In this document: in pieces, positions 1 through 64,000 of the stretch
Position numbering within the stretch: position 1 is the first letter of the stretch
How the letters are laid out: each line of letters opens with the position of its first letter
Source of the DNA: Minisyncoccota bacterium
GTDB taxonomy: Bacteria; Patescibacteriota; Minisyncoccia; Phycocordibacterales; Phycocordibacteraceae
Assembly: GCA_018062765.1 (NCBI GenBank)
Contig: JAGORR010000001.1
Span: 282,173-346,172 of the forward strand
Direction of reading: 5' to 3'
Length of the DNA: 64,000 nt
The notes under the pieces: generated by a model
Told to the model about the DNA's origin: nothing
Database searches by the model: none
The model's input: only the letters and a program-made list of their open reading frames with translations
Translations under genes and position numbers: made by a program

Positions 1-1045
1 GAGTACGACCGTCTCAAGCCCGACGCGGGTAAGCTCGGTGAGATCCTTCTGAATATCTTTTGCCGCGTCGTAGGAGATGACGGTCTCGGTCCCGGCAAGC
101 GTCGTAGTCTTTAGCTCCTCGAGTTTCTCGCGCACATCGGTACCTGTGGCAAGAATGTTACCGCCGCGCGACTTATATATAGAAAGGGTAAGGGCAGGGG
201 CGGATGGTTCACCCTCAACCGACACGCGAGAGAAGGTCCGCGGAGCAGAAAGGCCGTCGACCACATCCGCGACGTCGCGCACGCGAAGCGGCGTGCCGCC
301 GGGCCCCGTAAGCGCTATGTCGCCCACAACATCCGGATTGTTGGCACCGGACTCGAGGCGTATCGCGTACTCAACGCCTGACACCGTGATGGAACCCAGG
401 GGAGAGGCGACACCCGAAGCGTGTATCGCGTTGGTGACGTCGGAGGCCGACAGACCATACTGGCGCAGGCGGTCCTGCCGCACGACGACGGAAATCTCGC
501 GCTCGCGAACGCCTGAGAGTCCGACGGAAGAGACGCCAGGGATGCGCTCGAGCTCGTCGCGCACTTCCTCGCCAAGCAGCGTCAATTCGCCTTGGGCGAG
601 GTCGCCGGCAATAGAGATGATAAGGATGGGCTGGTCCGCGAAATTGACGTCGGTAACTGAAGGATCCTCGGCCTCCTCAGGAAGGTCATTAATCTTATCT
701 ACCTCGTCTTTAAGTAGCTGTATCGATTTATCGATATCGGCGGAGGCGACGAACTCGACCTGGACGGATGAGACTCCAGAGCCTGAAGAGGAGGTGACTT
801 TTGAAACGCCTTCTATACCAAGCACCCGATCCTCTATCTTGTCCGTTATAAGGCGCTCGACGTCCTCGGCGGAGGCGCCGGGGAGTACGGTTGTGATAAT
901 TCCGAGCGGAATCTGGACTTCTGGCGCGGATTCCTTCGGAATGCCGAGCGCTGAGTATACGCCGGCAAGAGTAAGCACCACCGCAAGAAGGATGGTGAAG
1001 CTCCGCTTACGGAGAAAGAAAGTCCAGAAAGAAGTCATAGAATAG
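1..1045 (-). CDS. RND (HAE1/AcrB-like) efflux permease, N-terminal part. The CDS continues beyond the window start.
   Basis: Minus-strand translation from ATG at 1045 gives MTSFWTFFLRKRSFTILLAVVLTLAGVYSALGIPKESAPEV..., typical AcrB N-terminus (TM1 plus periplasmic porter domain). The listed + ORF 77..1045 is a low-complexity antisense frame. Confidence 0.75.
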
Positions 1046-1090
1046 CGGTGAGCGGTTAGCTATGAGCTGTCAGAAACGAAGCCAAATACA

Positions 1091-2614
1091 TTATTCGGCG
1101 CCAGCAATTCGGATTTCCTGGCCTGCGGAAAGTCCGCGTGCGTCACGCACGACGGCGAGATCAAGGGGGAGCTCGGAGCGAATCTCTATGCGGTCTCCGC
1201 GCACCTCGCCGACCTCGACTGGGTGTGCGACAAGACGCATCTCTTCGTCGACCGAGAAGACGACGCGGCTCCCTGCAGAAAGCTTTACTGAGGAAAGAGG
1301 GAGAAGGATGGGACCCTGAACCACGTCAGTTTTTGGTGCGGACGCAAGCCGGACACGGACCGACTGACCGTTCGTCAAGGTGTCGCTCTCATCTGCTGCG
1401 ATGCGTACCTCTATCTGCTTGCGTATAGGGTCCAAGGCAGGTGCGATAGAGGTAATCGTACCGCCCGACTTCTCGTCGATGACTACCTTGTCGCCGATGC
1501 GAAGTGCCTCTCGGCTCTCGGGCGAGACGTACGCGGTAATCTCCAAAGCTCCATTGCGGGCAACGGTCGCTGCATGCGTGAGCGCGGTGACGTAGTCACC
1601 GACCTTGATAGGGAGGAAGTTCACCGTACCGGCTATCGGTGCGCGTACCACGGTGCGTTCATATGCCGCTTGTGCAGCGCGAAGGCCGCCGAGAGCCTGC
1701 TTCACCGCAGCGTCTGACGCGGAGATGTCGGTCGCGCCTGTGCCGGACTCATATGCCACACGGGCAGCGCGAAGTGATGCGGAAACGGACGCTATGGTCG
1801 AGCGTGCCGTGTTTATGTTCGCAAGCTCGGTTGCAGTCGCATTCGAGTTCTCGCGATTGGCGATAAGCGATATATCCGTGATGAGGCTCTCGAGCTGGTC
1901 CACTACGCCTTCTGCCTGCGAAAGCATCGCTGCATCAGAAAGCGTCCCGGCCTGAGCATCGCGTCGCCAGTCCATGAGCGCGTCGTACGCTGTTTCGAAG
2001 CGCTCGCCTAGGTTGCGGCTGCCGCCGCCCGAGAGACGTAGCGTCGGGTTGACCGTCGGATTGATATACAAAGGTGCGATATACGCATTCACCGCCGTGT
2101 CTATCGAGACGCGTGAGGAGTTGTATACGCTTTCGACATTCGCGCCGGAGTTCGCGTCCGCAGTGCGCTTTGCGGCGAGTGCCGCTTCGTAAGAACCTTC
2201 TGCTGAAAGTACCGCTGCCGCTTCGGCGCGGTTTTCAAGCGACGCGATAACGAAGCCTGCGGGTACCGAGGCACCTATGCGGGTGTTCACGGAGGTGACT
2301 GTGCCGCTCGTTTTCGCAAGAATCTCGGCTTCCGAGACGCTTTCTACGGATCCAAAAAGGGTAGCGCTACCGTTCCCTCCAGAGAGGGCGCCGACCGACT
2401 CCAGGCTTACTGCAGGGGCAGTGTCGGTTGTCTCGGTGGTGCTCCCACCCGTAAGCGCAAAAAACGCAACGACGAAGATTAGCACCCCGGTGATGATAAG
2501 TGCTTGGATACGTCCAGAAAGCGAGCGGAACGTGCGCCAAACAGACTCGACGAAGAAGACGGCCCGATTGGGGAGCCGGCGGAGAAAGCCAGGAAGCGCG
2601 TTTAGGTATGCCAT
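1091..2614 (-). CDS. RND efflux periplasmic adaptor (HlyD/membrane-fusion protein family)
   Basis: N-terminal TM, long Ala-rich coiled-coil region and C-terminal beta-barrel-like region. Sits 45 bp upstream of the RND permease on the same strand (operon). Confidence 0.7.
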   Translation of the reverse strand: MAYLNALPGFLRRLPNRAVFFVESVWRTFRSLSGRIQALIITGVLIFVVAFFALTGGSTTETTDTAPAVSLESVGALSGGNGSATLFGSVESVSEAEILAKTSGTVTSVNTRIGASVPAGFVIASLENRAEAAAVLSAEGSYEAALAAKRTADANSGANVESVYNSSRVSIDTAVNAYIAPLYINPTVNPTLRLSGGGSRNLGERFETAYDALMDWRRDAQAGTLSDAAMLSQAEGVVDQLESLITDISLIANRENSNATATELANINTARSTIASVSASLRAARVAYESGTGATDISASDAAVKQALGGLRAAQAAYERTVVRAPIAGTVNFLPIKVGDYVTALTHAATVARNGALEITAYVSPESREALRIGDKVVIDEKSGGTITSIAPALDPIRKQIEVRIAADESDTLTNGQSVRVRLASAPKTDVVQGPILLPLSSVKLSAGSRVVFSVDEEMRLVAHPVEVGEVRGDRIEIRSELPLDLAVVRDARGLSAGQEIRIAGAE

Positions 2615-2909
2615 ATACGGTCGGACTACTATATAACACGGTTGGCCATTCTGTCAAATCCTGTATAGGCCGCAATCAGGGTAGCCGGCGATGGCTGATA
2701 TACTGATGAGCGATGAAGTATGCGGCCGACAAACGAACCTCGAAGCTCGCGTTTCTTGCGTTCCTGGTCGTCGTTGTCTATCTAGCGTTCTTCCGCTTCA
2801 ATATCGAAGCGGCATACACGCACACCGTAGCTGGCGTTTCTTCGATGCTCTCGATCTTCGGGTTGTAAGCGCGCAAGAAACAGCCTTCGACGGTAGAATA
2901 AGGCTCGGC

Positions 2910-3473
2910 ATGGCGCATGAAAGGAATGAGGACGCGACACGTCTACACTCTCGGGACACCGAAGGGCTCTTTGAGGATGCGTTTACGCGCTATGGTGACG
3001 AACTCTTCCGCCATGCGTACCTGCGACTCTCCGATCGCGAGAAAGCAGTCGACCTCGTCCAAGATACATTTCTTCGAGCCTTTGGTGCCGGGAAGCGCCC
3101 GCAGGATATTCGCGATATGCGCGCGTTCCTCTACCAAACGTTGCGGAATCTCGTGATCGATGAGTATCGCCGAAAGAAGTCGTACTCCTTGGATGCAATC
3201 CTAGAGCACGAGGATGCGAATCCGGACGCGCTGCTTCCGACCGACGATACGAATACCGTTGCGGCCGCTGAAACGCGGCTCGACGCGAAAGCGGCACTCG
3301 CGAAAGTGGGCGAACTGCCGCCCGCGTACGCGGAGGTGATTCTGCTCCGTTTCGTCGATGGGCTATCGCCTGGCGAAATCGCCGAGCGTATCAAGGTCTC
3401 CGAGAACCTGGTATCAGTGCGCATTCATCGAGCGCTCGCCGCCCTCAAGAAACTCCTCACCCCGACCCTATGA
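2910..3473 (+). CDS. ECF-type RNA polymerase sigma factor (sigma-70 region 2 and 4)
   Basis: LFEDAFTRYGDELFRHAYLRL...DLVQDTFLRAF (region 2) and ...AEVILLRFVDGLSPGEIAERIKVSENLVSVRIHRALAALKK (region 4 HTH). The ORF opens at 2691; the start was chosen at an internal Met and is uncertain. Confidence 0.7.
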   Translation: MAHERNEDATRLHSRDTEGLFEDAFTRYGDELFRHAYLRLSDREKAVDLVQDTFLRAFGAGKRPQDIRDMRAFLYQTLRNLVIDEYRRKKSYSLDAILEHEDANPDALLPTDDTNTVAAAETRLDAKAALAKVGELPPAYAEVILLRFVDGLSPGEIAERIKVSENLVSVRIHRALAALKKLLTPTL

Positions 3474-4606
3474 ACGATTTTCCTACTGAATTTAAGAATG
3501 AAGCGTACCGACTCCGTATGACGGAGGCGGAGCGTTCGCGTGTCCGCGCGCGCGTGCTGCGCGCGACACGGACGCGTGTACAGAGTCCCTATATGACGGC
3601 GTTCTCTTTCATGACTCACCAGCGGAGCCTTGCATACGCGTTCTCCTTTGTCGTGATTCTTTTGGGGGGAACCGGCGGCACTTTGTATGCTTCGGAGGGC
3701 GCGCTCCCTGGCGATACGCTCTATACGATTAAAACGAGCGTCACGGAACCGCTCTCGGGCGTGTTCGCCGTGTCACGTGAAGCGGAGACTGAGTGGCACG
3801 CGAAACTGGCGGTGAAGCGTCTTACGGAAGCGGAGGAACTCGCAAAGGCTGGTCGTCTTACCGACGAGAATGGTGTCGAGCTCGCAGTTGCGTTTACGAA
3901 GCATGTAGCAGCCATCGAAACCGATACTGCAGAAGAGGCCGTATCCGTAGAAGAACGTGACTCAGTCTCGACAGAGACGACTCTCGAAGAAGCACGCGAG
4001 ACATTCGAGGCCGTTGTCGCGGCAAAGGGAGCTTCGATACTTGAGGCAACCGATACAGAGGATCGTCGCGGGCAACGCGTCGCATCCGCACATTTCGTAC
4101 TTTCCGTGCTCGGCGGTGGTGCAGATAGTGCCGATAGCGTTATGGAAGATGCGGCGGCGGATGCGCGTATGACGAAAAGCGCCACAACGCAGGATGATCA
4201 GTCCGTTGCCTTGATGACGCTCTCGACCCCGGCGCCGGAAGGCGAGGTGCTTCTTGAAGAGGAGTCGCTTGAGAGTCTTAAGAAACGAGCAAAGGAATCC
4301 TTTCAGGCAGCACGCGAGCGGGTAGAGGATTCAGGCTCGCGAGATTCGTATCGCGAACTTTCACTTATACTGCGTCTACTCGTGCGTTCAGAAGCAGAGA
4401 GCGTCACGGGTAACACCGACTCCGCGCGCTCCGGATTCTTGGAGGCAACACTTCGCGCGGACGCCATTACCGCAGAGGAGCGAACGGATGACGAGGGAGA
4501 GGTAGAGGGGTGGATGGATTCGATTGACGAGCGCGAGCGGCGGGATCGTGCGCGTGAGGAGGACACGCACGACGAGGTCGAGGAGGAACGGGACGTTCAT
4601 TCCTGA
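3470..4606 (+). CDS. Putative anti-sigma factor / membrane protein with acidic C-terminal tail
   Basis: ATGA start/stop overlap with the ECF sigma gene. Single TM helix (FSFVVILLGGTGGTLYA) followed by a periplasmic region and a highly acidic C-terminus. Function inferred from position only. Confidence 0.45.
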   Translation: MNDFPTEFKNEAYRLRMTEAERSRVRARVLRATRTRVQSPYMTAFSFMTHQRSLAYAFSFVVILLGGTGGTLYASEGALPGDTLYTIKTSVTEPLSGVFAVSREAETEWHAKLAVKRLTEAEELAKAGRLTDENGVELAVAFTKHVAAIETDTAEEAVSVEERDSVSTETTLEEARETFEAVVAAKGASILEATDTEDRRGQRVASAHFVLSVLGGGADSADSVMEDAAADARMTKSATTQDDQSVALMTLSTPAPEGEVLLEEESLESLKKRAKESFQAARERVEDSGSRDSYRELSLILRLLVRSEAESVTGNTDSARSGFLEATLRADAITAEERTDDEGEVEGWMDSIDERERRDRAREEDTHDEVEEERDVHS

Positions 4607-4644
4607 TACACGCATCGTATGCGCTACAATGTAGCGAAAAGTAC

Positions 4645-5625
4645 ATGCGTTTTCTGTTCCGCTTCAGGTTTCCACTCATAGCAATCGTCCTCATACTCGG
4701 GGGACTGTCTTTTTACGGCGCCCTCTTTGGTCCTGCTGGCACAAGCCTTACTCCGCGCACTATTGTCGTGACTCCTGACGACTCGCTCTCTTCTTTAGCG
4801 AACCGACTCAAGGAAGAGGGGCTCATAAAAAGCATCTGGGCATTCGAGCTCGCTTACGTGCGCGAGCAGGGAGGTATCGCACTTCGGCCTGGCGGTTACG
4901 AGCTCTCGGCGAGCCAGGATGCGTGGAGCGTCGCAGACACCTTTGCACGTTCTCCGTACCTTGCGTGGATTACCGTGCCGCGCGGACGCAGGAAGGAAGA
5001 AATAGCTGACATTCTCGCTGAGGCACTCGCCTGGAAGGCGGAGGATCGTGAGGCGTGGCTTCTGGCGACCGCGGCGATGCCCGCAGGCGAGACCGAAGGC
5101 GTCTTTTTTCCAGATACGTACCTCCTGCCGTCTGATATGGCGCCTCAAGACGTCGCGCGCGCGATGCGCGACCGTTTCTTAGAGACGTGGAAAAAATTTG
5201 CTGACGCAGCGGAGCTACAGGGGCTTACGATGAGCGAAGTGGTGCGTATCGCCTCATTATTGGAGCGTGAGGCGGCCGGCGCGCACGACATGCCGCTTAT
5301 TGCAGGAATCATTCGCGAACGACTTCAACGCGGGATGAAACTGCAGATAGACGCGACGCTGCAATATATAAAAGGAAACGAGGAGCTCGGATGGTGGAAG
5401 ACCGTAAAGAGTGAGGACAAATACCTGGAATCAGATTTCAATACCTACCAGCACGTGGGCCTTCCGCCTGCAGCTATAGCGAACCCCGGACTCGCCTCAC
5501 TTCAAGCGGTACTCGCGCCCGAGGAGACTAACTGCCTTTTCTACCTGCACGACAATGAGGGCGACATCCATTGCTCCGCCAACTACTCAGGGCACGTGGC
5601 AAACATCCGGAAGTATCTGCAATAG
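4645..5625 (+). CDS. mltG: Endolytic murein transglycosylase MltG (YceG family)
   Basis: N-terminal TM followed by a YceG-like domain (…IASLLEREAAG…GLPPAAIANPG…). Confidence 0.8.
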   Translation: MRFLFRFRFPLIAIVLILGGLSFYGALFGPAGTSLTPRTIVVTPDDSLSSLANRLKEEGLIKSIWAFELAYVREQGGIALRPGGYELSASQDAWSVADTFARSPYLAWITVPRGRRKEEIADILAEALAWKAEDREAWLLATAAMPAGETEGVFFPDTYLLPSDMAPQDVARAMRDRFLETWKKFADAAELQGLTMSEVVRIASLLEREAAGAHDMPLIAGIIRERLQRGMKLQIDATLQYIKGNEELGWWKTVKSEDKYLESDFNTYQHVGLPPAAIANPGLASLQAVLAPEETNCLFYLHDNEGDIHCSANYSGHVANIRKYLQ

Positions 5626-5660
5626 AAAAGAGCCGGTCCCGAGGACCGGCTCCACTACGT

Positions 5661-5981
5661 TTATTTGGTGCCGAGAGCGGTAGCGCCAAGGACGAGGAAC
5701 ACGATGGCGCTCGTGCCTCGCAGCGTGCTCACGTCGTACCCGTCCTTTCTCGAAAACCATTCGAGCGCGAAGGCTGCAGCAACGCTCGCGAAGCCGACGA
5801 CGATGAGCCAGCCTCGGCCGTCTTTCGCCATCGAGAAGTACATGAGGATGACCGCCGCCGCTCCGAACGTTGGAAGCTCAAGTCCGAGCATGTCCGGCAG
5901 AAGCAGGAACGGACGCGCGAGTGCCAAGAAGACCGCGAACGCGACAGCGATCATAAGATACCCGTAGATGCGCAAGAACAT
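5661..5981 (-). CDS. Small polytopic membrane protein, hypothetical
   Basis: 106 aa from an internal ATG preceded by AGGGAGGG SD. Three predicted hydrophobic helices. Confidence 0.45.
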   Translation of the reverse strand: MFLRIYGYLMIAVAFAVFLALARPFLLLPDMLGLELPTFGAAAVILMYFSMAKDGRGWLIVVGFASVAAAFALEWFSRKDGYDVSTLRGTSAIVFLVLGATALGTK

Positions 5982-6072
5982 GGGATGACCCTCCCTGAGG
6001 AAACGGATTTTATAATGGCACGGCGCCATCGAATATCAAGCATCGAGGGATTCTGCGTGATAGGCTTTCAGG

Positions 6073-7860
6073 ATGCAAAAGCAAACGCGTTCATGGACGC
6101 GCCGGACGTTTGGCATCTATGCAGCGGAGGCCGCACGGCACCCCGTGGCGTTCTTCTTCGTGCTCCTCGGCACGTTCTCCTTGCAGGGAGCAATGCTTCT
6201 TGCGCCCCTCTATCTCCGGAACTTCTTTAACCTGCTTGTCACCGAGTCACCCACAGAAGAGGTGATGGCGGCGATATTCTTTACGCTCGGACTCATTGCG
6301 GGCGCGTACCTGCTTGAATGGGCGTCGCGTCGCATCTTCACCTTCAGCATCATCCAGCTTGAGACGAAGGTAATGGCGAGTCTCTATGACCGTGCATTCG
6401 GGTACCTGGTGCGGCACTCCTACCACTTCTTCTCAAGCCAGTTTGCGGGAACGTTGACGCGCCGCGTATCGAAGTTCGCGCACTCTTTTGAGACGGTGTT
6501 TGACGCCATCATGATGCAGTTCTTTCCGACGGCGCTCTTTGTATTCGGTGCCGTCACTATCCTGTACTTCAGGAACGCCACCATCGGCCTCATGCTTGGC
6601 GGTTGGGTCGTGCTTTTTATCGTGGTGCAAATAGTCCTGATGCGCATGCAGCAGCCCTTGCGGCGTGCTCGCGCGGACGAGGATAGCCGGACGGTGGGAG
6701 CGCTTGCGGACGCGGTCTCGAACCAGTCCACCATCACACTGTTCTCGGGAGTCGGGCATGAAGTGTCACGCTTTAGGAATGCGGTACGCACGTGGCAGAA
6801 GGCGGTCGTGCGGGTATGGGTTGCTGACGAGTACGCTTGGTCGGTGCTCGGGTTACTCATGGCCGGTATCGAGATTGCTGTTCTCTATGGCGCGGTGATT
6901 TATTGGCAGCAGGGATTGCTTACTATTGGTGATTTTGCGCTCATACAGGCGTATCTCCTTACCACCTTCGATCGGCTCGTGATGATTAATCGCGACCTGC
7001 GACGCTTTAACGAATCTTTGGCCGACGCAGGCGAGATGGTCGAGATACTCGAGACGCCGCTTGATATCAGTGATGCAAAGAGCGCACACAAACTCAATAT
7101 CCTTAAGGGAAGCATCGAATTTAAGGATGTTGATTTCAGTTTCGTCCCGGAGCGACCGCTTCTCTCCAATTTCTCACTCAGTGTCGCAGGAGGAGAGAAG
7201 GTGGCACTTGTGGGGCCTTCTGGCGCCGGCAAATCCACAATCACGAAGCTCATTCTCCGTCTCTATGATGTTGTCGGCGGCGAGGTCATGATTGACGGAC
7301 AGGATATTCGCAAGATGACGCAGGAGAGCGTGCGAGATGCTATCGCATTCGTGCCGCAGGAACCCATCCTCTTCCATCGCACGCTGATGGAGAATATTCG
7401 CTATGGCAGACGTGACGCGACTGACGAGGAAGTCATCGCCGCCGCTAAGGAGGCGCACTGCTATGACTTCATTATGGCAGCGCCCGAGCAGTTTGAGACG
7501 TTTGTGGGGGAGCGTGGTATCCGGTTATCTGGCGGCGAGCGTCAACGCATCGCGATAGCACGCGCCATCCTCAAGGACGCGCCTATCCTCGTGCTTGACG
7601 AGGCGACCTCCTCCCTGGATTCCGAGTCTGAGGCCTTGATACAGGATGCGCTCGCAAAGCTTATGCAAGGGAAGACGGTTATTGCGATAGCGCACCGGCT
7701 CTCCACCGTGATGAAGATGGATCGCATAGTCGTCATAGAGGACGGAAAAGTCGCGACCTCGGGTACGCATGACGAGTTGGTGCGGCACGAAGGCGGACTC
7801 TACAAGAAGTTGTGGGAGATACAGGCCGGCGGCTTCATCACCGACGACACCACGCCATAG
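6073..7860 (+). CDS. ABC transporter, fused permease/ATPase (MsbA-like exporter)
   Basis: Six-TM N-domain, Walker A GPSGAGKST, ABC signature LSGGERQRIAIARA, Walker B ILVLDEATS. Confidence 0.85.
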   Translation: MQKQTRSWTRRTFGIYAAEAARHPVAFFFVLLGTFSLQGAMLLAPLYLRNFFNLLVTESPTEEVMAAIFFTLGLIAGAYLLEWASRRIFTFSIIQLETKVMASLYDRAFGYLVRHSYHFFSSQFAGTLTRRVSKFAHSFETVFDAIMMQFFPTALFVFGAVTILYFRNATIGLMLGGWVVLFIVVQIVLMRMQQPLRRARADEDSRTVGALADAVSNQSTITLFSGVGHEVSRFRNAVRTWQKAVVRVWVADEYAWSVLGLLMAGIEIAVLYGAVIYWQQGLLTIGDFALIQAYLLTTFDRLVMINRDLRRFNESLADAGEMVEILETPLDISDAKSAHKLNILKGSIEFKDVDFSFVPERPLLSNFSLSVAGGEKVALVGPSGAGKSTITKLILRLYDVVGGEVMIDGQDIRKMTQESVRDAIAFVPQEPILFHRTLMENIRYGRRDATDEEVIAAAKEAHCYDFIMAAPEQFETFVGERGIRLSGGERQRIAIARAILKDAPILVLDEATSSLDSESEALIQDALAKLMQGKTVIAIAHRLSTVMKMDRIVVIEDGKVATSGTHDELVRHEGGLYKKLWEIQAGGFITDDTTP

Positions 7861-7927
7861 GCGCGTTCCTGGCCTTTTCACTCATATATAGGTATAGTGC
7901 GAGCAACAGCCGCGAGGCTTATTTTTT

Positions 7928-9712
7928 ATGGAAATCAGGAATATCGCTATCATCGCGCACGTGGACCACGGCAAGACTACCTTGACGGACGCCATGCTTA
8001 AGCAGACCGGAGCTGCGGCTGAGGGCGTGTCCATGGACTCGAATAAGATCGAGCAGGAGCGCGGTATCACCATCTACTCGAAGAACGCCTCGGTGGAGTA
8101 CAAGGGCACCAAGATAAACATCGTCGATACGCCGGGACACGCCGACTTCGGCTCTGAAGTGGAGCGCGTGCTCCGCTCCATCGACTCGGTCCTCCTCATC
8201 GTCGACGCGCAGGAGGGGCCGATGCCGCAGACCCGCTTCGTCCTTAAGAAGTCTTTGGAACTCGGCCTCAAGCCCATCGTCGTCATAAATAAGATAGACA
8301 AGCCGGCAGCGAATCCCGATAAGTGCGAGGAGGACGTATTGGAACTATTCCTCGAGCTCGGCGCTTCCGACGAGCAGTCGAATTTCACCGTTGTGTACGC
8401 GATAGGTCGCCAGGGCATCGCGAAGAAGAAGCTCGCGGATGAGTCTACGGACCTGACCCCGCTCCTCGACGTCATCCTCGAAGAGGTGAAGCCTGCGAAT
8501 AAGGAGGCGGACGCATCCGCCGCCTTGGCCGCGCAGCCGTTCAATCTCGCGTACGACAACTTCCTCGGCCGCTTGGCGCTCACTCGTATCTACACAGGAA
8601 CTATCTCTATGGGTCAGACGCTTTTCGTAAAGACGCCAGACGGAACGACGCGGAGCGGTAAGGTGACGAAGCTTTTCTCATTCAAGGGACTCGAGCGCGT
8701 CGAAGCTGATAAGGCAGAGGCCGGAGACATTGTGCTTGTCGCTGGATTCCCAGACATCTTCATCGGGGAGACGTTCACCACCGACCAGAACGCAGAGCCA
8801 CTGCCTGCAATCGCTGTTGATGAGCCGACCATCACGCTTAACTTCCTCGTCAACAATTCGCCATTTGCCGGTCGCGAGGGGAAGTACGTTACCTCGCGCC
8901 AGCTGCGTGACCGCCTCGAGAAGGAGCTCGAGATTAACGTGGGGCTCAAGGTCGATTTCGTATCGCCCGAGGCATTCAAGGTTTCCGGACGTGGCGAACT
9001 GCATATCGCTATCCTTATGGAGAATATGCGCCGAGAAGGGTACGAGCTCCAGGTTTCCCAGCCTCAGGTCATCATCCGCGAGGAGAACGGACAGAAGCTT
9101 GAGCCGTTTGAGGAGGCAATTATCGATACCCCGTCCGAGTTCCAGGGTGCGGTCATCGAGCGACTCGGGATGCGCGCGTTCGTGCTTCAGAATCTTATAC
9201 AGCACGGGAACCAGGTACGTCTGATTCTCAAGGGCCCTACCCGTGGACTCCTTGGCTACCGTAACCAGTTCGTCATCGACACACGCGGCGAGGGTATCCT
9301 TTCTTCACGCTTCATCGGGTTCGAGCCGTATGCGGGCGACATCAAGAAGCGCGTTGTCGGCTCCATGGTTTCTATGGCAACCGGAAAAGCGCTCGGCTAC
9401 TCCCTCTGGAGCATGCAGGACCGTGGCCTCCTTTACATCACGCCAGCAACCGAAGTGTACGAGGGCATGGTGGTGGGGAATACATCTAAGGGCGAGGAAA
9501 TGCTCGTTAACCCAACGAAGGGTAAGGCAATGTCGAACGTCCGCTCATCCGGCACCGATGAGGCGCTCACCCTTGTTCCTGCGTTCGAGCTCACCATTGA
9601 GCGCGGTCTTGAGACGATGAGCGAGGACGAGTACCTCGAGGTTACTCCTACATCCGTGCGTTTGCGTAAGCAGCAGCTAACTGAGAACGAGCGAAGCAAG
9701 GCTCGCCGCTAG
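7928..9712 (+). CDS. typA: Translational GTPase BipA/TypA
   Basis: IAIIAHVDHGKTTLTDAMLKQTG, DTPGHADFGSEVERVL, NKIDKP, BipA-type C-terminal domains. Confidence 0.9.
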   Translation: MEIRNIAIIAHVDHGKTTLTDAMLKQTGAAAEGVSMDSNKIEQERGITIYSKNASVEYKGTKINIVDTPGHADFGSEVERVLRSIDSVLLIVDAQEGPMPQTRFVLKKSLELGLKPIVVINKIDKPAANPDKCEEDVLELFLELGASDEQSNFTVVYAIGRQGIAKKKLADESTDLTPLLDVILEEVKPANKEADASAALAAQPFNLAYDNFLGRLALTRIYTGTISMGQTLFVKTPDGTTRSGKVTKLFSFKGLERVEADKAEAGDIVLVAGFPDIFIGETFTTDQNAEPLPAIAVDEPTITLNFLVNNSPFAGREGKYVTSRQLRDRLEKELEINVGLKVDFVSPEAFKVSGRGELHIAILMENMRREGYELQVSQPQVIIREENGQKLEPFEEAIIDTPSEFQGAVIERLGMRAFVLQNLIQHGNQVRLILKGPTRGLLGYRNQFVIDTRGEGILSSRFIGFEPYAGDIKKRVVGSMVSMATGKALGYSLWSMQDRGLLYITPATEVYEGMVVGNTSKGEEMLVNPTKGKAMSNVRSSGTDEALTLVPAFELTIERGLETMSEDEYLEVTPTSVRLRKQQLTENERSKARR

Positions 9713-9714
9713 AA

Positions 9715-10260
9715 TTATTCAACCAATTCGAAAAAACCATAGTTTTCTGCAGTAATTGGTCTGTAGGATTTGCAGTTTACTGAGACAGTCAGAGCGGGAA
9801 TGTTCCTAAAGCTTGTGTTGTTGCTGATCTGGGATACGCCACTAAATCCTTCTGGATCGATGTCGCATCGAATTACAATTGCAGTATCCCAGCGTATAGA
9901 GTCAATGAACATATCTCTCGTGTAGCCTTCAGGAGGATCTTGTAACTCTAATTCGAGTCGGGTTTCGTATAGTCCTGCTCCGATAGGCGTACTCCGCGCA
10001 TTGAATGCTCCGATACGGAGTTGCGGCGAGAAGTTTGATTCATCGATACAATTTGTCGTAATTGTTCCAGTAGAACCGGGTGCATTTACGGCGCATGGCG
10101 AATGCTCAATCAAAGGTTTTTCAACCAACGGCTGCACAGCAGCTTCTGAGTCAGTCGCCCACGGTATTAAGCCTCTTAGGCCAGGAAAGGCATAGAACAG
10201 ACTTCCTGCGAACGCAACCAGTGCGGTAATTGTCCCAGCAATTTTTACCCAACGTTTCAT
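9715..10260 (-). CDS. Hypothetical secreted/membrane-anchored protein (low-GC gene)
   Basis: N-terminal signal/TM (MKRWVKIAGTITALVAFAGSLFYAF). Sequence is visibly AT-richer than neighbours. Convergent with typA, with a 2-bp gap. Confidence 0.5.
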   Translation of the reverse strand: MKRWVKIAGTITALVAFAGSLFYAFPGLRGLIPWATDSEAAVQPLVEKPLIEHSPCAVNAPGSTGTITTNCIDESNFSPQLRIGAFNARSTPIGAGLYETRLELELQDPPEGYTRDMFIDSIRWDTAIVIRCDIDPEGFSGVSQISNNTSFRNIPALTVSVNCKSYRPITAENYGFFELVE

Positions 10261-10295
10261 GCTTAGTGAGTATACGTTCTTGCTGCATCGTTTCT

Positions 10296-10330
10296 AGTTT
10301 GACATAAACCATAAATAGGTGCTATAGTCT
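10296..10330 (+). promoter_or_regulatory. Sigma70-like promoter (TTGACA-N18-TATAGT) for the DEAD-box helicase, implying a ~165-nt AT-rich 5' UTR
   Basis: ttgacataaaccataaataggtgctatagt seen directly. No other long ORF between it and the helicase start. Confidence 0.35.
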
Positions 10331-10492
10331 TTCCAACAACTCGGCACAGGTTTTACCGTCTTGAGACATTCTCGAGACCACCCCACAGACAGAATCGCTC
10401 GGGGATGAAAACACTCACAGACGCGTTGTCTTAATCCGGCGTTCCGGCCACTGATTTACGGCTTCGGTTCGCATTCAATCAATCACTGCCAT

Positions 10493-11866
10493 ATGGCAAC
10501 GTATTACCGTACTCCTTGGAAGGATGCTTCCGGGAATGAGAATCCAAATTATCAGGCACCGCGTCGCGGTGGACCTTCTCCGTTTCGCTCTCGCAGCACC
10601 GGAGGCGCTTCCCGTGGTCCCTCAAGCGGCGGCTCGCCTCGCTTCGGCGCAGCGGGTTCTTCGCGCTACGGCGCACCACGCTCTGGCGGATATTCTTCCG
10701 GACGTCCATCTTACGGCGGACGTGGCGGAGGCCGCGGTGGCGGACGTGGAAATCAAGGGGCTTACATCGACCCGAATAAGTTTATAAACAAAGCGCAGCC
10801 TATCGCGGAGGAAGTGCCGTATATTCCCGTGCATCAGTTTGCGGATTTCGCTATCGGCGATTCCCTCAAGCGCAATCTCGCAGAAAAGGGGTATACGCAG
10901 CCAACGCCTATTCAGGACCAGGCTGTGCCTATTGCGCTTACTGGAAAAGATATCGTAGGACTTGCAAACACCGGAACCGGGAAGACCGGTGCATTCCTCA
11001 TTCCGCTTATCGATCGCGCGATGCGCGATGGGTCGCTTCGCGTGCTTATCATGGCGCCTACCCGCGAGCTTGCGGTGCAGATACGCGATGAGTTCAAGGG
11101 CTTTGCGAAGGGTCTTCCGCTTTCCGCATCTCTCGTCGTTGGAGGCGCAGGTATCTATCCGCAGGTAACCGAGCTGAAGCGCAACCCTGCGTTCGTCATC
11201 GGCACGCCGGGACGCTTGAAGGACATGATGGAGCGCCGCGCGCTTCACATAAACGAGTTCGCTGCCGTCGTCCTCGACGAGGCTGATCGCATGCTCGACA
11301 TGGGCTTCATCGACGATATGCGCATGATCCTGGGGAAGATGCCAAAGCCGCGCCATACGCTCTTCTTCTCGGCGACGATGTCTAAGGATATCGAGGCTCT
11401 CATCGGCGAGTTTCTCACGGACCCTGCACAGGTATCGGTCCGCACTCGCGAGACCGCATCCTCGATTGACCAGGACATCATCCGGGTTCCGTCAGGTGCC
11501 TCGAAGTTCGAGATGCTTGTCGACCTCTTGAAGGACGGCAAGGATTTCTCGAAGGTGCTCGTCTTCGGACGCACCAAGCACGGCGTTGAGCGCCTCGCCA
11601 AGGACCTCTCGCGTCGCGGCATAAAGTCCGAGGCCATTCACGGAAACAAAACACACAACAACCGTTTGAAGGCTCTCGACCTCTTCAAGCGCGACCATGT
11701 TCAGGTGCTTGTGGCGACTGATGTCGCTGCTCGCGGCCTTGATATCTCCGGGGTCTCGCACGTCATCAACTTCGACCAGCCGTCTACGTATGAGGACTAC
11801 GTGCACCGCATCGGACGCACTGGTCGCGCGGGGAAGGCAGGAAAGGCACTGACGTTCGTTAACTAA
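10493..11866 (+). CDS. DEAD-box ATP-dependent RNA helicase with N-terminal Gly/Arg-rich extension
   Basis: Q-motif PTPIQDQAVP, motif I ANTGTGKTGAF, DEAD (VLDEADRMLDMGF), SAT, HRIGRTGRAG. The first ~95 aa are RGG/GGR repeats. Confidence 0.85.
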   Translation: MATYYRTPWKDASGNENPNYQAPRRGGPSPFRSRSTGGASRGPSSGGSPRFGAAGSSRYGAPRSGGYSSGRPSYGGRGGGRGGGRGNQGAYIDPNKFINKAQPIAEEVPYIPVHQFADFAIGDSLKRNLAEKGYTQPTPIQDQAVPIALTGKDIVGLANTGTGKTGAFLIPLIDRAMRDGSLRVLIMAPTRELAVQIRDEFKGFAKGLPLSASLVVGGAGIYPQVTELKRNPAFVIGTPGRLKDMMERRALHINEFAAVVLDEADRMLDMGFIDDMRMILGKMPKPRHTLFFSATMSKDIEALIGEFLTDPAQVSVRTRETASSIDQDIIRVPSGASKFEMLVDLLKDGKDFSKVLVFGRTKHGVERLAKDLSRRGIKSEAIHGNKTHNNRLKALDLFKRDHVQVLVATDVAARGLDISGVSHVINFDQPSTYEDYVHRIGRTGRAGKAGKALTFVN

Positions 11867-12169
11867 AGCTCCGCTCGAATATATACGTTCGAGAGTCCGC
11901 GTCGTCTGGCCCAGCCGCCAGCCGCGCTCGCTCTCGGCCTCGCAAATCCGCTCGCAAATGCCCTACGGCTCGCGGATTGCCATGCTGCGTCGGCCTGCGA
12001 TGCCTCCCGAACGCATATATGCTCGCTCCGTAAGACACATAACCGCCCCAAGGGGGTGGTTTTATGGTATAGGTAGCTTGTTCCGGCGCTTTCCCTCGCG
12101 GGGGCAGGATGTTGGCCCAGAAGCGGTCTTCATTTAAAGAAAGTGTGACAGCTCACTGCCGCGCCGGAC

Positions 12170-12201
12170 ACCCCTCGCACCTTGTGCGAGGGGTTCTTTT
12201 T
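12170..12201 (+). terminator. Intrinsic terminator-like hairpin plus T6 tract, 48 bp upstream of the dsbA-like start
   Basis: cccctcgcaccttgtgcgaggggttctttttt. Confidence 0.5.
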
Positions 12202-12249
12202 TGCCCCTGTGCTATCCTTTCCCAGTATTTGCTAATCAGCCCGTAATCC

Positions 12250-12942
12250 ATGGATACCAACGCATCTCCCATCGAGCGCTATCTTACTCCCATCGCCGTT
12301 ATCGTTGGCGCAGGCCTTATTGCGCTCGCGGTCGCGTATGGGCAGGGAGGTTCGGTTGGGACGAAGACACCTATAGAAGGAGAAACCTATGCGGAAGTCT
12401 TGAGTGCTGCCGCAGAAGCCAACGACATCGATGCAGAAGTCGTTGCGGCGAAGGCGGAAGAAAAGCGCGCTGCGTACGAAGCTCTCATAGCCGCGTCGCG
12501 TGATCAGGGCGCATCACTCGGCATTAATGGCACTCCGACCGTAATCCTCGGCAACGAAACAGTCGCGGGTCTTGACCCTGCGCTTCTAGATAAGCTCGCG
12601 GCGGCCACCGCAAACCCTGTTACCCCGTCCGCTACCGACCTGATTGCGAAGGTGACAACCGCAGGCGAGCCGTACGTGGGCGACCCGAACGCACCAGTCA
12701 CCATGGCGTACTACTACGACTACCAGTGCGGTTTCTGCCATCAGTTCATGCGTGAGGTGATGCCGGTCATATTCGAGCAGTACGTGACAACTGGAAAGTT
12801 GAAGATAGTCATCAAGGATTTCCAGTTCCTCTCACCTGACTCAGTTGAAGGCGCAGTCTACGGTCGTGCGCTCTGGGAGGTGGATCCGACAAGGCATTTT
12901 GGGTGGTTTATGGCATTAGGCCAGCTCGACGCCTCCCACTAG
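12250..12942 (+). CDS. Membrane-anchored DsbA-like thioredoxin-fold protein with apparent circular permutation (C-terminal DsbA half precedes the CxxC half)
   Basis: N-terminal TM. Then ...ASLGINGTPTVILGNETVAGL (resembles DsbA C-terminal motif). Then ...NAPVTMAYYYDYQCGFCHQFMREV...GKLKIVIKDFQFL (resembles DsbA N-terminal CxxC region). The ORF ends ~70 aa after the CxxC. Confidence 0.6.
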   Translation: MDTNASPIERYLTPIAVIVGAGLIALAVAYGQGGSVGTKTPIEGETYAEVLSAAAEANDIDAEVVAAKAEEKRAAYEALIAASRDQGASLGINGTPTVILGNETVAGLDPALLDKLAAATANPVTPSATDLIAKVTTAGEPYVGDPNAPVTMAYYYDYQCGFCHQFMREVMPVIFEQYVTTGKLKIVIKDFQFLSPDSVEGAVYGRALWEVDPTRHFGWFMALGQLDASH

Positions 12943-13216
12943 TTCAACCGCCTAGAATCGCGAGCTACATTGTTGAGGAGCCTCCCGGCCCCTCTCACCG
13001 TATGCTCGATACGGCTCGAGAGGCCTCAGCTCCTCGCCTCGTATCTCATCAATTCTAGACAGTCTCGATATAGGAGACAGCGGCCGCCCCATGAGATAGC
13101 CGTCCTGCGGCGACATCTCATGGGGCGGTTTCGCTATCCCCGATAAGATCTGCGTTGGGAAGGGTATATGCTTATGGGTAAGAGGCCTCGGCCCCTTTAT
13201 AAGACTTACGCACTCT

Positions 13217-13639
13217 ATGAATATCCTTACCTGCAACTGTATGTCGCGCTTTCATGGCGTCGAGCTCTTCCTTATCCGCATCGTCGTAGGCGCAATCTTC
13301 GTCGCGCACGGCTACGAGAAGTATGTCGGTGGCGTCGCTGGTGTCGCTAACATGCTTACGAAGTACAACTTCCCGGCTCCGGATATGTTCGCGGTAATCC
13401 TCATCGCCGCGGAACTCATCGGCGGTACCTTGCTCATCCTCGGCGCACTTACGCACTGGGTATCGAAGGTTCTCACCATCGTCGCGGCAGTGGCGCTTGT
13501 TGTAGTGCATCTTCCGAACGGCTTCACTGGACAGGGCGGATATGAGTTCATCCTGCTCATTCTCGTCTGTTGTATCGCACTCATGATTGCAGGTCCCGGC
13601 AAGTGGTCGGTCGATGCGATGATGAAGAAAAACGGGTAG
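13217..13639 (+). CDS. DoxX family membrane protein
   Basis: RIVVGAIFVAHGYEKYVGG...LIAAELIGGTLLILG. Four TM helices typical of DoxX. The start may be the internal Met at 13241. Confidence 0.75.
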   Translation: MNILTCNCMSRFHGVELFLIRIVVGAIFVAHGYEKYVGGVAGVANMLTKYNFPAPDMFAVILIAAELIGGTLLILGALTHWVSKVLTIVAAVALVVVHLPNGFTGQGGYEFILLILVCCIALMIAGPGKWSVDAMMKKNG

Positions 13640-13642
13640 GAT

Positions 13643-14071
13643 TTGGGAATGGACGAGCACGCCTTCCGCAACATCGTCGCGACTGCGTGGCTTCGCATTC
13701 CGGACAGGTTCGTAGGGAGGGTCGACAATGTCGCCCTCCTTATCGAGGATGAGCCGGATGGAGAGGTGCGTAAGGAGGAGGGGTTAGGCGAAGGGGACAC
13801 CTTGCTTGGACTTTATCGTGGGGTGCCGATGACGGCGCGCGGCGCCGAGTACGGGGTCGGCGCGACCTTGCCGGACACGATTACCTTGTATCGATTACCA
13901 ATTATGGAAGAGGCGGGGCATCTCCAGCTAGTCGACCCGACACTCACCTTGGAAACTGCGGTAGAGAAGGCGGTCGAAGAGACTCTGTGGCACGAGCTTG
14001 CGCACTACTTCGGAATGGAAGAGGATCATGTAAACAAGCGCGAAGACGAGGGGACGAATAGGTACCAATAA
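13643..14071 (+). CDS. Zincin-like metallopeptidase-family protein (HExxH)
   Basis: EETLWHELAHYFG motif. Size and motif resemble the 'possible zinc metallopeptidase' (Zincin_1-like) family. Confidence 0.55.
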   Translation: MGMDEHAFRNIVATAWLRIPDRFVGRVDNVALLIEDEPDGEVRKEEGLGEGDTLLGLYRGVPMTARGAEYGVGATLPDTITLYRLPIMEEAGHLQLVDPTLTLETAVEKAVEETLWHELAHYFGMEEDHVNKREDEGTNRYQ

Positions 14072-14103
14072 TCGCAGGGCGTGATTCTTGATAGACTGTC
14101 TGT

Positions 14104-14574
14104 ATGGAAAAAGCGATATTCGCCGCGGGTTGCTTCTGGGGGGTCGAAGATGCGTTCCGGAAGGTGCCGGGTGTTACGGATGCGATATCCGGGTACACAG
14201 GAGGGCACAAGGACAATCCGTCATACGTGGAGGTCTGTCGCGACACGACGGGACATGCCGAGGCCGTCGAAGTTACGTTCGACCCGGCGCAAGTCACGTA
14301 CGAAGCGCTGGTACGGAAATTCTTTGGCCTGCATGACCCGACACAGATGAATCGGCAGGGACCTGATGTGGGGAGTCAGTATCGGTCTGCGATATTCACT
14401 TTGAGCGACGAACAGAAGCAAGTGGCCGAGCGTGTTAAGGGGGAGCTTGCGCCGAACTTCTACCCGAAGACGGTTGCGACTGAGATAACGAATGCGACTA
14501 CCTTTTGGAAGGCGGAGGACTACCACCAGCGCTACTTCGAGAAGAATCCTGGGCGTGCGGTCTGTCATATATGA
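14104..14574 (+). CDS. msrA: Peptide methionine sulfoxide reductase MsrA
   Basis: MEKAIFAAGCFWGVEDAF... (GCFWG active site), ...GHAEAVEVTFDP...HDPTQ... Confidence 0.9.
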   Translation: MEKAIFAAGCFWGVEDAFRKVPGVTDAISGYTGGHKDNPSYVEVCRDTTGHAEAVEVTFDPAQVTYEALVRKFFGLHDPTQMNRQGPDVGSQYRSAIFTLSDEQKQVAERVKGELAPNFYPKTVATEITNATTFWKAEDYHQRYFEKNPGRAVCHI

Positions 14575-14999
14575 AGCGCGGTACGGACTACACCGGCGTT
14601 ACGGTCGTTTACATCTGTCACGACGGGAAGGGGAACTACCTGTTCTCGAAGCGAAGCGCGAATTGCCGCGATGAGCATCATACGTGGGATCCCGGCGGCG
14701 GGGGCCTTGAGTTCGATGACACGGTCGAAGGTACGCTCCGTAAGGAGATTAAGGAGGAGTACTGCACCGACGTCATCTCCTTCGAGAATCTCGGCTGGCG
14801 CGACGTACACCGGACGCACGATGGGAAGCCGACGCATTGGATAGCGCTCGACTTCAAGGTGCTCGTCGATCCTGCCAAGGTTGCCAACGGCGAGCCGCAT
14901 AAGTTCGACGAGATAGGCTGGTTCCGCCTCGACGCCCTACCGTCTCCGCAGCATTCCCAGTTCCCGCACTTCTTAGAGAAATACCAGGAACGTCTATAG
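14571..14999 (+). CDS. NUDIX hydrolase
   Basis: ATGA overlap with msrA. Nudix box GGGLEFDDTVEGTLRKEIKEEYC. Confidence 0.75.
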   Translation: MKRGTDYTGVTVVYICHDGKGNYLFSKRSANCRDEHHTWDPGGGGLEFDDTVEGTLRKEIKEEYCTDVISFENLGWRDVHRTHDGKPTHWIALDFKVLVDPAKVANGEPHKFDEIGWFRLDALPSPQHSQFPHFLEKYQERL

Positions 15000-15002
15000 A
15001 AG

Positions 15003-15027
15003 CGCCCCGCCAAAAGTTGGCGGGGCG
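15003..15027. terminator. GC-rich hairpin between the convergent NUDIX gene and a small minus-strand ORF. No clear U-tract.
   Basis: cgccccgccaaaagttggcggggcg. Confidence 0.35.
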
Positions 15028-15033
15028 TAGCTC

Positions 15034-15234
15034 TTAGGCGCCGTCAGGCGACGCGATGTGCCGGTCTGCAGCGACCACGTGCGGGGTGTAGGGTCGCTTT
15101 GGAGCTTTGGGTAGTGGCTCCGCATCCCTGAGCTTAGTAATCCGTTCAGGGTCCTCGTCTCCCGGGTCGCGTCCGAAGCCGTACTTCGAGTCGATGACCT
15201 CAGGATTGTTCGTAAGCAAGCCCTTGCTCGACAT
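15034..15234 (-). CDS. Small hypothetical protein (66 aa)
   Basis: AAGGAGA SD 7 nt upstream of the ATG. No recognisable domain. Confidence 0.4.
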   Translation of the reverse strand: MSSKGLLTNNPEVIDSKYGFGRDPGDEDPERITKLRDAEPLPKAPKRPYTPHVVAADRHIASPDGA

Positions 15235-15302
15235 CGTTTTCTCCTTACAGCTCCAGCGACAGTGCTGGCCTTCTTTTTATATAAAGAGAAACGAGGGATG
15301 AG

Positions 15303-15701
15303 TCAAGCTTCCTTCTCAAATCCGAGGCACACTGAATTAATGCAGTAGCGCTTACCTCCAGCTTCTTTCGGTCCGTCATCAAAGACGTGGCCAAGGTGTC
15401 CGCCGCAATTCTTGCAAAAAACCTCGGTGCGCCGCATCCCGTGTGTGTCGTCGACGCGAGTACCGACATTCTCTGCGACTGCTGGGTCTGTAAAGGACGG
15501 CCAGCCGGTACCGGAATCGAACTTCGCGGATGATGAGAACAGAGCGGCGCCACAGGCGCGGCAGGTATACATGCCGGAGTCGTGATTATCGAGGAACTTG
15601 CCGGAAAAAGGCGCCTCGGTTGCCGCCTCGCGCAATACCCGGTACTCCTCGGGAGAAAGTTCCTTCTTCCACTCTTCCTCGCTCTTTCGTTTAGGTTCCA
15701 T
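15303..15701 (-). CDS. msrB: Peptide methionine sulfoxide reductase MsrB
   Basis: ...[24 protein letters not shown]...[17 protein letters not shown] (SelR domain with two CxxC zinc motifs). Start set at MEPKRK with GAGGG SD. Confidence 0.85.
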
Positions 15702-15760
15702 ACCCTCATTGTACGCCCTTATTTGCCGCATACCTCCCCCGGGGGTACGATTACCCACAT

Positions 15761-16219
15761 ATGACAGCCCGCATCGTGCTCCTCGTCATACTCGCTCTGG
15801 CTTTCATTGGCATAGCTGACTCTTGGTACCTTGCCGAGAGCGCCTATACCGGGTCGGATCTCGCCTGCGGTATAGAAGGGTTAGATGGCTGTAATATTGT
15901 CGCAGCGAGTCCCTACGCCAAGCCATTTGGTGTTCCGCTTGGCGTCTTTGGTGTCGGGTTCTATGGGCTCACGTTTGGTGTTTCTCTCGCACTCCTTTTC
16001 TATTTCGATCGAAAACTCATCGACGCGCTTCGTGTTGTCACAGGACTCGGCGCTTCGGCTTCTGTCGTCTTCCTGTTTATTCAGGGCGTGCTTATAGGTG
16101 CGTTCTGCATCTATTGTGTTCTTTCGGCAGCAATTTCGTTCGCGCTATTCTTTCTCGCGATGTATTTTTTTCGCGACACACGGCCTCATGAACCGGCGGT
16201 CGTGCCGTGGGCTGCATAA
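15761..16219 (+). CDS. Vitamin K epoxide reductase (VKOR)-family membrane thiol oxidoreductase
   Basis: Loop Cys pair [11 protein letters not shown] and TM CxxC (CIYC). Four to five TM helices. Confidence 0.7.
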
Positions 16220-16223
16220 TCGC

Positions 16224-17387
16224 ATGCTATCCTCAACCATGATGATGCGGGCGCTTCTCTTCGTCGTCATCCTCCTTGCGCCGGCTACTGGACTGGCGGC
16301 TTCTGTCGAGGCGGGGCGCTCGCTCGTGCTATCGGAATCTCCTGAGGGGAACGTGTACCTCATGGGCGGCGACATCACGGTTGCTGCTCCTATACCGGCC
16401 GACCTCCACGCGGCCGCAGGTACCGTAGCTCTCACAACGCCCGTGGCGGGGGACGCGGCCCTTATGGGCGGTACGGTTGTTGTTGGAAGACCAGTCGCAG
16501 GCGATTTACGGATATTTGGAGGCAAGGTCGAAGTTAGGGAAGCGGTAACGGGTGATTTGTTTGCCATTGCAGGAACGGTGTATGTGACTGCGTCTGTGGG
16601 AGATGCGTGGGCGGCAGGCTCCGATGTAACCTTTTCAGCCGGGAGTCGCGGGTCTGCAACTGCCTACGGCGCGACGGTGACTTTGGGCGGCGAGTTCGCC
16701 GAGGATGTGGAGGTTACCGCGACCGATACCGTCGTTCTTCTTCCGGGAACCGTCATTCGCGGAAAACTGCGCTACAACGCGCCACAGGAAGCATCGATAC
16801 CCGCATCAGTCACCATAGATGGCGGCGTCGAATATACGGGCACGTCCTACCTACCGACTGCCGAGGAGGCTCAGATATTCGCACTAGCTGGAATTTTGCT
16901 CTTCTTCCTCGTGCGCATCCTCGCGGGACTGATTGCCGTAGGTATCCTTGCTGGGCTCTTCCCGCGCTTCTCGCAGGCGGTGGCGGACGAGGCGCTATCG
17001 AAGAACCTGATGCATTTCCTTCTGATGACCTTACTCGGGTTTGCGATTATGGTCGCGACGCCGGCTCTGGTTCTGATTCTCCTAGTGACATTTGCTGGCG
17101 CGGCGATTGCCTTCATCATGCTTTCCGCGTACGTGCTTCTCATGATGGTGGCGTACTGTTTTGCCGCGGTCATCGCAGGCGCTTTGCTTGCGCGAGCGAT
17201 AGCGAAACGCTCACGTGTGTTGTGGCGCGATGCCGTATTTGGCATGCTCGCGCTTTCGCTCGTAACCTTCGTACCTGTCGCGGGTTGGACGGTATTCCTC
17301 ATCCTATTTGCGGCTTCGATTGGTGTCATTGCCTCGCTTTTCTATCGCTTCTCGTTTTCCGAGGAGGAGGATGACTGGAGTATATGA
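16224..17387 (+). CDS. Hypothetical exported protein: signal peptide, bactofilin-like beta-helical repeat region, C-terminal polytopic membrane domain
   Basis: MMMRALLFVVILLAPATGLAA signal. Then repeated GxxxVxG/GGxVxV units (GGDITVAAPIPADL..., MGGTVVVGRPVAGDLRIFGGKVEV...). Then ~5 hydrophobic helices. Confidence 0.5.
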   Translation: MLSSTMMMRALLFVVILLAPATGLAASVEAGRSLVLSESPEGNVYLMGGDITVAAPIPADLHAAAGTVALTTPVAGDAALMGGTVVVGRPVAGDLRIFGGKVEVREAVTGDLFAIAGTVYVTASVGDAWAAGSDVTFSAGSRGSATAYGATVTLGGEFAEDVEVTATDTVVLLPGTVIRGKLRYNAPQEASIPASVTIDGGVEYTGTSYLPTAEEAQIFALAGILLFFLVRILAGLIAVGILAGLFPRFSQAVADEALSKNLMHFLLMTLLGFAIMVATPALVLILLVTFAGAAIAFIMLSAYVLLMMVAYCFAAVIAGALLARAIAKRSRVLWRDAVFGMLALSLVTFVPVAGWTVFLILFAASIGVIASLFYRFSFSEEEDDWSI

Positions 17388-17857
17388 AGGTCGCAGTAGG
17401 AAAGAAGGCGCCGGCCTTTAAACTTCCCGATGCGGGAGGTAAGACGCATACGCTTAAGGAGTACGCGGGAAAGTGGCTCCTCATCTACTTCTATCCGAAG
17501 GACGATACGCCCGGCTGCACCATCGAGGCGTGCACCATACGCGACCAGTTCAAGGATTTCAAGAAGATCGGCGCGACCGTTGTGGGCGTCTCGACCGATT
17601 CGGTCAAAAGCCATAAGAAATTCAAGGACGCATACGAGCTGCCGTTCACTCTGCTTGCTGACGAGGACAAGAAGATGGTGAGCGCCTACGGCGTATGGAC
17701 AGAGAAAAGCATGTATGGACGCAAGTACATGGGCACGGTACGTAGTTCATTCTTAGTAGACCCCAAAGGCATTGTCCGGAAGGTGTACGAAAAGGTGAAG
17801 CCGGCGAAACATGCGGCGGAAGTCATTGCGGACTTAAAGCTATTCAAGCAGAAATGA
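17384..17857 (+). CDS. bcp: Thiol peroxidase Bcp (peroxiredoxin Q)
   Basis: GKWLLIYFYPKDDTPGCTIEACTIRDQF (1-Cys/2-Cys PrxQ motif). Confidence 0.85.
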   Translation: MKVAVGKKAPAFKLPDAGGKTHTLKEYAGKWLLIYFYPKDDTPGCTIEACTIRDQFKDFKKIGATVVGVSTDSVKSHKKFKDAYELPFTLLADEDKKMVSAYGVWTEKSMYGRKYMGTVRSSFLVDPKGIVRKVYEKVKPAKHAAEVIADLKLFKQK

Positions 17858-18549
17858 GCGCAGAGAGGCAGAAGGAGTATTCTGGGGTGTTTGAGCAAGA
17901 GGCGCGCAAAGCGCGGGCCAGGAAAATAGTCGCGCATTTAAAGAAGGCTTACCCGATACCGAAGACAGAACTGGTTTTTAAGACCCCGATACAACTCTTG
18001 GTTTCCGTCATGCTCTCGGCGCAGTCGACTGATAAGCTCGTGAATCGAGTGACAGGAGGTCTTTACAAGAAATACAAGTCCGTAGACGATTTTGCAGACG
18101 CCGATGTAGCTGAGTTTGCGCGCGAGATATCTTCTGTGTCGTATTTTAATAACAAGGCGAGGGCGATAACTGCGGCGGCGCGCATGATTCGCGATGAGTT
18201 TGGTGGGAAGATACCGAAGAAAGAGGAGGAACTGGTGCGTCTGCCGGGAGTGGCATACAAAACTGCGCACGTGGTGCTCGGCGAGCTATACGGCATATGG
18301 GAGGGAATACCCACAGACACCCATGTCAGGCGCTTTGCGCTACGGTTTGACCTGACTGATAAAAAGGAGCTTACGAAGATATCGAAGGAGCTCGAGGGGC
18401 TCGTCCCCAAGGAGGATTGGAAATACGTAAATAACGGCCTCGTACTCTATGGTCGCTATGTCTGCAATGCGATCCCTCATGACTGCGCGGAACACCCCCT
18501 CACCAAGCTTTGGCCGGAGGCTGCTCGCCGCTGGCCCAAGGCGAAATGA
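17854..18549 (+). CDS. nth: Endonuclease III-like HhH-GPD DNA glycosylase
   Basis: ATGA overlap with bcp. ...LVSVMLSAQSTDKLVN...LPGVAYKTAHVVL (HhH-GPD). C-terminus has only two of the four Fe-S Cys, so possibly cluster-less. Confidence 0.75.
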   Translation: MSAERQKEYSGVFEQEARKARARKIVAHLKKAYPIPKTELVFKTPIQLLVSVMLSAQSTDKLVNRVTGGLYKKYKSVDDFADADVAEFAREISSVSYFNNKARAITAAARMIRDEFGGKIPKKEEELVRLPGVAYKTAHVVLGELYGIWEGIPTDTHVRRFALRFDLTDKKELTKISKELEGLVPKEDWKYVNNGLVLYGRYVCNAIPHDCAEHPLTKLWPEAARRWPKAK

Positions 18550-18550
18550 T

Positions 18551-18855
18551 TTGACAGCAAGAAGGCACGGGCGTAGTTTTGGGGCAGGAAGGAAGGGTCC
18601 CCGATCCTAGAAGCAAGTCTGGCACTCTCTGACAACTTGGGGATGGTCAACAATACAGGGCATGTGCGTCCTAGACGTGTTTCGCGAGCACGTACCCTGA
18701 GCGCCTACGTCTTGTTGAGACCACCAGGCTTCGAGCGAAAGCTCGGATACAGCTAACCCCCAGACTCCAACCCGGGTCGGGACCCGACCTTCTGTTCTTT
18801 CTTCCACAACACACACGTAACTTAGGCGCTCTTACCGAGCGCCTTCGTCTTTTTA
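18551..18855 (+). ncRNA. Candidate structured leader/ncRNA: TTGACA -35 box, ~250 nt GC-rich hairpin-dense RNA whose 5' and 3' ends pair, ending in an intrinsic terminator 25 nt before the next gene
   Basis: ttgaca at 18551-18556. 5' GGCAGGAAGGAAGGG can pair with 3' CCUUCUGUUCUUUCUUCC. GNRA hairpin cgagcGAAAgctcg. Terminator aggcgctcttaccgagcgcct plus TTCGTCTTTTTAT at 18823-18855. No credible ORF. Confidence 0.4.
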
Positions 18856-18879
18856 TGCACCAAAGGGTACGATTAGGGT

Positions 18880-19524
18880 ATGATTTCGCGCCCCGTCGCA
18901 GCCGTCGATCTTGACGCGCTTTATGCGAAGCCACTTACTTCGCTCCTCATTGCTCGGATGGTGGAGCGCGACCTCATGCCGGAAGAATCGCTCCGCATAC
19001 CGAGGCTCCCCGACGCAGCACGTCTGCCTGCTCTTGGACGGGCCCTAAAGGGTGTCGCGTACGACGAGGCGGAGGCAATGGCAAACGAGCTTACCGAGGA
19101 GCACAAGGGAAGGGTATTTCCGTACGTGATGGGCATGCTACTTGAGCTTAAGAGCCGTGGATACTTTCTGCTTGCGATATCGGGCGCACCGCGTTTTTTG
19201 GTCGACGGATTCGCGTACGAAGCAGGGTTCGATAAGTCATACGGTTCCTTCTTCGCAACCGGAGCCTCGGAACGTTTTACGGGCGCGGTGGAAGACGAGG
19301 AAGTCATAACCAATCGCGGGGCAGTGCTGCAGCGCGCTGTGAGGAAGGAGAAGTTGGTGATGAAGGGCTCGGTAGGGCTCGCGGCATCCGCTTCGTTCAT
19401 CCCTGTTCTTGAAATGGTAGAGAATCCACTTGTCTTTAATCCAGACCACGAACTTCGCGCGCATGCCGAAAAGAGGGGATGGAAGGTCGTCTTAGAGGAG
19501 GACGGAACCGTCTACAAGCTCTGA
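18880..19524 (+). CDS. HAD-superfamily hydrolase-like protein (HAD-IB-like, motifs partly degenerate)
   Basis: AAVDLDALY (DxD-like motif I), ISGAPRFLVDGFAYEAGFDK, and a C-terminal motif region resembling the phosphoserine-phosphatase-like subfamily. Confidence 0.5.
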   Translation: MISRPVAAVDLDALYAKPLTSLLIARMVERDLMPEESLRIPRLPDAARLPALGRALKGVAYDEAEAMANELTEEHKGRVFPYVMGMLLELKSRGYFLLAISGAPRFLVDGFAYEAGFDKSYGSFFATGASERFTGAVEDEEVITNRGAVLQRAVRKEKLVMKGSVGLAASASFIPVLEMVENPLVFNPDHELRAHAEKRGWKVVLEEDGTVYKL

Positions 19525-19552
19525 AAAGCGCGTTTTGCTACAATAGGTCTAT

Positions 19553-19789
19553 ATGAAAGAGCTCACCAAAAGCAGGGAGAACCGCGTGATAGCGGGCGTA
19601 CTCGGGGGTATCGCTGAATATGTTGATGTCGATCCAGTCATCGTTCGATTGGTCTACTTGGCAGCAATGCTTGTGACCGCGGTTGCCCCAGGCATCGTCT
19701 TCTACATCCTTGCGGCGCTCATCATGCCGAATGCTCCTCATAACGCACCACGCGTATACGATGTTCGTGATGACGCCGAGCAAGTTTAG
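19553..19789 (+). CDS. PspC-domain membrane protein
   Basis: RENRVIAGVLGGIAEYVDVDPVIVRLVYL plus one TM. Confidence 0.7.
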   Translation: MKELTKSRENRVIAGVLGGIAEYVDVDPVIVRLVYLAAMLVTAVAPGIVFYILAALIMPNAPHNAPRVYDVRDDAEQV

Positions 19790-20657
19790 GAAAGTAGTTC
19801 TCGATTATTATCGGGCGCATGGTAGGCATCACCTTCCCTGGAGGAGGACGCGCGACCCGTACCACATCTTGGTGTCCGAGGTAATGCTGCAGCAGACGCA
19901 GGTGGACCGTGTCATTCCGTTTTACAAGGATTTCATACGTTCGTTTCCGACCTTACAAGCGCTCGCAAAAGCACCGCTTGCGCGTGTGCTTACACACTGG
20001 CAGGGCCTTGGCTATAACCGCAGGGCGAAGATGCTCCACGAAGCTGCAAAAGCGATTGTGCTCGACAGGGGAGGACGTTTCCCGACTCGTCTTGAGGATA
20101 TCGAGAGCTTGCCTGGCGTAGGACCCTATACCGCGCGAGCGGTCGTCGCGTTCGCGTACGACAGGGACGAGATACTTATCGAAACCAACATACGCACCGC
20201 TATCGTTTACCACTTCTTTCCAGACGCAGCCGTGTCCTCCGACGACGATATTAGGAATGCTTTAGATAGTGCGCGACCCAAAATTGCGACAGGTAGGAAG
20301 TCAAATGAAATCGTTAGTGCACGAATCTGGAATGCAGCCTTAATGGACTACGGCGCAGCGTTAAAGCGTCAGGGAGTTCGCACTAATGCGCGCGTGAAAG
20401 GGTATACAAAACAGAAGCGATTCGACGGGTCCTTGCGCCAAGCTCGCGGCGCCGTTTTGCGTGCACTTGTTGGAGGCCCCATGACTGGCAGTAAACTCTC
20501 GCAGCTCCTGGGGACGGATCGCGAAGCACAGGTTAAGGGGGCGCTCGCAAGCCTTACGAAAGAGGGATTGGTCGAGCTTCAATCGGGGCGTTTTCGGCTT
20601 CCCGGCAGCACACATTTCGTATCGAGAACGATGCGTAGAGCCCCAAAACGGAGATAA
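19761..20657 (+). CDS. MutY/EndoIII-like HhH-GPD DNA glycosylase lacking Fe-S cysteines, with extra C-terminal domain
   Basis: ...LPWRRTRDPYHILVSEVMLQQTQVDRV...LPGVGPYTARAVVAFAY (HhH-GPD). No C-x6-C-x2-C-x5-C cluster. Start overlaps the end of pspC by ~29 nt (alternative ATG at 19770). Confidence 0.7.
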   Translation: MFVMTPSKFRKVVLDYYRAHGRHHLPWRRTRDPYHILVSEVMLQQTQVDRVIPFYKDFIRSFPTLQALAKAPLARVLTHWQGLGYNRRAKMLHEAAKAIVLDRGGRFPTRLEDIESLPGVGPYTARAVVAFAYDRDEILIETNIRTAIVYHFFPDAAVSSDDDIRNALDSARPKIATGRKSNEIVSARIWNAALMDYGAALKRQGVRTNARVKGYTKQKRFDGSLRQARGAVLRALVGGPMTGSKLSQLLGTDREAQVKGALASLTKEGLVELQSGRFRLPGSTHFVSRTMRRAPKRR

Positions 20658-21756
20658 GAATACCTGACACGAGGAAGAGCGTAAGGTATCCGCCAAAATA
20701 AAGAAGAACGCTACCAAGCAAGGGAGAGATGAGTGCAGCTACCGGGCGCATCATGCGGAACAGCTCGACGGTGGTCGGATCGCGGTCGGTAACCGAGCGG
20801 AAGAAATGACCCTCGGTCATTGCCTCGACGAGCGCAGCTCCTATGCGGGAGATGACGAGAATCGTGAGGACTAGGAGCAGGGAGCTGCCGATAGAAAGGA
20901 ATCCGACCAACGCGAACGCAGAACCGGTTGTCAGAAATCCGAGCGCCATTAGATTCCGGTCGCCATGACGGTCAGCTTCTACTCCTGCGGGGTACTCGAT
21001 AAGGACGAACGGAATGAGCATCACCGCAAACATCCATCCCAGGGTGTCCCACGGAATGCCAACCACGGTAAACAGGTAGAGCGAGATGTAGAGTGGCGCG
21101 AGGTGATAGAACACCTGAAGCACGAAATTTGCGAGGAAAGTACCTCGGAGGTCTGAGTTTCCCATTGCGCAGCGAAACACATCTCGTAGTCGGTGGTAAC
21201 GCGGTGGCTCTGCCTCAGGAATGCGTGTCAGGCTCATAAGGACGATGAACGGCACAAGGGACAGGGCGGCGGCGGTAAATACGCGCGAATACTCGGCGCC
21301 GCCATCAAGCAGTAGCGCGATGATGATGGGAGCTGCAAGAAGCGGGATGTTACCGGCCGTGAGGAACGCGGTGCGGACTTTGCCGGTCACGCTTTCGGTC
21401 TGCATAGTCGCTTCCAAGAGAAGGTCAAGCGCATAAGCAATAAATGGAGAAAGTGCGCCGGTAAGCGCTATTGCCACGAGTGCGACCGCGGGAATGGGCA
21501 AAAGTACTAGAGTAGAGAACAACGAAGTCTGAATAAGACCTACGATAATCGCAAAACGGCGCACACTAACACGGCGCAGAATAGCCGGCACATGAGGGAA
21601 TATGAGAAGCGTTACCACGGCGCCAGCGGCGACCACCAGTCCGACGTACTCCGCCGGCAGCATTGTCCCCAAGTAGGGGCCAAGGATGTAGGTAACCAAA
21701 TAGAAATGCCCGACGGAGAGGAAGTTAGCGAGGGCGAGCGTCCAGCGTACGTGCAT
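20554..21756 (-). CDS. MFS transporter
   Basis: About twelve hydrophobic helices, MFS-like loop between TM2 and TM3. The 3' end overlaps the convergent glycosylase gene by 104 nt. Confidence 0.75.
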   Translation of the reverse strand: MHVRWTLALANFLSVGHFYLVTYILGPYLGTMLPAEYVGLVVAAGAVVTLLIFPHVPAILRRVSVRRFAIIVGLIQTSLFSTLVLLPIPAVALVAIALTGALSPFIAYALDLLLEATMQTESVTGKVRTAFLTAGNIPLLAAPIIIALLLDGGAEYSRVFTAAALSLVPFIVLMSLTRIPEAEPPRYHRLRDVFRCAMGNSDLRGTFLANFVLQVFYHLAPLYISLYLFTVVGIPWDTLGWMFAVMLIPFVLIEYPAGVEADRHGDRNLMALGFLTTGSAFALVGFLSIGSSLLLVLTILVISRIGAALVEAMTEGHFFRSVTDRDPTTVELFRMMRPVAALISPLLGSVLLYFGGYLTLFLVSGILISVLGLYASFSIRNVCCREAENAPIEARPIPLS

Positions 21757-21944
21757 GCTGAGCGCATTTTAGCACTCCGGAGGCACGACACCTCGCGAAT
21801 CACTCGTGGTAATTCGAGAATCCATCAAGAAAGGGAGCGAGGTTAACTTTAATAGTGCTTCGCGAGGTGCGTGCCTCCTCCGTAATGAGAAATGCCGCCA
21901 GCCTGAGGGCTGGCGGCATTTCTCTCGCTTCGTAGAAGCGGATG

Positions 21945-23891
21945 CTACACGCCGATGAGGACAGGGATGACCATCGGTGCCTTGTTCGTTCGTGTGAAGA
22001 GGAAACCTGCGAGAGCGTCCGTAAGCGTGTTCTTCACGTAGTCGAGGTCGACCGGGTTCATGCCCTGAGTCGTATCCTCAACCGTCTTCTTGATGAGGAG
22101 ACGCGCCTGATTAAGCATGTCTTGGCTCTCCCGGAGGTAGACGAAGCCGCGGCTGATGATGTCCGGGGACTTGCGGAGCTTTCCGGTCTTGAGGTTCACG
22201 GTCGCAATCACCACGAACATGCCGTCCTTGGCAAGCATCTGTCGGTCGCGGATGACCACCTCCTGCATGTCTCCGATAGCGAAGCCGTCGACCACGAGCG
22301 GGGAAGAGGGAACCTTCTGCTTGTGTATCTCCATGCGCTCGCCATCAATAAGATCGATGACGGTACCGTTATCAGCGACAACGATAGAGTCGCGCGGACG
22401 TCCTGCCTGCTCGACCGCCTTCGCATGCGAGTGCGTCATCGAGTAGTAGCCATAGGCTGGCATGAAGAACTTCGCGTTTATCTGCTTATTGAACCAGATA
22501 AGCTCGCCTGTGTTCCCGTGCCCGGTCGAGTGAACGTCGCTCGAGCGGTAGTGAATCAAGGAGACTCCCTTGCGGTAGAGGTTATCTTTGAGGCGCTGCA
22601 CCGATATCTCGTTACCCGGAATGACCGAGGAGGAGAGGATGATGGTGTCGCGGTCGTTGAAGGTGAGGTGCTTGTTCTGACCGGTCGCGATGCGGGTCAA
22701 GGCACCGAATTCCTCGCCCTGGGCGCCGGTTGCAAGCACGACTACTTTATCTGGCGGATAGTCTCCGACTTCCTGAGTCGGGATGAACGTTCCTTTCTGC
22801 GGAATCAAGAGTCCCGTCTTCTGTGCGATTTCGAGATTGTTCTTTATGGAACGACCCTCGGTGACGATTTTCTTGCCCAAGGATTCCGCCGTCTTGATGA
22901 TGTGAATCATGCGGTCGAACTGGGAGGAGAGGGTGCCGATGATAAGGCGCCCCTTCACCGTCTTAATGATTTCCTCCAAGGTCTCGGAGACCTTCTTCTC
23001 CGGAATGGAGAATCCGTCCTTCTCAGCGTTCGTTGAGTCGGCGATGAAGAAGAGGTTCTTCTGCGCTGCAATTACGCCCCAGTTCTTCTTCTCAAGGTCG
23101 GACGGCTCTCCGTTGACGTGGTCGAGTTTCAAGTCACCCGTAACGACGACGTTGCCGTAGGGAGTGCGCAAGGACACGCCCATCGCGTCAGGGATGGAGT
23201 GCGTGACGCCGAAGAACTCGACTTGGGACGAGCCAATGGTAATTACCTGGCCGACGTCGACCGTAATGATTTCTGGCTTCGGGATGTCCGGGTATTCTTC
23301 GTAGCGCTTCGCGATCATCACTGCGGTCAGGTTTCGGGTGTAGATAGGTGGGTTTCCGAAACGGGTCAACAGGAACGGAATGCCGCCGATGTGGTCGAGG
23401 TGGCCGTGGCTCACGATGACTGCGCGGACGCGGTCTGCGTTTTGCTCGAGGTAGTGCGTATTCGGGAGGATGTAGTCGACGCCAGGGGTAGTGTCACCCT
23501 GGACGAACTGGAAGCCCGCGTCGAAGACGAAAATATCGTCGTGCGTCTCGACCGCGTACATGTTTCGGCCAACTTCCTCGCAGCCGCCAAGAGGGACGAT
23601 GCGGACGATATTCTCGGCCGCACGAGGCGGATTGTAGTCGGCCGTGCGTTCACCGCGAGGGCCCGATGGGCCTCCTGGGCGGCGCAGTATGCGACGAATG
23701 TCGCGGGTCGCTTTGCCGGGACGGTTGCCGCGCTCGCCGCGAGCGCCACCACGTGCGCCACGAAAGCCGCCTGCTCGTCCTGCGCCTTGAGGGCGGCGCG
23801 GGCGATCGAATGCGCGTGCTGGCCCGTCGGTTCCGGACGCAGGTCGAGAGTTTGGCGCCGGAGCCGGCGCAGGTGCTGGGGATGCTGCCAT
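21945..23891 (-). CDS. rnj: Ribonuclease J (metallo-beta-lactamase/beta-CASP) with N-terminal Arg/Gly/Pro-rich extension
   Basis: VSHGHLDHIGGIPFL (HxHxDH), beta-CASP and C-terminal RNase J domains. First ~95 aa: PAPAPAPAP...RPRRPQGAGRAGGFRGARGGARGERGNRPG. Confidence 0.9.
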   Translation of the reverse strand: MAASPAPAPAPAPNSRPASGTDGPARAFDRPRRPQGAGRAGGFRGARGGARGERGNRPGKATRDIRRILRRPGGPSGPRGERTADYNPPRAAENIVRIVPLGGCEEVGRNMYAVETHDDIFVFDAGFQFVQGDTTPGVDYILPNTHYLEQNADRVRAVIVSHGHLDHIGGIPFLLTRFGNPPIYTRNLTAVMIAKRYEEYPDIPKPEIITVDVGQVITIGSSQVEFFGVTHSIPDAMGVSLRTPYGNVVVTGDLKLDHVNGEPSDLEKKNWGVIAAQKNLFFIADSTNAEKDGFSIPEKKVSETLEEIIKTVKGRLIIGTLSSQFDRMIHIIKTAESLGKKIVTEGRSIKNNLEIAQKTGLLIPQKGTFIPTQEVGDYPPDKVVVLATGAQGEEFGALTRIATGQNKHLTFNDRDTIILSSSVIPGNEISVQRLKDNLYRKGVSLIHYRSSDVHSTGHGNTGELIWFNKQINAKFFMPAYGYYSMTHSHAKAVEQAGRPRDSIVVADNGTVIDLIDGERMEIHKQKVPSSPLVVDGFAIGDMQEVVIRDRQMLAKDGMFVVIATVNLKTGKLRKSPDIISRGFVYLRESQDMLNQARLLIKKTVEDTTQGMNPVDLDYVKNTLTDALAGFLFTRTNKAPMVIPVLIGV

Positions 23892-24026
23892 AAGATTCAG
23901 TTAGTAGAACGTAAGTAAGTAGTTAATACGAGAATACAATAGTGCGCGTGAAAATCCGAATAACATGATTTTCCGAACGTGCAGTGGGCAGTGGGCGAAG
24001 GACTCTAACCTTTCACCCCCTACCTT

Positions 24027-25745
24027 CTATTCGCTCAGGAGTGGCCAGACCTTCTCCGTGTACCGGTACCAGTTTCGAACGCTTGAGAAGCGATCCGAAG
24101 GCGACGTGATTTGCGGAAGTTCGATACCCCGAAGTCCTTCTGGGACTGCATATAGGAATTCCGGCGCATAGACGAAGGCGGCAGGGAAGTCGGCGGCGAT
24201 AAGGTCATTTACCGTTTGGAGGTCCGCTCGGCGTGCCTCCTCATCGAACGAAGTACGCATGCGTTCTACCAGTTCGTCGACTCGCGCATTTGCGTACAGC
24301 GAGATATTGAGCCCCGGATCGTTACGCTCTGCAGAATCCCAGAAAGGGTAGAGGTCATGATCGCGCCCGATGACCATCCCGAATAAGAGTGCTTCGTAGC
24401 GTCGTGGGCGTATCACATTCTGCGAGAGGTCGCCCGGCTCATAGAGCTCAATTGTCACCGGCACCCCGAGGCGTTCCCAATCGGTTTTGACTTGGCTTGC
24501 GACCGCCTTCAATTCCGGAACGTTCGAGGTCTTGAGGGTCACGGCGAGCGTGAGCCCCTCTTCTGCATGCTTCCACGCGCGCGCGTCGATATCGTATTCC
24601 CAGCCTGCTTCTTCGAGTGTTGCGGTTGCATCCGTAATCGCGCTTGTCGCGTCCGGTATCGGCGTCGTTTCGATCCCGGAGCCTGGTGGCACGGGGCCCG
24701 CAAGAGGCGAGGCGAATCCGCCCAAGGTCGAGCCGGCAATCTTCTCTCGATCAATGGTGCGCGAGAGGGCTTCGCGGACTTCCTTGCGCGCAAACAGGGG
24801 ATTGGCAGATGCGTTCCAGAAGACACCAAACACCCGGGAGTAGGACGCGGAGAGTGCGGTCTCGGTACGCGCGCCGTACGCGCTGTCGATGCTTCCACGC
24901 GAGAGAGCTGAGAGAAGGTCACCTGTTTCCGCGAAGAACACGAGACGTATTCGGTCGAGGTAGGGCCGCCCAAGCGCGTAGTCATCGAACGCGGATAACT
25001 CGTAGGACTCGATGATGCCTGTCTTCGTATTTCGGCTCACCGAATCTATGACAAACGGCCCAGCGCCTACCGGCATCGTCATCAAGGGAGAGAACGGGAA
25101 TTGTTCCGGCGCTTCCTCCTCCCACAGGTGCTTCGGGAGTATGCCCAAAGTCGCATTCTCAAGGAACGACGCGTAAGGCTTCTCAAGTACGAATTCCACC
25201 GTGTCGGGCGCAACCGCGGTTGCTGTCACGCCCGCCCAGTTTGCGAACTCAGGCGACTTCAAGGCTGGATCCTTGGCCTTCTCTACGGTGAACGCGACAT
25301 CGTCTGCGGTTACTGGCGTGCCGTCCGAGAACGTCGTGCCGGGGCGTAGCGTGAATGTGTACGTAAGACCGTCCGGCGAGACCTCGTAGCTCTCGGCTAT
25401 CGCCGGTATGAGTTCACCGTCACTGTTCTCCCGCATGAGTCCCGCGTAAACGAGCGCTGTTACGTCACGGTCAGCGTCTGAAAGCGCCAAGAGGGGATTC
25501 ACGAATCGCGGACTCCCGACGATACCTTCCGTAAGGCTGCCGCCGTAGGAGGGGACCGTTACCATAACGAGGTCGCGGACGCCTGAGAGTGCGTATAGGG
25601 ACGCGAATACGACGAACACTGCTAGTGCGCCAGCAATGAATCGGTCGCCAGGCGGCAACGCGGCAATATGCGCTTTTATACGAGACAAAGGTCCGCGGCT
25701 GTGCCGCGCACCAAGCTCGCCCGTCATGCGTGAAGAAAATGACAT
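24027..25745 (-). CDS. ABC-type solute-binding protein, family 5 (peptide/nickel, OppA/DppA-like). No cognate permease/ATPase genes adjacent.
   Basis: N-terminal TM/signal. Family-5 SBP signature region ...TPVTADDVAFTVEKAKDP... Confidence 0.7.
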   Translation of the reverse strand: MSFSSRMTGELGARHSRGPLSRIKAHIAALPPGDRFIAGALAVFVVFASLYALSGVRDLVMVTVPSYGGSLTEGIVGSPRFVNPLLALSDADRDVTALVYAGLMRENSDGELIPAIAESYEVSPDGLTYTFTLRPGTTFSDGTPVTADDVAFTVEKAKDPALKSPEFANWAGVTATAVAPDTVEFVLEKPYASFLENATLGILPKHLWEEEAPEQFPFSPLMTMPVGAGPFVIDSVSRNTKTGIIESYELSAFDDYALGRPYLDRIRLVFFAETGDLLSALSRGSIDSAYGARTETALSASYSRVFGVFWNASANPLFARKEVREALSRTIDREKIAGSTLGGFASPLAGPVPPGSGIETTPIPDATSAITDATATLEEAGWEYDIDARAWKHAEEGLTLAVTLKTSNVPELKAVASQVKTDWERLGVPVTIELYEPGDLSQNVIRPRRYEALLFGMVIGRDHDLYPFWDSAERNDPGLNISLYANARVDELVERMRTSFDEEARRADLQTVNDLIAADFPAAFVYAPEFLYAVPEGLRGIELPQITSPSDRFSSVRNWYRYTEKVWPLLSE

Positions 25746-25785
25746 GAGAGAACCTCTCGAATCTGCAGGCCGGAGCCCGCGGCCC

Positions 25786-26016
25786 TTAGATGAAGAACCG
25801 GACGATAACCGAAAGCACGAACAGCACGGCGATGACTATCGTCGCGTTGAACATGAATTTCTCGGCGCCCCGACGCTTGTAGAAGGTCGATGCGTAGTTG
25901 TCTGCTCCAAAAGCTCCTCCGAGGGATGCGCCCCGCGTTTGCAGGATAATCCCGAGTATAAGGAGTGCGGAGAGCGCAATCTGCGCGTAGGGCATGTATG
26001 CCACGAGTAGCTCCAT
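25786..26016 (-). CDS. secG: Preprotein translocase subunit SecG
   Basis: 76 aa, two TMs, LILGIILQTRGASLGGAFG SecG motif. Start chosen at MELLVAY. Confidence 0.7.
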   Translation of the reverse strand: MELLVAYMPYAQIALSALLILGIILQTRGASLGGAFGADNYASTFYKRRGAEKFMFNATIVIAVLFVLSVIVRFFI

Positions 26017-26154
26017 CTGTGGGTACGAATATAGCATAGTTGGGCGCTTCGCGGCAAATCCTGGCATGAGCTCCGGGCTTTCTTGGTGTAAATCTAGGCA
26101 ACCACACGAATTTCTTCTTAGTCAACCTATAAAAGCTAGTAAATACGCCACGTT

Positions 26155-26189
26155 TGACGGTCTTCATGGAGAAATCTATACTGTGGATA
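26155..26189 (+). promoter_or_regulatory. Sigma70-like promoter (TTGACG-N17-TATACT) upstream of groES. No CIRCE element recognised.
   Basis: ttgacggtcttcatggagaaatctatact. Confidence 0.35.
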
Positions 26190-26257
26190 ACTCAACGGGC
26201 AGGGAAGGAGAGCCCGTGGGATTACCAGAAAGAGCTAGTAACTACACCATATTTCGT

Positions 26258-26581
26258 ATGGCAAAGACTGATGCACTTTCAATCCGGCCGCTCGCAGACC
26301 GCGTAGTCGTCCGGCCGTCTCGGGGAGACGAGAAAAAGCTTCCCTCAGGAATCATCATTCCCGACACTGTGGATAAGGAAAAGCCGGCTACTGGCACGGT
26401 GGTGGCGGTAGGTCCGGGCCGATACGACGACGGCGACCTTCTTCCTATGTCGCTCTCAGTTGGCGACACCGTCCTCTTCTCCAAGTACGGGTATGACGAA
26501 GTGAAAATCGATGGCGAGGAGTATTACATCCTTACCGAGTCGAGCGTCCTCGCTGTCCTCCCTGCCGCAAAGAAAAAGTAG
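26258..26581 (+). CDS. groS: Co-chaperonin GroES
   Basis: MAKTDALSIRPLADRVVV...GIIIPDTVDKEKPATGTVVAVG... Confidence 0.9.
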   Translation: MAKTDALSIRPLADRVVVRPSRGDEKKLPSGIIIPDTVDKEKPATGTVVAVGPGRYDDGDLLPMSLSVGDTVLFSKYGYDEVKIDGEEYYILTESSVLAVLPAAKKK

Positions 26582-26610
26582 CTCAACTTCCCTATTTGCT
26601 TCCCTCTTAA

Positions 26611-28260
<1,650 letters not shown>

Positions 28261-28294
28261 AAAAGCGGACAGGGATTGGCGTATAGCGAACAGA

Positions 28295-28330
28295 AAAGCG
28301 GCGGTCCATAAGGACCGCCGCTTTGTATTT
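28295..28330. terminator. Bidirectional intrinsic terminator shared by groEL (+) and a small minus-strand gene
   Basis: aaagcggcggtccataaggaccgccgctttgtattt, A-tract 5' and T-tract 3'. Confidence 0.7.
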
Positions 28331-28341
28331 CTCGCGACTGC

Positions 28342-28479
28342 TTAGTCTTGCGTTGGTTTGGGGCTCGCGGCGTTCACGAACGCGAAAATCATTACGAGTG
28401 GCACGATCGTAAACGTGACGACGCCAAACGCGACCGACTTCGCAGGATTCGCCTTAACCCATGTGACCCAGGCATCCAT
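28342..28479 (-). CDS. Unlisted 45-aa single-TM protein (below ORF-track length cutoff)
   Basis: Minus-strand ATG preceded by near-perfect SD TAAGGGAGG with 7-nt spacing. Encodes MDAWVTWVKANPAKSVAFGVVTFTIVPLVMIFAFVNAASPKPTQD, followed by the bidirectional terminator. Confidence 0.5.
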   Translation of the reverse strand: MDAWVTWVKANPAKSVAFGVVTFTIVPLVMIFAFVNAASPKPTQD

Positions 28480-28534
28480 TTTTTAGCCTCCCTTAAAGAA
28501 CTAGATTCACGAATATACGCCAAAGTGTGAGCGC

Positions 28535-28828
28535 TTGCAACGCATAAAGGATGTGGCATGGTTACCGCGTGCTTCTCAAGAGGAGGGTCTCGTGCTCGTT
28601 CTTTCCCAAGGTCAAAAACTGCTGCTCATTCAGGTGCTTCTCGTTGCGCTGCTTGTTGCCTCTGTCGCAATCGGCTACTTCGCGGCCGTCTCGTCGAAAG
28701 CGATTTGGCCGGCGGCTACTGCTACTATCGGGACCGTCCCGGTAGCCTTTCTCGCCGCAGCCATGCCGGCCTACGCCTCGGTGCGCCTCAGTGTATGGCT
28801 TGAGCGCGCCTGGCTCAGGCTTCCCTAG
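28535..28828 (+). CDS. Hypothetical small membrane protein (weak)
   Basis: Hydrophobic helices; no SD identified. An alternative frame at 28551 also exists. Confidence 0.25.
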   Translation: MQRIKDVAWLPRASQEEGLVLVLSQGQKLLLIQVLLVALLVASVAIGYFAAVSSKAIWPAATATIGTVPVAFLAAAMPAYASVRLSVWLERAWLRLP

Positions 28829-28833
28829 CCCCA

Positions 28834-28867
28834 TCGGCACTTGCTTTAAGCAAGTGCCGATTCTGTT
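28834..28867 (+). terminator. Intrinsic terminator-like hairpin
   Basis: tcggcacttgctttaagcaagtgccgattctgtt. Confidence 0.5.
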
Positions 28868-28878
28868 ATACTTTTCAC

Positions 28879-29439
28879 ATGACCACTCTATACATCGTCG
28901 GCGGCATAGTCGCTGTCATCGTGCTCTGGCTCGTTTTCACTTATAACGGATTTATCACCCTCGTGAACCGTGCGAAAGAGGCGTGGTCCGATATCGAGGT
29001 GCAGATGAAGCGGCGGTATGACCTTATCCCGAACCTCGTGGAGACGGTAAAAGGATACGCGACCCATGAGCGCGAGGCGTTCGAGAGCGTAACCAAGGCT
29101 CGCACGGCAGCCATGGGCGCGCAGTCGGTCGAGGACCATGCGAAAGCAGAGAATATGCTCACGGGAGCTCTTAAGTCTCTGTTCGCGGTGGCTGAGGCGT
29201 ACCCGGACCTTAAAGCGAATACGAACTTCCTCGAGCTCCAGCGCGAGCTTTCTGATACCGAGAACAAGATTCAGGCATCTCGTCGTTTCTACAACGGTAC
29301 AGTGATGTCACTCAACACAAAGCTTCAGCAGTTCCCTGGGAACCTGGTCGGAGGCGCGTTCGGCTTTAAGGAGCGGGAATTCTTTGAGCTTGAAGAGGGA
29401 GAACAGGCAGCGAAACAGCCGGTAAAGGTCGCGTTTTAG
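28879..29439 (+). CDS. lemA: LemA family protein
   Basis: N-terminal TM then ...WSDIEVQMKRRYDLIPNLVETVKGYA...AENRI..ARR.YN (LemA signature). Confidence 0.85.
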   Translation: MTTLYIVGGIVAVIVLWLVFTYNGFITLVNRAKEAWSDIEVQMKRRYDLIPNLVETVKGYATHEREAFESVTKARTAAMGAQSVEDHAKAENMLTGALKSLFAVAEAYPDLKANTNFLELQRELSDTENKIQASRRFYNGTVMSLNTKLQQFPGNLVGGAFGFKEREFFELEEGEQAAKQPVKVAF

Positions 29440-29456
29440 CGCGCCAGAATAGTAAA

Positions 29457-29488
29457 AGACCTGACGTTAGTCAGGTCTATTATTTTCT
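29457..29488. terminator. Bidirectional terminator between lemA (+) and a convergent small membrane ORF (-)
   Basis: agacctgacgttagtcaggtctattattttct. Confidence 0.6.
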
Positions 29489-29761
29489 CGTCGGTTTCGC
29501 ACGTCCCATGAGGACGCCAAGGAGGAGTGCGCAGCCGAGGACGAGGACAGCGGCCACGTGCCTCGCGTCATTGAGCATCGCGAGCCACTGATGCCACTCC
29601 CGTTCCCGATACGGCTCAGTGGTCTCGGTGATGCTCTGCATCGTGCGGACGAGATCAGGCCAGGTGACGGCGCCGACCGCGATAGCCGTCCCGATGAGAA
29701 TAGCCATACCGACGAGCGTGCCGACAAATGCAATTACAAACGTAAGAGCTGCGCGCTTCAT
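29480..29761 (-). CDS. Hypothetical small membrane protein
   Basis: Two TM helices; start chosen at MKRAALTFV. Confidence 0.35.
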   Translation of the reverse strand: MKRAALTFVIAFVGTLVGMAILIGTAIAVGAVTWPDLVRTMQSITETTEPYREREWHQWLAMLNDARHVAAVLVLGCALLLGVLMGRAKPTRK

Positions 29762-29826
29762 GGAACTCTCCCTCTTGTTTGCGCTTTCTAGCGGCAAGGC
29801 TAAACTTTAGCTACAAATAGTCAACC

Positions 29827-30726
29827 ATGGCAGGCGCACACCTCTACCACGAACGCTCGTCGAACCTCATAAAGACGTGGGGGTTGATGCTCGGCTTCCT
29901 TATACTCGTTATCGCGGTCGGGTTCGCTATCGCGCAGTACCTCGGTAATCCAGCCATTCTCTATATTGCGGTTGCGTTTGCGCTCATCATGAACGTGGGG
30001 AGCTACTGGTTTTCAGACAAGCTCGTACTCACGATGACGGGTGCACGGCCGGCAAGCCGTACGGAGTTCTTCGATTTCTATACGATTACTGAGAATCTCG
30101 CTATCACCGCAGGCCTTCCGATGCCAAAGCTCTATGTCATCGATGACCCAGCCCCAAACGCATTTGCGACCGGGAGAAACGAGAAGCATGCGGTCGTCGC
30201 GGCGACCACGGGACTTCTCTCGATGATGACCCGGCCGGAATTAGAGGGTGTCATCGCCCACGAGCTTTCGCACGTCAAGAATCGAGACATGCTCGTTATG
30301 ACGGTGGCGGTGGTGCTCGCGGGATTCATCGCGATAGTTGCGGACCTGTTCCTCCGGATGAGCATGCATGGAGGTGGGGACCGTGACAGCAAAGCGGGAG
30401 CGGCCCTCGCTATCGTAGCGATAGTAGGCGCAATACTAGCACCGATTGCCGCGCAGCTCATCCAGCTTGCGATATCCCGCAGGCGCGAGTATTTGGCAGA
30501 CTCATCGGGTGCCTTGCTTACCCGTTACCCTGAAGGGCTTGCCTCAGCGCTTCAAAAGATAGGTAGCTACGCGGCCCCTATGCGGCGCACTAATCACGCG
30601 ACCGCGCACCTGTTTATAGGTAATCCGTTTGGCGAGCGCGCAGGGCAGTTCGTGAATCGACTTTTCTCCACCCACCCGCCAGTAGAGGAGCGTATCAAGC
30701 GGCTTTTAGGGACTATTGACAAATAG
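29827..30726 (+). CDS. htpX: Zinc metalloprotease HtpX (M48)
   Basis: Four TMs, HELSHVKNRD (HExxH), downstream glutamate. Adjacent to lemA, a common gene pairing. Confidence 0.85.
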   Translation: MAGAHLYHERSSNLIKTWGLMLGFLILVIAVGFAIAQYLGNPAILYIAVAFALIMNVGSYWFSDKLVLTMTGARPASRTEFFDFYTITENLAITAGLPMPKLYVIDDPAPNAFATGRNEKHAVVAATTGLLSMMTRPELEGVIAHELSHVKNRDMLVMTVAVVLAGFIAIVADLFLRMSMHGGGDRDSKAGAALAIVAIVGAILAPIAAQLIQLAISRRREYLADSSGALLTRYPEGLASALQKIGSYAAPMRRTNHATAHLFIGNPFGERAGQFVNRLFSTHPPVEERIKRLLGTIDK

Positions 30727-30776
30727 GCAAATAGGTGTATTATATATACATACGCTCGTTTTAGGGAGAGAAGCAT

Positions 30777-31013
30777 ATGGCCTACATCGACAACGGACAG
30801 GCTGAGCGCCGCACGAAGATTGTGGCGTGGCGCGTGGGCAGCGAAAAGAACGCGCTGCCGCCCGGGAAGTTCCACGCAGGCGTCGACCTCCGTTTTGGCC
30901 CGCAGCTCATCGAGGGCCGCGTGACGGTCATCATCGGCGGCATTGGCTCGAGCGGCTTGCAGTACAACTCATCGGCGTTGCGGAAGCCGCACCGCCCGAA
31001 GAAGAACCACTAG
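30777..31013 (+). CDS. Hypothetical small protein (78 aa)
   Basis: GGGAGAG SD. Followed by a terminator hairpin. Confidence 0.4.
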   Translation: MAYIDNGQAERRTKIVAWRVGSEKNALPPGKFHAGVDLRFGPQLIEGRVTVIIGGIGSSGLQYNSSALRKPHRPKKNH

Positions 31014-31032
31014 GTCCTTCGCCCCTGAAGTT

Positions 31033-31065
31033 AACGGCGCCTCCTAAGGCGCCGTTTTCATTTCC
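31033..31065 (+). terminator. Intrinsic terminator
   Basis: aacggcgcctcctaaggcgccgttttcatttcc. Confidence 0.55.
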
Positions 31066-31141
31066 CATGCCGAGTTCCCTTTTAATCGCTGATGCCCAGA
31101 AAAGTGCAGATGGGCAGCCTGCGTGATATAAAACGTCAACA

Positions 31142-31229
31142 CGGAGAGGTGGCTGAGTGGTCTAAAGCACTACCTTGGAAAGGTAGCGTCTGGGAAACTG
31201 GACCGCGAGTTCGAATCTCGCCCTCTCCG
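31142..31229 (+). tRNA. tRNA-Ser (anticodon GGA), long variable arm, CCA not encoded
   Basis: GGAGAGG acceptor, D-arm GCTGAGTGGTCTAAAGC, anticodon loop cTTGGAAa, T-arm GCGAGTTCGAATCTCGC. Confidence 0.85.
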
Positions 31230-31309
31230 CTCGGAATAGGAAAGGGAACGCGAAAGCGTTCCCTTTCCGCTATCCGCCTAAGGCGAGAAGAGAGGAGTAC
31301 AATACCTCC

Positions 31310-31501
31310 ATGGATCTCAACAAGATAAAAAGCGAGGTAGCGTGGTTTACGACTGAAGTACGCAACAACGAGCAGGACGTAACACGAGCCGAGAGAGCCC
31401 TCGAAGATGCGAAGCGCAAACTCGAGGGGAACAAGCGAAAGCTCGAAGGGTTCGAGCGTGATGCTGAGCGAGCGGAACGCGAACAGAAGCAGACCGCGTA
31501 G
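31310..31501 (+). CDS. Hypothetical small coiled-coil protein (63 aa)
   Basis: GAGAGGAG SD. Charged heptad-like repeats (KRKLEGNKRKLEG). Confidence 0.4.
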   Translation: MDLNKIKSEVAWFTTEVRNNEQDVTRAERALEDAKRKLEGNKRKLEGFERDAERAEREQKQTA

Positions 31502-31532
31502 CTCTAAATTGGTCTGTGCTAGCATACCGGCC

Positions 31533-32202
31533 ATGCGTATTGCCGTAGTCGAGGACGAACGCGACCTTGCGAACGCCCTTTCTCGCGGCTTATCTGCAGA
31601 GGGACACGAGGTCGAGCTGTACCACACGGCGACCATTGCCTCTTCAGAGCTCGAAAGGGATGGTAATCAGTATGACCTCATCATGCTCGACCTCATGCTG
31701 CCGGACGGCGACGGCAAGGATGTCTGTACGGGCATGCGGGAAGCAGGAATCACAACGCCCGTGCTCGTGCTCACGGCGCGCGACTCGGTTGATGACCGGG
31801 TGGAGCTGCTTGACCGAGGTGCCGATGATTTTCTAGGGAAACCTTTTAGTTTTGAAGAGCTCCTTGCGCGCGCGTGCCTTGTCGCGTCGCGGCTCCTCTG
31901 CCGATGACACGGAGCTCGTATTTGGCGAGCTACGCATTCTTCCTGCACGCCGGCTCGCCTACCGCGCGGACGACGAGCTTTCGCTTACGCCGCGCGAGTT
32001 TGACCTCCTCCATCACCTCGTCCGGAACCGCGATCGTGTTATTGACCGAGGCGAGCTCATGGCGAAAGTCTGGCGCGGGGAGCCGAGCCATACAAATGTT
32101 GTTGATGTGCATGTGCGTAAGTTGCGTCTGAAGGTGGATGAAGGTAGGGAAACGAAGTACATACGTACCATCCATGGCATTGGGTATACCATCGCTGACT
32201 AA
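31533..32202 (+). pseudogene. OmpR-family response regulator interrupted by a -1/+1 frameshift inside a (GC)n repeat. Receiver domain in frame 0 (31533..31907), winged-helix DNA-binding domain in frame +1 (to 32202).
   Basis: MRIAVVEDERDLANALSRGL...LIMLDLMLPDGDG...DDFLGKPFSFEELLARA is then out of frame. The other frame reads RALSRRGSSADDTELVFGELRILPARR...LTPREFDLLHHL...IRTIHGIGYTIAD. Shift at ttgcgcgcgcgtgcc (31863-31877). Confidence 0.6.
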
Positions 32203-33157
32203 AGCGCTTCGGGACCCGTTCGTACGGGCGCGCGTCCGCACGACGGCGCTCTATTTCGTCTTGATGTTCGTCATCCTTTCGGCGTCTGGTTACGTACTCG
32301 ATTCCGTGCTGCGGGACATACTAGCCGAGGCAGATCTGTCAGGCTCGAGATTTGAACATGAAAAGCTCGCTGACAGGATAGAGCGTATACGCCTCATTCT
32401 CAGGTTTGTAAATATCGCCGTATTCACTGCGAGCGCTTATATCCTCATCGGTATCACGTTCGCGCCGGTCCGAAAGCTTATCGAGGCGCAGAAGCGGTTC
32501 ATCGCGAACGTATCGCATGAGCTTAAGACGCCGCTTGCGACGCTTCGTACCGAGGTTGAGGTCGCGCTCAGGCATCCCGCATCTCTCTCGCGCGAAGAGG
32601 CAATAGCACTTCTTGCGAAGAGCGTCGAGCGCGCAGAGCATGTCTCACGCGTTATTCAGTTCTTCCGTCTCATGGCCGACTACGCTTCTCCTCAGGAATT
32701 TGCGATAGATACGGTATTTCCGCTTTCCGCTCCGGTACGCGCTGCGATAGCACAGCTTGAACAGAAAGCAGATGCGAAGGATGTATCCATAGTGACCGCA
32801 TTTTCAGGCGAGGAGGCACGCATCCTTGGTAACCAACTCGCGATAGAGAAGCTTGCACTCAACCTCGTGCGCAACGCGATAACGTATGCGCCTTCTGGGA
32901 CTGCCGTTAACGTGACGTTACTGAGTACCGAACAGACGGTCGAATTCTCTGTTCGAGATCACGGGCCGGGCATCGAAGCGAAAGACCTTAAGCGCATTTT
33001 CGAGCCGTTTGAACGGGGGACGCATGCCGCAAGCGGGGGGTCGGGGCTCGGTCTCTCGATAGTCCGCGAAGTCGCGCGACTGCATAACGCGAGCCTCACA
33101 GTGTCGAGCGAGCCTGGAGAGGGCGCTCTGTTCAGGGTCGTATTTACGCGCGCGTGA
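32174..33157 (+). CDS. Sensor histidine kinase (HisKA + HATPase_c)
   Basis: Two N-terminal TMs. H-box NVSHELKTPLATL, N-box LVRNAITYAP, G-boxes DHGPGI...GGSGLGLSIV. Overlaps the regulator 3' end. Confidence 0.8.
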   Translation: MALGIPSLTKALRDPFVRARVRTTALYFVLMFVILSASGYVLDSVLRDILAEADLSGSRFEHEKLADRIERIRLILRFVNIAVFTASAYILIGITFAPVRKLIEAQKRFIANVSHELKTPLATLRTEVEVALRHPASLSREEAIALLAKSVERAEHVSRVIQFFRLMADYASPQEFAIDTVFPLSAPVRAAIAQLEQKADAKDVSIVTAFSGEEARILGNQLAIEKLALNLVRNAITYAPSGTAVNVTLLSTEQTVEFSVRDHGPGIEAKDLKRIFEPFERGTHAASGGSGLGLSIVREVARLHNASLTVSSEPGEGALFRVVFTRA

Positions 33158-33185
33158 GCCCCGAGATTAGCTCTATACTCTCTCT

Positions 33186-33650
33186 ATGAATCTGTCTTAC
33201 TGGCTGCTACTTGCTGCGGTGGGACTTGCAGTAGTTGGCGCCAGTTTCCTGGTGCTTGGTAGGGCTAATCCGGAAGCAGTCACGGTCGAGTCTGCTTCCC
33301 TATCGGACATGCAGATTGAGATTGCAGACACCAATGCGGCTCGCGTTCAGGGACTATCCGGCAGGTCAGCACTTGCGGATGACTACGGCATGCTGTTTGT
33401 GTTTGAGGATGTCGGCCGATACGGCTTTTGGATGAAGGATATGTACTTAGTAATCGATATCATTTGGATAAAGGACAACGGGGAGATTGTTGGCATTGAA
33501 AGGGAGGTCAGCCCAGAGACGTACCCAACTGTCTTTTATCCTCCTGAGCCTGTCCGATATGTCCTAGAAATAGCCGGGGGCTCAGCAGAGCGCCGAGGCT
33601 TTTTGGTAGGGGCGCGCATCAATGTTGGCGCGGCCATTGAAAAAAACTAG
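33186..33650 (+). CDS. DUF192-domain protein
   Basis: N-terminal TM. ...LADDYGMLFVF..GFWMKDMYLVIDIIWI (DUF192/COG1430-like). Confidence 0.65.
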   Translation: MNLSYWLLLAAVGLAVVGASFLVLGRANPEAVTVESASLSDMQIEIADTNAARVQGLSGRSALADDYGMLFVFEDVGRYGFWMKDMYLVIDIIWIKDNGEIVGIEREVSPETYPTVFYPPEPVRYVLEIAGGSAERRGFLVGARINVGAAIEKN

Positions 33651-33750
33651 GAACGTTTTGCGCTCCACTGTCCACAGTGGCAACTGGATGTTGCGGGAGT
33701 AAAATTCGTTCATACCCCTCTCAGCCGCTTATTCCTAGACTGCTCTTACT

Positions 33751-36120
33751 ATGTCGAAAACCTCGAAAACTGCCGTTCGTGCCGCTGCCGCTAAGACCGC
33801 TTCTGCGGCAGTAGTCGAGGAATCGAAGGAGACAAAGCGATATCGCGAAGTCATCCCGCAAATAGAGAAGCGGGACGGCCGCATCGTGCCCTTCTCCTTC
33901 GAGAAGATTGTTTCTGCGATACACAAGGCCATGAACGCCGAAGGCGAGGGCAGCCAGGAGGAAGCAGTGCTCGTTGCGCACCAGGTGGCAGGCGAGCTTG
34001 CCCGTTTTGCAAAGAAGTACAAGAATTTTCTTCCTACCGTCGAGGGTATGCAGGATGCTGTTGAGAAACACCTCATCATCAACGACTACGTTAAGGCGGC
34101 CAAGGGATTCATCCTCTACCGCGATAAGCGTGCTCAGCTCCGGAGCGCCCAGATTGAGATACCGGCGGAAGTTAGGAAGCTTGCCGACGAGAGCAAGTCC
34201 TATTTCAAGAACAACGCACTTGGCGAATTCGTCTACCTGCGTTCCTACTCGAAGTGGGTTCCGGGCGAAGGACGTCGCGAGACTTGGGTTGAGACCGTGG
34301 ACCGGTACATGGCCTTCATGCGCGAGAATTTAGGTGCCAAGCTTTCCGATAAGGAGTATGCGGAAGTACGCACCGCGATTCTTAGACAAGAGGTGATGCC
34401 GTCTATGCGTCTCATGCAATTCTCGGGTGACGCAGCGCGCACCTCAAATGTGTGCGCCTATAACTGCTCCTACATATCTCCATCGAAGCTCGAGGACTTC
34501 GCCGAGATTATGTATATCTCCATGTGCGGTACGGGCGTTGGGTACTCGGTCGAGAGCCAGAGCGTGCAGGCACTTCCGCAGATTGCGTACCAGTCCGGAG
34601 ATAAGCTCGAGACGCATGTCATTGCAGACTCGAAGGAGGGATGGTGCGACGCGTTGACCTTAGGCCTCAAGACCTGGTACGCGGGAAAGGATGTCGAGTT
34701 CGATTTCTCGCAGATTCGTCCTGCTGGCGCGCGCCTTAAGACCATGGGCGGGAAGGCCTCAGGCCCTGAGCCTTTGCGTTCCCTTCTCTCGTTCGCTCGC
34801 TCGCGCATCATCGAGCGCCAGGGTCGCCGTCTCCGGAATATCGATGCGCACGACATGATCTGCAAGATAGGTGAGTGCGTGGTCGCTGGCGGCGTACGTC
34901 GCTCTGCGATGATTTCACTTTCCGACCTCGACGACGATCAGGTACGGGACGCAAAGAAGGGTGAGTTCTGGAACACGAACCCCCAGCGCTCTATCGCAAA
35001 CAACTCTGCTATCTACATGGAGAAGCCGTCGAACACGGAGTTCATGGACGAGTGGATTGCGCTCATGAAGTCGGGTTCTGGAGAGCGCGGCATATTTAAC
35101 CGTGGCGGGCTCATCACTCAGCTTCCGAAGCGTCGTATCGATTTCTGGGAGAAGACTGGATACGTAAAAAATGGTCGCGTCACAGGGCCTGCCGGAACGA
35201 ATCCATGCGGCGAGATTATTCTGAAATCGAAGCAGTTCTGCAACCTATCAGAAGTCATCGCGCGTGCCGAGGACACGAAGGAATCCTTGATTCGTAAGGC
35301 GCGCATCGCGACTATCCTCGGTACCTACCAGTCGACCCTGACGAAGCTTCCGTACCTTTCCAAGGAGTGGACGGAGAACTGCGAGGCGGAACGACTGCTT
35401 GGTGTTTCCATTACCGGACAGTGGGATTCGAAGGAGGTGCGCGACGAAGCGACCCTCGAGGCGATGCGAGAGGAAACTATTAAAACGAACACAAAGTACG
35501 CAAAGAAGTTCGGCGTGAACGCGTCAACTGCGATAACCTGCGTGAAGCCGTCAGGCACTGTATCGCAGACCTTCGATGTTGCTTCTGGCATGCATCCGCG
35601 CCACGCTCCGTACTACATCCGCCGCGTGCGCATCAGCGCAACGGATTCCCTCTTCAAGTTCATGCGCGATCAGGGCGTGCCGTATTTCCCAGAAGTAGGG
35701 CAGTCAGAAGAGACGGCCAATATATTCGTTCTCGAGTTCCCGGTGCAGGCGCCAAAGAATGCCATTTGCCGCGATGACATCTCGGCGCTCGACCAGCTTG
35801 CGCACTGGAAGCTCGTGAAGGAGCACTTCACCGAGCACAACCCATCAGTCACGATATCGGTGGGTGACGACGAGTGGATAGAGGTCGCGAACTGGGTTTA
35901 CAAGAACTGGGAGATCGTGGGAGGCCTCTCATTCCTTCCGCGTGAGAATTACGTCTATCGCCTGGCCCCATACGAGGCAATAAGCAAAGAAGAGTACGAG
36001 CGTCGCACGAAGAACTTCCCGGCGGTCGACTACGCGAAGCTCATGCTCTACGAGCGCCAGGACGAGACCGAACAGAAGAAGGAACTCGCCTGCGTCTCAG
36101 GCACGTGCGAGATTGTGTAG
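33751..36120 (+). CDS. nrdJ: Class II (adenosylcobalamin-dependent) ribonucleotide reductase with N-terminal ATP-cone
   Basis: ATP-cone (VIPQIEKRDGRIVPFSFEKIVSAIHKA...). Catalytic NPCGEIIL motif typical of class II. C-terminal Cys pair CVSGTCEIV. No nrdB-like gene nearby. Confidence 0.8.
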   Translation: MSKTSKTAVRAAAAKTASAAVVEESKETKRYREVIPQIEKRDGRIVPFSFEKIVSAIHKAMNAEGEGSQEEAVLVAHQVAGELARFAKKYKNFLPTVEGMQDAVEKHLIINDYVKAAKGFILYRDKRAQLRSAQIEIPAEVRKLADESKSYFKNNALGEFVYLRSYSKWVPGEGRRETWVETVDRYMAFMRENLGAKLSDKEYAEVRTAILRQEVMPSMRLMQFSGDAARTSNVCAYNCSYISPSKLEDFAEIMYISMCGTGVGYSVESQSVQALPQIAYQSGDKLETHVIADSKEGWCDALTLGLKTWYAGKDVEFDFSQIRPAGARLKTMGGKASGPEPLRSLLSFARSRIIERQGRRLRNIDAHDMICKIGECVVAGGVRRSAMISLSDLDDDQVRDAKKGEFWNTNPQRSIANNSAIYMEKPSNTEFMDEWIALMKSGSGERGIFNRGGLITQLPKRRIDFWEKTGYVKNGRVTGPAGTNPCGEIILKSKQFCNLSEVIARAEDTKESLIRKARIATILGTYQSTLTKLPYLSKEWTENCEAERLLGVSITGQWDSKEVRDEATLEAMREETIKTNTKYAKKFGVNASTAITCVKPSGTVSQTFDVASGMHPRHAPYYIRRVRISATDSLFKFMRDQGVPYFPEVGQSEETANIFVLEFPVQAPKNAICRDDISALDQLAHWKLVKEHFTEHNPSVTISVGDDEWIEVANWVYKNWEIVGGLSFLPRENYVYRLAPYEAISKEEYERRTKNFPAVDYAKLMLYERQDETEQKKELACVSGTCEIV

Positions 36121-36141
36121 CAGTTACCAAACAGAAGTAGC

Positions 36142-36174
36142 AAAGCCCCTCCGGAGAGGGGCTTTGGCGTTGTT
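36142..36174. terminator. Bidirectional terminator between nrdJ (+) and a convergent gene (-)
   Basis: aaagcccctccggagaggggctttggcgttgtt. Confidence 0.55.
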
Positions 36175-36182
36175 CCCGGCGG

Positions 36183-36959
36183 CTATGTGAGGAACGAGGT
36201 CTTGGGGTCATACTTCTCGTGGTATGGCGCATCGATGAAATCGAGCGCTACCGCAAGGTCGGCCTCATGAAAGGCAGTGAATCGGCCCTGCGCATCCCAT
36301 TTGCCCTTTCCCACATCATGAAGGTAGCGGCGACCGTCGAACACCGCGATGTCACCAGGCTCGATGTCGACTGTCCGCACCGTAAACCCGCGAGCAATCA
36401 TGCGCGACGCCACCGTGTGTGCCGTGAGTGCGCGAGGGTCCTCCCCCTCCTTCGCGACTGCGCGCGCAGCTTCCTCTATCGGGGTATCCGCGTATCGAAA
36501 CGTGCGCGCGATGTATGCAGCGACGTTCATATAGATTTGCGGATTCTCGCCAGGGAAGTCACTGAGCGAGCTTCCCGGCCAGTCGAAATGGAAGTTCGAC
36601 TGCTCAACATCGGTCCCCGGGTGAGTGCTCGAAGCGCGCGCCTCGTCGAATTTAAGCGCGCGAAGCATGATGCCAGAACCCCGAAGCCCCTGCTCGATGC
36701 TTTCGACGAGCGTGGTCGTAGCATGGGCCACGTGGCGCAGATGCTCTCGCTGGGAAGCGGATAGGGGTCGCGCTAGGTCCGTACGTCTCTCGCCGCGAAG
36801 CGTGGTGAGTAGTTCCTTGTTCCGCATTTCGCGCATCTCTCGTATGACAACCGAGGCGTTCGGCGAGAAGTAGAAGTTCGTCGCACGAATTACATGGATG
36901 CCCTTACTGAGGTCGAGCGCACGAATGTCTACCGGCCAGCTATGGGTAATCACAGGCAT
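36183..36959 (-). CDS. Hypothetical protein (no recognised domain). The ORF extends to a GTG at 37052; an ATG at 36959 is the more likely start.
   Basis: Coding-like composition, 258 aa from MPVITHSWPVD. Confidence 0.45.
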   Translation of the reverse strand: MPVITHSWPVDIRALDLSKGIHVIRATNFYFSPNASVVIREMREMRNKELLTTLRGERRTDLARPLSASQREHLRHVAHATTTLVESIEQGLRGSGIMLRALKFDEARASSTHPGTDVEQSNFHFDWPGSSLSDFPGENPQIYMNVAAYIARTFRYADTPIEEAARAVAKEGEDPRALTAHTVASRMIARGFTVRTVDIEPGDIAVFDGRRYLHDVGKGKWDAQGRFTAFHEADLAVALDFIDAPYHEKYDPKTSFLT

Positions 36960-37038
36960 AAGGTACTCCTTCTTGGATGAAACTGAAATAATTATGCAAT
37001 ATTTATCGAATATACGCAAAGAGGGGCCAGGGGCGGCA

Positions 37039-37074
37039 ATGAGAAATGCCACCGTAGGGTGGCATTTCTCATTA
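37039..37074. promoter_or_regulatory. Perfect 16-bp inverted repeat with 4-nt loop in the upstream region of the 36183..36959 gene
   Basis: aatgagaaatgccacc gtag ggtggcatttctcatt. Not followed by a U-tract on either strand. Confidence 0.4.
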
Positions 37075-37184
37075 GTTCCGGGACCAGGGCGATAAGCCGG
37101 GTTCTGTCGATTGTCGCGGCGATTTCCGCGACTCGAACGATCATCTATCTGGGATGATGCTTGCGCATCACCTCGAGCGGCGCT

Positions 37185-37282
37185 CCGCGCACCTTTCTAC
37201 GTTCGATGGGATTCCAACCGCGGTACGGCCGATACGGGCCATGCGAAGCTAGTCTCTGCGTCGAGCGCAAGAAGGTGCGCGG
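37185..37282. repeat. Palindromic repeat module A (98 bp) with ~21-bp imperfect terminal inverted repeats
   Basis: ccgcgcacctttctacgttcgatggg...tcgagcgcaagaaggtgcgcgg. The ends are inverse complements (17/21). An inner helix cguucga/ucgagcg is also possible. Confidence 0.6.
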
Positions 37283-37434
37283 CACGGCCTTGCATCGGGG
37301 TAAGGATTTAGCCGTTTCATTCCTGCCTTGCGGCAGGCCCATTCCGGAAACCGGAATTCGTAGCCTTTCGGCGTCCGACGTTTCTGCTCGCACCTCGCGC
37401 CTTTCGGCGGACGGGGATTACCCGCTACCTTTCT

Positions 37435-37531
37435 CCGAGCACCTTTCTACGTTCGAGAGATACCTTGGCTTCGATGCCCAGCTAGGGCATATAGACGTAG
37501 GGTAGTTACACAAACGCACAAAGGTGCTCGG
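37435..37531. repeat. Palindromic repeat module B (97 bp): shares the terminal arms of module A with a different core
   Basis: ccgagcacctttctacgttcgagagataccttggcttcgatgcccagctagggcatatagacgtag...aaaggtgctcgg. Nested inverted repeats ctacgt/acgtag and atgccc/gggcat. Confidence 0.55.
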
Positions 37532-37548
37532 CGATGTCCGGACTTTCC

Positions 37549-37647
37549 TCCGCGCACCTTTCTACGTTCGACGGGATTCCAACCGTGGCATAGCCGATGT
37601 GGGCCATACGAAGCTAGTCTCTGCATCGAGCGCAAAAAGGTGCGCGG
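37549..37647. repeat. Palindromic repeat module A' (99 bp), roughly 90% identical to module A (by eye)
   Basis: ccgcgcacctttctacgttcgacgggattccaaccgtggcatagccgatgtgggccatacgaagctagtctctgcatcgagcgcaaaaaggtgcgcgg. Confidence 0.6.
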
Positions 37648-37818
37648 CGATCGTCTTGCCTGGTCCAAGGATATAGTACCACAAAAAGGCAGTTTTGCCA
37701 GGTTCATCGACTACACTACGACACAAAAATCGCTTTCAACAGAGACTGCTCCCGCAGCTCAGCACGCCGAGTTATACTTATCGCCATTACTGGGAAGCTA
37801 AGGAGAGAGTTACGACAC

Positions 37819-40260
37819 ATGGAATACGCATCAGCACAGCCGCAACGGAAGGGATTCTCATTCGATGGTGCAGCCGTCTTGGTGCTTGCGCTCACCGTCG
37901 CCATTACCGGTCTTATCGCGATACCGTACGCAACGGTGCCGTTTCTTGCGACCAAGGTGTCGGTGCTTGCGGCGGGCGCGATACTCGCACTCGCGCTCTT
38001 TATCCTTGCGCGTCTCATCCGCGGTAACATCATCCTTCCACCGGTAGCGCTCCTTGGGGCTATGTGGCTCGTACCGCTTGCGTACATGCTTTCCGCGCTT
38101 TTCTCTGGTGCTGGCATCGCAGACGGATTCTTCGGTTCGGAACTTGAGACCGATACCGCAGGCTTCATAGTGCTCGCAGCACTCGTTGGCTCCTTGGCTG
38201 CGCTCACGCTCAGGCGCCGTGCTGAGTACGCGACTGCGTACAAAGTGCTTACCGGAGCATTCATTCTTGCTCTCGTCGTACAACTCGCGTTTGTGATCGT
38301 CGCACAAACGTCGCCGACGACCGTGAGCGCCACTGCGAACCTTATCGGTACATTCGCGGACTTGGGCGCTGTTGCTGGTCTTGGAACCGCACTGTCCTTG
38401 CTCGCGCTCCGTTTCCTTACGCCTTCACCTCGGGTGAAGCTCGTACTCTCGGGCGGCATCCTCGTTGCTCTCTTCCTGCTTGCCATCGTCAACTCCTCCT
38501 TGCTCTGGATTCTTACCGGTCTCGTCGCCCTCGGTCTCTTCATCGAAGCCGTGATGCGTCGACGTCCGGCCGGTGGCGATAGCGATCTTGAAGGCGTAGA
38601 GATTGTCGCAGCAACGCCCTATGATGCCGGAGCTCCGACCGTCTCGGGGCTTGGCGCTCCCTTGGCGGTTCTTGCCGTAGCACTCTTCTTCCTCATTGGA
38701 AGCTCAACTATTGGCACGGCGCTCGTTACGGGCCTTGGAGCCGAGACGCTCGACGTCCGTCCGTCCTGGCAAGCTACGTTCGATATCGGTAGCCACACGT
38801 ATGCGACCTCGCCCATCTTCGGTTCCGGCCCCGCATCCTTTGGCGAGGAGTGGGTGAAGTTCCGCGACCCCGCACTGAACGAAACGCCGTTCTGGACTGT
38901 CGACTTCCTCTCGGGCGTTGGATTCATCCCAACCTCCTTCGTAACGACCGGCGCAGCAGGAGCTCTCGCTTGGCTCTTCTTCCTCGGCGCCTTCCTCTTT
39001 GCGGGTACGCGCTTCCTCTTGCTGCGTGCGCCATCCGATCCGTTCATACGATTCGTCTCGCTCGCCTCCTACGTCGGCGCGCTCTTCGTATTCGCGCTCA
39101 TGGTGTTTGCGGTCCCGAGCGCATTTGTGATTGCGCTCGCGTTCTTCCTTGCCGGAACCTTTGTCTCAACGATGCGACACGGTGCTGGTGCTACTGAATG
39201 GGGTGTCGCCTTCGCAAGGAGTCCTCGCATAGGGTTCGTCATCGTCTTCGCGCTTACCTTGATCCTCCTCGCCTCCGTCTACGGCGTCTACACCGTCGTT
39301 GAACGCTACCTTGCCCAGACGTACCTCGTTTCAGCGTCTAACGCGCTTGCGGCGGGTAACTTAGGGAAGGCTGAGAGCGATGCGGCTAATTCGACGCTGT
39401 TCGTCCCATCCGATCGCAGCTATCGTCTTGAGAGCGCCATTGGACTTGCAAAGATGCGTGCTATCGCAGACCCAGCTAACACAAGCCCGGATACCGAGCG
39501 TCAGGAGGCGTTCCAGGCCGCACTCCGCGATAGCGTCGCTGACGGCATTACGGCCACGCAGATAGGCGGGAGCGATTACCGAAACTGGATGCAACTTGCG
39601 AATGTGTACGCATACGCAGGTCAATTCAATGTCGCCGAAGCGTACGAAAGCGCGAAGGTTGCGTTCGCGCGTGCAAAGGAGCTTAATCCGACAAGTCCGG
39701 TCATCCCATACTTCATCGCACAGATAGAGATAGCTCAGGGTAACTTGGCCGAGGCTGAGCGACTTCTTATTGAGGAAGCGATTGCGCTAAAGCGCAATTA
39801 CACAGAGGCGCGCTACGTGCTCTCGCAGGTAGAGGTTCGTCTTGGGAAGGCTCCGGAGGCGCTTCGCGCAGCTGAGGATACGCTGGTGCTCGCACCTAAT
39901 GAGCCGGCCGTTATCTTCCAGGTAGGCATCCTCAGGCTCGCTACGGGGAATATTGATGGCGCAATCGCGGCATTCGGGAGCGCAATCGCTATAGATCCGA
40001 GCTACGCGAACGCGCATTTCTTCCTCGCCGTTGCGCACGCAACCAAGAAGGACTACGCAAGCGCAATAACAGAACTCCGTACCGTTGGCGCGCTTTCTGC
40101 AGAGAACCAGGGAGCAGTGGCAGAGTACATCAAGGAGCTTGAGGCTGGTAAGAATCCATTCCCATCGACGCTCTCTCTTACTCCGGTCGCAGAACCTGCG
40201 CCGGGTACAACTGACGCGGCGTTCGTGCCGCCAGCCGAAGAGACACCAGAGACACCGTAG
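37819..40260 (+). CDS. O-antigen ligase (Wzy_C)-like polytopic membrane protein fused to C-terminal TPR repeats
   Basis: More than ten TM helices in the first ~480 aa. The C-terminal ~330 aa are TPR-like (AEAYESAKVAFARAKELNPTSP..., NYTEARYVLSQVEVRLGK..., DPSYANAHFFLAVAHATKKDY...). Confidence 0.65.
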   Translation: MEYASAQPQRKGFSFDGAAVLVLALTVAITGLIAIPYATVPFLATKVSVLAAGAILALALFILARLIRGNIILPPVALLGAMWLVPLAYMLSALFSGAGIADGFFGSELETDTAGFIVLAALVGSLAALTLRRRAEYATAYKVLTGAFILALVVQLAFVIVAQTSPTTVSATANLIGTFADLGAVAGLGTALSLLALRFLTPSPRVKLVLSGGILVALFLLAIVNSSLLWILTGLVALGLFIEAVMRRRPAGGDSDLEGVEIVAATPYDAGAPTVSGLGAPLAVLAVALFFLIGSSTIGTALVTGLGAETLDVRPSWQATFDIGSHTYATSPIFGSGPASFGEEWVKFRDPALNETPFWTVDFLSGVGFIPTSFVTTGAAGALAWLFFLGAFLFAGTRFLLLRAPSDPFIRFVSLASYVGALFVFALMVFAVPSAFVIALAFFLAGTFVSTMRHGAGATEWGVAFARSPRIGFVIVFALTLILLASVYGVYTVVERYLAQTYLVSASNALAAGNLGKAESDAANSTLFVPSDRSYRLESAIGLAKMRAIADPANTSPDTERQEAFQAALRDSVADGITATQIGGSDYRNWMQLANVYAYAGQFNVAEAYESAKVAFARAKELNPTSPVIPYFIAQIEIAQGNLAEAERLLIEEAIALKRNYTEARYVLSQVEVRLGKAPEALRAAEDTLVLAPNEPAVIFQVGILRLATGNIDGAIAAFGSAIAIDPSYANAHFFLAVAHATKKDYASAITELRTVGALSAENQGAVAEYIKELEAGKNPFPSTLSLTPVAEPAPGTTDAAFVPPAEETPETP

Positions 40261-40266
40261 CGGCTC

Positions 40267-41922
40267 ATGGTCGGCAGGATTCTCCGGAGACTTGAAGCCC
40301 CGGTACGCGGCCTCCACGAGGCCGCGTACCTCATCGCAGGGCTCACCCTCGCAAGCCAGGCGCTAGCGCTCTTGCGTGATCGTCTGTTCGCGGGTTCTTT
40401 TGGAGCAAGCGAGACCCTAGACCTCTACTACGCGGCGTTCCGGATACCGGACCTTGTATTTGCCCTAGTAGCGTCCCTGGTTTCCGCGTACGTCCTTATC
40501 CCGCGTATCGCGACAGTGGGGAATGAGGAAGCACGTAGGCTTGTGAGTCACGCGGCTTCGTTCCTCCTCATCATCGGAGGCGCGCTTTCCGCGATTCTTG
40601 CGTTCTTTGCGCCGTCCCTGGTATTCATCCTCTTTCCTGATCTGCGGGATGCGGCGGATGCCGACGGATTCGTGCTGCTGTCGCAGATACTGCTCTTACA
40701 GCCGATACTCTTGGGGCTCTCCGCGATACTGATGTCCATTACGCAAGTGAAGCGTCGCTTCTTCGTGTTCGCGCTCTCGCCGGTGCTCTATAATCTCGGA
40801 ATCATCGGCGGCATCTTCCTGTATCCCTCCTACGGGCTTATGGGAATCGGCATCGGTGTCGTCATCGGGGCTGCAGCGCACCTAGCCCTCCAGCTTCCGA
40901 CCATTGCGCGCGAACGTCTGCTCCCGCGTCTTGTGCTTCCAGACCTCGCGCTCATGCGTGAAATAATCCGGGACTCCGTTCCGCGCTCCTTAGCCCTTGG
41001 CGTAGGTTCCCTCACCGTGTTTGTCCTCACGGCGCTCGCGGCGCGTACCGGAGACGGAGGTATCTCCGTCTTCACTCTTGCGATGAACCTCGCTGCCGTT
41101 CCACTTGCTTTGATCGGCGCGTCGTACGCGACCGCTGCGTTCCCGTCATTGGCCGAGAAGGCAGGGCAGGGGGATGGAAGCGCGTTCCGAGCGACGCTCT
41201 CGACCGCTCTGCGCCATCTCATTTTCTGGTCCGCGTCCGTGACGGTGCTCGTCATCGTTCTGCGTGCACATCTGGTGCGCACGATACTCGGCGCTGGCGT
41301 GTTCGATTGGGAGGCAACGCGCCTTACCGCAGCGATACTCGCGGTGCTTGCGGTGGGACTCATCGCACAAGGGGTAATCCTCTTGGCTTCCCGCGCATTC
41401 TACGCTGCTCGTCGCTCATGGAATCCGCTTCTCATACAGCTTGCAGGTCTCTTAGTGTCCGCCCTCGGCGCCCTAGGAGCACTCGCGCTTGCTGGGAGTA
41501 TCCCATCATTCCGGTTCTTCTTTGAGGCACTGCTTCGCGTGTCAGACGTACCTGGAACGGACGTGCTCTTCATCGCCCTTGGCGCTACGGTCGGTCAGCT
41601 CTTCATGGGCGCCTTGGCACTCCTCACGCTTGCGAAAGTTGCGCCGGGGGTCGCAAGCGGAATCCTGCGCCCGCTCTCTGAGGGTCTCGGTGCCGCCATC
41701 ATCGGTGGAAGCGCCGCGTACCTCACACTCTTTCTTCTCGGGAATATCGCGTCCTTGTCGACTTTGATGGCCGTCTTCACGCAAGGACTCGCTGCTGGTA
41801 TCGTTGGTCTCGCAGCCTCCGCTCTCGTTCTCGTCCTCCTTGAGAACCGAGAATTCAAGGACCTCTATCGTTCGCTCCGCGCCTTGAGCACTCGTGCGCT
41901 TCCTCCGCAATCGGAGTTCTAG
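40267..41922 (+). CDS. murJ: Lipid II flippase MurJ (MviN)
   Basis: ...SFGASETLDLYYAAFRIPDLVF... Fourteen-TM MOP-superfamily pattern. Confidence 0.85.
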   Translation: MVGRILRRLEAPVRGLHEAAYLIAGLTLASQALALLRDRLFAGSFGASETLDLYYAAFRIPDLVFALVASLVSAYVLIPRIATVGNEEARRLVSHAASFLLIIGGALSAILAFFAPSLVFILFPDLRDAADADGFVLLSQILLLQPILLGLSAILMSITQVKRRFFVFALSPVLYNLGIIGGIFLYPSYGLMGIGIGVVIGAAAHLALQLPTIARERLLPRLVLPDLALMREIIRDSVPRSLALGVGSLTVFVLTALAARTGDGGISVFTLAMNLAAVPLALIGASYATAAFPSLAEKAGQGDGSAFRATLSTALRHLIFWSASVTVLVIVLRAHLVRTILGAGVFDWEATRLTAAILAVLAVGLIAQGVILLASRAFYAARRSWNPLLIQLAGLLVSALGALGALALAGSIPSFRFFFEALLRVSDVPGTDVLFIALGATVGQLFMGALALLTLAKVAPGVASGILRPLSEGLGAAIIGGSAAYLTLFLLGNIASLSTLMAVFTQGLAAGIVGLAASALVLVLLENREFKDLYRSLRALSTRALPPQSEF

Positions 41923-41958
41923 ACGGGAGTTCCATCGCGCGGACAGGCTACCTATCCA

Positions 41959-43749
41959 ATGAACATACGAAACTTTTCTATCATCGCGCATATCGATCAT
42001 GGTAAGTCGACCCTTGCGGACCGGCTTCTTGAGCGTACAGGCACGATAGAAGCGCGGAAGATGCGCGACCAGGTGCTCGACAAGATGGATCTCGAACGCG
42101 AACGCGGAATCACCATAAAGATGCAGCCCGTTCGCATGAAGTACCGCTCAAAGGCGGGCGTGGACTACGTGATGAACCTTATAGACACACCGGGACATAT
42201 CGATTTCTCATACGAGGTCTCACGCGCTCTTAAGGCGGTGGAGGGAGTGTTGCTTTTGGTCGATTCGACGCAGGGTATACAGGCCCAAACCCTGACCACC
42301 TTACAAATGGCAAAGGAAGCAGGGTGTACCCTCGTCCCTGTGCTTTCGAAAATCGACTCGCCGTATGCGCGCGTGGAGGAGATACGTGAGACGGTAGCGA
42401 AGCTCCTGTCGGTGGACCCTGCCACAGTGCTCACAGTCTCAGGCCGTACCGGCGAAGGGGTTGAGGAGTTGCTTGAGGAAATTGTCACACGCGTGCCTGC
42501 TCCGCGCGCCGCTATCGGGGAGGAAGCGCGCGCCCTTATTTTTGACTTTTCATATTCCACCCACCGCGGCATCGCCGTGTATGCGCGTATTTTCGACGGT
42601 AGCGTGAAGAAGGGCATGCCGCTCAAGTTCCATGCCGCAGACCGGTCATTCGTCGCTCTTGAAACTGGCATATTTATGCCGGATGAGACGCCTGCAGAAT
42701 CGCTCTCGGCCGGGGAAATAGGCTATATCGTGACCGGAGTGAAGGAGGCGGGTGTGGTAGCGGTCGGAGACACGGTAGGGGAGGCTAAGGGCCGTATGGA
42801 GGCGCTCGGCGGGTTTGCACGCCCTCGTCCGGTCGTCTGGGCCTCCGTATATCCTGAGAGCCAGGATGACCTCACGGACCTCCGTCAGGCCCTAGAGCGT
42901 CTCCGCCTTACGGACTCCTCGCTTTCGTTTGAGGAAGAATCATCGGGGGTGCTCGGGCGTGGATTCCGCTGCGGATTCTTGGGCATGCTGCACCTTGAGA
43001 TAGTCACGGAGCGCCTTCGGCGCGAAGCCTCGCTCTCGCTTATCGTGACGATACCGACCATTGCATACGCGGTCACTGATAAGCACGGCAAGCGAGAAAT
43101 CTATTACACACCGTCCCGATTCCCGGACTACGGCGATATCACGCTCATCGAGGAGCCTTGGGTGAAGGTCACTCTTATCACACCGTCAGATACCCTCTCT
43201 TCGTTCGTGCAGCTATTTCACGATCATGAGGCGAATATGACCGCCACGAGCGCGTACGACGATGGGCGTATTGAGATTATCGCAGAGATGCCGCTGAGAG
43301 AATTGATGCGGGGATTCTTCGACAGGGTGAAGAATGTATCGTCAGGCTACGCGTCGCTTTCCTACGAGTTTCTGGACGAACGCCCTGCGGATGTGGTCCG
43401 GCTCGATATTCTCGTTGCGGACGAAGCGATACCGGCGTTTGCACGAGTCGTTTCGCGTCGCCGCGTCGATGAGGAGGCGGAGCGTATGGTAGAAAAGCTC
43501 CACTCGGTGCTCCCGAAGCAGCTCTTCGTCACCAAAATTCAGGGCATGTCGCACGGACGTATCATTTCGTCACGCACTCTCTCAGCGATGCGCAAGGACG
43601 TGACCGGGTACCTCTACGGTGGCGACGTATCTCGAAAGATGAAGCTTCTGCAGAAGCAGAAACGCGGAAAGAAGAAACTGAAGGCCCACGGTAAGGTAGA
43701 TATTCCAGAGGATGTCTTCATGAAGATGGTGCAGGACTCGGAGCGCTAG
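41959..43749 (+). CDS. lepA: Elongation factor 4 (LepA)
   Basis: IRNFSIIAHIDHGKSTLADRLL, DTPGHIDFSYEVSRAL, LepA-specific C-terminal domain. Confidence 0.95.
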   Translation: MNIRNFSIIAHIDHGKSTLADRLLERTGTIEARKMRDQVLDKMDLERERGITIKMQPVRMKYRSKAGVDYVMNLIDTPGHIDFSYEVSRALKAVEGVLLLVDSTQGIQAQTLTTLQMAKEAGCTLVPVLSKIDSPYARVEEIRETVAKLLSVDPATVLTVSGRTGEGVEELLEEIVTRVPAPRAAIGEEARALIFDFSYSTHRGIAVYARIFDGSVKKGMPLKFHAADRSFVALETGIFMPDETPAESLSAGEIGYIVTGVKEAGVVAVGDTVGEAKGRMEALGGFARPRPVVWASVYPESQDDLTDLRQALERLRLTDSSLSFEEESSGVLGRGFRCGFLGMLHLEIVTERLRREASLSLIVTIPTIAYAVTDKHGKREIYYTPSRFPDYGDITLIEEPWVKVTLITPSDTLSSFVQLFHDHEANMTATSAYDDGRIEIIAEMPLRELMRGFFDRVKNVSSGYASLSYEFLDERPADVVRLDILVADEAIPAFARVVSRRRVDEEAERMVEKLHSVLPKQLFVTKIQGMSHGRIISSRTLSAMRKDVTGYLYGGDVSRKMKLLQKQKRGKKKLKAHGKVDIPEDVFMKMVQDSER

Positions 43750-43796
43750 AGAGCACTATCGACAGGACGGTTTGCGCTCCCTGATATCATAGGGGT

Positions 43797-44159
43797 ATGC
43801 GTCGCCCCAGAAGCTCCTTCAGCCGCATCCCATTCCGCGATATTGCGGTCGCCGGTCTATTTTCGCTCGGCATCGTGTGGGCTCTAGGACTCGTTTGGGA
43901 TATCGCCGCCAAAGAGGAGCGTGCACGCGAGGGCGTAGTAACAACCAAGGCTGAGTTTGCGTCGTTAGCCGCGCGCGAGGCGACTCTCTCGCGGGACCTT
44001 GAAGAGCTCTCGACATCACGCGGACAGGAAGCGGCGATGCGTGAGGCTCTGGGGGTTGCGAGGCCAGGTGAGGAGGTTATCATCGTGGTGCCGAAGGAGG
44101 AGGCACCGATGCCTCCTCCGAAGCAAGGATGGTGGAAGCGCTGGTTTGATTGGTTTTAG
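43797..44159 (+). CDS. Septum formation initiator-like protein (FtsB/DivIC family)
   Basis: TM, then coiled coil, then AMREALGVARPGEEVIIV (DivIC/FtsB C-terminal signature-like). Confidence 0.55.
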   Translation: MRRPRSSFSRIPFRDIAVAGLFSLGIVWALGLVWDIAAKEERAREGVVTTKAEFASLAAREATLSRDLEELSTSRGQEAAMREALGVARPGEEVIIVVPKEEAPMPPPKQGWWKRWFDWF

Positions 44160-44178
44160 GCCTGCGGCAGGCAGGAAT

Positions 44179-44249
44179 GCGGGTATGGTTTAGTGGTAGA
44201 ACGCGACCTTCCCAAGGTTGAGTCCCGGGTTCGATTCCCGGTACCCGCA
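44179..44249 (+). tRNA. tRNA-Gly (anticodon CCC)
   Basis: GCGGGTA acceptor, anticodon loop tTCCCAa, T-arm CCGGGTTCGATTCCCGG. Closely resembles the E. coli tRNA-Gly(CCC) architecture. Confidence 0.85.
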
Positions 44250-44252
44250 CAA

Positions 44253-44451
44253 AGGTTTAGTGGTAGGACGACGACAGGCTCTCCCAGAGCCTGTCGCGCG
44301 AGCGTGGTCAGGCGGAGTGAGGAGCTACGGCGACGAGCGAGCGCTTGACCGATTCTCGTATCCTGCACTAATGAAATAACCGATGAAAGGCTATCCCATA
44401 GCCTTTCATTCCCTCGGTTGAGGCACTGGTTCGATTTCCGGTACACCCACC
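44253..44451 (+). other. Degenerate tRNA-Gly-like copy. D-arm and T-arm/3' end resemble the adjacent tRNA-Gly, but the 5' acceptor strand is missing and a ~140-nt hairpin-rich insert replaces the anticodon region.
   Basis: aaggtttagtggtaggacg (D-arm as in tRNA-Gly). 10-bp hairpin cgacaggctc/gagcctgtcg. ...ctggttcgatttccggtacacccacc (T-arm/acceptor-3'-like). No complementary 5' acceptor strand found. Confidence 0.4.
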
Positions 44452-44524
44452 GATTCATAGAAAACGACGCAGAAAGTTATCCCCAGACTGTGTGTGATAC
44501 AATTTCTCTCTAAAGGAACCGATC

Positions 44525-44767
44525 ATGGATAAAACAGTCACCATCTACAGCACCCCGACCTGCCACTTTTGCCAGATGAGCAAGGATTTCTTCAAGGAGA
44601 ACAATGTTACGTATACGGAGCACAACGTGCAGACGGACCTTGAGAAGCGCAAGGAGATGATAGAGAAGTCAGGACAGATGGGCGTACCGGTCATCACCGT
44701 GGGCGAGGAGATTATCGTCGGTTTCGACAAGGAACAACTTTCGAAGCTACTTGGAGTTGGAGCATAG
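44525..44767 (+). CDS. Glutaredoxin-family protein (CxxC = CHFC)
   Basis: VTIYSTPTCHFCQMSKDFF...GVPVITVGEEIIVGFD (Grx/NrdH-like fold signature). Confidence 0.8.
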   Translation: MDKTVTIYSTPTCHFCQMSKDFFKENNVTYTEHNVQTDLEKRKEMIEKSGQMGVPVITVGEEIIVGFDKEQLSKLLGVGA

Positions 44768-44784
44768 TCAGTTTTTATGACCCA

Positions 44785-44810
44785 CAAAACCGCCTCAGGG
44801 CGGTTTTGTG
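44785..44810. terminator. Bidirectional intrinsic terminator
   Basis: cacaaaaccgcctcagggcggttttgtg. Confidence 0.65.
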
Positions 44811-44829
44811 CTATCGTCCAAGAGTTCTC

Positions 44830-44901
44830 GCCCTCATAGCTCAATGGATAGAGCAATCCCGTCCTAAGGGAAAGATCTGGGTTCGATTCCTGGTGGGGGC
44901 A
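44830..44901 (+). tRNA. tRNA-Arg (anticodon CCT)
   Basis: GCCCTCA acceptor (two G-U), anticodon loop gTCCTAa, T-arm CTGGGTTCGATTCCTGG. Confidence 0.8.
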
Positions 44902-45041
44902 CACATAGAAAAAAGACGAAACGGGCGAGTCAGGGCCGTGAAAATTCGTGAGCGACGGTGAGCGAATTATTCCTGGCTACAAACCGTGACCATCAACGAA
45001 CAGGACCTCTTCGAAGAGAGGTCCTGAGATTGAATCCACAT

Positions 45042-45284
45042 TTATGCCGGGAAATCCGGCGGTGGAATGGGCTGGTCCGACTGCTTCAGTTCGCGCAGCT
45101 TGAAGCTGATCGAATACTCGGCGAGCTCATGTCCTTGGTGCTCGCTTGAAACGAGCCAGGTGGCGCCGAGCGTCGGGCAACTTCCGTGCCACCTGCCTCC
45201 GTCCGTCGGCAGCTGCTTGACGGCGTATGCGTAACCTAGCATCTGCGTAACCTCCGCTACCGTGTTCTCCATGACCGCCTCCAA
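45042..45284 (-). CDS. Hypothetical small protein (80 aa)
   Basis: TTGGAGG SD upstream of the ATG. Confidence 0.4.
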   Translation of the reverse strand: MEAVMENTVAEVTQMLGYAYAVKQLPTDGGRWHGSCPTLGATWLVSSEHQGHELAEYSISFKLRELKQSDQPIPPPDFPA

Positions 45285-45357
45285 TGAGCAGGTTTAGGGT
45301 ATGTATATCACGGAATAAAGCCAACTCAAGCCACCTTGCGCGTTATACTGTTTGCAT

Positions 45358-45612
45358 ATGGACCCTGAACTGAAATCGCTTTTAGAGGAGAATCTGCGCG
45401 TGTCCAAGGAGACGAACGAGCTCCTGCGCTCGATGAACCGGCAGGCATGGTGGGGGTTCGCGGGTCGGGTTGTCCTGTGGATGCTCGTTATCATCCTTCC
45501 TCTCCTCCTCCTTCCGATGATCATCAATCAGTTCTTGAGCGTATACACCGGCTCAGCGGACTTTAATATAGAGGAGTTGCAACAGCTCTACGAGCAGTAC
45601 CAGCAGCAGTAA
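45358..45612 (+). CDS. Hypothetical small membrane protein with Q-rich C-terminus
   Basis: One TM (GRVVLWMLVIILPLLLLPMIINQF). Divergent from the previous small gene. Confidence 0.4.
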   Translation: MDPELKSLLEENLRVSKETNELLRSMNRQAWWGFAGRVVLWMLVIILPLLLLPMIINQFLSVYTGSADFNIEELQQLYEQYQQQ

Positions 45613-45667
45613 AAGGCTCAAAAGGGGGCGTGAAAACCGGCATCCTTCATGATAGGATAGCCGCACT

Positions 45668-45743
45668 GCTTGGATAGCTCAGTTGGTAGAGCACATCCCT
45701 GAAGAGGATGGGGTCGGCGGTTCGAGCCCGCCTCCAAGCACCA
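45668..45743 (+). tRNA. tRNA-Phe (anticodon GAA), CCA encoded
   Basis: GCTTGGA acceptor, D-arm TAGCTCAGTTGGTAGAGCA, anticodon loop cTGAAGa, T-arm GGCGGTTCGAGCCCGCC, ...CACCA. Confidence 0.9.
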
Positions 45744-45982
45744 AAACGCAGTTTTGTGCTTGGAGAGCAAGCCATCTGCATGGCTTGCGTGCAGGCTCGA
45801 AAGGCGCAGCGTTATCTTGCGAGCGTGCAAGACCGCGAGCCGGGGTCGAGAACACTTAGCGTTTTGGAAGCGGAGCGCATCAAAACGGTTAGTGATTCGT
45901 GACCGAGCCCTCCTTGTTCCTCCCCCATTTCCGTACTACACTCGGCGCGGCTGAACATTCCTACTCTAAATGAGGACTCAAG

Positions 45983-46282
45983 ATGACCGACAGGCCCGGT
46001 TCCTATCAAATTGATCCGACGCTGCGCAAGCAGGCCGTGGATGACGTTGCGACGTATCTGCTCTCTATGTACGCCTTCAATGACGACGAGATTGCGTACG
46101 ATATCGCTCAAGATTTTGTCTCTACTACCTATCGCGGCTTCATGCGGGTCCATCAGGAGACGGGGCACGCAAGCGAGAACGTGCGACAGCTCCGTCGCAT
46201 CACGGCAACTCGCTTTTTGGTGCAAATTGGCGTCTCTGCAGTAACTGCGTCGGCATTCGTCGAAAGCCTTATGAGTTCTTGA
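45983..46282 (+). CDS. Hypothetical protein (99 aa)
   Basis: GAGGA SD. Followed by an intrinsic terminator. Confidence 0.45.
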   Translation: MTDRPGSYQIDPTLRKQAVDDVATYLLSMYAFNDDEIAYDIAQDFVSTTYRGFMRVHQETGHASENVRQLRRITATRFLVQIGVSAVTASAFVESLMSS

Positions 46283-46288
46283 GCGTCG

Positions 46289-46316
46289 AAGGCGGCCTAT
46301 GGCCGCCTTTTGCTAT
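46289..46316 (+). terminator. Intrinsic terminator
   Basis: aaggcggcctatggccgccttttgctat. Confidence 0.6.
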
Positions 46317-46325
46317 AGTTACTCC

Positions 46326-47408
46326 ATGAAGAAGTTTCTCGCCTTTGTGCGGGCGCACGAACGCCGCGTCTCGACCGCGGTGTTCCTCGGTGGGTTCATC
46401 ATCGATGCGGTCACTTTGACTCGGGTGGATTTCGGCTGGGTTCACGCACTTTTTTCCTTCTACCTCGTCACGGCGGCGATGGCGCTTATACTGATGCACC
46501 ACTTCTCGGGGATGAAGCCCGATTCCGCGGCGACCCGTAAGCTCCCCATAAACACTATTTTGCCGATGGTGACCCAGTTTGTCCTCGGCGGCCTCCTCTC
46601 AGGTTGCTTGGTGTTCTACACCAAAAGCGCGACCTTATACGCGAGCTGGCCGTTCCTGCTTCTTTTGGCGGTTGTCTTTATCGGAAACGAGGTACTCAGG
46701 AAGTACCGCGAACGCATACTCTTTCAGGCCGGGCTTTTCTTCTTTGCGCTCTACTCCTACGCGATGTTTGCTCTTCCAATAGCGCTCGGAAGCATCAGTA
46801 CGCTCATATTCCTCGGAAGCGGAGTGGTGTCGGTCGGTGTGTTTGCGGCACTCCTCTTTCTTATGCAGTTCATCCGGAAGGATGGATTCGAACCGTTCGC
46901 TCGTCAGGCGGGTATTGTGGCTGGCTCGATACTCCTAGTCGTCAACTTGTTCTATTTCACCGGAATACTCCCGCCCTTGCCGCTTGCACTTAAGGATGCT
47001 GGTGTCTACCACAGTCTCGTACGCACCGCTGAAGGCTATGAGGTGACCGAAGAGCCAAGGAGCTCCTGGTTCTCGCGTGTAAGCCGTCAGACGCTTCACC
47101 TTGCCCCTGGAGAAGTTCCATACGCATTCAGCGCCGTATTCGCCCCAGTCGCCCTTGAGACGCCCATCGTGCACCGTTGGGAGTATTATGACGACGCACA
47201 GGGCGGGTGGGTCACGAAGGCTACGTTGCCGTTCTTTATACGCGGTGGACGCGATGCGGGCTACCGCGGCTACTCCTTTATGCGTGAATGGGTGGCAGGC
47301 GCGTGGCGTGTTTCCATAGAGACTGAGAGCGGCGCGACTATCGGCTATATCCGGTTCGATATCGAGACGGTGCCCCAACAGCCGGAGCTCCAGACGATCA
47401 TAAAGTAA
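46326..47408 (+). CDS. Hypothetical polytopic membrane protein with C-terminal soluble beta-rich domain
   Basis: About seven TM helices, then a ~130-aa hydrophilic domain. No family recognised. Confidence 0.5.
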   Translation: MKKFLAFVRAHERRVSTAVFLGGFIIDAVTLTRVDFGWVHALFSFYLVTAAMALILMHHFSGMKPDSAATRKLPINTILPMVTQFVLGGLLSGCLVFYTKSATLYASWPFLLLLAVVFIGNEVLRKYRERILFQAGLFFFALYSYAMFALPIALGSISTLIFLGSGVVSVGVFAALLFLMQFIRKDGFEPFARQAGIVAGSILLVVNLFYFTGILPPLPLALKDAGVYHSLVRTAEGYEVTEEPRSSWFSRVSRQTLHLAPGEVPYAFSAVFAPVALETPIVHRWEYYDDAQGGWVTKATLPFFIRGGRDAGYRGYSFMREWVAGAWRVSIETESGATIGYIRFDIETVPQQPELQTIIK

Positions 47409-47430
47409 AAGCCCCTTTCGGGGCTTTTGA
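47407..47430. terminator. Bidirectional intrinsic terminator
   Basis: aaaagcccctttcggggctttt. Confidence 0.65.
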
Positions 47431-47561
47431 CATGAGAAGCTTGAAAATCGATGAATAGAGCGAGGCACGGGGCTGAGCGTTCACAAGGCGTACAGAGGTA
47501 CGGTGAGAGAACGCAAGGGTCCCGGTAACGAAGCTAGTCGCGGTTTTCGAGCTTCGAGTGC

Positions 47562-48071
47562 CTAGCCGACACGGACCTTGAGTTTGGTCTGCTTAGCCTT
47601 ATCGTGTTTCGGCAACACGATGGAAAGAAGCCCCTCCTTGGCGTTTGCCGATGAGTTCTCGACATCTATCTCCTGGGGAAGCAGTATGGTGCGGGAGAAT
47701 GAGCCCCAAAAGAGTTCGCGTGTGAAGTAGTCCGCGTCCATGACCTGGTCTCGTTCTTCGCGCGAGCCCTCGATGACTACCATATCGCGGCTGATCGATA
47801 CATTGAGGTCGTCAGCGCGTACCCCTGCGACGAACGCGCGTATGACGATGTCGGATGCGGTCTGGTAGACATCTACCGGAAGCTGACCCTCGGTGGCTGC
47901 AGAGTCGTCCTCGTATATGGCGCTACGTGCTGCAGCAGCTGCTGCAGATACAGGCGCATTATCGCGCCTCACACGCTCGGTGGGGAGGTCGTCGTCGAAC
48001 GAGTCGTAGTCCGAAGCTTGAGAGGCGCCGGAGAGTCGTTCGAAGAAGGAGCGTTTTTTGTTGATTGCCAT
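47562..48071 (-). CDS. Hsp20/alpha-crystallin family small heat-shock protein
   Basis: ...PVDVYQTASDIVIRAFVAGVRADDLNVSI...GLLSIVLPK (ACD with the conserved G-x-L motif). Confidence 0.8.
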   Translation of the reverse strand: MAINKKRSFFERLSGASQASDYDSFDDDLPTERVRRDNAPVSAAAAAARSAIYEDDSAATEGQLPVDVYQTASDIVIRAFVAGVRADDLNVSISRDMVVIEGSREERDQVMDADYFTRELFWGSFSRTILLPQEIDVENSSANAKEGLLSIVLPKHDKAKQTKLKVRVG

Positions 48072-48073
48072 TG

Positions 48074-48772
48074 CTAACGAGGTTTCCTTGATAATTGGCG
48101 GGCTTGGTACCGGAGCACTTCCATCAAGGCGAGGACGACGACGACGCCGGTCCACACGAAGAAGAAGGCTGCTACGGTCTCGTTGCCGTCTTTAGAGATT
48201 ATAAGGAGGTTGAAAAGGGCATGCAACGAGCTTGCAAGGACAAGTCCGAGCGCAGTTGCAATAACGCGGAAACTCCAGGGCTTTTTATATGAGAATGCGA
48301 GCGCGAATCCGATTAAGGCAGAGGCAAATACGTGGAGCAGGGTTGAGCCGATGAAGCGCAGGTTCCCGGTCAAAAAGCCCGCCATTATCTCGCCACCCGT
48401 GAATGGTGAAAGTACGAAAAGCACATTCTCGAAGGCAGCGAACCCGAGTCCGATGACGATGAGGTAGATGACATAGTCGATGGGTTCATCGACCCACTTT
48501 CGCCAGAGGATGAGCGCCGCAGCAGCAGCGTACTTCACTACCTCTTCTATGACCGCCCACGCGAATATGACGGAGGTCATCATGGTGAGACGCGCCTGTG
48601 CCATCTGCTCAAGCGGAAGCGCGACGAGGACGGAGAGCGCGCCCGCAAGGAACGCGAGCGCGATGATGCGCTTGGGTTCTGGGTGCGGCGCATCCTCTTG
48701 CAAAAGGAGGAATAGCCAGATAAGGGCTGGCAGGAAGCCGATAGCAAACGCAAGCGCGATAGAAGTTATCAC
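48074..48772 (-). CDS. PrsW-family intramembrane protease-like protein
   Basis: Polytopic. Motifs EEVVKY (EExxK), FAAFEN (FxxxE), LLHVFASALIG (HxxxS/N region). Confidence 0.6.
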   Translation of the reverse strand: MITSIALAFAIGFLPALIWLFLLLQEDAPHPEPKRIIALAFLAGALSVLVALPLEQMAQARLTMMTSVIFAWAVIEEVVKYAAAAALILWRKWVDEPIDYVIYLIVIGLGFAAFENVLFVLSPFTGGEIMAGFLTGNLRFIGSTLLHVFASALIGFALAFSYKKPWSFRVIATALGLVLASSLHALFNLLIISKDGNETVAAFFFVWTGVVVVLALMEVLRYQARQLSRKPR

Positions 48773-48891
48773 GCTTTAAGTGTATCAGGATTCCGCTCGC
48801 CTATTCCGCCCTGAAAGTACGTTTCGCTACGCTGCACTCGGCGATTTCAAACCTTTCAGAACGAAATAGGACTCGCTCCAAGTGAAGAGCA

Positions 48892-51075
48892 TTACGCCTT
48901 CGGCCACTTTGCGACCATGAGGAATTTCGCGTCCTTGCCCGGATGGTGCTGCCAGATTTCCTCTGTCACAAACGGCATGAAGGGATGAAGGGCGCGCAGG
49001 GACGCATCAAGGAGCGCATGAAGAAGAGTCTGACGCGATGTTATCGCATCTATATCACCACTCAGGAATATCGGCTTCGATTCTTCAAGAATCTTGTCCG
49101 CGAGCTCATGCCAGACATAGTGATAGAGCTTCTCGCCTGCAAGGTAGTACCGGTACTCGTTCATATCCTTCGTGACGTCCTCGAGTATGGCCGCGAATGC
49201 CTTGCGATGCGTCTCATCCGTTCCGTTTAGCAGGATCGTGCTATCTACATGGCCTTCATTCTCATATACGAATCGGGCGATGTTCCAGAGCTTGTTCGCG
49301 AAATTCTTATATCCCTTCACCTTGCTCTCGTCGAAGCGGATGTCGTTCCCGATAGCGGTGCCGATCAAAAGGCCCATACGGAGCGCGTCCGCGCCGTACT
49401 TATCTATCATCTCGATAGGATCGACACCGTTACCGAGCGACTTGCTGAATTTCTGGCCCTTGGAGTCTCGCACGAGGCCATGGATATAAACGGTACGGAA
49501 TGGCGCCTGTCCGAGCAAGAATCCGCTCATGAGTATCATGCGCGATACCCACAGCGGTAGTATCTCGTACGCAGGAGACATGAAAGAGGTCGGATGGAAG
49601 CGCGCAAGGTCCTCCGACTTGTCTGGCCAGCCGAGCGTAGAAAACGTCCAGAGCGCGGAGGAGAACCATGTATCAAGCACGTCCGGGTCCTGCTCGAAGC
49701 CCTCGCCAGGCGATGTCTCGCTCACGACGATGTTGTCGCCGTTGTACCAGACCGGAATGCGATGGCCGAACCATATCTGGCGACTGATGCACCAATCGCG
49801 CAGATTATCTATCCAGTGAAAGTAGATCTTGCGGAAATTCTCCTGCGGGAAGGTCACTTCGCCGCTTTCAACCGATGCGCGCATCATTGCCTTCAGGGTC
49901 GTCTGGCTTCCGGAATCGATGCCGGGTATCTCGGAATAGGGAATGGTAAACGGCTTATCGACCGCGACGAACCACTGGAGCTTCGGTAAGGGCTCGATAA
50001 CGCCGCCCGTGCGCTCTGCGGTCGCAACGTTCTGGGTAATGTCCTCCGATTTCTCCAGGAGGCCTTCTTCGGCAAGCCACTCCGCTACCTTCTCCCTTGC
50101 TTCCGCTACCTTGAGGCCCGAAAGGCGACCCTCGACTGTCATCTTGGCGTATTCGCTTATGACCTGAGGACGCGGCAGGTCATTCCGGTCGGCGATCATC
50201 CAGTCGATCATGCTGTGCGCTGGGGTGACGCCCAAGGCACCCGTGCCGAACTCAGGGTCTACCTCGCGGTCAGCCACTATCTTTATATGGAGCGGCACGT
50301 CGCAGAACACGACGTCGTACTCCTTGCCAACGAATTCTTTATATCGAGCGTCGTCCGGATGCACCGCGACCGCGGTGTCGCCTACCTTCGTCTCAAGCCG
50401 CGTGGTCGCTATGGCGATGGGGAAGTCCTTCGAGTAGCGGAACGTGTGGAGCTTCGCCTGACGCTCCTCATGAACAATTTCATCATCCGATATGGTCGTC
50501 TGACCCTTCGGGTCCCAGTTGACGATACGATTGCCGCGGTAGATAAGCCCGGCGTCATACATGCGCTTGAATGCCTCGAAGACCGCGTGGTTGCGCTTGT
50601 CGTCGAGCGTAAACGCGTAGCGCGACCAGTCGAGCGATGCCCCCATGCGTCGCACCTGCGAAAGTATCGTGCTCTCGCTCTCTTTGGCGAATGCGAGGAC
50701 CCGTCGAACGAGCTCCTCCCGGCCGATATCATGCCGTGACTTACCTTCCTCTTTCTGGATATTCTTCTCGACGCGCGCCTGCGTCGCTATCGCCGCAGAG
50801 TCGCTACCTGGTACCCAGAGCGCGCGCTTTCCGCGCATGCGCTGATAGCGGACGACTGCGTCCTGCAGGGAATCCTCGTACGCGTGTCCGAGATGCAGTA
50901 CGCCGGTGACATTCGGCGGAGGCAAGGTGACTACGAACGGTTCCGTCCTATCGCCCGGGAGGTTATCCGGGTTGAAGTACCCGCTCGCTTCCCACGCCTC
51001 ATACAGGCGACCTTCGGTCGCTTGCGGGTTATAGGGGGCCTTGAACTTCTCATCCATTACTCTCGAATATAGCAA
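48892..51075 (-). CDS. valS: Valyl-tRNA synthetase (short form, 727 aa, apparently lacking the C-terminal coiled-coil)
   Basis: PPPNVTGVLHLGHA (HIGH), KFSKSLGN (KMSKS), CP1 editing-domain region. Confidence 0.85.
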   Translation of the reverse strand: MLYSRVMDEKFKAPYNPQATEGRLYEAWEASGYFNPDNLPGDRTEPFVVTLPPPNVTGVLHLGHAYEDSLQDAVVRYQRMRGKRALWVPGSDSAAIATQARVEKNIQKEEGKSRHDIGREELVRRVLAFAKESESTILSQVRRMGASLDWSRYAFTLDDKRNHAVFEAFKRMYDAGLIYRGNRIVNWDPKGQTTISDDEIVHEERQAKLHTFRYSKDFPIAIATTRLETKVGDTAVAVHPDDARYKEFVGKEYDVVFCDVPLHIKIVADREVDPEFGTGALGVTPAHSMIDWMIADRNDLPRPQVISEYAKMTVEGRLSGLKVAEAREKVAEWLAEEGLLEKSEDITQNVATAERTGGVIEPLPKLQWFVAVDKPFTIPYSEIPGIDSGSQTTLKAMMRASVESGEVTFPQENFRKIYFHWIDNLRDWCISRQIWFGHRIPVWYNGDNIVVSETSPGEGFEQDPDVLDTWFSSALWTFSTLGWPDKSEDLARFHPTSFMSPAYEILPLWVSRMILMSGFLLGQAPFRTVYIHGLVRDSKGQKFSKSLGNGVDPIEMIDKYGADALRMGLLIGTAIGNDIRFDESKVKGYKNFANKLWNIARFVYENEGHVDSTILLNGTDETHRKAFAAILEDVTKDMNEYRYYLAGEKLYHYVWHELADKILEESKPIFLSGDIDAITSRQTLLHALLDASLRALHPFMPFVTEEIWQHHPGKDAKFLMVAKWPKA

Positions 51076-51125
51076 ATAGGCGGTATACGTGGTACTTTCC
51101 GCGAAGACAAGAGGAGGACCAAGTC

Positions 51126-51377
51126 ATGAAGGTACGAGAAGTCCCGCCCGGAATGCATTTTGCGTCCGCGGAATACGTTACCCCGGAAGGGAAAAGCATC
51201 CCGCTCTACAAATCGCACGACGGCAGGTATTACGAGGTGTGGTTTGGCGACAGCATGACATATCACTATCTGACACCTGTCAGCCCTCCGGAACTTGCTA
51301 ATGCGATCATTCTGAATCTCCACCTATTCGGGCACGACTCGAATCCCGAACTTGCCTGCAAAGACAGGGCGAGATAA
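51126..51377 (+). CDS. Hypothetical small protein (83 aa)
   Basis: AAGAGGAGG SD 7 nt upstream. Terminator downstream. Confidence 0.5.
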   Translation: MKVREVPPGMHFASAEYVTPEGKSIPLYKSHDGRYYEVWFGDSMTYHYLTPVSPPELANAIILNLHLFGHDSNPELACKDRAR

Positions 51378-51381
51378 CACA

Positions 51382-51415
51382 GCGCGCACCGCATCGGTGC
51401 GCGCTCGACTTTTAT
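51382..51415. terminator. Intrinsic terminator (hairpin + T-tract). Overlaps the convergent tsaD stop.
   Basis: gcgcgcaccgcatcggtgcgcgctcgacttttat. Confidence 0.6.
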
Positions 51416-52572
51416 GCGAGAGACAGATTGCCGTCTGCAGCAAGGGTTTCCGGGTCAGCGTACTCCTTGCGAATGATGCGGTAGAAACAAGCGATAGCGA
51501 TCATTACGGCGTTATCGCCGGTAAGGCTTGCATGCGGTATGAAAAGGGAGACGTCCGGATGGTGCTCTTCGATGAGCTTGTCGAATACGCGGCGGATATG
51601 AATGTTCGCGGACACTCCGCCGCCTATCGCGAGTGTTGCGGCACCAGTTCTGTCGATAGCGTGCGATGTCTTCTTCGCGAGTACCTCGCCCACCGCTTCC
51701 TCAAACGCATAGGCAACATGCTTTGGGTCGGTTTCGGACGCTCCTTTGAGGAGATACAAAACGGCTGTCTTAAGACCCGCAAACGAGAAGTCATGATTCC
51801 CTGAGTCGAGCATGGGGCGGGGGAGCGAGAGTGTATCTGTGAGCTTCTCTTCGCGCGCGGCTTCTGCGAGTTTCGAAATTTCAGGGCCTCCTGGGTAGGG
51901 AAGTACGAGCATGCGCGCTACTTTGTCATACGCCTCCCCGACTGCGTCATCGCGTGTTCGGCCTATAAGCTCATACTCACCCCACGCTTTCATGAGGACC
52001 AATTCCGTGTGGCCGCCGGATATAAGGAGCGCAAGTACCGGGAGTTTCGGTTCATGTATCGAAAGCGCATTATCGGAATCTTTCGTCGCAAGCGCGGAAA
52101 GCAAGTGTCCTTCCATATGGTTTACGCCGACTATCGGTACATTCCATGCGAGTGCGAGCGCCTTCGCGAAATTAACTCCGACCCAGAGCGCGGGCGCGAG
52201 TCCCGGGCCGTGCGTCACTGCAATTGCATTGAGCTCAGGTTCTCCATGAGTCTCAAGATATGCGATAAGTGCGTCAGCGAGCCCGACCTCACGCGCAAGC
52301 AGTGCGTGGATTTCCTCCAATGTTTTTTCATTTACAACGGTTCGTCCAGGCGCATTAGAAGCAAGAGCCGTGTCGAGGACGGCGACAAGGTTCTTGGCGT
52401 GTTCGCGCTTCGCGACCGCAGGGTACACACCGCCGTATTGCTTATGGATATCTATCTGAGAGAGAAGACCGTTCCCGAGTATAGAAAAATCAGCTGAGGA
52501 TTCATCTCCTCGAGCTTCGACGTATGCTATCGCCGTCTCGTCGCACGATGTCTCAATCGCGAGAATCTTCAT
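51412..52572 (-). CDS. tsaD: tRNA N6-adenosine threonylcarbamoyltransferase TsaD (Kae1/Qri7 family)
   Basis: MKILAIETSCDETAIA...HMEGH...GGGVSAN. The ORF extends upstream to 52854 but the N-terminal 94 aa look non-coding, so the start was set at MKILAIETS. Confidence 0.85.
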   Translation of the reverse strand: MKILAIETSCDETAIAYVEARGDESSADFSILGNGLLSQIDIHKQYGGVYPAVAKREHAKNLVAVLDTALASNAPGRTVVNEKTLEEIHALLAREVGLADALIAYLETHGEPELNAIAVTHGPGLAPALWVGVNFAKALALAWNVPIVGVNHMEGHLLSALATKDSDNALSIHEPKLPVLALLISGGHTELVLMKAWGEYELIGRTRDDAVGEAYDKVARMLVLPYPGGPEISKLAEAAREEKLTDTLSLPRPMLDSGNHDFSFAGLKTAVLYLLKGASETDPKHVAYAFEEAVGEVLAKKTSHAIDRTGAATLAIGGGVSANIHIRRVFDKLIEEHHPDVSLFIPHASLTGDNAVMIAIACFYRIIRKEYADPETLAADGNLSLA

Positions 52573-53404
52573 CCTTTTCAATTGGCGTCCACGGGATAGG
52601 AGTGCCCCACGGGAGTGAGAAGCCTGCGGCTGAAGGATGACCGTTGCCGCCGAACTTCCTCGCGATTTCCGCGACATCCACCGAACCATCGCCACGTATT
52701 CCGACACGAATTCCGTCCGGACGTACCTGCCCGACAAGCGCCAAGGGTCCCTTCTTCTTTGCGAGGTGGTTACCGACGTCCGAGACGAACGCGCTCGAAG
52801 CTGAAGCAAGGTATATCTCGTAGCCTTCAAATGAAACGAGTTCCGCAGAATCAATCATCTGGGACGCGAGGATGCCGTAATGCTCGCGATAGGTAGCGCC
52901 GAGCGATATTGCCGCAGCGAGTCCTTTTGAATCCTCTAGCTCAGCGACAAGGGCATCCCATGATTCGAAACTAAGTGGCTTAGTGTGTATGTAGGCGAGA
53001 AGTGCACGGGAGTCAGGAAGTGTGTGGCGATAGAGGTCGCCATCCTCGATGTAAGAGAGCAGGGTCGGCACCTTCGTATCAGGATGGAAATACTGCCAAC
53101 CAAGTACCGCTCCCGAATGGTCATTATCGAAGTGTCCCTTGGGGAATGATTTCACCACCTCGCTTGTTCCCAGGTGGTGGTCGAGAATGGTGAGTGATGC
53201 GGCGTCAGCAGCAATAGCGTCCATTACATCCTTCGGGTAGCAGAAGTCGATGAAGTAGAGGTCGTTGCCAGGCTCTACTACAACCGGCTCCTTGCCGTGC
53301 TTGAGGGGAATGTACTCCGCAGAATCACCGAATTTCTTCCAGGCACTGTAGGCACCCCCGAATCCGTCGGGGCAGTGGCCGTGGAAGAGGATGATGGTCT
53401 TCAT
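52553..53404 (-). CDS. DHH-family phosphoesterase (NrnA-like oligoribonuclease/pAp phosphatase)
   Basis: ILFHGHCPDGFGGA, DHH (ILDHHLG), DHHA1 GGNGHPSAAGF. Confidence 0.75.
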   Translation of the reverse strand: MKTIILFHGHCPDGFGGAYSAWKKFGDSAEYIPLKHGKEPVVVEPGNDLYFIDFCYPKDVMDAIAADAASLTILDHHLGTSEVVKSFPKGHFDNDHSGAVLGWQYFHPDTKVPTLLSYIEDGDLYRHTLPDSRALLAYIHTKPLSFESWDALVAELEDSKGLAAAISLGATYREHYGILASQMIDSAELVSFEGYEIYLASASSAFVSDVGNHLAKKKGPLALVGQVRPDGIRVGIRGDGSVDVAEIARKFGGNGHPSAAGFSLPWGTPIPWTPIEKDEDSRD

Positions 53405-53441
53405 ACGCTTATATATAGCGTTTATGAGGGCTTTTATCCAT

Positions 53442-54212
53442 ATGGTAGGCTCATCGCATATGGAACCAATAATCATCGCCGGCGTCGTTGTCCTTGCGAT
53501 TATCATTATTAGCATCCGTCAAATTAACCAGTACGAGCGTGGTGTGAAGTTCACACTCGGTAAATACACGGGAATGATGGAGCCCGGCTGGCGGCTCGTA
53601 TTCCCTGTAATCCAGTTCTACCGAAAGGTGGACATCCGCACGAAGGCGGTCGACGTCCCTGACCAGAACGCTATTACGCGCGACAATGTTTCGGTGAAGG
53701 TTAATGCCGTCATCTACTACCAAGTCTCTTCTGCAGAGCGCGCGGTACTCGCGGTCGAGGACTTTATGTATGCCATATCGCAATACGCGCAGACTACGAT
53801 GCGCAACATCATAGGGTCAGTCTCCCTCGATGAGCTCTTAGCTAACCGTGACGAAATCGCCGATCGCATCCGCGAGATTGTCGACAAGGAGACTGACGCC
53901 TGGGGCATAAAGGTGCAGAATGTCGAGCTGAAGGATGTCGCGCTTCCCCCTGACATGGAGCGCACCATCGCCAAGCAGGCGGAAGCAGAGCGCGAGAAGC
54001 GCGCTGTTATCATCACGTCCGAGGGAGAGCTTGCAGCGTCGAAGAACATGGCGGAGGCCGCGCGCATGCTTGCAGAAGCGCCTGGCGCTCTCCACCTGCG
54101 TACGCTTCAGGCCATGAACGACATCTCCTCGGATCAGTCGAACACCATTGTGTTCACACTTCCGATGGAGCTTCTAAAGGCGTTTGAGGGCTACGCGAAG
54201 AAGAATCAATAG
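53442..54212 (+). CDS. SPFH/Band-7 (stomatin-like) membrane protein
   Basis: N-terminal TM, SPFH core (...NVSVKVNAVIYYQV...IKVQNVELKDVALP...), coiled-coil tail. Confidence 0.8.
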   Translation: MVGSSHMEPIIIAGVVVLAIIIISIRQINQYERGVKFTLGKYTGMMEPGWRLVFPVIQFYRKVDIRTKAVDVPDQNAITRDNVSVKVNAVIYYQVSSAERAVLAVEDFMYAISQYAQTTMRNIIGSVSLDELLANRDEIADRIREIVDKETDAWGIKVQNVELKDVALPPDMERTIAKQAEAEREKRAVIITSEGELAASKNMAEAARMLAEAPGALHLRTLQAMNDISSDQSNTIVFTLPMELLKAFEGYAKKNQ

Positions 54213-55076
54213 CTAGCGCGAGAAGCGCGCGAAGATGCCGGCCGGTACGACTCTGTCGCCGGCCGTTTCGCGTATCTGGAGTTCACCGTACTCGCCGCCT
54301 TGCGCGTCGAATACGCCCTCGACGAGTTGGCGGAAAGAGTCAGGTGCGTATCCTGCGGCGTACCCGCTCACCAAGAAGAACGCGCCCGGAGTATCTGAGA
54401 GGAGTTCTTTGAGGGTCGTCATCAGCTCCGGCAAGTTCTCCTCGATGTGCCAGACCTCGCCCTTAGCGCCGCGGCCGAATGCCGGTGGGTCGAGGATAAT
54501 GCCATCGTATTTCTGTCCGCGCCTCACTTCGCGCTTTGCGAATGCGAGAGCGTCATCAAGGAGATAGCGGATAGCGTCATCCGGAAGCTCTGACGCGGCT
54601 GCGTTTTCGCGCACCCATCCGACCGCCTGCTTGGAGGCGTCGACGTGCGTAACTTTTGCGCCGGCCTTGGCGGCGAGGACGGAAGCGATACCGGTATATC
54701 CGAACAGATTCAATACGGAAGCGTTCTCCGGAAGCGCTGCGATGCGATCGTTCGTCCAGACCCAATTGGGTCCCTGCTCCGGAAAGACGCCGGTGTGCTT
54801 GAACGAGGTAAGACGTGCGACGAACGTACCGCCTGAAAGTGCGACCTGCCAGGAGTCCGGCATTTGCTTCCTGACCGTCCAGGAGCCTTTGTTCTCGCTC
54901 CAGGAGAATTCCGCATGGGCCTCGTTCCATCGCTCAGGCTTCTGCTTCGGCCATATCGCCTGCGTTTCCGGGCGCGCGACGACGATGTCGCCGTACCGCT
55001 CGAGCTTCATGTTCTCGCCCGAGTCGATAAGCTCGTATCCTTCGCTCGCCTCCGTAATGAGATCGCGGCGCTCCAT
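54213..55076 (-). CDS. Class I SAM-dependent RNA methyltransferase (RlmI/RlmK-like core without PUA)
   Basis: LNLFGYTGIASVLAA (motif I)...ILDPPAF (motif IV DPP). Confidence 0.6.
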   Translation of the reverse strand: MERRDLITEASEGYELIDSGENMKLERYGDIVVARPETQAIWPKQKPERWNEAHAEFSWSENKGSWTVRKQMPDSWQVALSGGTFVARLTSFKHTGVFPEQGPNWVWTNDRIAALPENASVLNLFGYTGIASVLAAKAGAKVTHVDASKQAVGWVRENAAASELPDDAIRYLLDDALAFAKREVRRGQKYDGIILDPPAFGRGAKGEVWHIEENLPELMTTLKELLSDTPGAFFLVSGYAAGYAPDSFRQLVEGVFDAQGGEYGELQIRETAGDRVVPAGIFARFSR

Positions 55077-55078
55077 AC

Positions 55079-55864
55079 CTATATAGTAAGCGCCTCAGGG
55101 TGCTTTCCGCTCCACGCATGAAAGACAAGCGCGGCAGATACGGCAGCATTCAGGGACTCAGTGCGCGGATGCATCGGTATAGAAAGGTTGATGTCGCAAA
55201 GCTCCAAGGTCTTCTCGCGTATACCGGCGCCCTCGTTTCCGATGACGAATGCGGCAGGTGCGTCGAACTTTTCGTCAGAGAGCACGACCGTTCCTTCCAT
55301 ATCAAGGCCGTATACCCAGAAGCCAGCGTCCTTTAGCTTTCGCAGGGTATCGTTCACGTTCCCGATGGAGACAAGCGGGATGCGGAATGCCATTCCGGCA
55401 GATGTTTTCACAACAGTGCCAGTGATCCCTGCCTGGTTGTGGGTCGGGATGAGGACCGCCGAAAGGCCAAACGCGGCAGCGGAGCGGATGATGGCGCCTA
55501 CATTATGCGGGTCCTGGACTTCGCCAAGCACCGCAACCGCAGGATTCTTGCTCTTGTCGACCGTCGCGAGGAACTCCTCGAGCGTGATGAGAAGTTTCCC
55601 GGGATCGATGATGGCTATGACGCCCTGATGCACGGCGTCGCGCCCGACGAGGTCGTCCGCGCCACCACGCCCAAGCTCTGAAACCGGAATGTTATTTGCG
55701 CGGAGTGCATCAGAAAGGGAGGTGTCCTGAATCTCGGGCGCGAGGAACACCTTCTTGAGGATATGTGGAACCTGCACCAGCGCTTCTTCAAGAGCGTGGC
55801 GTCCGTATATGTAAACTTTGTCGCTACCTGCGTGCGACTTTTTGCGATGGGGTCGTGATTTCAT
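55079..55864 (-). CDS. TrmH/SpoU-family RNA 2'-O-methyltransferase (RlmB-like)
   Basis: SpoU_sub_bind-like N-domain, then ...DPHNVGAIIRSAAAFG...GNEGAGI...SLNAAVSAAL. Confidence 0.8.
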   Translation of the reverse strand: MKSRPHRKKSHAGSDKVYIYGRHALEEALVQVPHILKKVFLAPEIQDTSLSDALRANNIPVSELGRGGADDLVGRDAVHQGVIAIIDPGKLLITLEEFLATVDKSKNPAVAVLGEVQDPHNVGAIIRSAAAFGLSAVLIPTHNQAGITGTVVKTSAGMAFRIPLVSIGNVNDTLRKLKDAGFWVYGLDMEGTVVLSDEKFDAPAAFVIGNEGAGIREKTLELCDINLSIPMHPRTESLNAAVSAALVFHAWSGKHPEALTI

Positions 55865-56093
55865 GTGTAGATAGTATGGCAGATGAAAAGGATTGCTGGC
55901 TTTCAAATCCAGGGCTTGGCCAAGCGCTCGTATCGTCGTCACACAATTCTTGTGTGGTCACGGTTTTCGGCTATATTCGTCCAAGCATTCCGAATCTAGC
56001 TCGCAACCCCGACCCGGCCTCGCCCGTCGCTCCGCGACATGGCTCCGGCTCGCACCAAGCAAGAAATCCTGACGCAAGTCAGGATTCCTGTCT

Positions 56094-56169
56094 TGGTGCG
56101 CGGTATAGGACTTGAACCTATGACCCTCTCAACGTCAATGAGATGCTCTACCAACTGAGCTAACCGCGC
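56094..56169 (-). tRNA. tRNA-Val (anticodon GAC), CCA encoded
   Basis: Minus-strand transcript GCGCGGTTAGCTCAGTTGGTAGAGCATCTCATTGACGTTGAGAGGGTCATAGGTTCAAGTCCTATACCGCGCACCA. Confidence 0.9.
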
Positions 56170-56219
56170 GTTTTGAACGTTCGCAGAATACCCCGTTTTA
56201 GGCTAGTATTCAAGCCGTT

Positions 56220-56840
56220 ATGGAGATACTCAAGGTGTCAGATGTAGGGGTAGTAGCAGCCGCCAGGCGTGCTGCTGCGGTACTCGCGCGTGGCGGGCTA
56301 ATCGTCTATCCGACTGACACTTTGTACGGCATCGGGGTGAATGCGTTAGACGGAGAAGCATTGAATCGCCTGCGAACGCTGAAGGCTCGCGAGGCCAAAA
56401 AGCCCGTCTCAGTACTCGCTTCGTCGGTCGCAGAGATTGAACAGCATGCGGAACTCTCAGAACGCGCACGCGAGATTGCGAAGGCTCATATGCCGGGCGC
56501 TATTACACTCGTGGTCCCCGCGAAGTCGCATATTCCGGAGCATCTGACCTTTAATGGAACGACGAGTTTTCGTATCCCCGACGACGCGTTCGCGCGCGCC
56601 TTGGCCGAAGCGTACGCGCACCCGGTGACAGCGACCTCAGCGAACATGGCAGGGATGGATACGGAAACGACCGTCATGGGCATCGTGCGCCATTTTGCAG
56701 ACGGCATTAAGCATATCGATCTTCTTATCGATGACGGCCCGCGCGAGGGCGGCGTACCATCTACGGTTATTTCAGTCTCAGGCGACGTCGTGCATATCCT
56801 GCGGGAAGGTGTGGTCTCGCGCGAAGCACTAGGTCTTTAA
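56220..56840 (+). CDS. tsaC: L-threonylcarbamoyladenylate synthase TsaC/YrdC
   Basis: ...GGLIVYPTDTLYGIGVNA...KPVSVL...TSAN (YrdC/Sua5 fold motifs). Confidence 0.8.
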   Translation: MEILKVSDVGVVAAARRAAAVLARGGLIVYPTDTLYGIGVNALDGEALNRLRTLKAREAKKPVSVLASSVAEIEQHAELSERAREIAKAHMPGAITLVVPAKSHIPEHLTFNGTTSFRIPDDAFARALAEAYAHPVTATSANMAGMDTETTVMGIVRHFADGIKHIDLLIDDGPREGGVPSTVISVSGDVVHILREGVVSREALGL

Positions 56841-57188
56841 TTCAGGATACATCTCTCGGCGTTTTTCTTTGAGTTGCGCTATGAGCGCTTCGTCTGTGAT
56901 ACGCGCGAAGCGCGGGCGAGTGACACCATTCTTCTCTATGGTTTCCATAAACATCGACAAGGGACGAGCATCGAACAAACGCCCAAGCTTGTAGACAAAT
57001 GCCTCGTATAACGGACGATAGATGACGAGAAATTGATCGCGCTCGTAGGCATCGTCCTCAGTATGATGAGCGACGCCGACGACTTCATATGCGTAGTTGT
57101 TAAACTCGCCCGCAGGATCGTGCTTGTAGTGGTAGTAGAATCCTATTTCCGGAACCGGAGGAAGCTTCGTATGTTTATCTCGGTGCAT
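56829..57188 (-). CDS. Hypothetical protein (DUF1653-like)
   Basis: 119 aa, FYYHYKHDPAG...Y motif. Weak family assignment from memory. Confidence 0.45.
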   Translation of the reverse strand: MHRDKHTKLPPVPEIGFYYHYKHDPAGEFNNYAYEVVGVAHHTEDDAYERDQFLVIYRPLYEAFVYKLGRLFDARPLSMFMETIEKNGVTRPRFARITDEALIAQLKEKRREMYPELKT

Positions 57189-57236
57189 AGCAACAGACTA
57201 TCATCGCGAACTTCACTCCAAGACCGCACTCTCCCT

Positions 57237-57278
57237 ATTGCTCCATCCCGGTGCCTATAGGCACCGGGATGGAGCAAT
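57237..57278. promoter_or_regulatory. Perfect 19-bp inverted repeat with 3-nt loop between two co-directional minus-strand genes
   Basis: attgctccatcccggtgcc tat ggcaccgggatggagcaat. No U-tract follows on either strand. Confidence 0.4.
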
Positions 57279-57300
57279 CTAATTCGAGGTGGTGAGGACC

Positions 57301-57909
57301 TTAGTCCCCATCCATTACGCGCCAGAGATAGAGCGAGGCGACAGTCCGATGGGGAACCCAAGGCTCGGCAAGTTTCTCCATCTTCTTTGCGTCAGGCTTC
57401 TGCTTCAGATTGAATACGCGTTGGAATCCTTTCTGTATCGCAAGGTCGCCGGTAGGAAGTACATCAGGGCGATACAGGGTGAACATCAGGAACATATCCG
57501 CCGTCCAGCGGCCCATGCCTTTAACGATAAGCAGGTGCTCGCGTATCTCCTCGTCGGTCATCTTCGGAAACTTCTGGGGTTCTATCGTACCGTCCAAAAA
57601 ACGCTTCGCGAGGTCCTTCAGGTAAGCGGTCTTTTGTGCGGACATGCCGGCCTTCCGGAATTGCGCAGCGGTGAGCTTGAGCATCAATGCAGCCGTAGGC
57701 TTCTTTTTCGGAAAGTAGGCCAGAAGGCGATTCAAAATCGTCGTTGCTGCTTTCCCTGAGAGCTGCTGGAATACGATGGAGCGGACGAGTGCGGTAAAGG
57801 GGTCAGTGCGCTTTGCGAATGCTTCGAGCTTGTGGCGTTTTAGAACCTCGCGCATTGCGGAATGCTTCCGGAGGTGCCGGTGAGCGGCGTCGAAATCGTG
57901 CCCTTTCAT
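57301..57909 (-). CDS. DNA-3-methyladenine glycosylase II-like (AlkA-type HhH-GPD)
   Basis: ...LVRSIVFQQLSGKAATTI...IVKGMGRWTADMFLMFTL..PDVLPTGD (HhH plus catalytic Asp). Confidence 0.75.
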   Translation of the reverse strand: MKGHDFDAAHRHLRKHSAMREVLKRHKLEAFAKRTDPFTALVRSIVFQQLSGKAATTILNRLLAYFPKKKPTAALMLKLTAAQFRKAGMSAQKTAYLKDLAKRFLDGTIEPQKFPKMTDEEIREHLLIVKGMGRWTADMFLMFTLYRPDVLPTGDLAIQKGFQRVFNLKQKPDAKKMEKLAEPWVPHRTVASLYLWRVMDGD

Positions 57910-57935
57910 GCGGGCACGATATCACACGCGCTGGT

Positions 57936-58406
57936 CTAGTATGCGACGATGGTGAGCTTGGCGAGAACATCGTTGCCCTCGCGATAGAAGACCGTGTAGG
58001 TGCCGGGCTTCTTATATGTGTGAACTACCGTCTCCATACGCGCGCATGCGTAGGTCTCGAGTCCCTTCTCGAGGCAAGTAACGGAGGTTTGGCTCTCGTC
58101 GCCGAATTCAAGCGTGTGCGCTTCGTCTCCCGCATATGCGGGAAGGAAAGTAACGGTAAGTGGCGCTTTGCCTGAGGCCGGGATAGCGCGAAGACGGTTA
58201 TTCTCGTCGGAAGCCTCAGGTACGGCGGGAGCCTTTGAGCCTGGCTTCACGAAGCGATCAGCGTCGAAGTTTACTTTCGCGTCTGCGTCGGCACCCTTAG
58301 GATGCGGCATACCCGAATCGCGGAGCGCGAAGGAAACACCCGCGATGATGGCGAGTGCGACCAAGAGGACGACAAGAAAACGAGGGAGTTCAGCTTTTTT
58401 ATTCAT
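57936..58406 (-). CDS. Secreted protein with PKD-like beta-sandwich domain
   Basis: Signal/TM MNKKAELPRFLVVLLVALAIIAGVSFA. ...PLTVTFLPAYAGDE...YTVFYREGN. Confidence 0.45.
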   Translation of the reverse strand: MNKKAELPRFLVVLLVALAIIAGVSFALRDSGMPHPKGADADAKVNFDADRFVKPGSKAPAVPEASDENNRLRAIPASGKAPLTVTFLPAYAGDEAHTLEFGDESQTSVTCLEKGLETYACARMETVVHTYKKPGTYTVFYREGNDVLAKLTIVAY

Positions 58407-58478
58407 ATACTCACCGTACGGTGAAGACGTGCCTACAGCAATAAGCTATCCCCAAAGTATTCTGTTACAATTGCGCGT

Positions 58479-58859
58479 ATGAAAAAGAACTCACTGCTTC
58501 CGTGGCTTATTGCCGCTCTCGTCGTGTTCGGTGCTCCGATGGCGTACTGGGCGTATTACATGTCGACACCAGGGAAGTACGACGCGTTTGCGACCTGCAT
58601 AAAGGATTCAGGCGCGAAGTTCTACGGCACGTTTTGGTGCCCGCACTGCTCCGCGCAGAAGGCGATGTTCGGAAAGTCGAAGGAGCTTCTGCCGTATATC
58701 GAGTGCTCGACGCCTGACCGCAATGGACAGCTCCAGGTCTGTAAGGATGCGGGAATCACCTCCTACCCAACATGGGAGTTTGCGGATGGCGCGCGCGCTT
58801 CGGGCGAGCAGCAGCTTGCGACCTTGGCAGAGAAAACGAGCTGCTCACTACCGGAATAG
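58479..58859 (+). CDS. Membrane-anchored thioredoxin-like protein with WCPHC motif (resembles the soluble Trx-like partner domain of VKOR)
   Basis: TM, then KFYGTFWCPHCSAQKAMFG... and a further Cys pair (CSTPDRNGQLQVC). Confidence 0.6.
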   Translation: MKKNSLLPWLIAALVVFGAPMAYWAYYMSTPGKYDAFATCIKDSGAKFYGTFWCPHCSAQKAMFGKSKELLPYIECSTPDRNGQLQVCKDAGITSYPTWEFADGARASGEQQLATLAEKTSCSLPE

Positions 58860-58865
58860 TCGCAT

Positions 58866-59183
58866 TTAGTGCCGTCGCATCCGCCTGAATATGTAGGGAA
58901 TGAGAAGCAGCAGTGCGATAAGGGATACTGCGGTTGCGAATGTGAGTACGTCAGTGCGTACATAGTTGGTCGTTGTGCCGCACGTCCCGCCATCGTGTGA
59001 CGTGAGCGGGGTGTATTCGTCGAGGTTAGTGATCTCGTCAGAAAGCGAACCTCCAGCAGAAATGAAGATTTCGGACGCGGCGCGCGACTCCTTCTGCCAG
59101 CCTATCGGCGGGCTGCACGCGTATGCGGGCGAAGCGACAAACAGAAGCGCGAGGAGAGTTGATGTGAATAGGGTCGTCTTCAT
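58866..59183 (-). CDS. Hypothetical small exported protein with C-terminal TM anchor
   Basis: MKTTLFTSTLLALLFVASPAYACSPP (lipoprotein-like signal) ... C-terminal TM plus RRMRRH. Confidence 0.4.
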   Translation of the reverse strand: MKTTLFTSTLLALLFVASPAYACSPPIGWQKESRAASEIFISAGGSLSDEITNLDEYTPLTSHDGGTCGTTTNYVRTDVLTFATAVSLIALLLLIPYIFRRMRRH

Positions 59184-59190
59184 ACCGGTT

Positions 59191-59793
59191 TTACATCTTG
59201 GAACCCGCGTACACAACGATGACGAGAATCACAAGTGCGACCGCGCCGACGAGCCATGCGATGCCGCTTGCGGTGCCTGAAGACTCAGATACCGCTCCGT
59301 CCTTCTTGCCGGTAATCATGCGGTCGACCTTTCCATACTTGATAAACTCACCGTACTTGTTGGAGCCCTTCGTTCCAGGGAGTGAGATGAACACAATGAA
59401 TGCGAGCATGAGTCCAATCGTGATGAACAAACCGATAGGTCGTATGATTGCCTCCCCGTTTACCTCTACAACCGCTGGCTGGAATATCGCTGGTATAAAA
59501 CCAACAATCCAGAAGCCGAGGAGGAGCCAACCTGAATAGCCCATGTCATGCAGTCTGCGCATTTGGAGGCCTATAGAGTAGGGTAGTGATATGAGTGCCG
59601 GAAGCACAGCGAGTATCATGCCGCCAGTGGAAAGATAAACAAGGCTGGCAAGATTCGAGCCGGTCGCCTTAAAGATAACTGGCATCAACATAAAGTACGC
59701 AACCATGACAATGCCGGTAACGGCCATCATGGCGAGCATGAGACACACGATACCTACCCAGTATTCGCGCACGCCGATACGTCCAGTGAACAT
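59191..59793 (-). CDS. DUF805-domain inner membrane protein
   Basis: MFTGRIGVREYW (DUF805 N-terminal signature). About five TMs. Confidence 0.7.
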   Translation of the reverse strand: MFTGRIGVREYWVGIVCLMLAMMAVTGIVMVAYFMLMPVIFKATGSNLASLVYLSTGGMILAVLPALISLPYSIGLQMRRLHDMGYSGWLLLGFWIVGFIPAIFQPAVVEVNGEAIIRPIGLFITIGLMLAFIVFISLPGTKGSNKYGEFIKYGKVDRMITGKKDGAVSESSGTASGIAWLVGAVALVILVIVVYAGSKM

Positions 59794-59948
59794 AAGTAAA
59801 AGTGAAAGGGAATAAGCGCCCAGGGCCTTACGAGGGTGATTATGGCATGAAGCACGCGGCGCCTGGGCGGCCGGTGTGGACTGCGATAGACCGATTCCTA
59901 GTTAAATAGTGGTCACGAATAATCCATCGCTGCGCGCTCACACACAGC

Positions 59949-59976
59949 ACAAAACCCGGCGCAGGCCGGGCTTTGT
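59949..59976 (-). terminator. Intrinsic terminator downstream of tRNA-Glu (minus strand)
   Basis: Minus strand: acacaaagcccggcctgcgccgggttttgtgctgtg. Confidence 0.6.
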
Positions 59977-59985
59977 GTCGGTGTG

Positions 59986-60057
59986 TGACCCCACGGGGAA
60001 TCGAACCCCGATTTCAGCCGTGAAAGGGCCGTGTCCTAACCGTTAGACGATAGGGCC
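59986..60057 (-). tRNA. tRNA-Glu (anticodon TTC)
   Basis: Minus-strand transcript GGCCCTATCGTCTAACGGTTAGGACACGGCCCTTTCACGGCTGAAATCGGGGTTCGATTCCCCGTGGGGTCA. Confidence 0.8.
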
Positions 60058-60132
60058 TTCGTACGAAGGAAGCACCCGTAAATCCTACATTTTAAGAGCC
60101 TGAAATGCTAGGATAGCCGAGACACTACCGCT

Positions 60133-60225
60133 GGAGAGGTGGCAGAGTGGATGAGGCCGTGCGGGGCATGGCCTCATCCGAGCTTGCGAGGAGGACGAAC
60201 TTGTTCGACCACCGAAACCTCTCCA
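60133..60225. other. Degenerate tRNA-Ser-like element. First 18 nt and the acceptor halves are identical to the downstream tRNA-Ser(CGA), but the core is replaced by a perfect 8-bp hairpin and has no canonical T-arm.
   Basis: ggagaggtggcagagtgg | atgaggcc gtgcggggcat ggcctcat | ccgagcttgcgaggaggacgaacttgttcgaccaccgaaa | cctctcc. An 8-bp acceptor (ggagaggt/acctctcc) is possible. No TCA/anticodon-loop fit for tRNA-Sec. Confidence 0.4.
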
Positions 60226-60246
60226 GATAGAATAAGTAGTCCATCT

Positions 60247-60333
60247 GGAGAGGTGGCAGAGTGGTCGAATGCGCCAGTTTCGAAAACTGGTATGGGGGAA
60301 ACCTCATCGGGAGTTCGAATCTCCCCCTCTCCG
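60247..60333 (+). tRNA. tRNA-Ser (anticodon CGA), long variable arm
   Basis: GGAGAGGTGGCAGAGTGGTCGAATGCGCCAGTTTCGAAAACTGGTATGGGGGAAACCTCATCGGGAGTTCGAATCTCCCCCTCTCCG. Confidence 0.85.
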
Positions 60334-60385
60334 CCGTTCGTATGTAGCAGAAGCAGCGAGACTGAGCGTCCACTACGTAACAGCA

Positions 60386-60420
60386 AAAGGGCCGCGGTTA
60401 ACCGCGGCCCTTTGTATTTG
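60386..60420. terminator. Bidirectional intrinsic terminator
   Basis: aaagggccgcggttaaccgcggccctttgtatttgg. Confidence 0.65.
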
Positions 60421-60433
60421 GGCGTTCCCGTCG

Positions 60434-60988
60434 CTACTCCTCGTACGCTTTCGCGCCCGCGCGCTCGAGCGAGTTCACCGCGCAGGAGTCTGCGGCCGCA
60501 GTGCCGAAAACTTCGGCGAGATGGTCGCAGCACACGTAGGCGGTAAAATTGTGGCGGCCCGGGTAAGGATCGTCATCGTGTATCTCTTCGCCGATCTTGT
60601 GGCTCGCGGGCTTCGCGCACGAATTGATGTGACAGATCTCGCCCTCGCAGCATTCCGACACTTCGTGGAGTCGTGTGGCGATTTCCTCCGGCGTATCAGT
60701 CGCTTTGAGGCGATTGATGATGCCGTCGACGATGACGTCGCGAATCAGAGCGATAGGAACGGTCTGGCCGCGTGACCATCGCTCGACGGCGCTGAAGCTG
60801 ACACCGAAATCGTCGGCGAGCATCTCGGGCGCGATTCCGTAGCTGAAGCTGCTCGCGATTATGACCGCGAATGTCTCCTGGTCGAGTTGCTCTCCACGCG
60901 GGGCAGCTTTCAGAACCCCAAGATACAAGAGCTTGCGCTTGATATCGGCTGCTTGCTGTAGATACCACAGATATCGAGCATTGCTCAT
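60434..60988 (-). CDS. XRE-type HTH transcriptional regulator with C-terminal Cys-rich (putative metal-binding) domain
   Basis: HTH ...ETFAVIIASSFSYGIAPEMLADDFGVSFSAVERWSRGQTVP. C-terminal CCEGEICHINSC...CCDH...C. Start set at MSNARYL with AGGAA SD. Confidence 0.55.
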   Translation of the reverse strand: MSNARYLWYLQQAADIKRKLLYLGVLKAAPRGEQLDQETFAVIIASSFSYGIAPEMLADDFGVSFSAVERWSRGQTVPIALIRDVIVDGIINRLKATDTPEEIATRLHEVSECCEGEICHINSCAKPASHKIGEEIHDDDPYPGRHNFTAYVCCDHLAEVFGTAAADSCAVNSLERAGAKAYEE

Positions 60989-61240
60989 GCCGTATTCCTT
61001 CCATTCCAGCGGGATGCTGGTCTTTAGGCACCCTACTCGGGAAGGAAAGCAGTGTCTAGTTCCAGTACTGATTTCGTCGGTTGCGAGGTGTCTAAATGAG
61101 CCAGAAACACGGTTAGCCAAGCACCTGATTTCGTGCTAGAATCCTCCTATCAAACGCAGCGCTGGGTAGAAGGGCTGTTCGGACCAAATACAGCCTCCTG
61201 CACTTGATGGCTTATCAGGTGCGTCACCGAAAGCTCAGAT

Positions 61241-61444
61241 ATGGAAATCGGAAAAGTAGTCGAGCTTGGGGAGCGAAACTCTGGCTTCATCAAACGAAGC
61301 GGGGTCAAGGACACGCTCTTCTTCCACGCGGATGCGCTCATCGGCATGGCCTTCAAGGATCTCAAAGCTGGTGACGTGCTTAATTTCCGCGTGACGGAGA
61401 GCCGCAAGGGGCCATACGCAACCGAGATACGACGTCCCGCGTAA
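61241..61444 (+). CDS. Cold-shock-domain protein (CspA family, divergent)
   Basis: 67 aa; GKVVELGERNSGFIKRSG...DTLFFHADAL...GDVLNFRV (resembles RNP1/RNP2-like CSD motifs). Confidence 0.65.
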   Translation: MEIGKVVELGERNSGFIKRSGVKDTLFFHADALIGMAFKDLKAGDVLNFRVTESRKGPYATEIRRPA

Positions 61445-61462
61445 TGCGAAAGGCGTAAAACC

Positions 61463-61492
61463 AAAAGAACCCGCATCGCGGGTTCTTTTGGT
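61463..61492 (+). terminator. Intrinsic terminator
   Basis: aaaagaacccgcatcgcgggttcttttggt. Confidence 0.65.
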
Positions 61493-61555
61493 AATTGACT
61501 TTATCTATATTTAGGGCATTATGTAATCGAATCAAGAACCTTTGAGGAGACGCAC

Positions 61556-61900
61556 GTGAACGAACATCTGATGGAAGTCGAGAAGAAGCCGCATACGCGG
61601 TGCCCCTACTGTAAGAACCTGGTGCCTGTTCTTGAGAAGGACGGGTTTGCGCACATCGCCGGCCACGACTACTCGGTCACGGCGCAGGTCGAGGAGACTG
61701 AGCGCCGGTCTCAGCGCGGGGGCCCTGATATCAGGAGCTTTCGCACCGTCGAGAAGCAGGTGGAAAAGTACTGCGGTGGCGGCAGCTTCCGCATCATCGG
61801 CCGAACGACGGACGAGGAACCCGAGCTCCAGATTCCGCCTCCAAAGGAAGAAAGGATTCCGCGGAGGATCGTGCTCACCTCGCGTCGGTTTGGCTCGTAG
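61556..61900 (+). CDS. Hypothetical small protein with CPxC..H zinc-ribbon-like N-terminus (GTG start)
   Basis: GAGGAG SD 8 nt upstream of GTG. HTRCPYCKNLVP...HIAGHD. Shares promoter/leader with the 63695 gene. Confidence 0.45.
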   Translation: MNEHLMEVEKKPHTRCPYCKNLVPVLEKDGFAHIAGHDYSVTAQVEETERRSQRGGPDIRSFRTVEKQVEKYCGGGSFRIIGRTTDEEPELQIPPPKEERIPRRIVLTSRRFGS

Positions 61901-61915
61901 CGCACAACAACAAAC

Positions 61916-61938
61916 GACCCCTCCTAGGAGGGGTCGAA
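61916..61938. terminator. Bidirectional hairpin between convergent genes
   Basis: cgacccctcctaggaggggtcg. Confidence 0.5.
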
Positions 61939-61944
61939 CTACGT

Positions 61945-62397
61945 TTATCCAAGAATCTCTCGCGCCTCTTCTGGAGTCACTGGTGTCACCGAAAGTCTAC
62001 TTCCGGGCTCGAGTGTTACCATCTCGACTAGTTCTTTATTCGCGCGCATTTGTGCAAGCGTGTATGGCACATCGAGTTTCCGTACAAATTCGACATCAAC
62101 TAGAAACCACAACGGCTTTTCGGTGCTCGCTCGCTTGTCGTAGTACTCGCTTTTCGCATCGAACTGCGTCGGATCGGGGTAGGAAGGACTCGATACCTTC
62201 GCTTCGCCATAGACTCCGGGAACAGCGCAGGAAGAGTGATAGAAAAGGACGGTATCCCCGACCTGCATTTGGTCGCGCATAAAATTCCTGGCAGTGAAAT
62301 TCCTCACACCGGTCCACGGCTCCGTGCCCACCCGCTCAAGGTCATCTATCGAGAATGTGTCCGGCTCCGTCTTCATAAGCCAGTAGCGTTTCGCCAT
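61945..62397 (-). CDS. EVE-domain (PUA-like) protein
   Basis: MAKRYWLMKTEPDTFSIDDL...WTGVRNFTARNFMRDQMQVGDTVLFYHS (EVE signature). Confidence 0.75.
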   Translation of the reverse strand: MAKRYWLMKTEPDTFSIDDLERVGTEPWTGVRNFTARNFMRDQMQVGDTVLFYHSSCAVPGVYGEAKVSSPSYPDPTQFDAKSEYYDKRASTEKPLWFLVDVEFVRKLDVPYTLAQMRANKELVEMVTLEPGSRLSVTPVTPEEAREILG

Positions 62398-62425
62398 ATC
62401 CGCAGTATACCGAGCAGGGTAGAAT

Positions 62426-63640
62426 ATGCCCGACATGAACGAAGCGAAGGCAAAACGGCAGTGCGAGGCGTGCGGCGGCCAAGCAGTCCCTCATGGGCTT
62501 CTCTACGCCAATATAGTGATAGACAGTCTCGTGGACCCTTTTATACCGTCCCGGAGCGGGAAGGGAGGATGGCTCGCACGTACCATGCACCGCATCGAGG
62601 AATGGGCCGCGCCGCGCATATTCCGCGCCACCGTCGCTTTGGGGATTGCAAAGAGAGTCAATGCCCCGGACGACGACACGCTCCTTCTGGCGAAGGTACT
62701 GTGGGAAGACGCGAATACGCGTGGCGTAGATATGTGGGAGTGGCGATTGTTCGGCCTCGCACGGAACCTTTTCCACGCGACTTTGCCGGACGGCAGGCGC
62801 ATCGCGTTTGAGGGGTTGCCGCTTCCGGAAAGAGATATGTATCGCGAGCCGTGGATGGACGACAAGGCGGAGCTCAAAAAAAGATTTGGTCCGGCCGGGT
62901 TTCCGATAGCTGCGGGCGGAAGCTTCAAGAGTCTAGAGAGGGCACTCGAATTCTTCCGTGAGCGCGGCGGGACATTCATAACGAAGCCTCACTCGGGTTC
63001 CGCTTCACGCCACACCACCTTGCACATAGATACTGAAGAGAAATTGATACGAGCGTTCCGTATCGCAAAGCAGGTATCGCCCGTGGTCGTTGTCGAGGAG
63101 GAGCTTCAGGGACCGGTATACCGGGCGACGGTCGTCGCCGGGAACTTCGTTGCACTCCTCCGGCGTGACCCACCGCATGTCATCGGGGACGGGGTACATA
63201 CAGTGCGAGAGCTTATGGAGGAGGCAAACAAGCACCCAGGGCGCGGGGGTCCGTACTTCTCTAAGATGAAGATTGATAGAGCGGCCGAGGAGGAGCTCGC
63301 ATGGCAGGGACTTACTCCGGAATCGGTACCGGAGGCAGATAGGCGCGTCACGCTTCACCAGAAGGTGAATTGGAGCCTTGGGGGCACTACTACGGACGTA
63401 ACGGATGACGTGCATCCCGATAATATTCGGCTTTTTGAGGACTCGGCCCGGTTCCTTAAGGCCTCCATTTCAGGCATTGATTTCATCATGACGGACCCCG
63501 CGAAGTCCTGGAAAGAGCAGAAGCTCTGCGGGTTCCTGGAATGTAATTCAATGCCGTTTTTTGATAATCACCACCTACCGTTTGAGGGTATGCCAAGAAA
63601 TGTAGCTGAAAAAATCTGGGAGATGAATGGCGTACGGTAA
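62426..63640 (+). CDS. ATP-grasp domain protein (RimK/cyanophycin-synthetase-N-like amide ligase). N-terminus carries a CEACGG motif.
   Basis: ...TFITKPHSGSASRHTTLHI (ATP-grasp K/G-rich loop pattern)...VVVVEEEL...; ~400 aa. Divergently arranged 28 bp from the EVE gene. Confidence 0.55.
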   Translation: MPDMNEAKAKRQCEACGGQAVPHGLLYANIVIDSLVDPFIPSRSGKGGWLARTMHRIEEWAAPRIFRATVALGIAKRVNAPDDDTLLLAKVLWEDANTRGVDMWEWRLFGLARNLFHATLPDGRRIAFEGLPLPERDMYREPWMDDKAELKKRFGPAGFPIAAGGSFKSLERALEFFRERGGTFITKPHSGSASRHTTLHIDTEEKLIRAFRIAKQVSPVVVVEEELQGPVYRATVVAGNFVALLRRDPPHVIGDGVHTVRELMEEANKHPGRGGPYFSKMKIDRAAEEELAWQGLTPESVPEADRRVTLHQKVNWSLGGTTTDVTDDVHPDNIRLFEDSARFLKASISGIDFIMTDPAKSWKEQKLCGFLECNSMPFFDNHHLPFEGMPRNVAEKIWEMNGVR

Positions 63641-63694
63641 TTGACTATATTTGAAATTGAGCTACAATACATACAGTTATAGGAGGAGAGGCAC

Positions 63695-63913
63695 GTGCAC
63701 GACATATCTGGCGGCAATGCGACATGCCGGAAGTGTGGGCAGGAGGTGGATACTTACATCCCGCTCTATGGAAGCGACAAGCGCCGACGCTACGTCAATC
63801 ATTTCGTCGACGATGGCACCGAGCATCGGAAATCGTGCGACCTGTCTTACGAGCCTGCTGACGACGCCGCCGGCGACCAAGAATCTACGTTTGACTACGA
63901 TACCCGAGGCTAA
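63695..63913 (+). CDS. Hypothetical small protein with CxxC zinc-ribbon-like N-terminus and acidic C-terminus (GTG start). Paralog-like to 61556.
   Basis: AGGAGGAGAGG SD 8 nt upstream of GTG. ATCRKCGQEV...HFVDDGTEH. Same TAATTGACT promoter box as the 61556 gene. Confidence 0.45.
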   Translation: MHDISGGNATCRKCGQEVDTYIPLYGSDKRRRYVNHFVDDGTEHRKSCDLSYEPADDAAGDQESTFDYDTRG

Positions 63914-64000
63914 TGCCTCGGGTACTTCTTTACCTAGCGGGTCTTCACCCAGTAGTAGATATCCTCAAGAGCCTTCACCGCGTCGCCGGCCGCAATATTG

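Follow-up and report, generated by a model that had tools for sequence, protein, structure and literature searches.

A class-A RNase P RNA gene carrying one hairpin module at three helix tips in a Candidatus Paceibacterota bacterium

The DNA under study, a stretch of 64 kb that we refer to as the window, originates from a Candidatus Paceibacterota (CPR) bacterium and contains an intergenic region of 859 bp (36960-37818), for which a first-pass annotation had given a length of about 770 bp. The region is dense in hairpins and holds three palindromic modules that the same annotation had already placed correctly, module A at 37185..37282 (98 nt), module B at 37435..37531 (97 nt) and module A' at 37550..37647 (98 nt), all of which are described in the following as features of the minus strand. 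A repeat search detects a direct repeat of 101 nt with 90% identity (37183-37283 versus 37548-37648) and shows every module to be enclosed by inverted arms, which are 22-24 nt long and 82-88% complementary. The proteins encoded on its flanks match the metagenome-assembled genome GCA_017991435.1, listed at NCBI as Candidatus Pacebacteria / Paceibacterota bacterium, a member of the CPR (Patescibacteria). The assembly deposited at NCBI and two Logan assemblies of other runs, three independent assemblies in all, show 100% identity over the whole intergenic region, which is thus not an artefact of assembly. As had been recognized before, the open reading frames called across the region are artefacts of the palindromes, and the repeats, which are about 100 nt long, palindromic and irregularly spaced at 365 nt, do not constitute a CRISPR array.

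Modules A and A' share the previously estimated identity of about 90% and differ at 10 of their 98 positions. Compensatory changes had been suspected among these differences, which however are not classical compensatory pairs; all 10 are transitions. In the RNA strand of A' every stem pair is kept (31 Watson-Crick and 8 G.U pairs), with the altered positions accommodated as U-A, U.G or G.U, and module A contains three C.A mismatches. Module B displays arms of about 22 bp in common with A and A' around a core that is unrelated, as proposed earlier: the cores are 54% identical compared to 49 ± 3% in shuffled sequences, and as 65 of 500 shuffles reach the observed value, a derivation of the B core from that of A by divergence was rejected. 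The 18-mer GCACCTTTCTACGTTCGA is found exactly once per module and nowhere else in the 64 kb, and if up to three mismatches are permitted, the sole extra match is an inverted arm; four or more such matches were obtained in none of 100 shuffles. Over about 22 nt of the arms, the three modules agree in their 3' strand at every position but one, which is compensated (pair 4, with C-G in A and A' and A-U in B), while the 5' strand has diverged through changes that for the most part leave pairing intact. The folding of the modules compared to shuffled sequence yields z-scores between -3.4 and -7.9, latter for the minus strand of A' with a minimum free energy of -58.6 kcal/mol in the 102-nt stretch 37548-37649. 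All modules fold on the minus strand at least as well as on the plus strand, and A' and B clearly better (-58.6 versus -43.5 kcal/mol and -50.3 versus -43.2 kcal/mol, respectively). The confinement of changes to transitions, the complete pairing in A' and the better folding of the minus strand argue for a constraint acting on the RNA strand. Just outside the modules, the copies share the bases GCC on the 5' side and (G)GAG on the 3' side; the flanks otherwise differ between copies, and target-site duplications are found at none of the module ends.

The first-pass annotation had not recognized any named RNA family in this region. In a scan of the 64-kb window with the default gathering thresholds of Rfam, we obtained seven tRNAs and no match to RNase P RNA, the ribozyme responsible for the trimming of tRNA precursors. 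The Rfam search proposed at the time succeeds in E-value mode, where RF00010, the model of bacterial class A, matches 37080-37485 of the minus strand with 67 bits (E 5.5e-20), a score below the gathering score of the family of 100 bits. The alignment ends at its 3' side with the canonical ACAGAACCCGGCUUAUCGCCCUGGUCC. Its placement of the 5' third of the RNA is wrong, with the respective third of the model being forced into module B, owing to the presence of insertions of about 100 nt. When the minus strand is read by hand, the true 5' strand of P4 together with P1 and P2 are located upstream of the matched region. Based on the Rfam match, the helices mapped by hand, the orthologues and the covariation described below, we consider it virtually certain that the hairpin-dense region is one gene, rnpB, which lies on the minus strand (37080..37666, about 587 nt) and codes for an RNase P RNA of class A, with the modules spanning 293 of the 587 nt. 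Strand and ends are those that we infer for the transcript, the ends from the pairing of P1.

The pairs of the hand-mapped helices were confirmed by a scripted check and define a structure in which P1, P2, P3, P5, P15 and P18 of the catalytic domain follow in canonical order and P7-P10 and P12 of the specificity domain are accompanied by the class-A hairpins P13 and P14. The 5' strand of P1 (GGACCAGGC, 37658..37666) pairs with 37081-37089 (CCCUGGUCC) at eight of nine positions and that of P2 (GACGAUC, 37649..37655) with 37136-37142 at all seven. P4 is formed from the conserved strands GGAAAGUCCGG and ACAGAAnnCGGCUUA. Its 5' strand, contained in CR-I (GGAGGAAAGUCCGG, 37538..37551), is invariant in all orthologues and pairs with 37094-37100 (7/7), and its 3' strand, contained in CR-V (ACAGAACCCGGCUUA, 37093..37107), matches the Rfam consensus, with ACAGAA and CGGCUUA being invariant in orthologues and the two intervening bases varying, one of them in a compensated manner. 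Pairing extends over four of five positions in P5 and is complete in P7 (4/4), P8 (5/5), P9 (4/4) and P10 (4/4), where the 5' strand of P7, P8 and P9 occupy 37398..37429 and are also fully paired in the orthologues. P12 is short and imperfect, and P11 lacks a clean assignment. Two perfect hairpins noted earlier in addition to the modules are indeed present: attccggaaaccggaat corresponds to P13 (AUUCCGG-UUU-CCGGAAU, 37341..37357, 7/7 pairs), which is named from its position in the specificity domain, and cctgccttgcggcagg to P14 with its GNRA loop (CCUGCC-GCAA-GGCAGG, 37322..37337, 6/6 pairs). What had been taken as degenerate fragments of the arms (acctttct and actttcct) belongs instead to the conserved core, where it represents GGAAAGU, the 5' strand of P4, and the stretch AGAAAGGU that runs into P7. 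P18 carries a GCAA tetraloop (37153..37172, 8/8 pairs), and a hairpin between the 3' strands of P2 and P4 (GUCGCGG-AAAUCG-CCGCGAC, 37113..37132, 7/7 pairs) is termed P19-like by position only.

The three modules are integral to this fold. A' forms helix P3 as a rod with a perfect basal stem of 17 bp, B is located between P5 and P7 in the place of a P5.1-like helix with a perfect base of 12 bp, and A forms P16, closed by P15 (37287-37289 with 37179-37181, 3/3 pairs). With the modules as the tips of helices in a single RNA, whose flanks form P1, P2, P4, P5, P7 and P15, a family of small structured RNAs finds no support, and from the three candidates put forward in the first-pass annotation, namely small RNAs, one long structured non-coding RNA or a nest of MITE-like elements, it is the second that stands. 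Neither P17 nor P6 could be assigned in the window or in its relatives, and the strand 3' of P16 (GGAGCGCC) does not contain a clear GGU, the motif of L15 that binds the 3'-CCA of tRNA. The P6 pseudoknot with P17 and the GGU motif of L15 are not universal in class A. In CPR bacteria both are described as often missing in passages of Lui et al., 2021 (PMC8172020), where RNase P RNAs of these organisms are also said to be often below the Rfam cut-offs and to have large helix extensions or missing helices.

On either side, the gene is bordered by elements that may delimit its transcription. A perfect 16-bp hairpin with no U-tract (37038..37073, minus strand, an inverted repeat with 100% complementarity) begins 7 nt past the 3' end of rnpB and probably serves as terminator or as stabilizer of the 3' end, a role that is proposed only, since the terminator scan did not call it. 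On the opposite side, a possible extended -10 element (TGgTACTAT, 37673..37681, minus strand), which was identified by eye, would make G37666, with which P1 begins, the +1 position. This element is put forward tentatively, as a scan of the region with a two-hexamer promoter consensus and for terminators called nothing.

The gene resides at a position that is conserved among relatives. The complete order RNR - rnpB(-) - TPR - MurJ - LepA is found in the window and in the related loci L007 and L008, and it is partly retained in L005 (with no Pfam family called for the upstream gene), L009 and L011 (where two additional genes precede LepA), with homologues of the flanking TPR gene being at most 64% identical. 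In total, six relatives carry rnpB as one gene on the minus strand at the syntenic position, with a length of about 350-430 nt, and in five of the six it passes the Rfam threshold. The scores are 133 bits in L005 (352 nt), 121.5 bits in L007 (425 nt), 116 bits in L011 (351 nt), 112 bits in L008 (349 nt), 101 bits in L006, where the gene is cut off by the contig end, and 91.6 bits in L009 (429 nt). The first-pass annotation had named syntenic conservation with covariation as the mark of a structured RNA, and this is what the six genes reveal. In the core as recovered by RNAalifold, 39 of 87 pairs show compensation. The structure mapped by hand, which also covers P1 and P4, reaches 93.6% pairing over the six RNAs, compared to 36-43% with slid partners, and contains 32 covarying pairs, a number reached by none of 500 shuffles. 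P4 is 100% paired in the six orthologues with one covarying pair and P2 likewise with three; covariation is further found in the base of P3, in P5, in the base of P16 and in P18, where it encompasses seven of the eight pairs. The core of the window RNA is 62-72% identical to those of the orthologues, which among each other show identities of 62-77%.

In alignments with these RNAs, the modules fall on sites at which short hairpins are found in the relatives. Their P3, which is about 20-25 nt long, occupies the same columns as A', the hairpin between P5 and P7, a feature of the clade, comprises 12-27 nt (4-12 bp) in the place of B, and P16 roughly 13-20 nt in the place of A. The modules themselves are absent from the relatives. 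L009 carries its own P5.1 expansion of 108 nt, for which a local alignment to the window modules does not reach significance against shuffles, and L007 its own P16 of 64 nt. Homology of this long P16 to A and of the P5.1 stem of L007 to B was rejected, as 315 and 145 of 1000 shuffles, respectively, reach the alignment scores. In light of these unrelated expansions in L007 and L009, the P5.1-like and P16 sites appear as recurrent expansion points in the clade, and the repeated module would, judging by the loci compared, be specific to this organism.

As regards a possible dispersal of the module, a covariance model built from the three copies retrieved only these three in the window and 12 loci, which include those of the relatives, and no further copy in 10-kb extensions past both window edges. 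A model match of 21 bits at 1195-1270 on the minus strand was rejected, since it is situated inside a 507-aa ORF and agrees in its GC-rich ends only. The search covered some 83 kb in total, from a genome measuring at least 638 kb, and a pattern search for the arms did not find any copy outside rnpB in this part either. Scans for the exact arm returned only isolated, chance-like matches lacking a partner in 185,579 representative genomes, a collection that evidently does not include the source genome, and in 241 million JGI metagenome records, and nothing in the 2.9 million viral contigs of IMG/VR. The matches of the 18-mer in L001, L013 and L014 were judged as chance, given that they are without an inverted partner and have an extended identity of 0-5 nt. 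By eye, L013 and L014 look like coding sequence, and L001 is located upstream of an ORF.

The account that we favour, and take to be the probable one, describes the modules as paralogous helix expansions that would have arisen by copying within rnpB and be retained as rods in the mature RNA. In this account, rnpB is a single-copy gene at its locus, in which the catalytic and specificity core is canonical (P1, P2, P4, P5, P7-P10, P12-P15 and P18) and three peripheral helices that are short in relatives (P3, the P5.1-like helix and P16) have each been extended to a rod of about 98 nt. The copying may have proceeded by template switching or gene conversion between hairpins, at sites that all natively present similar GCC...(G)GAG contexts. 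These flanks, including their AG, are native to the RNase P core, as the relatives have them too. Copying within the gene is favoured because the modules occupy the helix tips of one gene only, with native, micro-homologous flanks, and because no copies were found elsewhere in the sequences searched and no duplications at the module ends. In the mature RNA, the rods would then persist as expansion segments directed away from the active site, and they would be neutral or mildly stabilizing, not mobile. The data establish that the gene is rnpB, that the modules are paralogous and placed at the tips of helices, and that they are missing in the relatives and in all other sequences searched, whereas the mechanism of copying, the persistence of the rods after maturation and their lack of a specific function are inferred. 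Two features sit less comfortably with pure neutrality. Three near-identical arms of about 22 bp in one RNA invite mispairing between modules, a cost that neutrality leaves unexplained, and the 10% divergence between A and A' beside an invariant 3' arm hints at a sequence-specific constraint or ongoing conversion.

A different fate of the rods is conceivable if they behave like the intervening sequences (IVSs) of ribosomal RNAs. RNase III would then cut the basal duplexes and remove the rods, leaving an RNase P RNA composed of fragments that are held together non-covalently. The rods replace the tips of helices, and their near-perfect basal duplexes of 17-24 bp have a length within what RNase III accepts; as is the case for IVSs, they are sporadic in their distribution and absent from the closest relatives. 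In the sections of PMC9297842 that bear on this point, CPR rRNA genes are described to commonly carry insertions, most of which are missing from mature transcripts (citing Brown et al., 2015). Still, we regard an IVS-like excision as unlikely. The removal of all rods would leave two fragments of about 18-19 nt (RNA positions 1-19 and 118-135) that only P1/P2 and P4/P5 would keep in place, a fragile arrangement for a ribozyme that, like those of other bacteria, presumably has a single small protein partner, and we found no fragmented bacterial RNase P RNA in the literature searched.

We see a similarly low probability for a mobile palindromic element of the MITE or REP type that would have inserted three separate times at tolerant sites of rnpB. 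Such an element would account for the small, non-coding character of the modules, for arms that, at 22-24 nt, look like terminal inverted repeats and for two copies with 90% identity next to a third with the same arms and a different core. Moreover, rnpB of heterocystous cyanobacteria is documented to contain a family of genomic repeats, the STRR repeats (Vioque, 1997, NAR 25:3471, as cited in PMC2858038). About 85% of the genome lies outside the approximately 83 kb searched. However, the bases shared next to the modules are native and not target-site duplications, and no other copy is found in the 83 kb nor, beyond chance 18-mers, in the three public collections. Three insertions in a gene of 587 nt and none in the surrounding 83 kb would also amount to an extreme target bias, with every copy located exactly at a helix tip. 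For the MITE nest initially envisaged, only the inverted arms speak in favour. For neither IVS-like nor MITE-like nor repeated insertions in rnpB did we find a direct precedent in the literature.

A broader reading of the rods, which we rate as quite unlikely, comprises two variants, either an expansion-segment module of a kind not described before, which would copy itself from one helix tip to another in structured RNAs, or a selected, triplicated docking arm of a remodelled RNase P, where the invariant 17-nt 3' arm would act as putative recognition site and the partner is possibly the 258-aa ORFan encoded downstream. The narrower proposal of a triplicated docking arm, in which CGAACGUAGAAAGGUGC would be a putative site for the recognition of protein or RNA or an element of oligomerization and the rods would be selected parts of a modified RNase P holoenzyme, has still less to commend it and strikes us as distinctly improbable. 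It would explain why the 3' strand is near-invariant while the 5' strand drifts with pairing mostly kept and would give a role to the lineage-specific ORFan, which is directly downstream on the same strand and absent from relatives, yet the invariance would follow just as well from gene conversion, the closest relatives are devoid of any module, and the three C.A mismatches in module A suggest a relaxed constraint. The ORFan itself is without a recognizable domain (no Pfam family) and has only one distant homologue. Finally, a decaying pseudogene, with rnpB disrupted and RNase P activity supplied by another gene, such as one for a protein-only enzyme, would fit the sub-threshold Rfam score but is hardly credible, as every conserved core element is intact and paired, the divergence of the core is within the range of functional-looking orthologues and therefore speaks against it, the insertions are at helix tips only, and a promoter-like -10 and a 3' hairpin are in place.

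For the annotation of this genome, the result converts an apparently new RNA or repeat locus into an essential gene that was missed by standard pipelines, which bears on the completeness checks of CPR metagenome-assembled genomes. Diverged RNase P RNAs with extended helices are already known from published work on CPR bacteria, whereas a single ribozyme with the same module in triplicate appears to be new: in our incomplete coverage of the literature, no RNase P RNA was described to have one module at three of its helices. The gene offers an unusually clean case of growth in a small ribozyme, where a hairpin at three tolerant tips has come to make up half of the RNA, with the empty sites preserved in relatives and independent, unrelated expansions at two of the three (the P5.1-like site in L009 and P16 in L007). 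If the rods are retained, the molecule would to our knowledge be among the longest bacterial RNase P RNAs and would provide a natural system to study the origin of expansion segments and the hazards of their folding outside the ribosome; if they are excised, we know of no earlier example of a fragmented bacterial RNase P RNA, and this would be the first.

Compared with known systems, the RNA shares with class-A RNase P RNAs helices P1-P5, P7-P15 and P18, two canonical P4 strands and the GNRA loops on P14 and P18; it deviates in that no P17/P6 pseudoknot is assigned and in its length of 587 nt versus about 350-430 nt in relatives, with three rods. The RNAs described by Lui et al., 2021 (PMC8172020) are likewise from CPR bacteria, often score below the cut-off, contain 'large extensions of helices' and needed manual refolding, whereas passages of that study refer to single extended or missing helices, such as an extended P15, with no mention of a module at three helices. 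A hairpin between P5 and P7 is also found as P5.1 in class-B (Bacillus-type) RNAs. Here it is expanded to 97 nt in an RNA that is otherwise class A, and class B, for which P5.1 would be expected together with P10.1 and P15.1 and without P13 and P14, was rejected in light of the presence of P13, P14 and P18 and the best Rfam match to class A. MITEs and REP elements resemble the modules as small, non-coding units with imperfect terminal inverted repeats of about 22 nt that occur in several related copies, but the copies described here show no target-site duplication, were not found dispersed and are all in the same orientation in one gene. The cyanobacterial STRRs, which reportedly consist of heptamers arranged in tandem in P12 and occur dispersed in the genome as well, provide another instance of a repeat located in a peripheral helix of a bacterial RNase P RNA whose gene is functional, whereas in the present case hairpin modules of 98 nt are found at three helices and no copy was detected outside rnpB. 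Finally, the IVSs of 23S and 16S rRNA and the expansion segments of ribosomal RNAs are likewise extended stem-loops at tolerant helix tips with a sporadic occurrence among relatives, and our alignments show the same relationship, with an extended stem-loop replacing the tip of a helix and being absent from close relatives. The difference resides in the host, which in those cases is rRNA and here an RNase P RNA, with three paralogous copies in one small RNA.

The invariant 3' arm of the modules, the three related hairpin rods A, A' and B in the RNase P RNA gene rnpB, has in RNA sense the sequence GUAGAAAGGUGC (37433-37456 and 37548-37571 of the window) and resembles native core motifs that directly follow the arm, namely GGAGAAAGGUAGC ahead of P7 and GGAGGAAAGUCC in P4. 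This resemblance caused cmscan to mis-align the module arm to P4, and it might hint at an arm that was derived from the core by local duplication.

In the window, a repeat search detected an arm-like stretch of 17 nt, GTCGAGCGCACGAATGT, at 36912-36928 within the 5' end of the neighbouring 258-aa ORF, which is 88% alike to the module arm GTCGAGCGCAAGAAGGT (repeat family D3) and which could be what is left of a fourth module or a chance occurrence. Outside of this genome, 23 nt of the module A' arm, GCACCTTTCTACGTTCGACGGGA, recur exactly in a proteobacterial MAG (L001, 6359-6381) upstream of an ORF that reads by eye as ArsC/LMW-phosphatase-like. The length of this match is somewhat surprising; it has no inverted partner at this locus and is probably due to chance.

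The 258-aa ORF itself (36183-36959, minus strand) follows rnpB immediately and is read from the same strand. It matched no Pfam family and its single distant homologue among 5.8 billion proteins is P0126, a protein of 340 aa with 37% identity. In the relatives with an identified upstream flank (L007, L008 and L011) the ORF is missing and RNR is the direct neighbour of rnpB; the ORF is a lineage-specific insertion. Between rnpB and this ORF resides a hairpin whose perfectly paired 16-bp stem is capped by a 4-nt loop (37038-37073) and which may act as terminator or 3'-end protector; it carries no U-tract and a terminator scan gave no call at this position.

The window further contains seven tRNA genes (31143-31229, 44179-44249, 44830-44901, 45668-45740, 56097-56169, 59986-60057 and 60247-60333), two of which are long (87 nt) and probably encode class II tRNAs. 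Adjacent to the window, beyond its start, the same genome encodes proteins with matches to cohesin, dockerin and Big domains (L015, 16018-19511). Genes of the respiratory chain are a rather rare finding in CPR bacteria; COX1/COX2-type haem-copper oxidase subunits are encoded a few kb from the rnpB of one relative (L011, 1-1566).

Within this Paceibacteria clade, a P5.1-like hairpin in the interval between P5 and P7 is found in the rnpB RNAs of all sampled relatives (L005, L007, L008, L009 and L011). In L009 it is a branched expansion of 108 nt, which places the Rfam score of this RNA, at 91.6 bits, under the threshold. Apart from the P5.1-like hairpin the RNAs of all five loci conform to class A, and no P17/P6 was identified in them.
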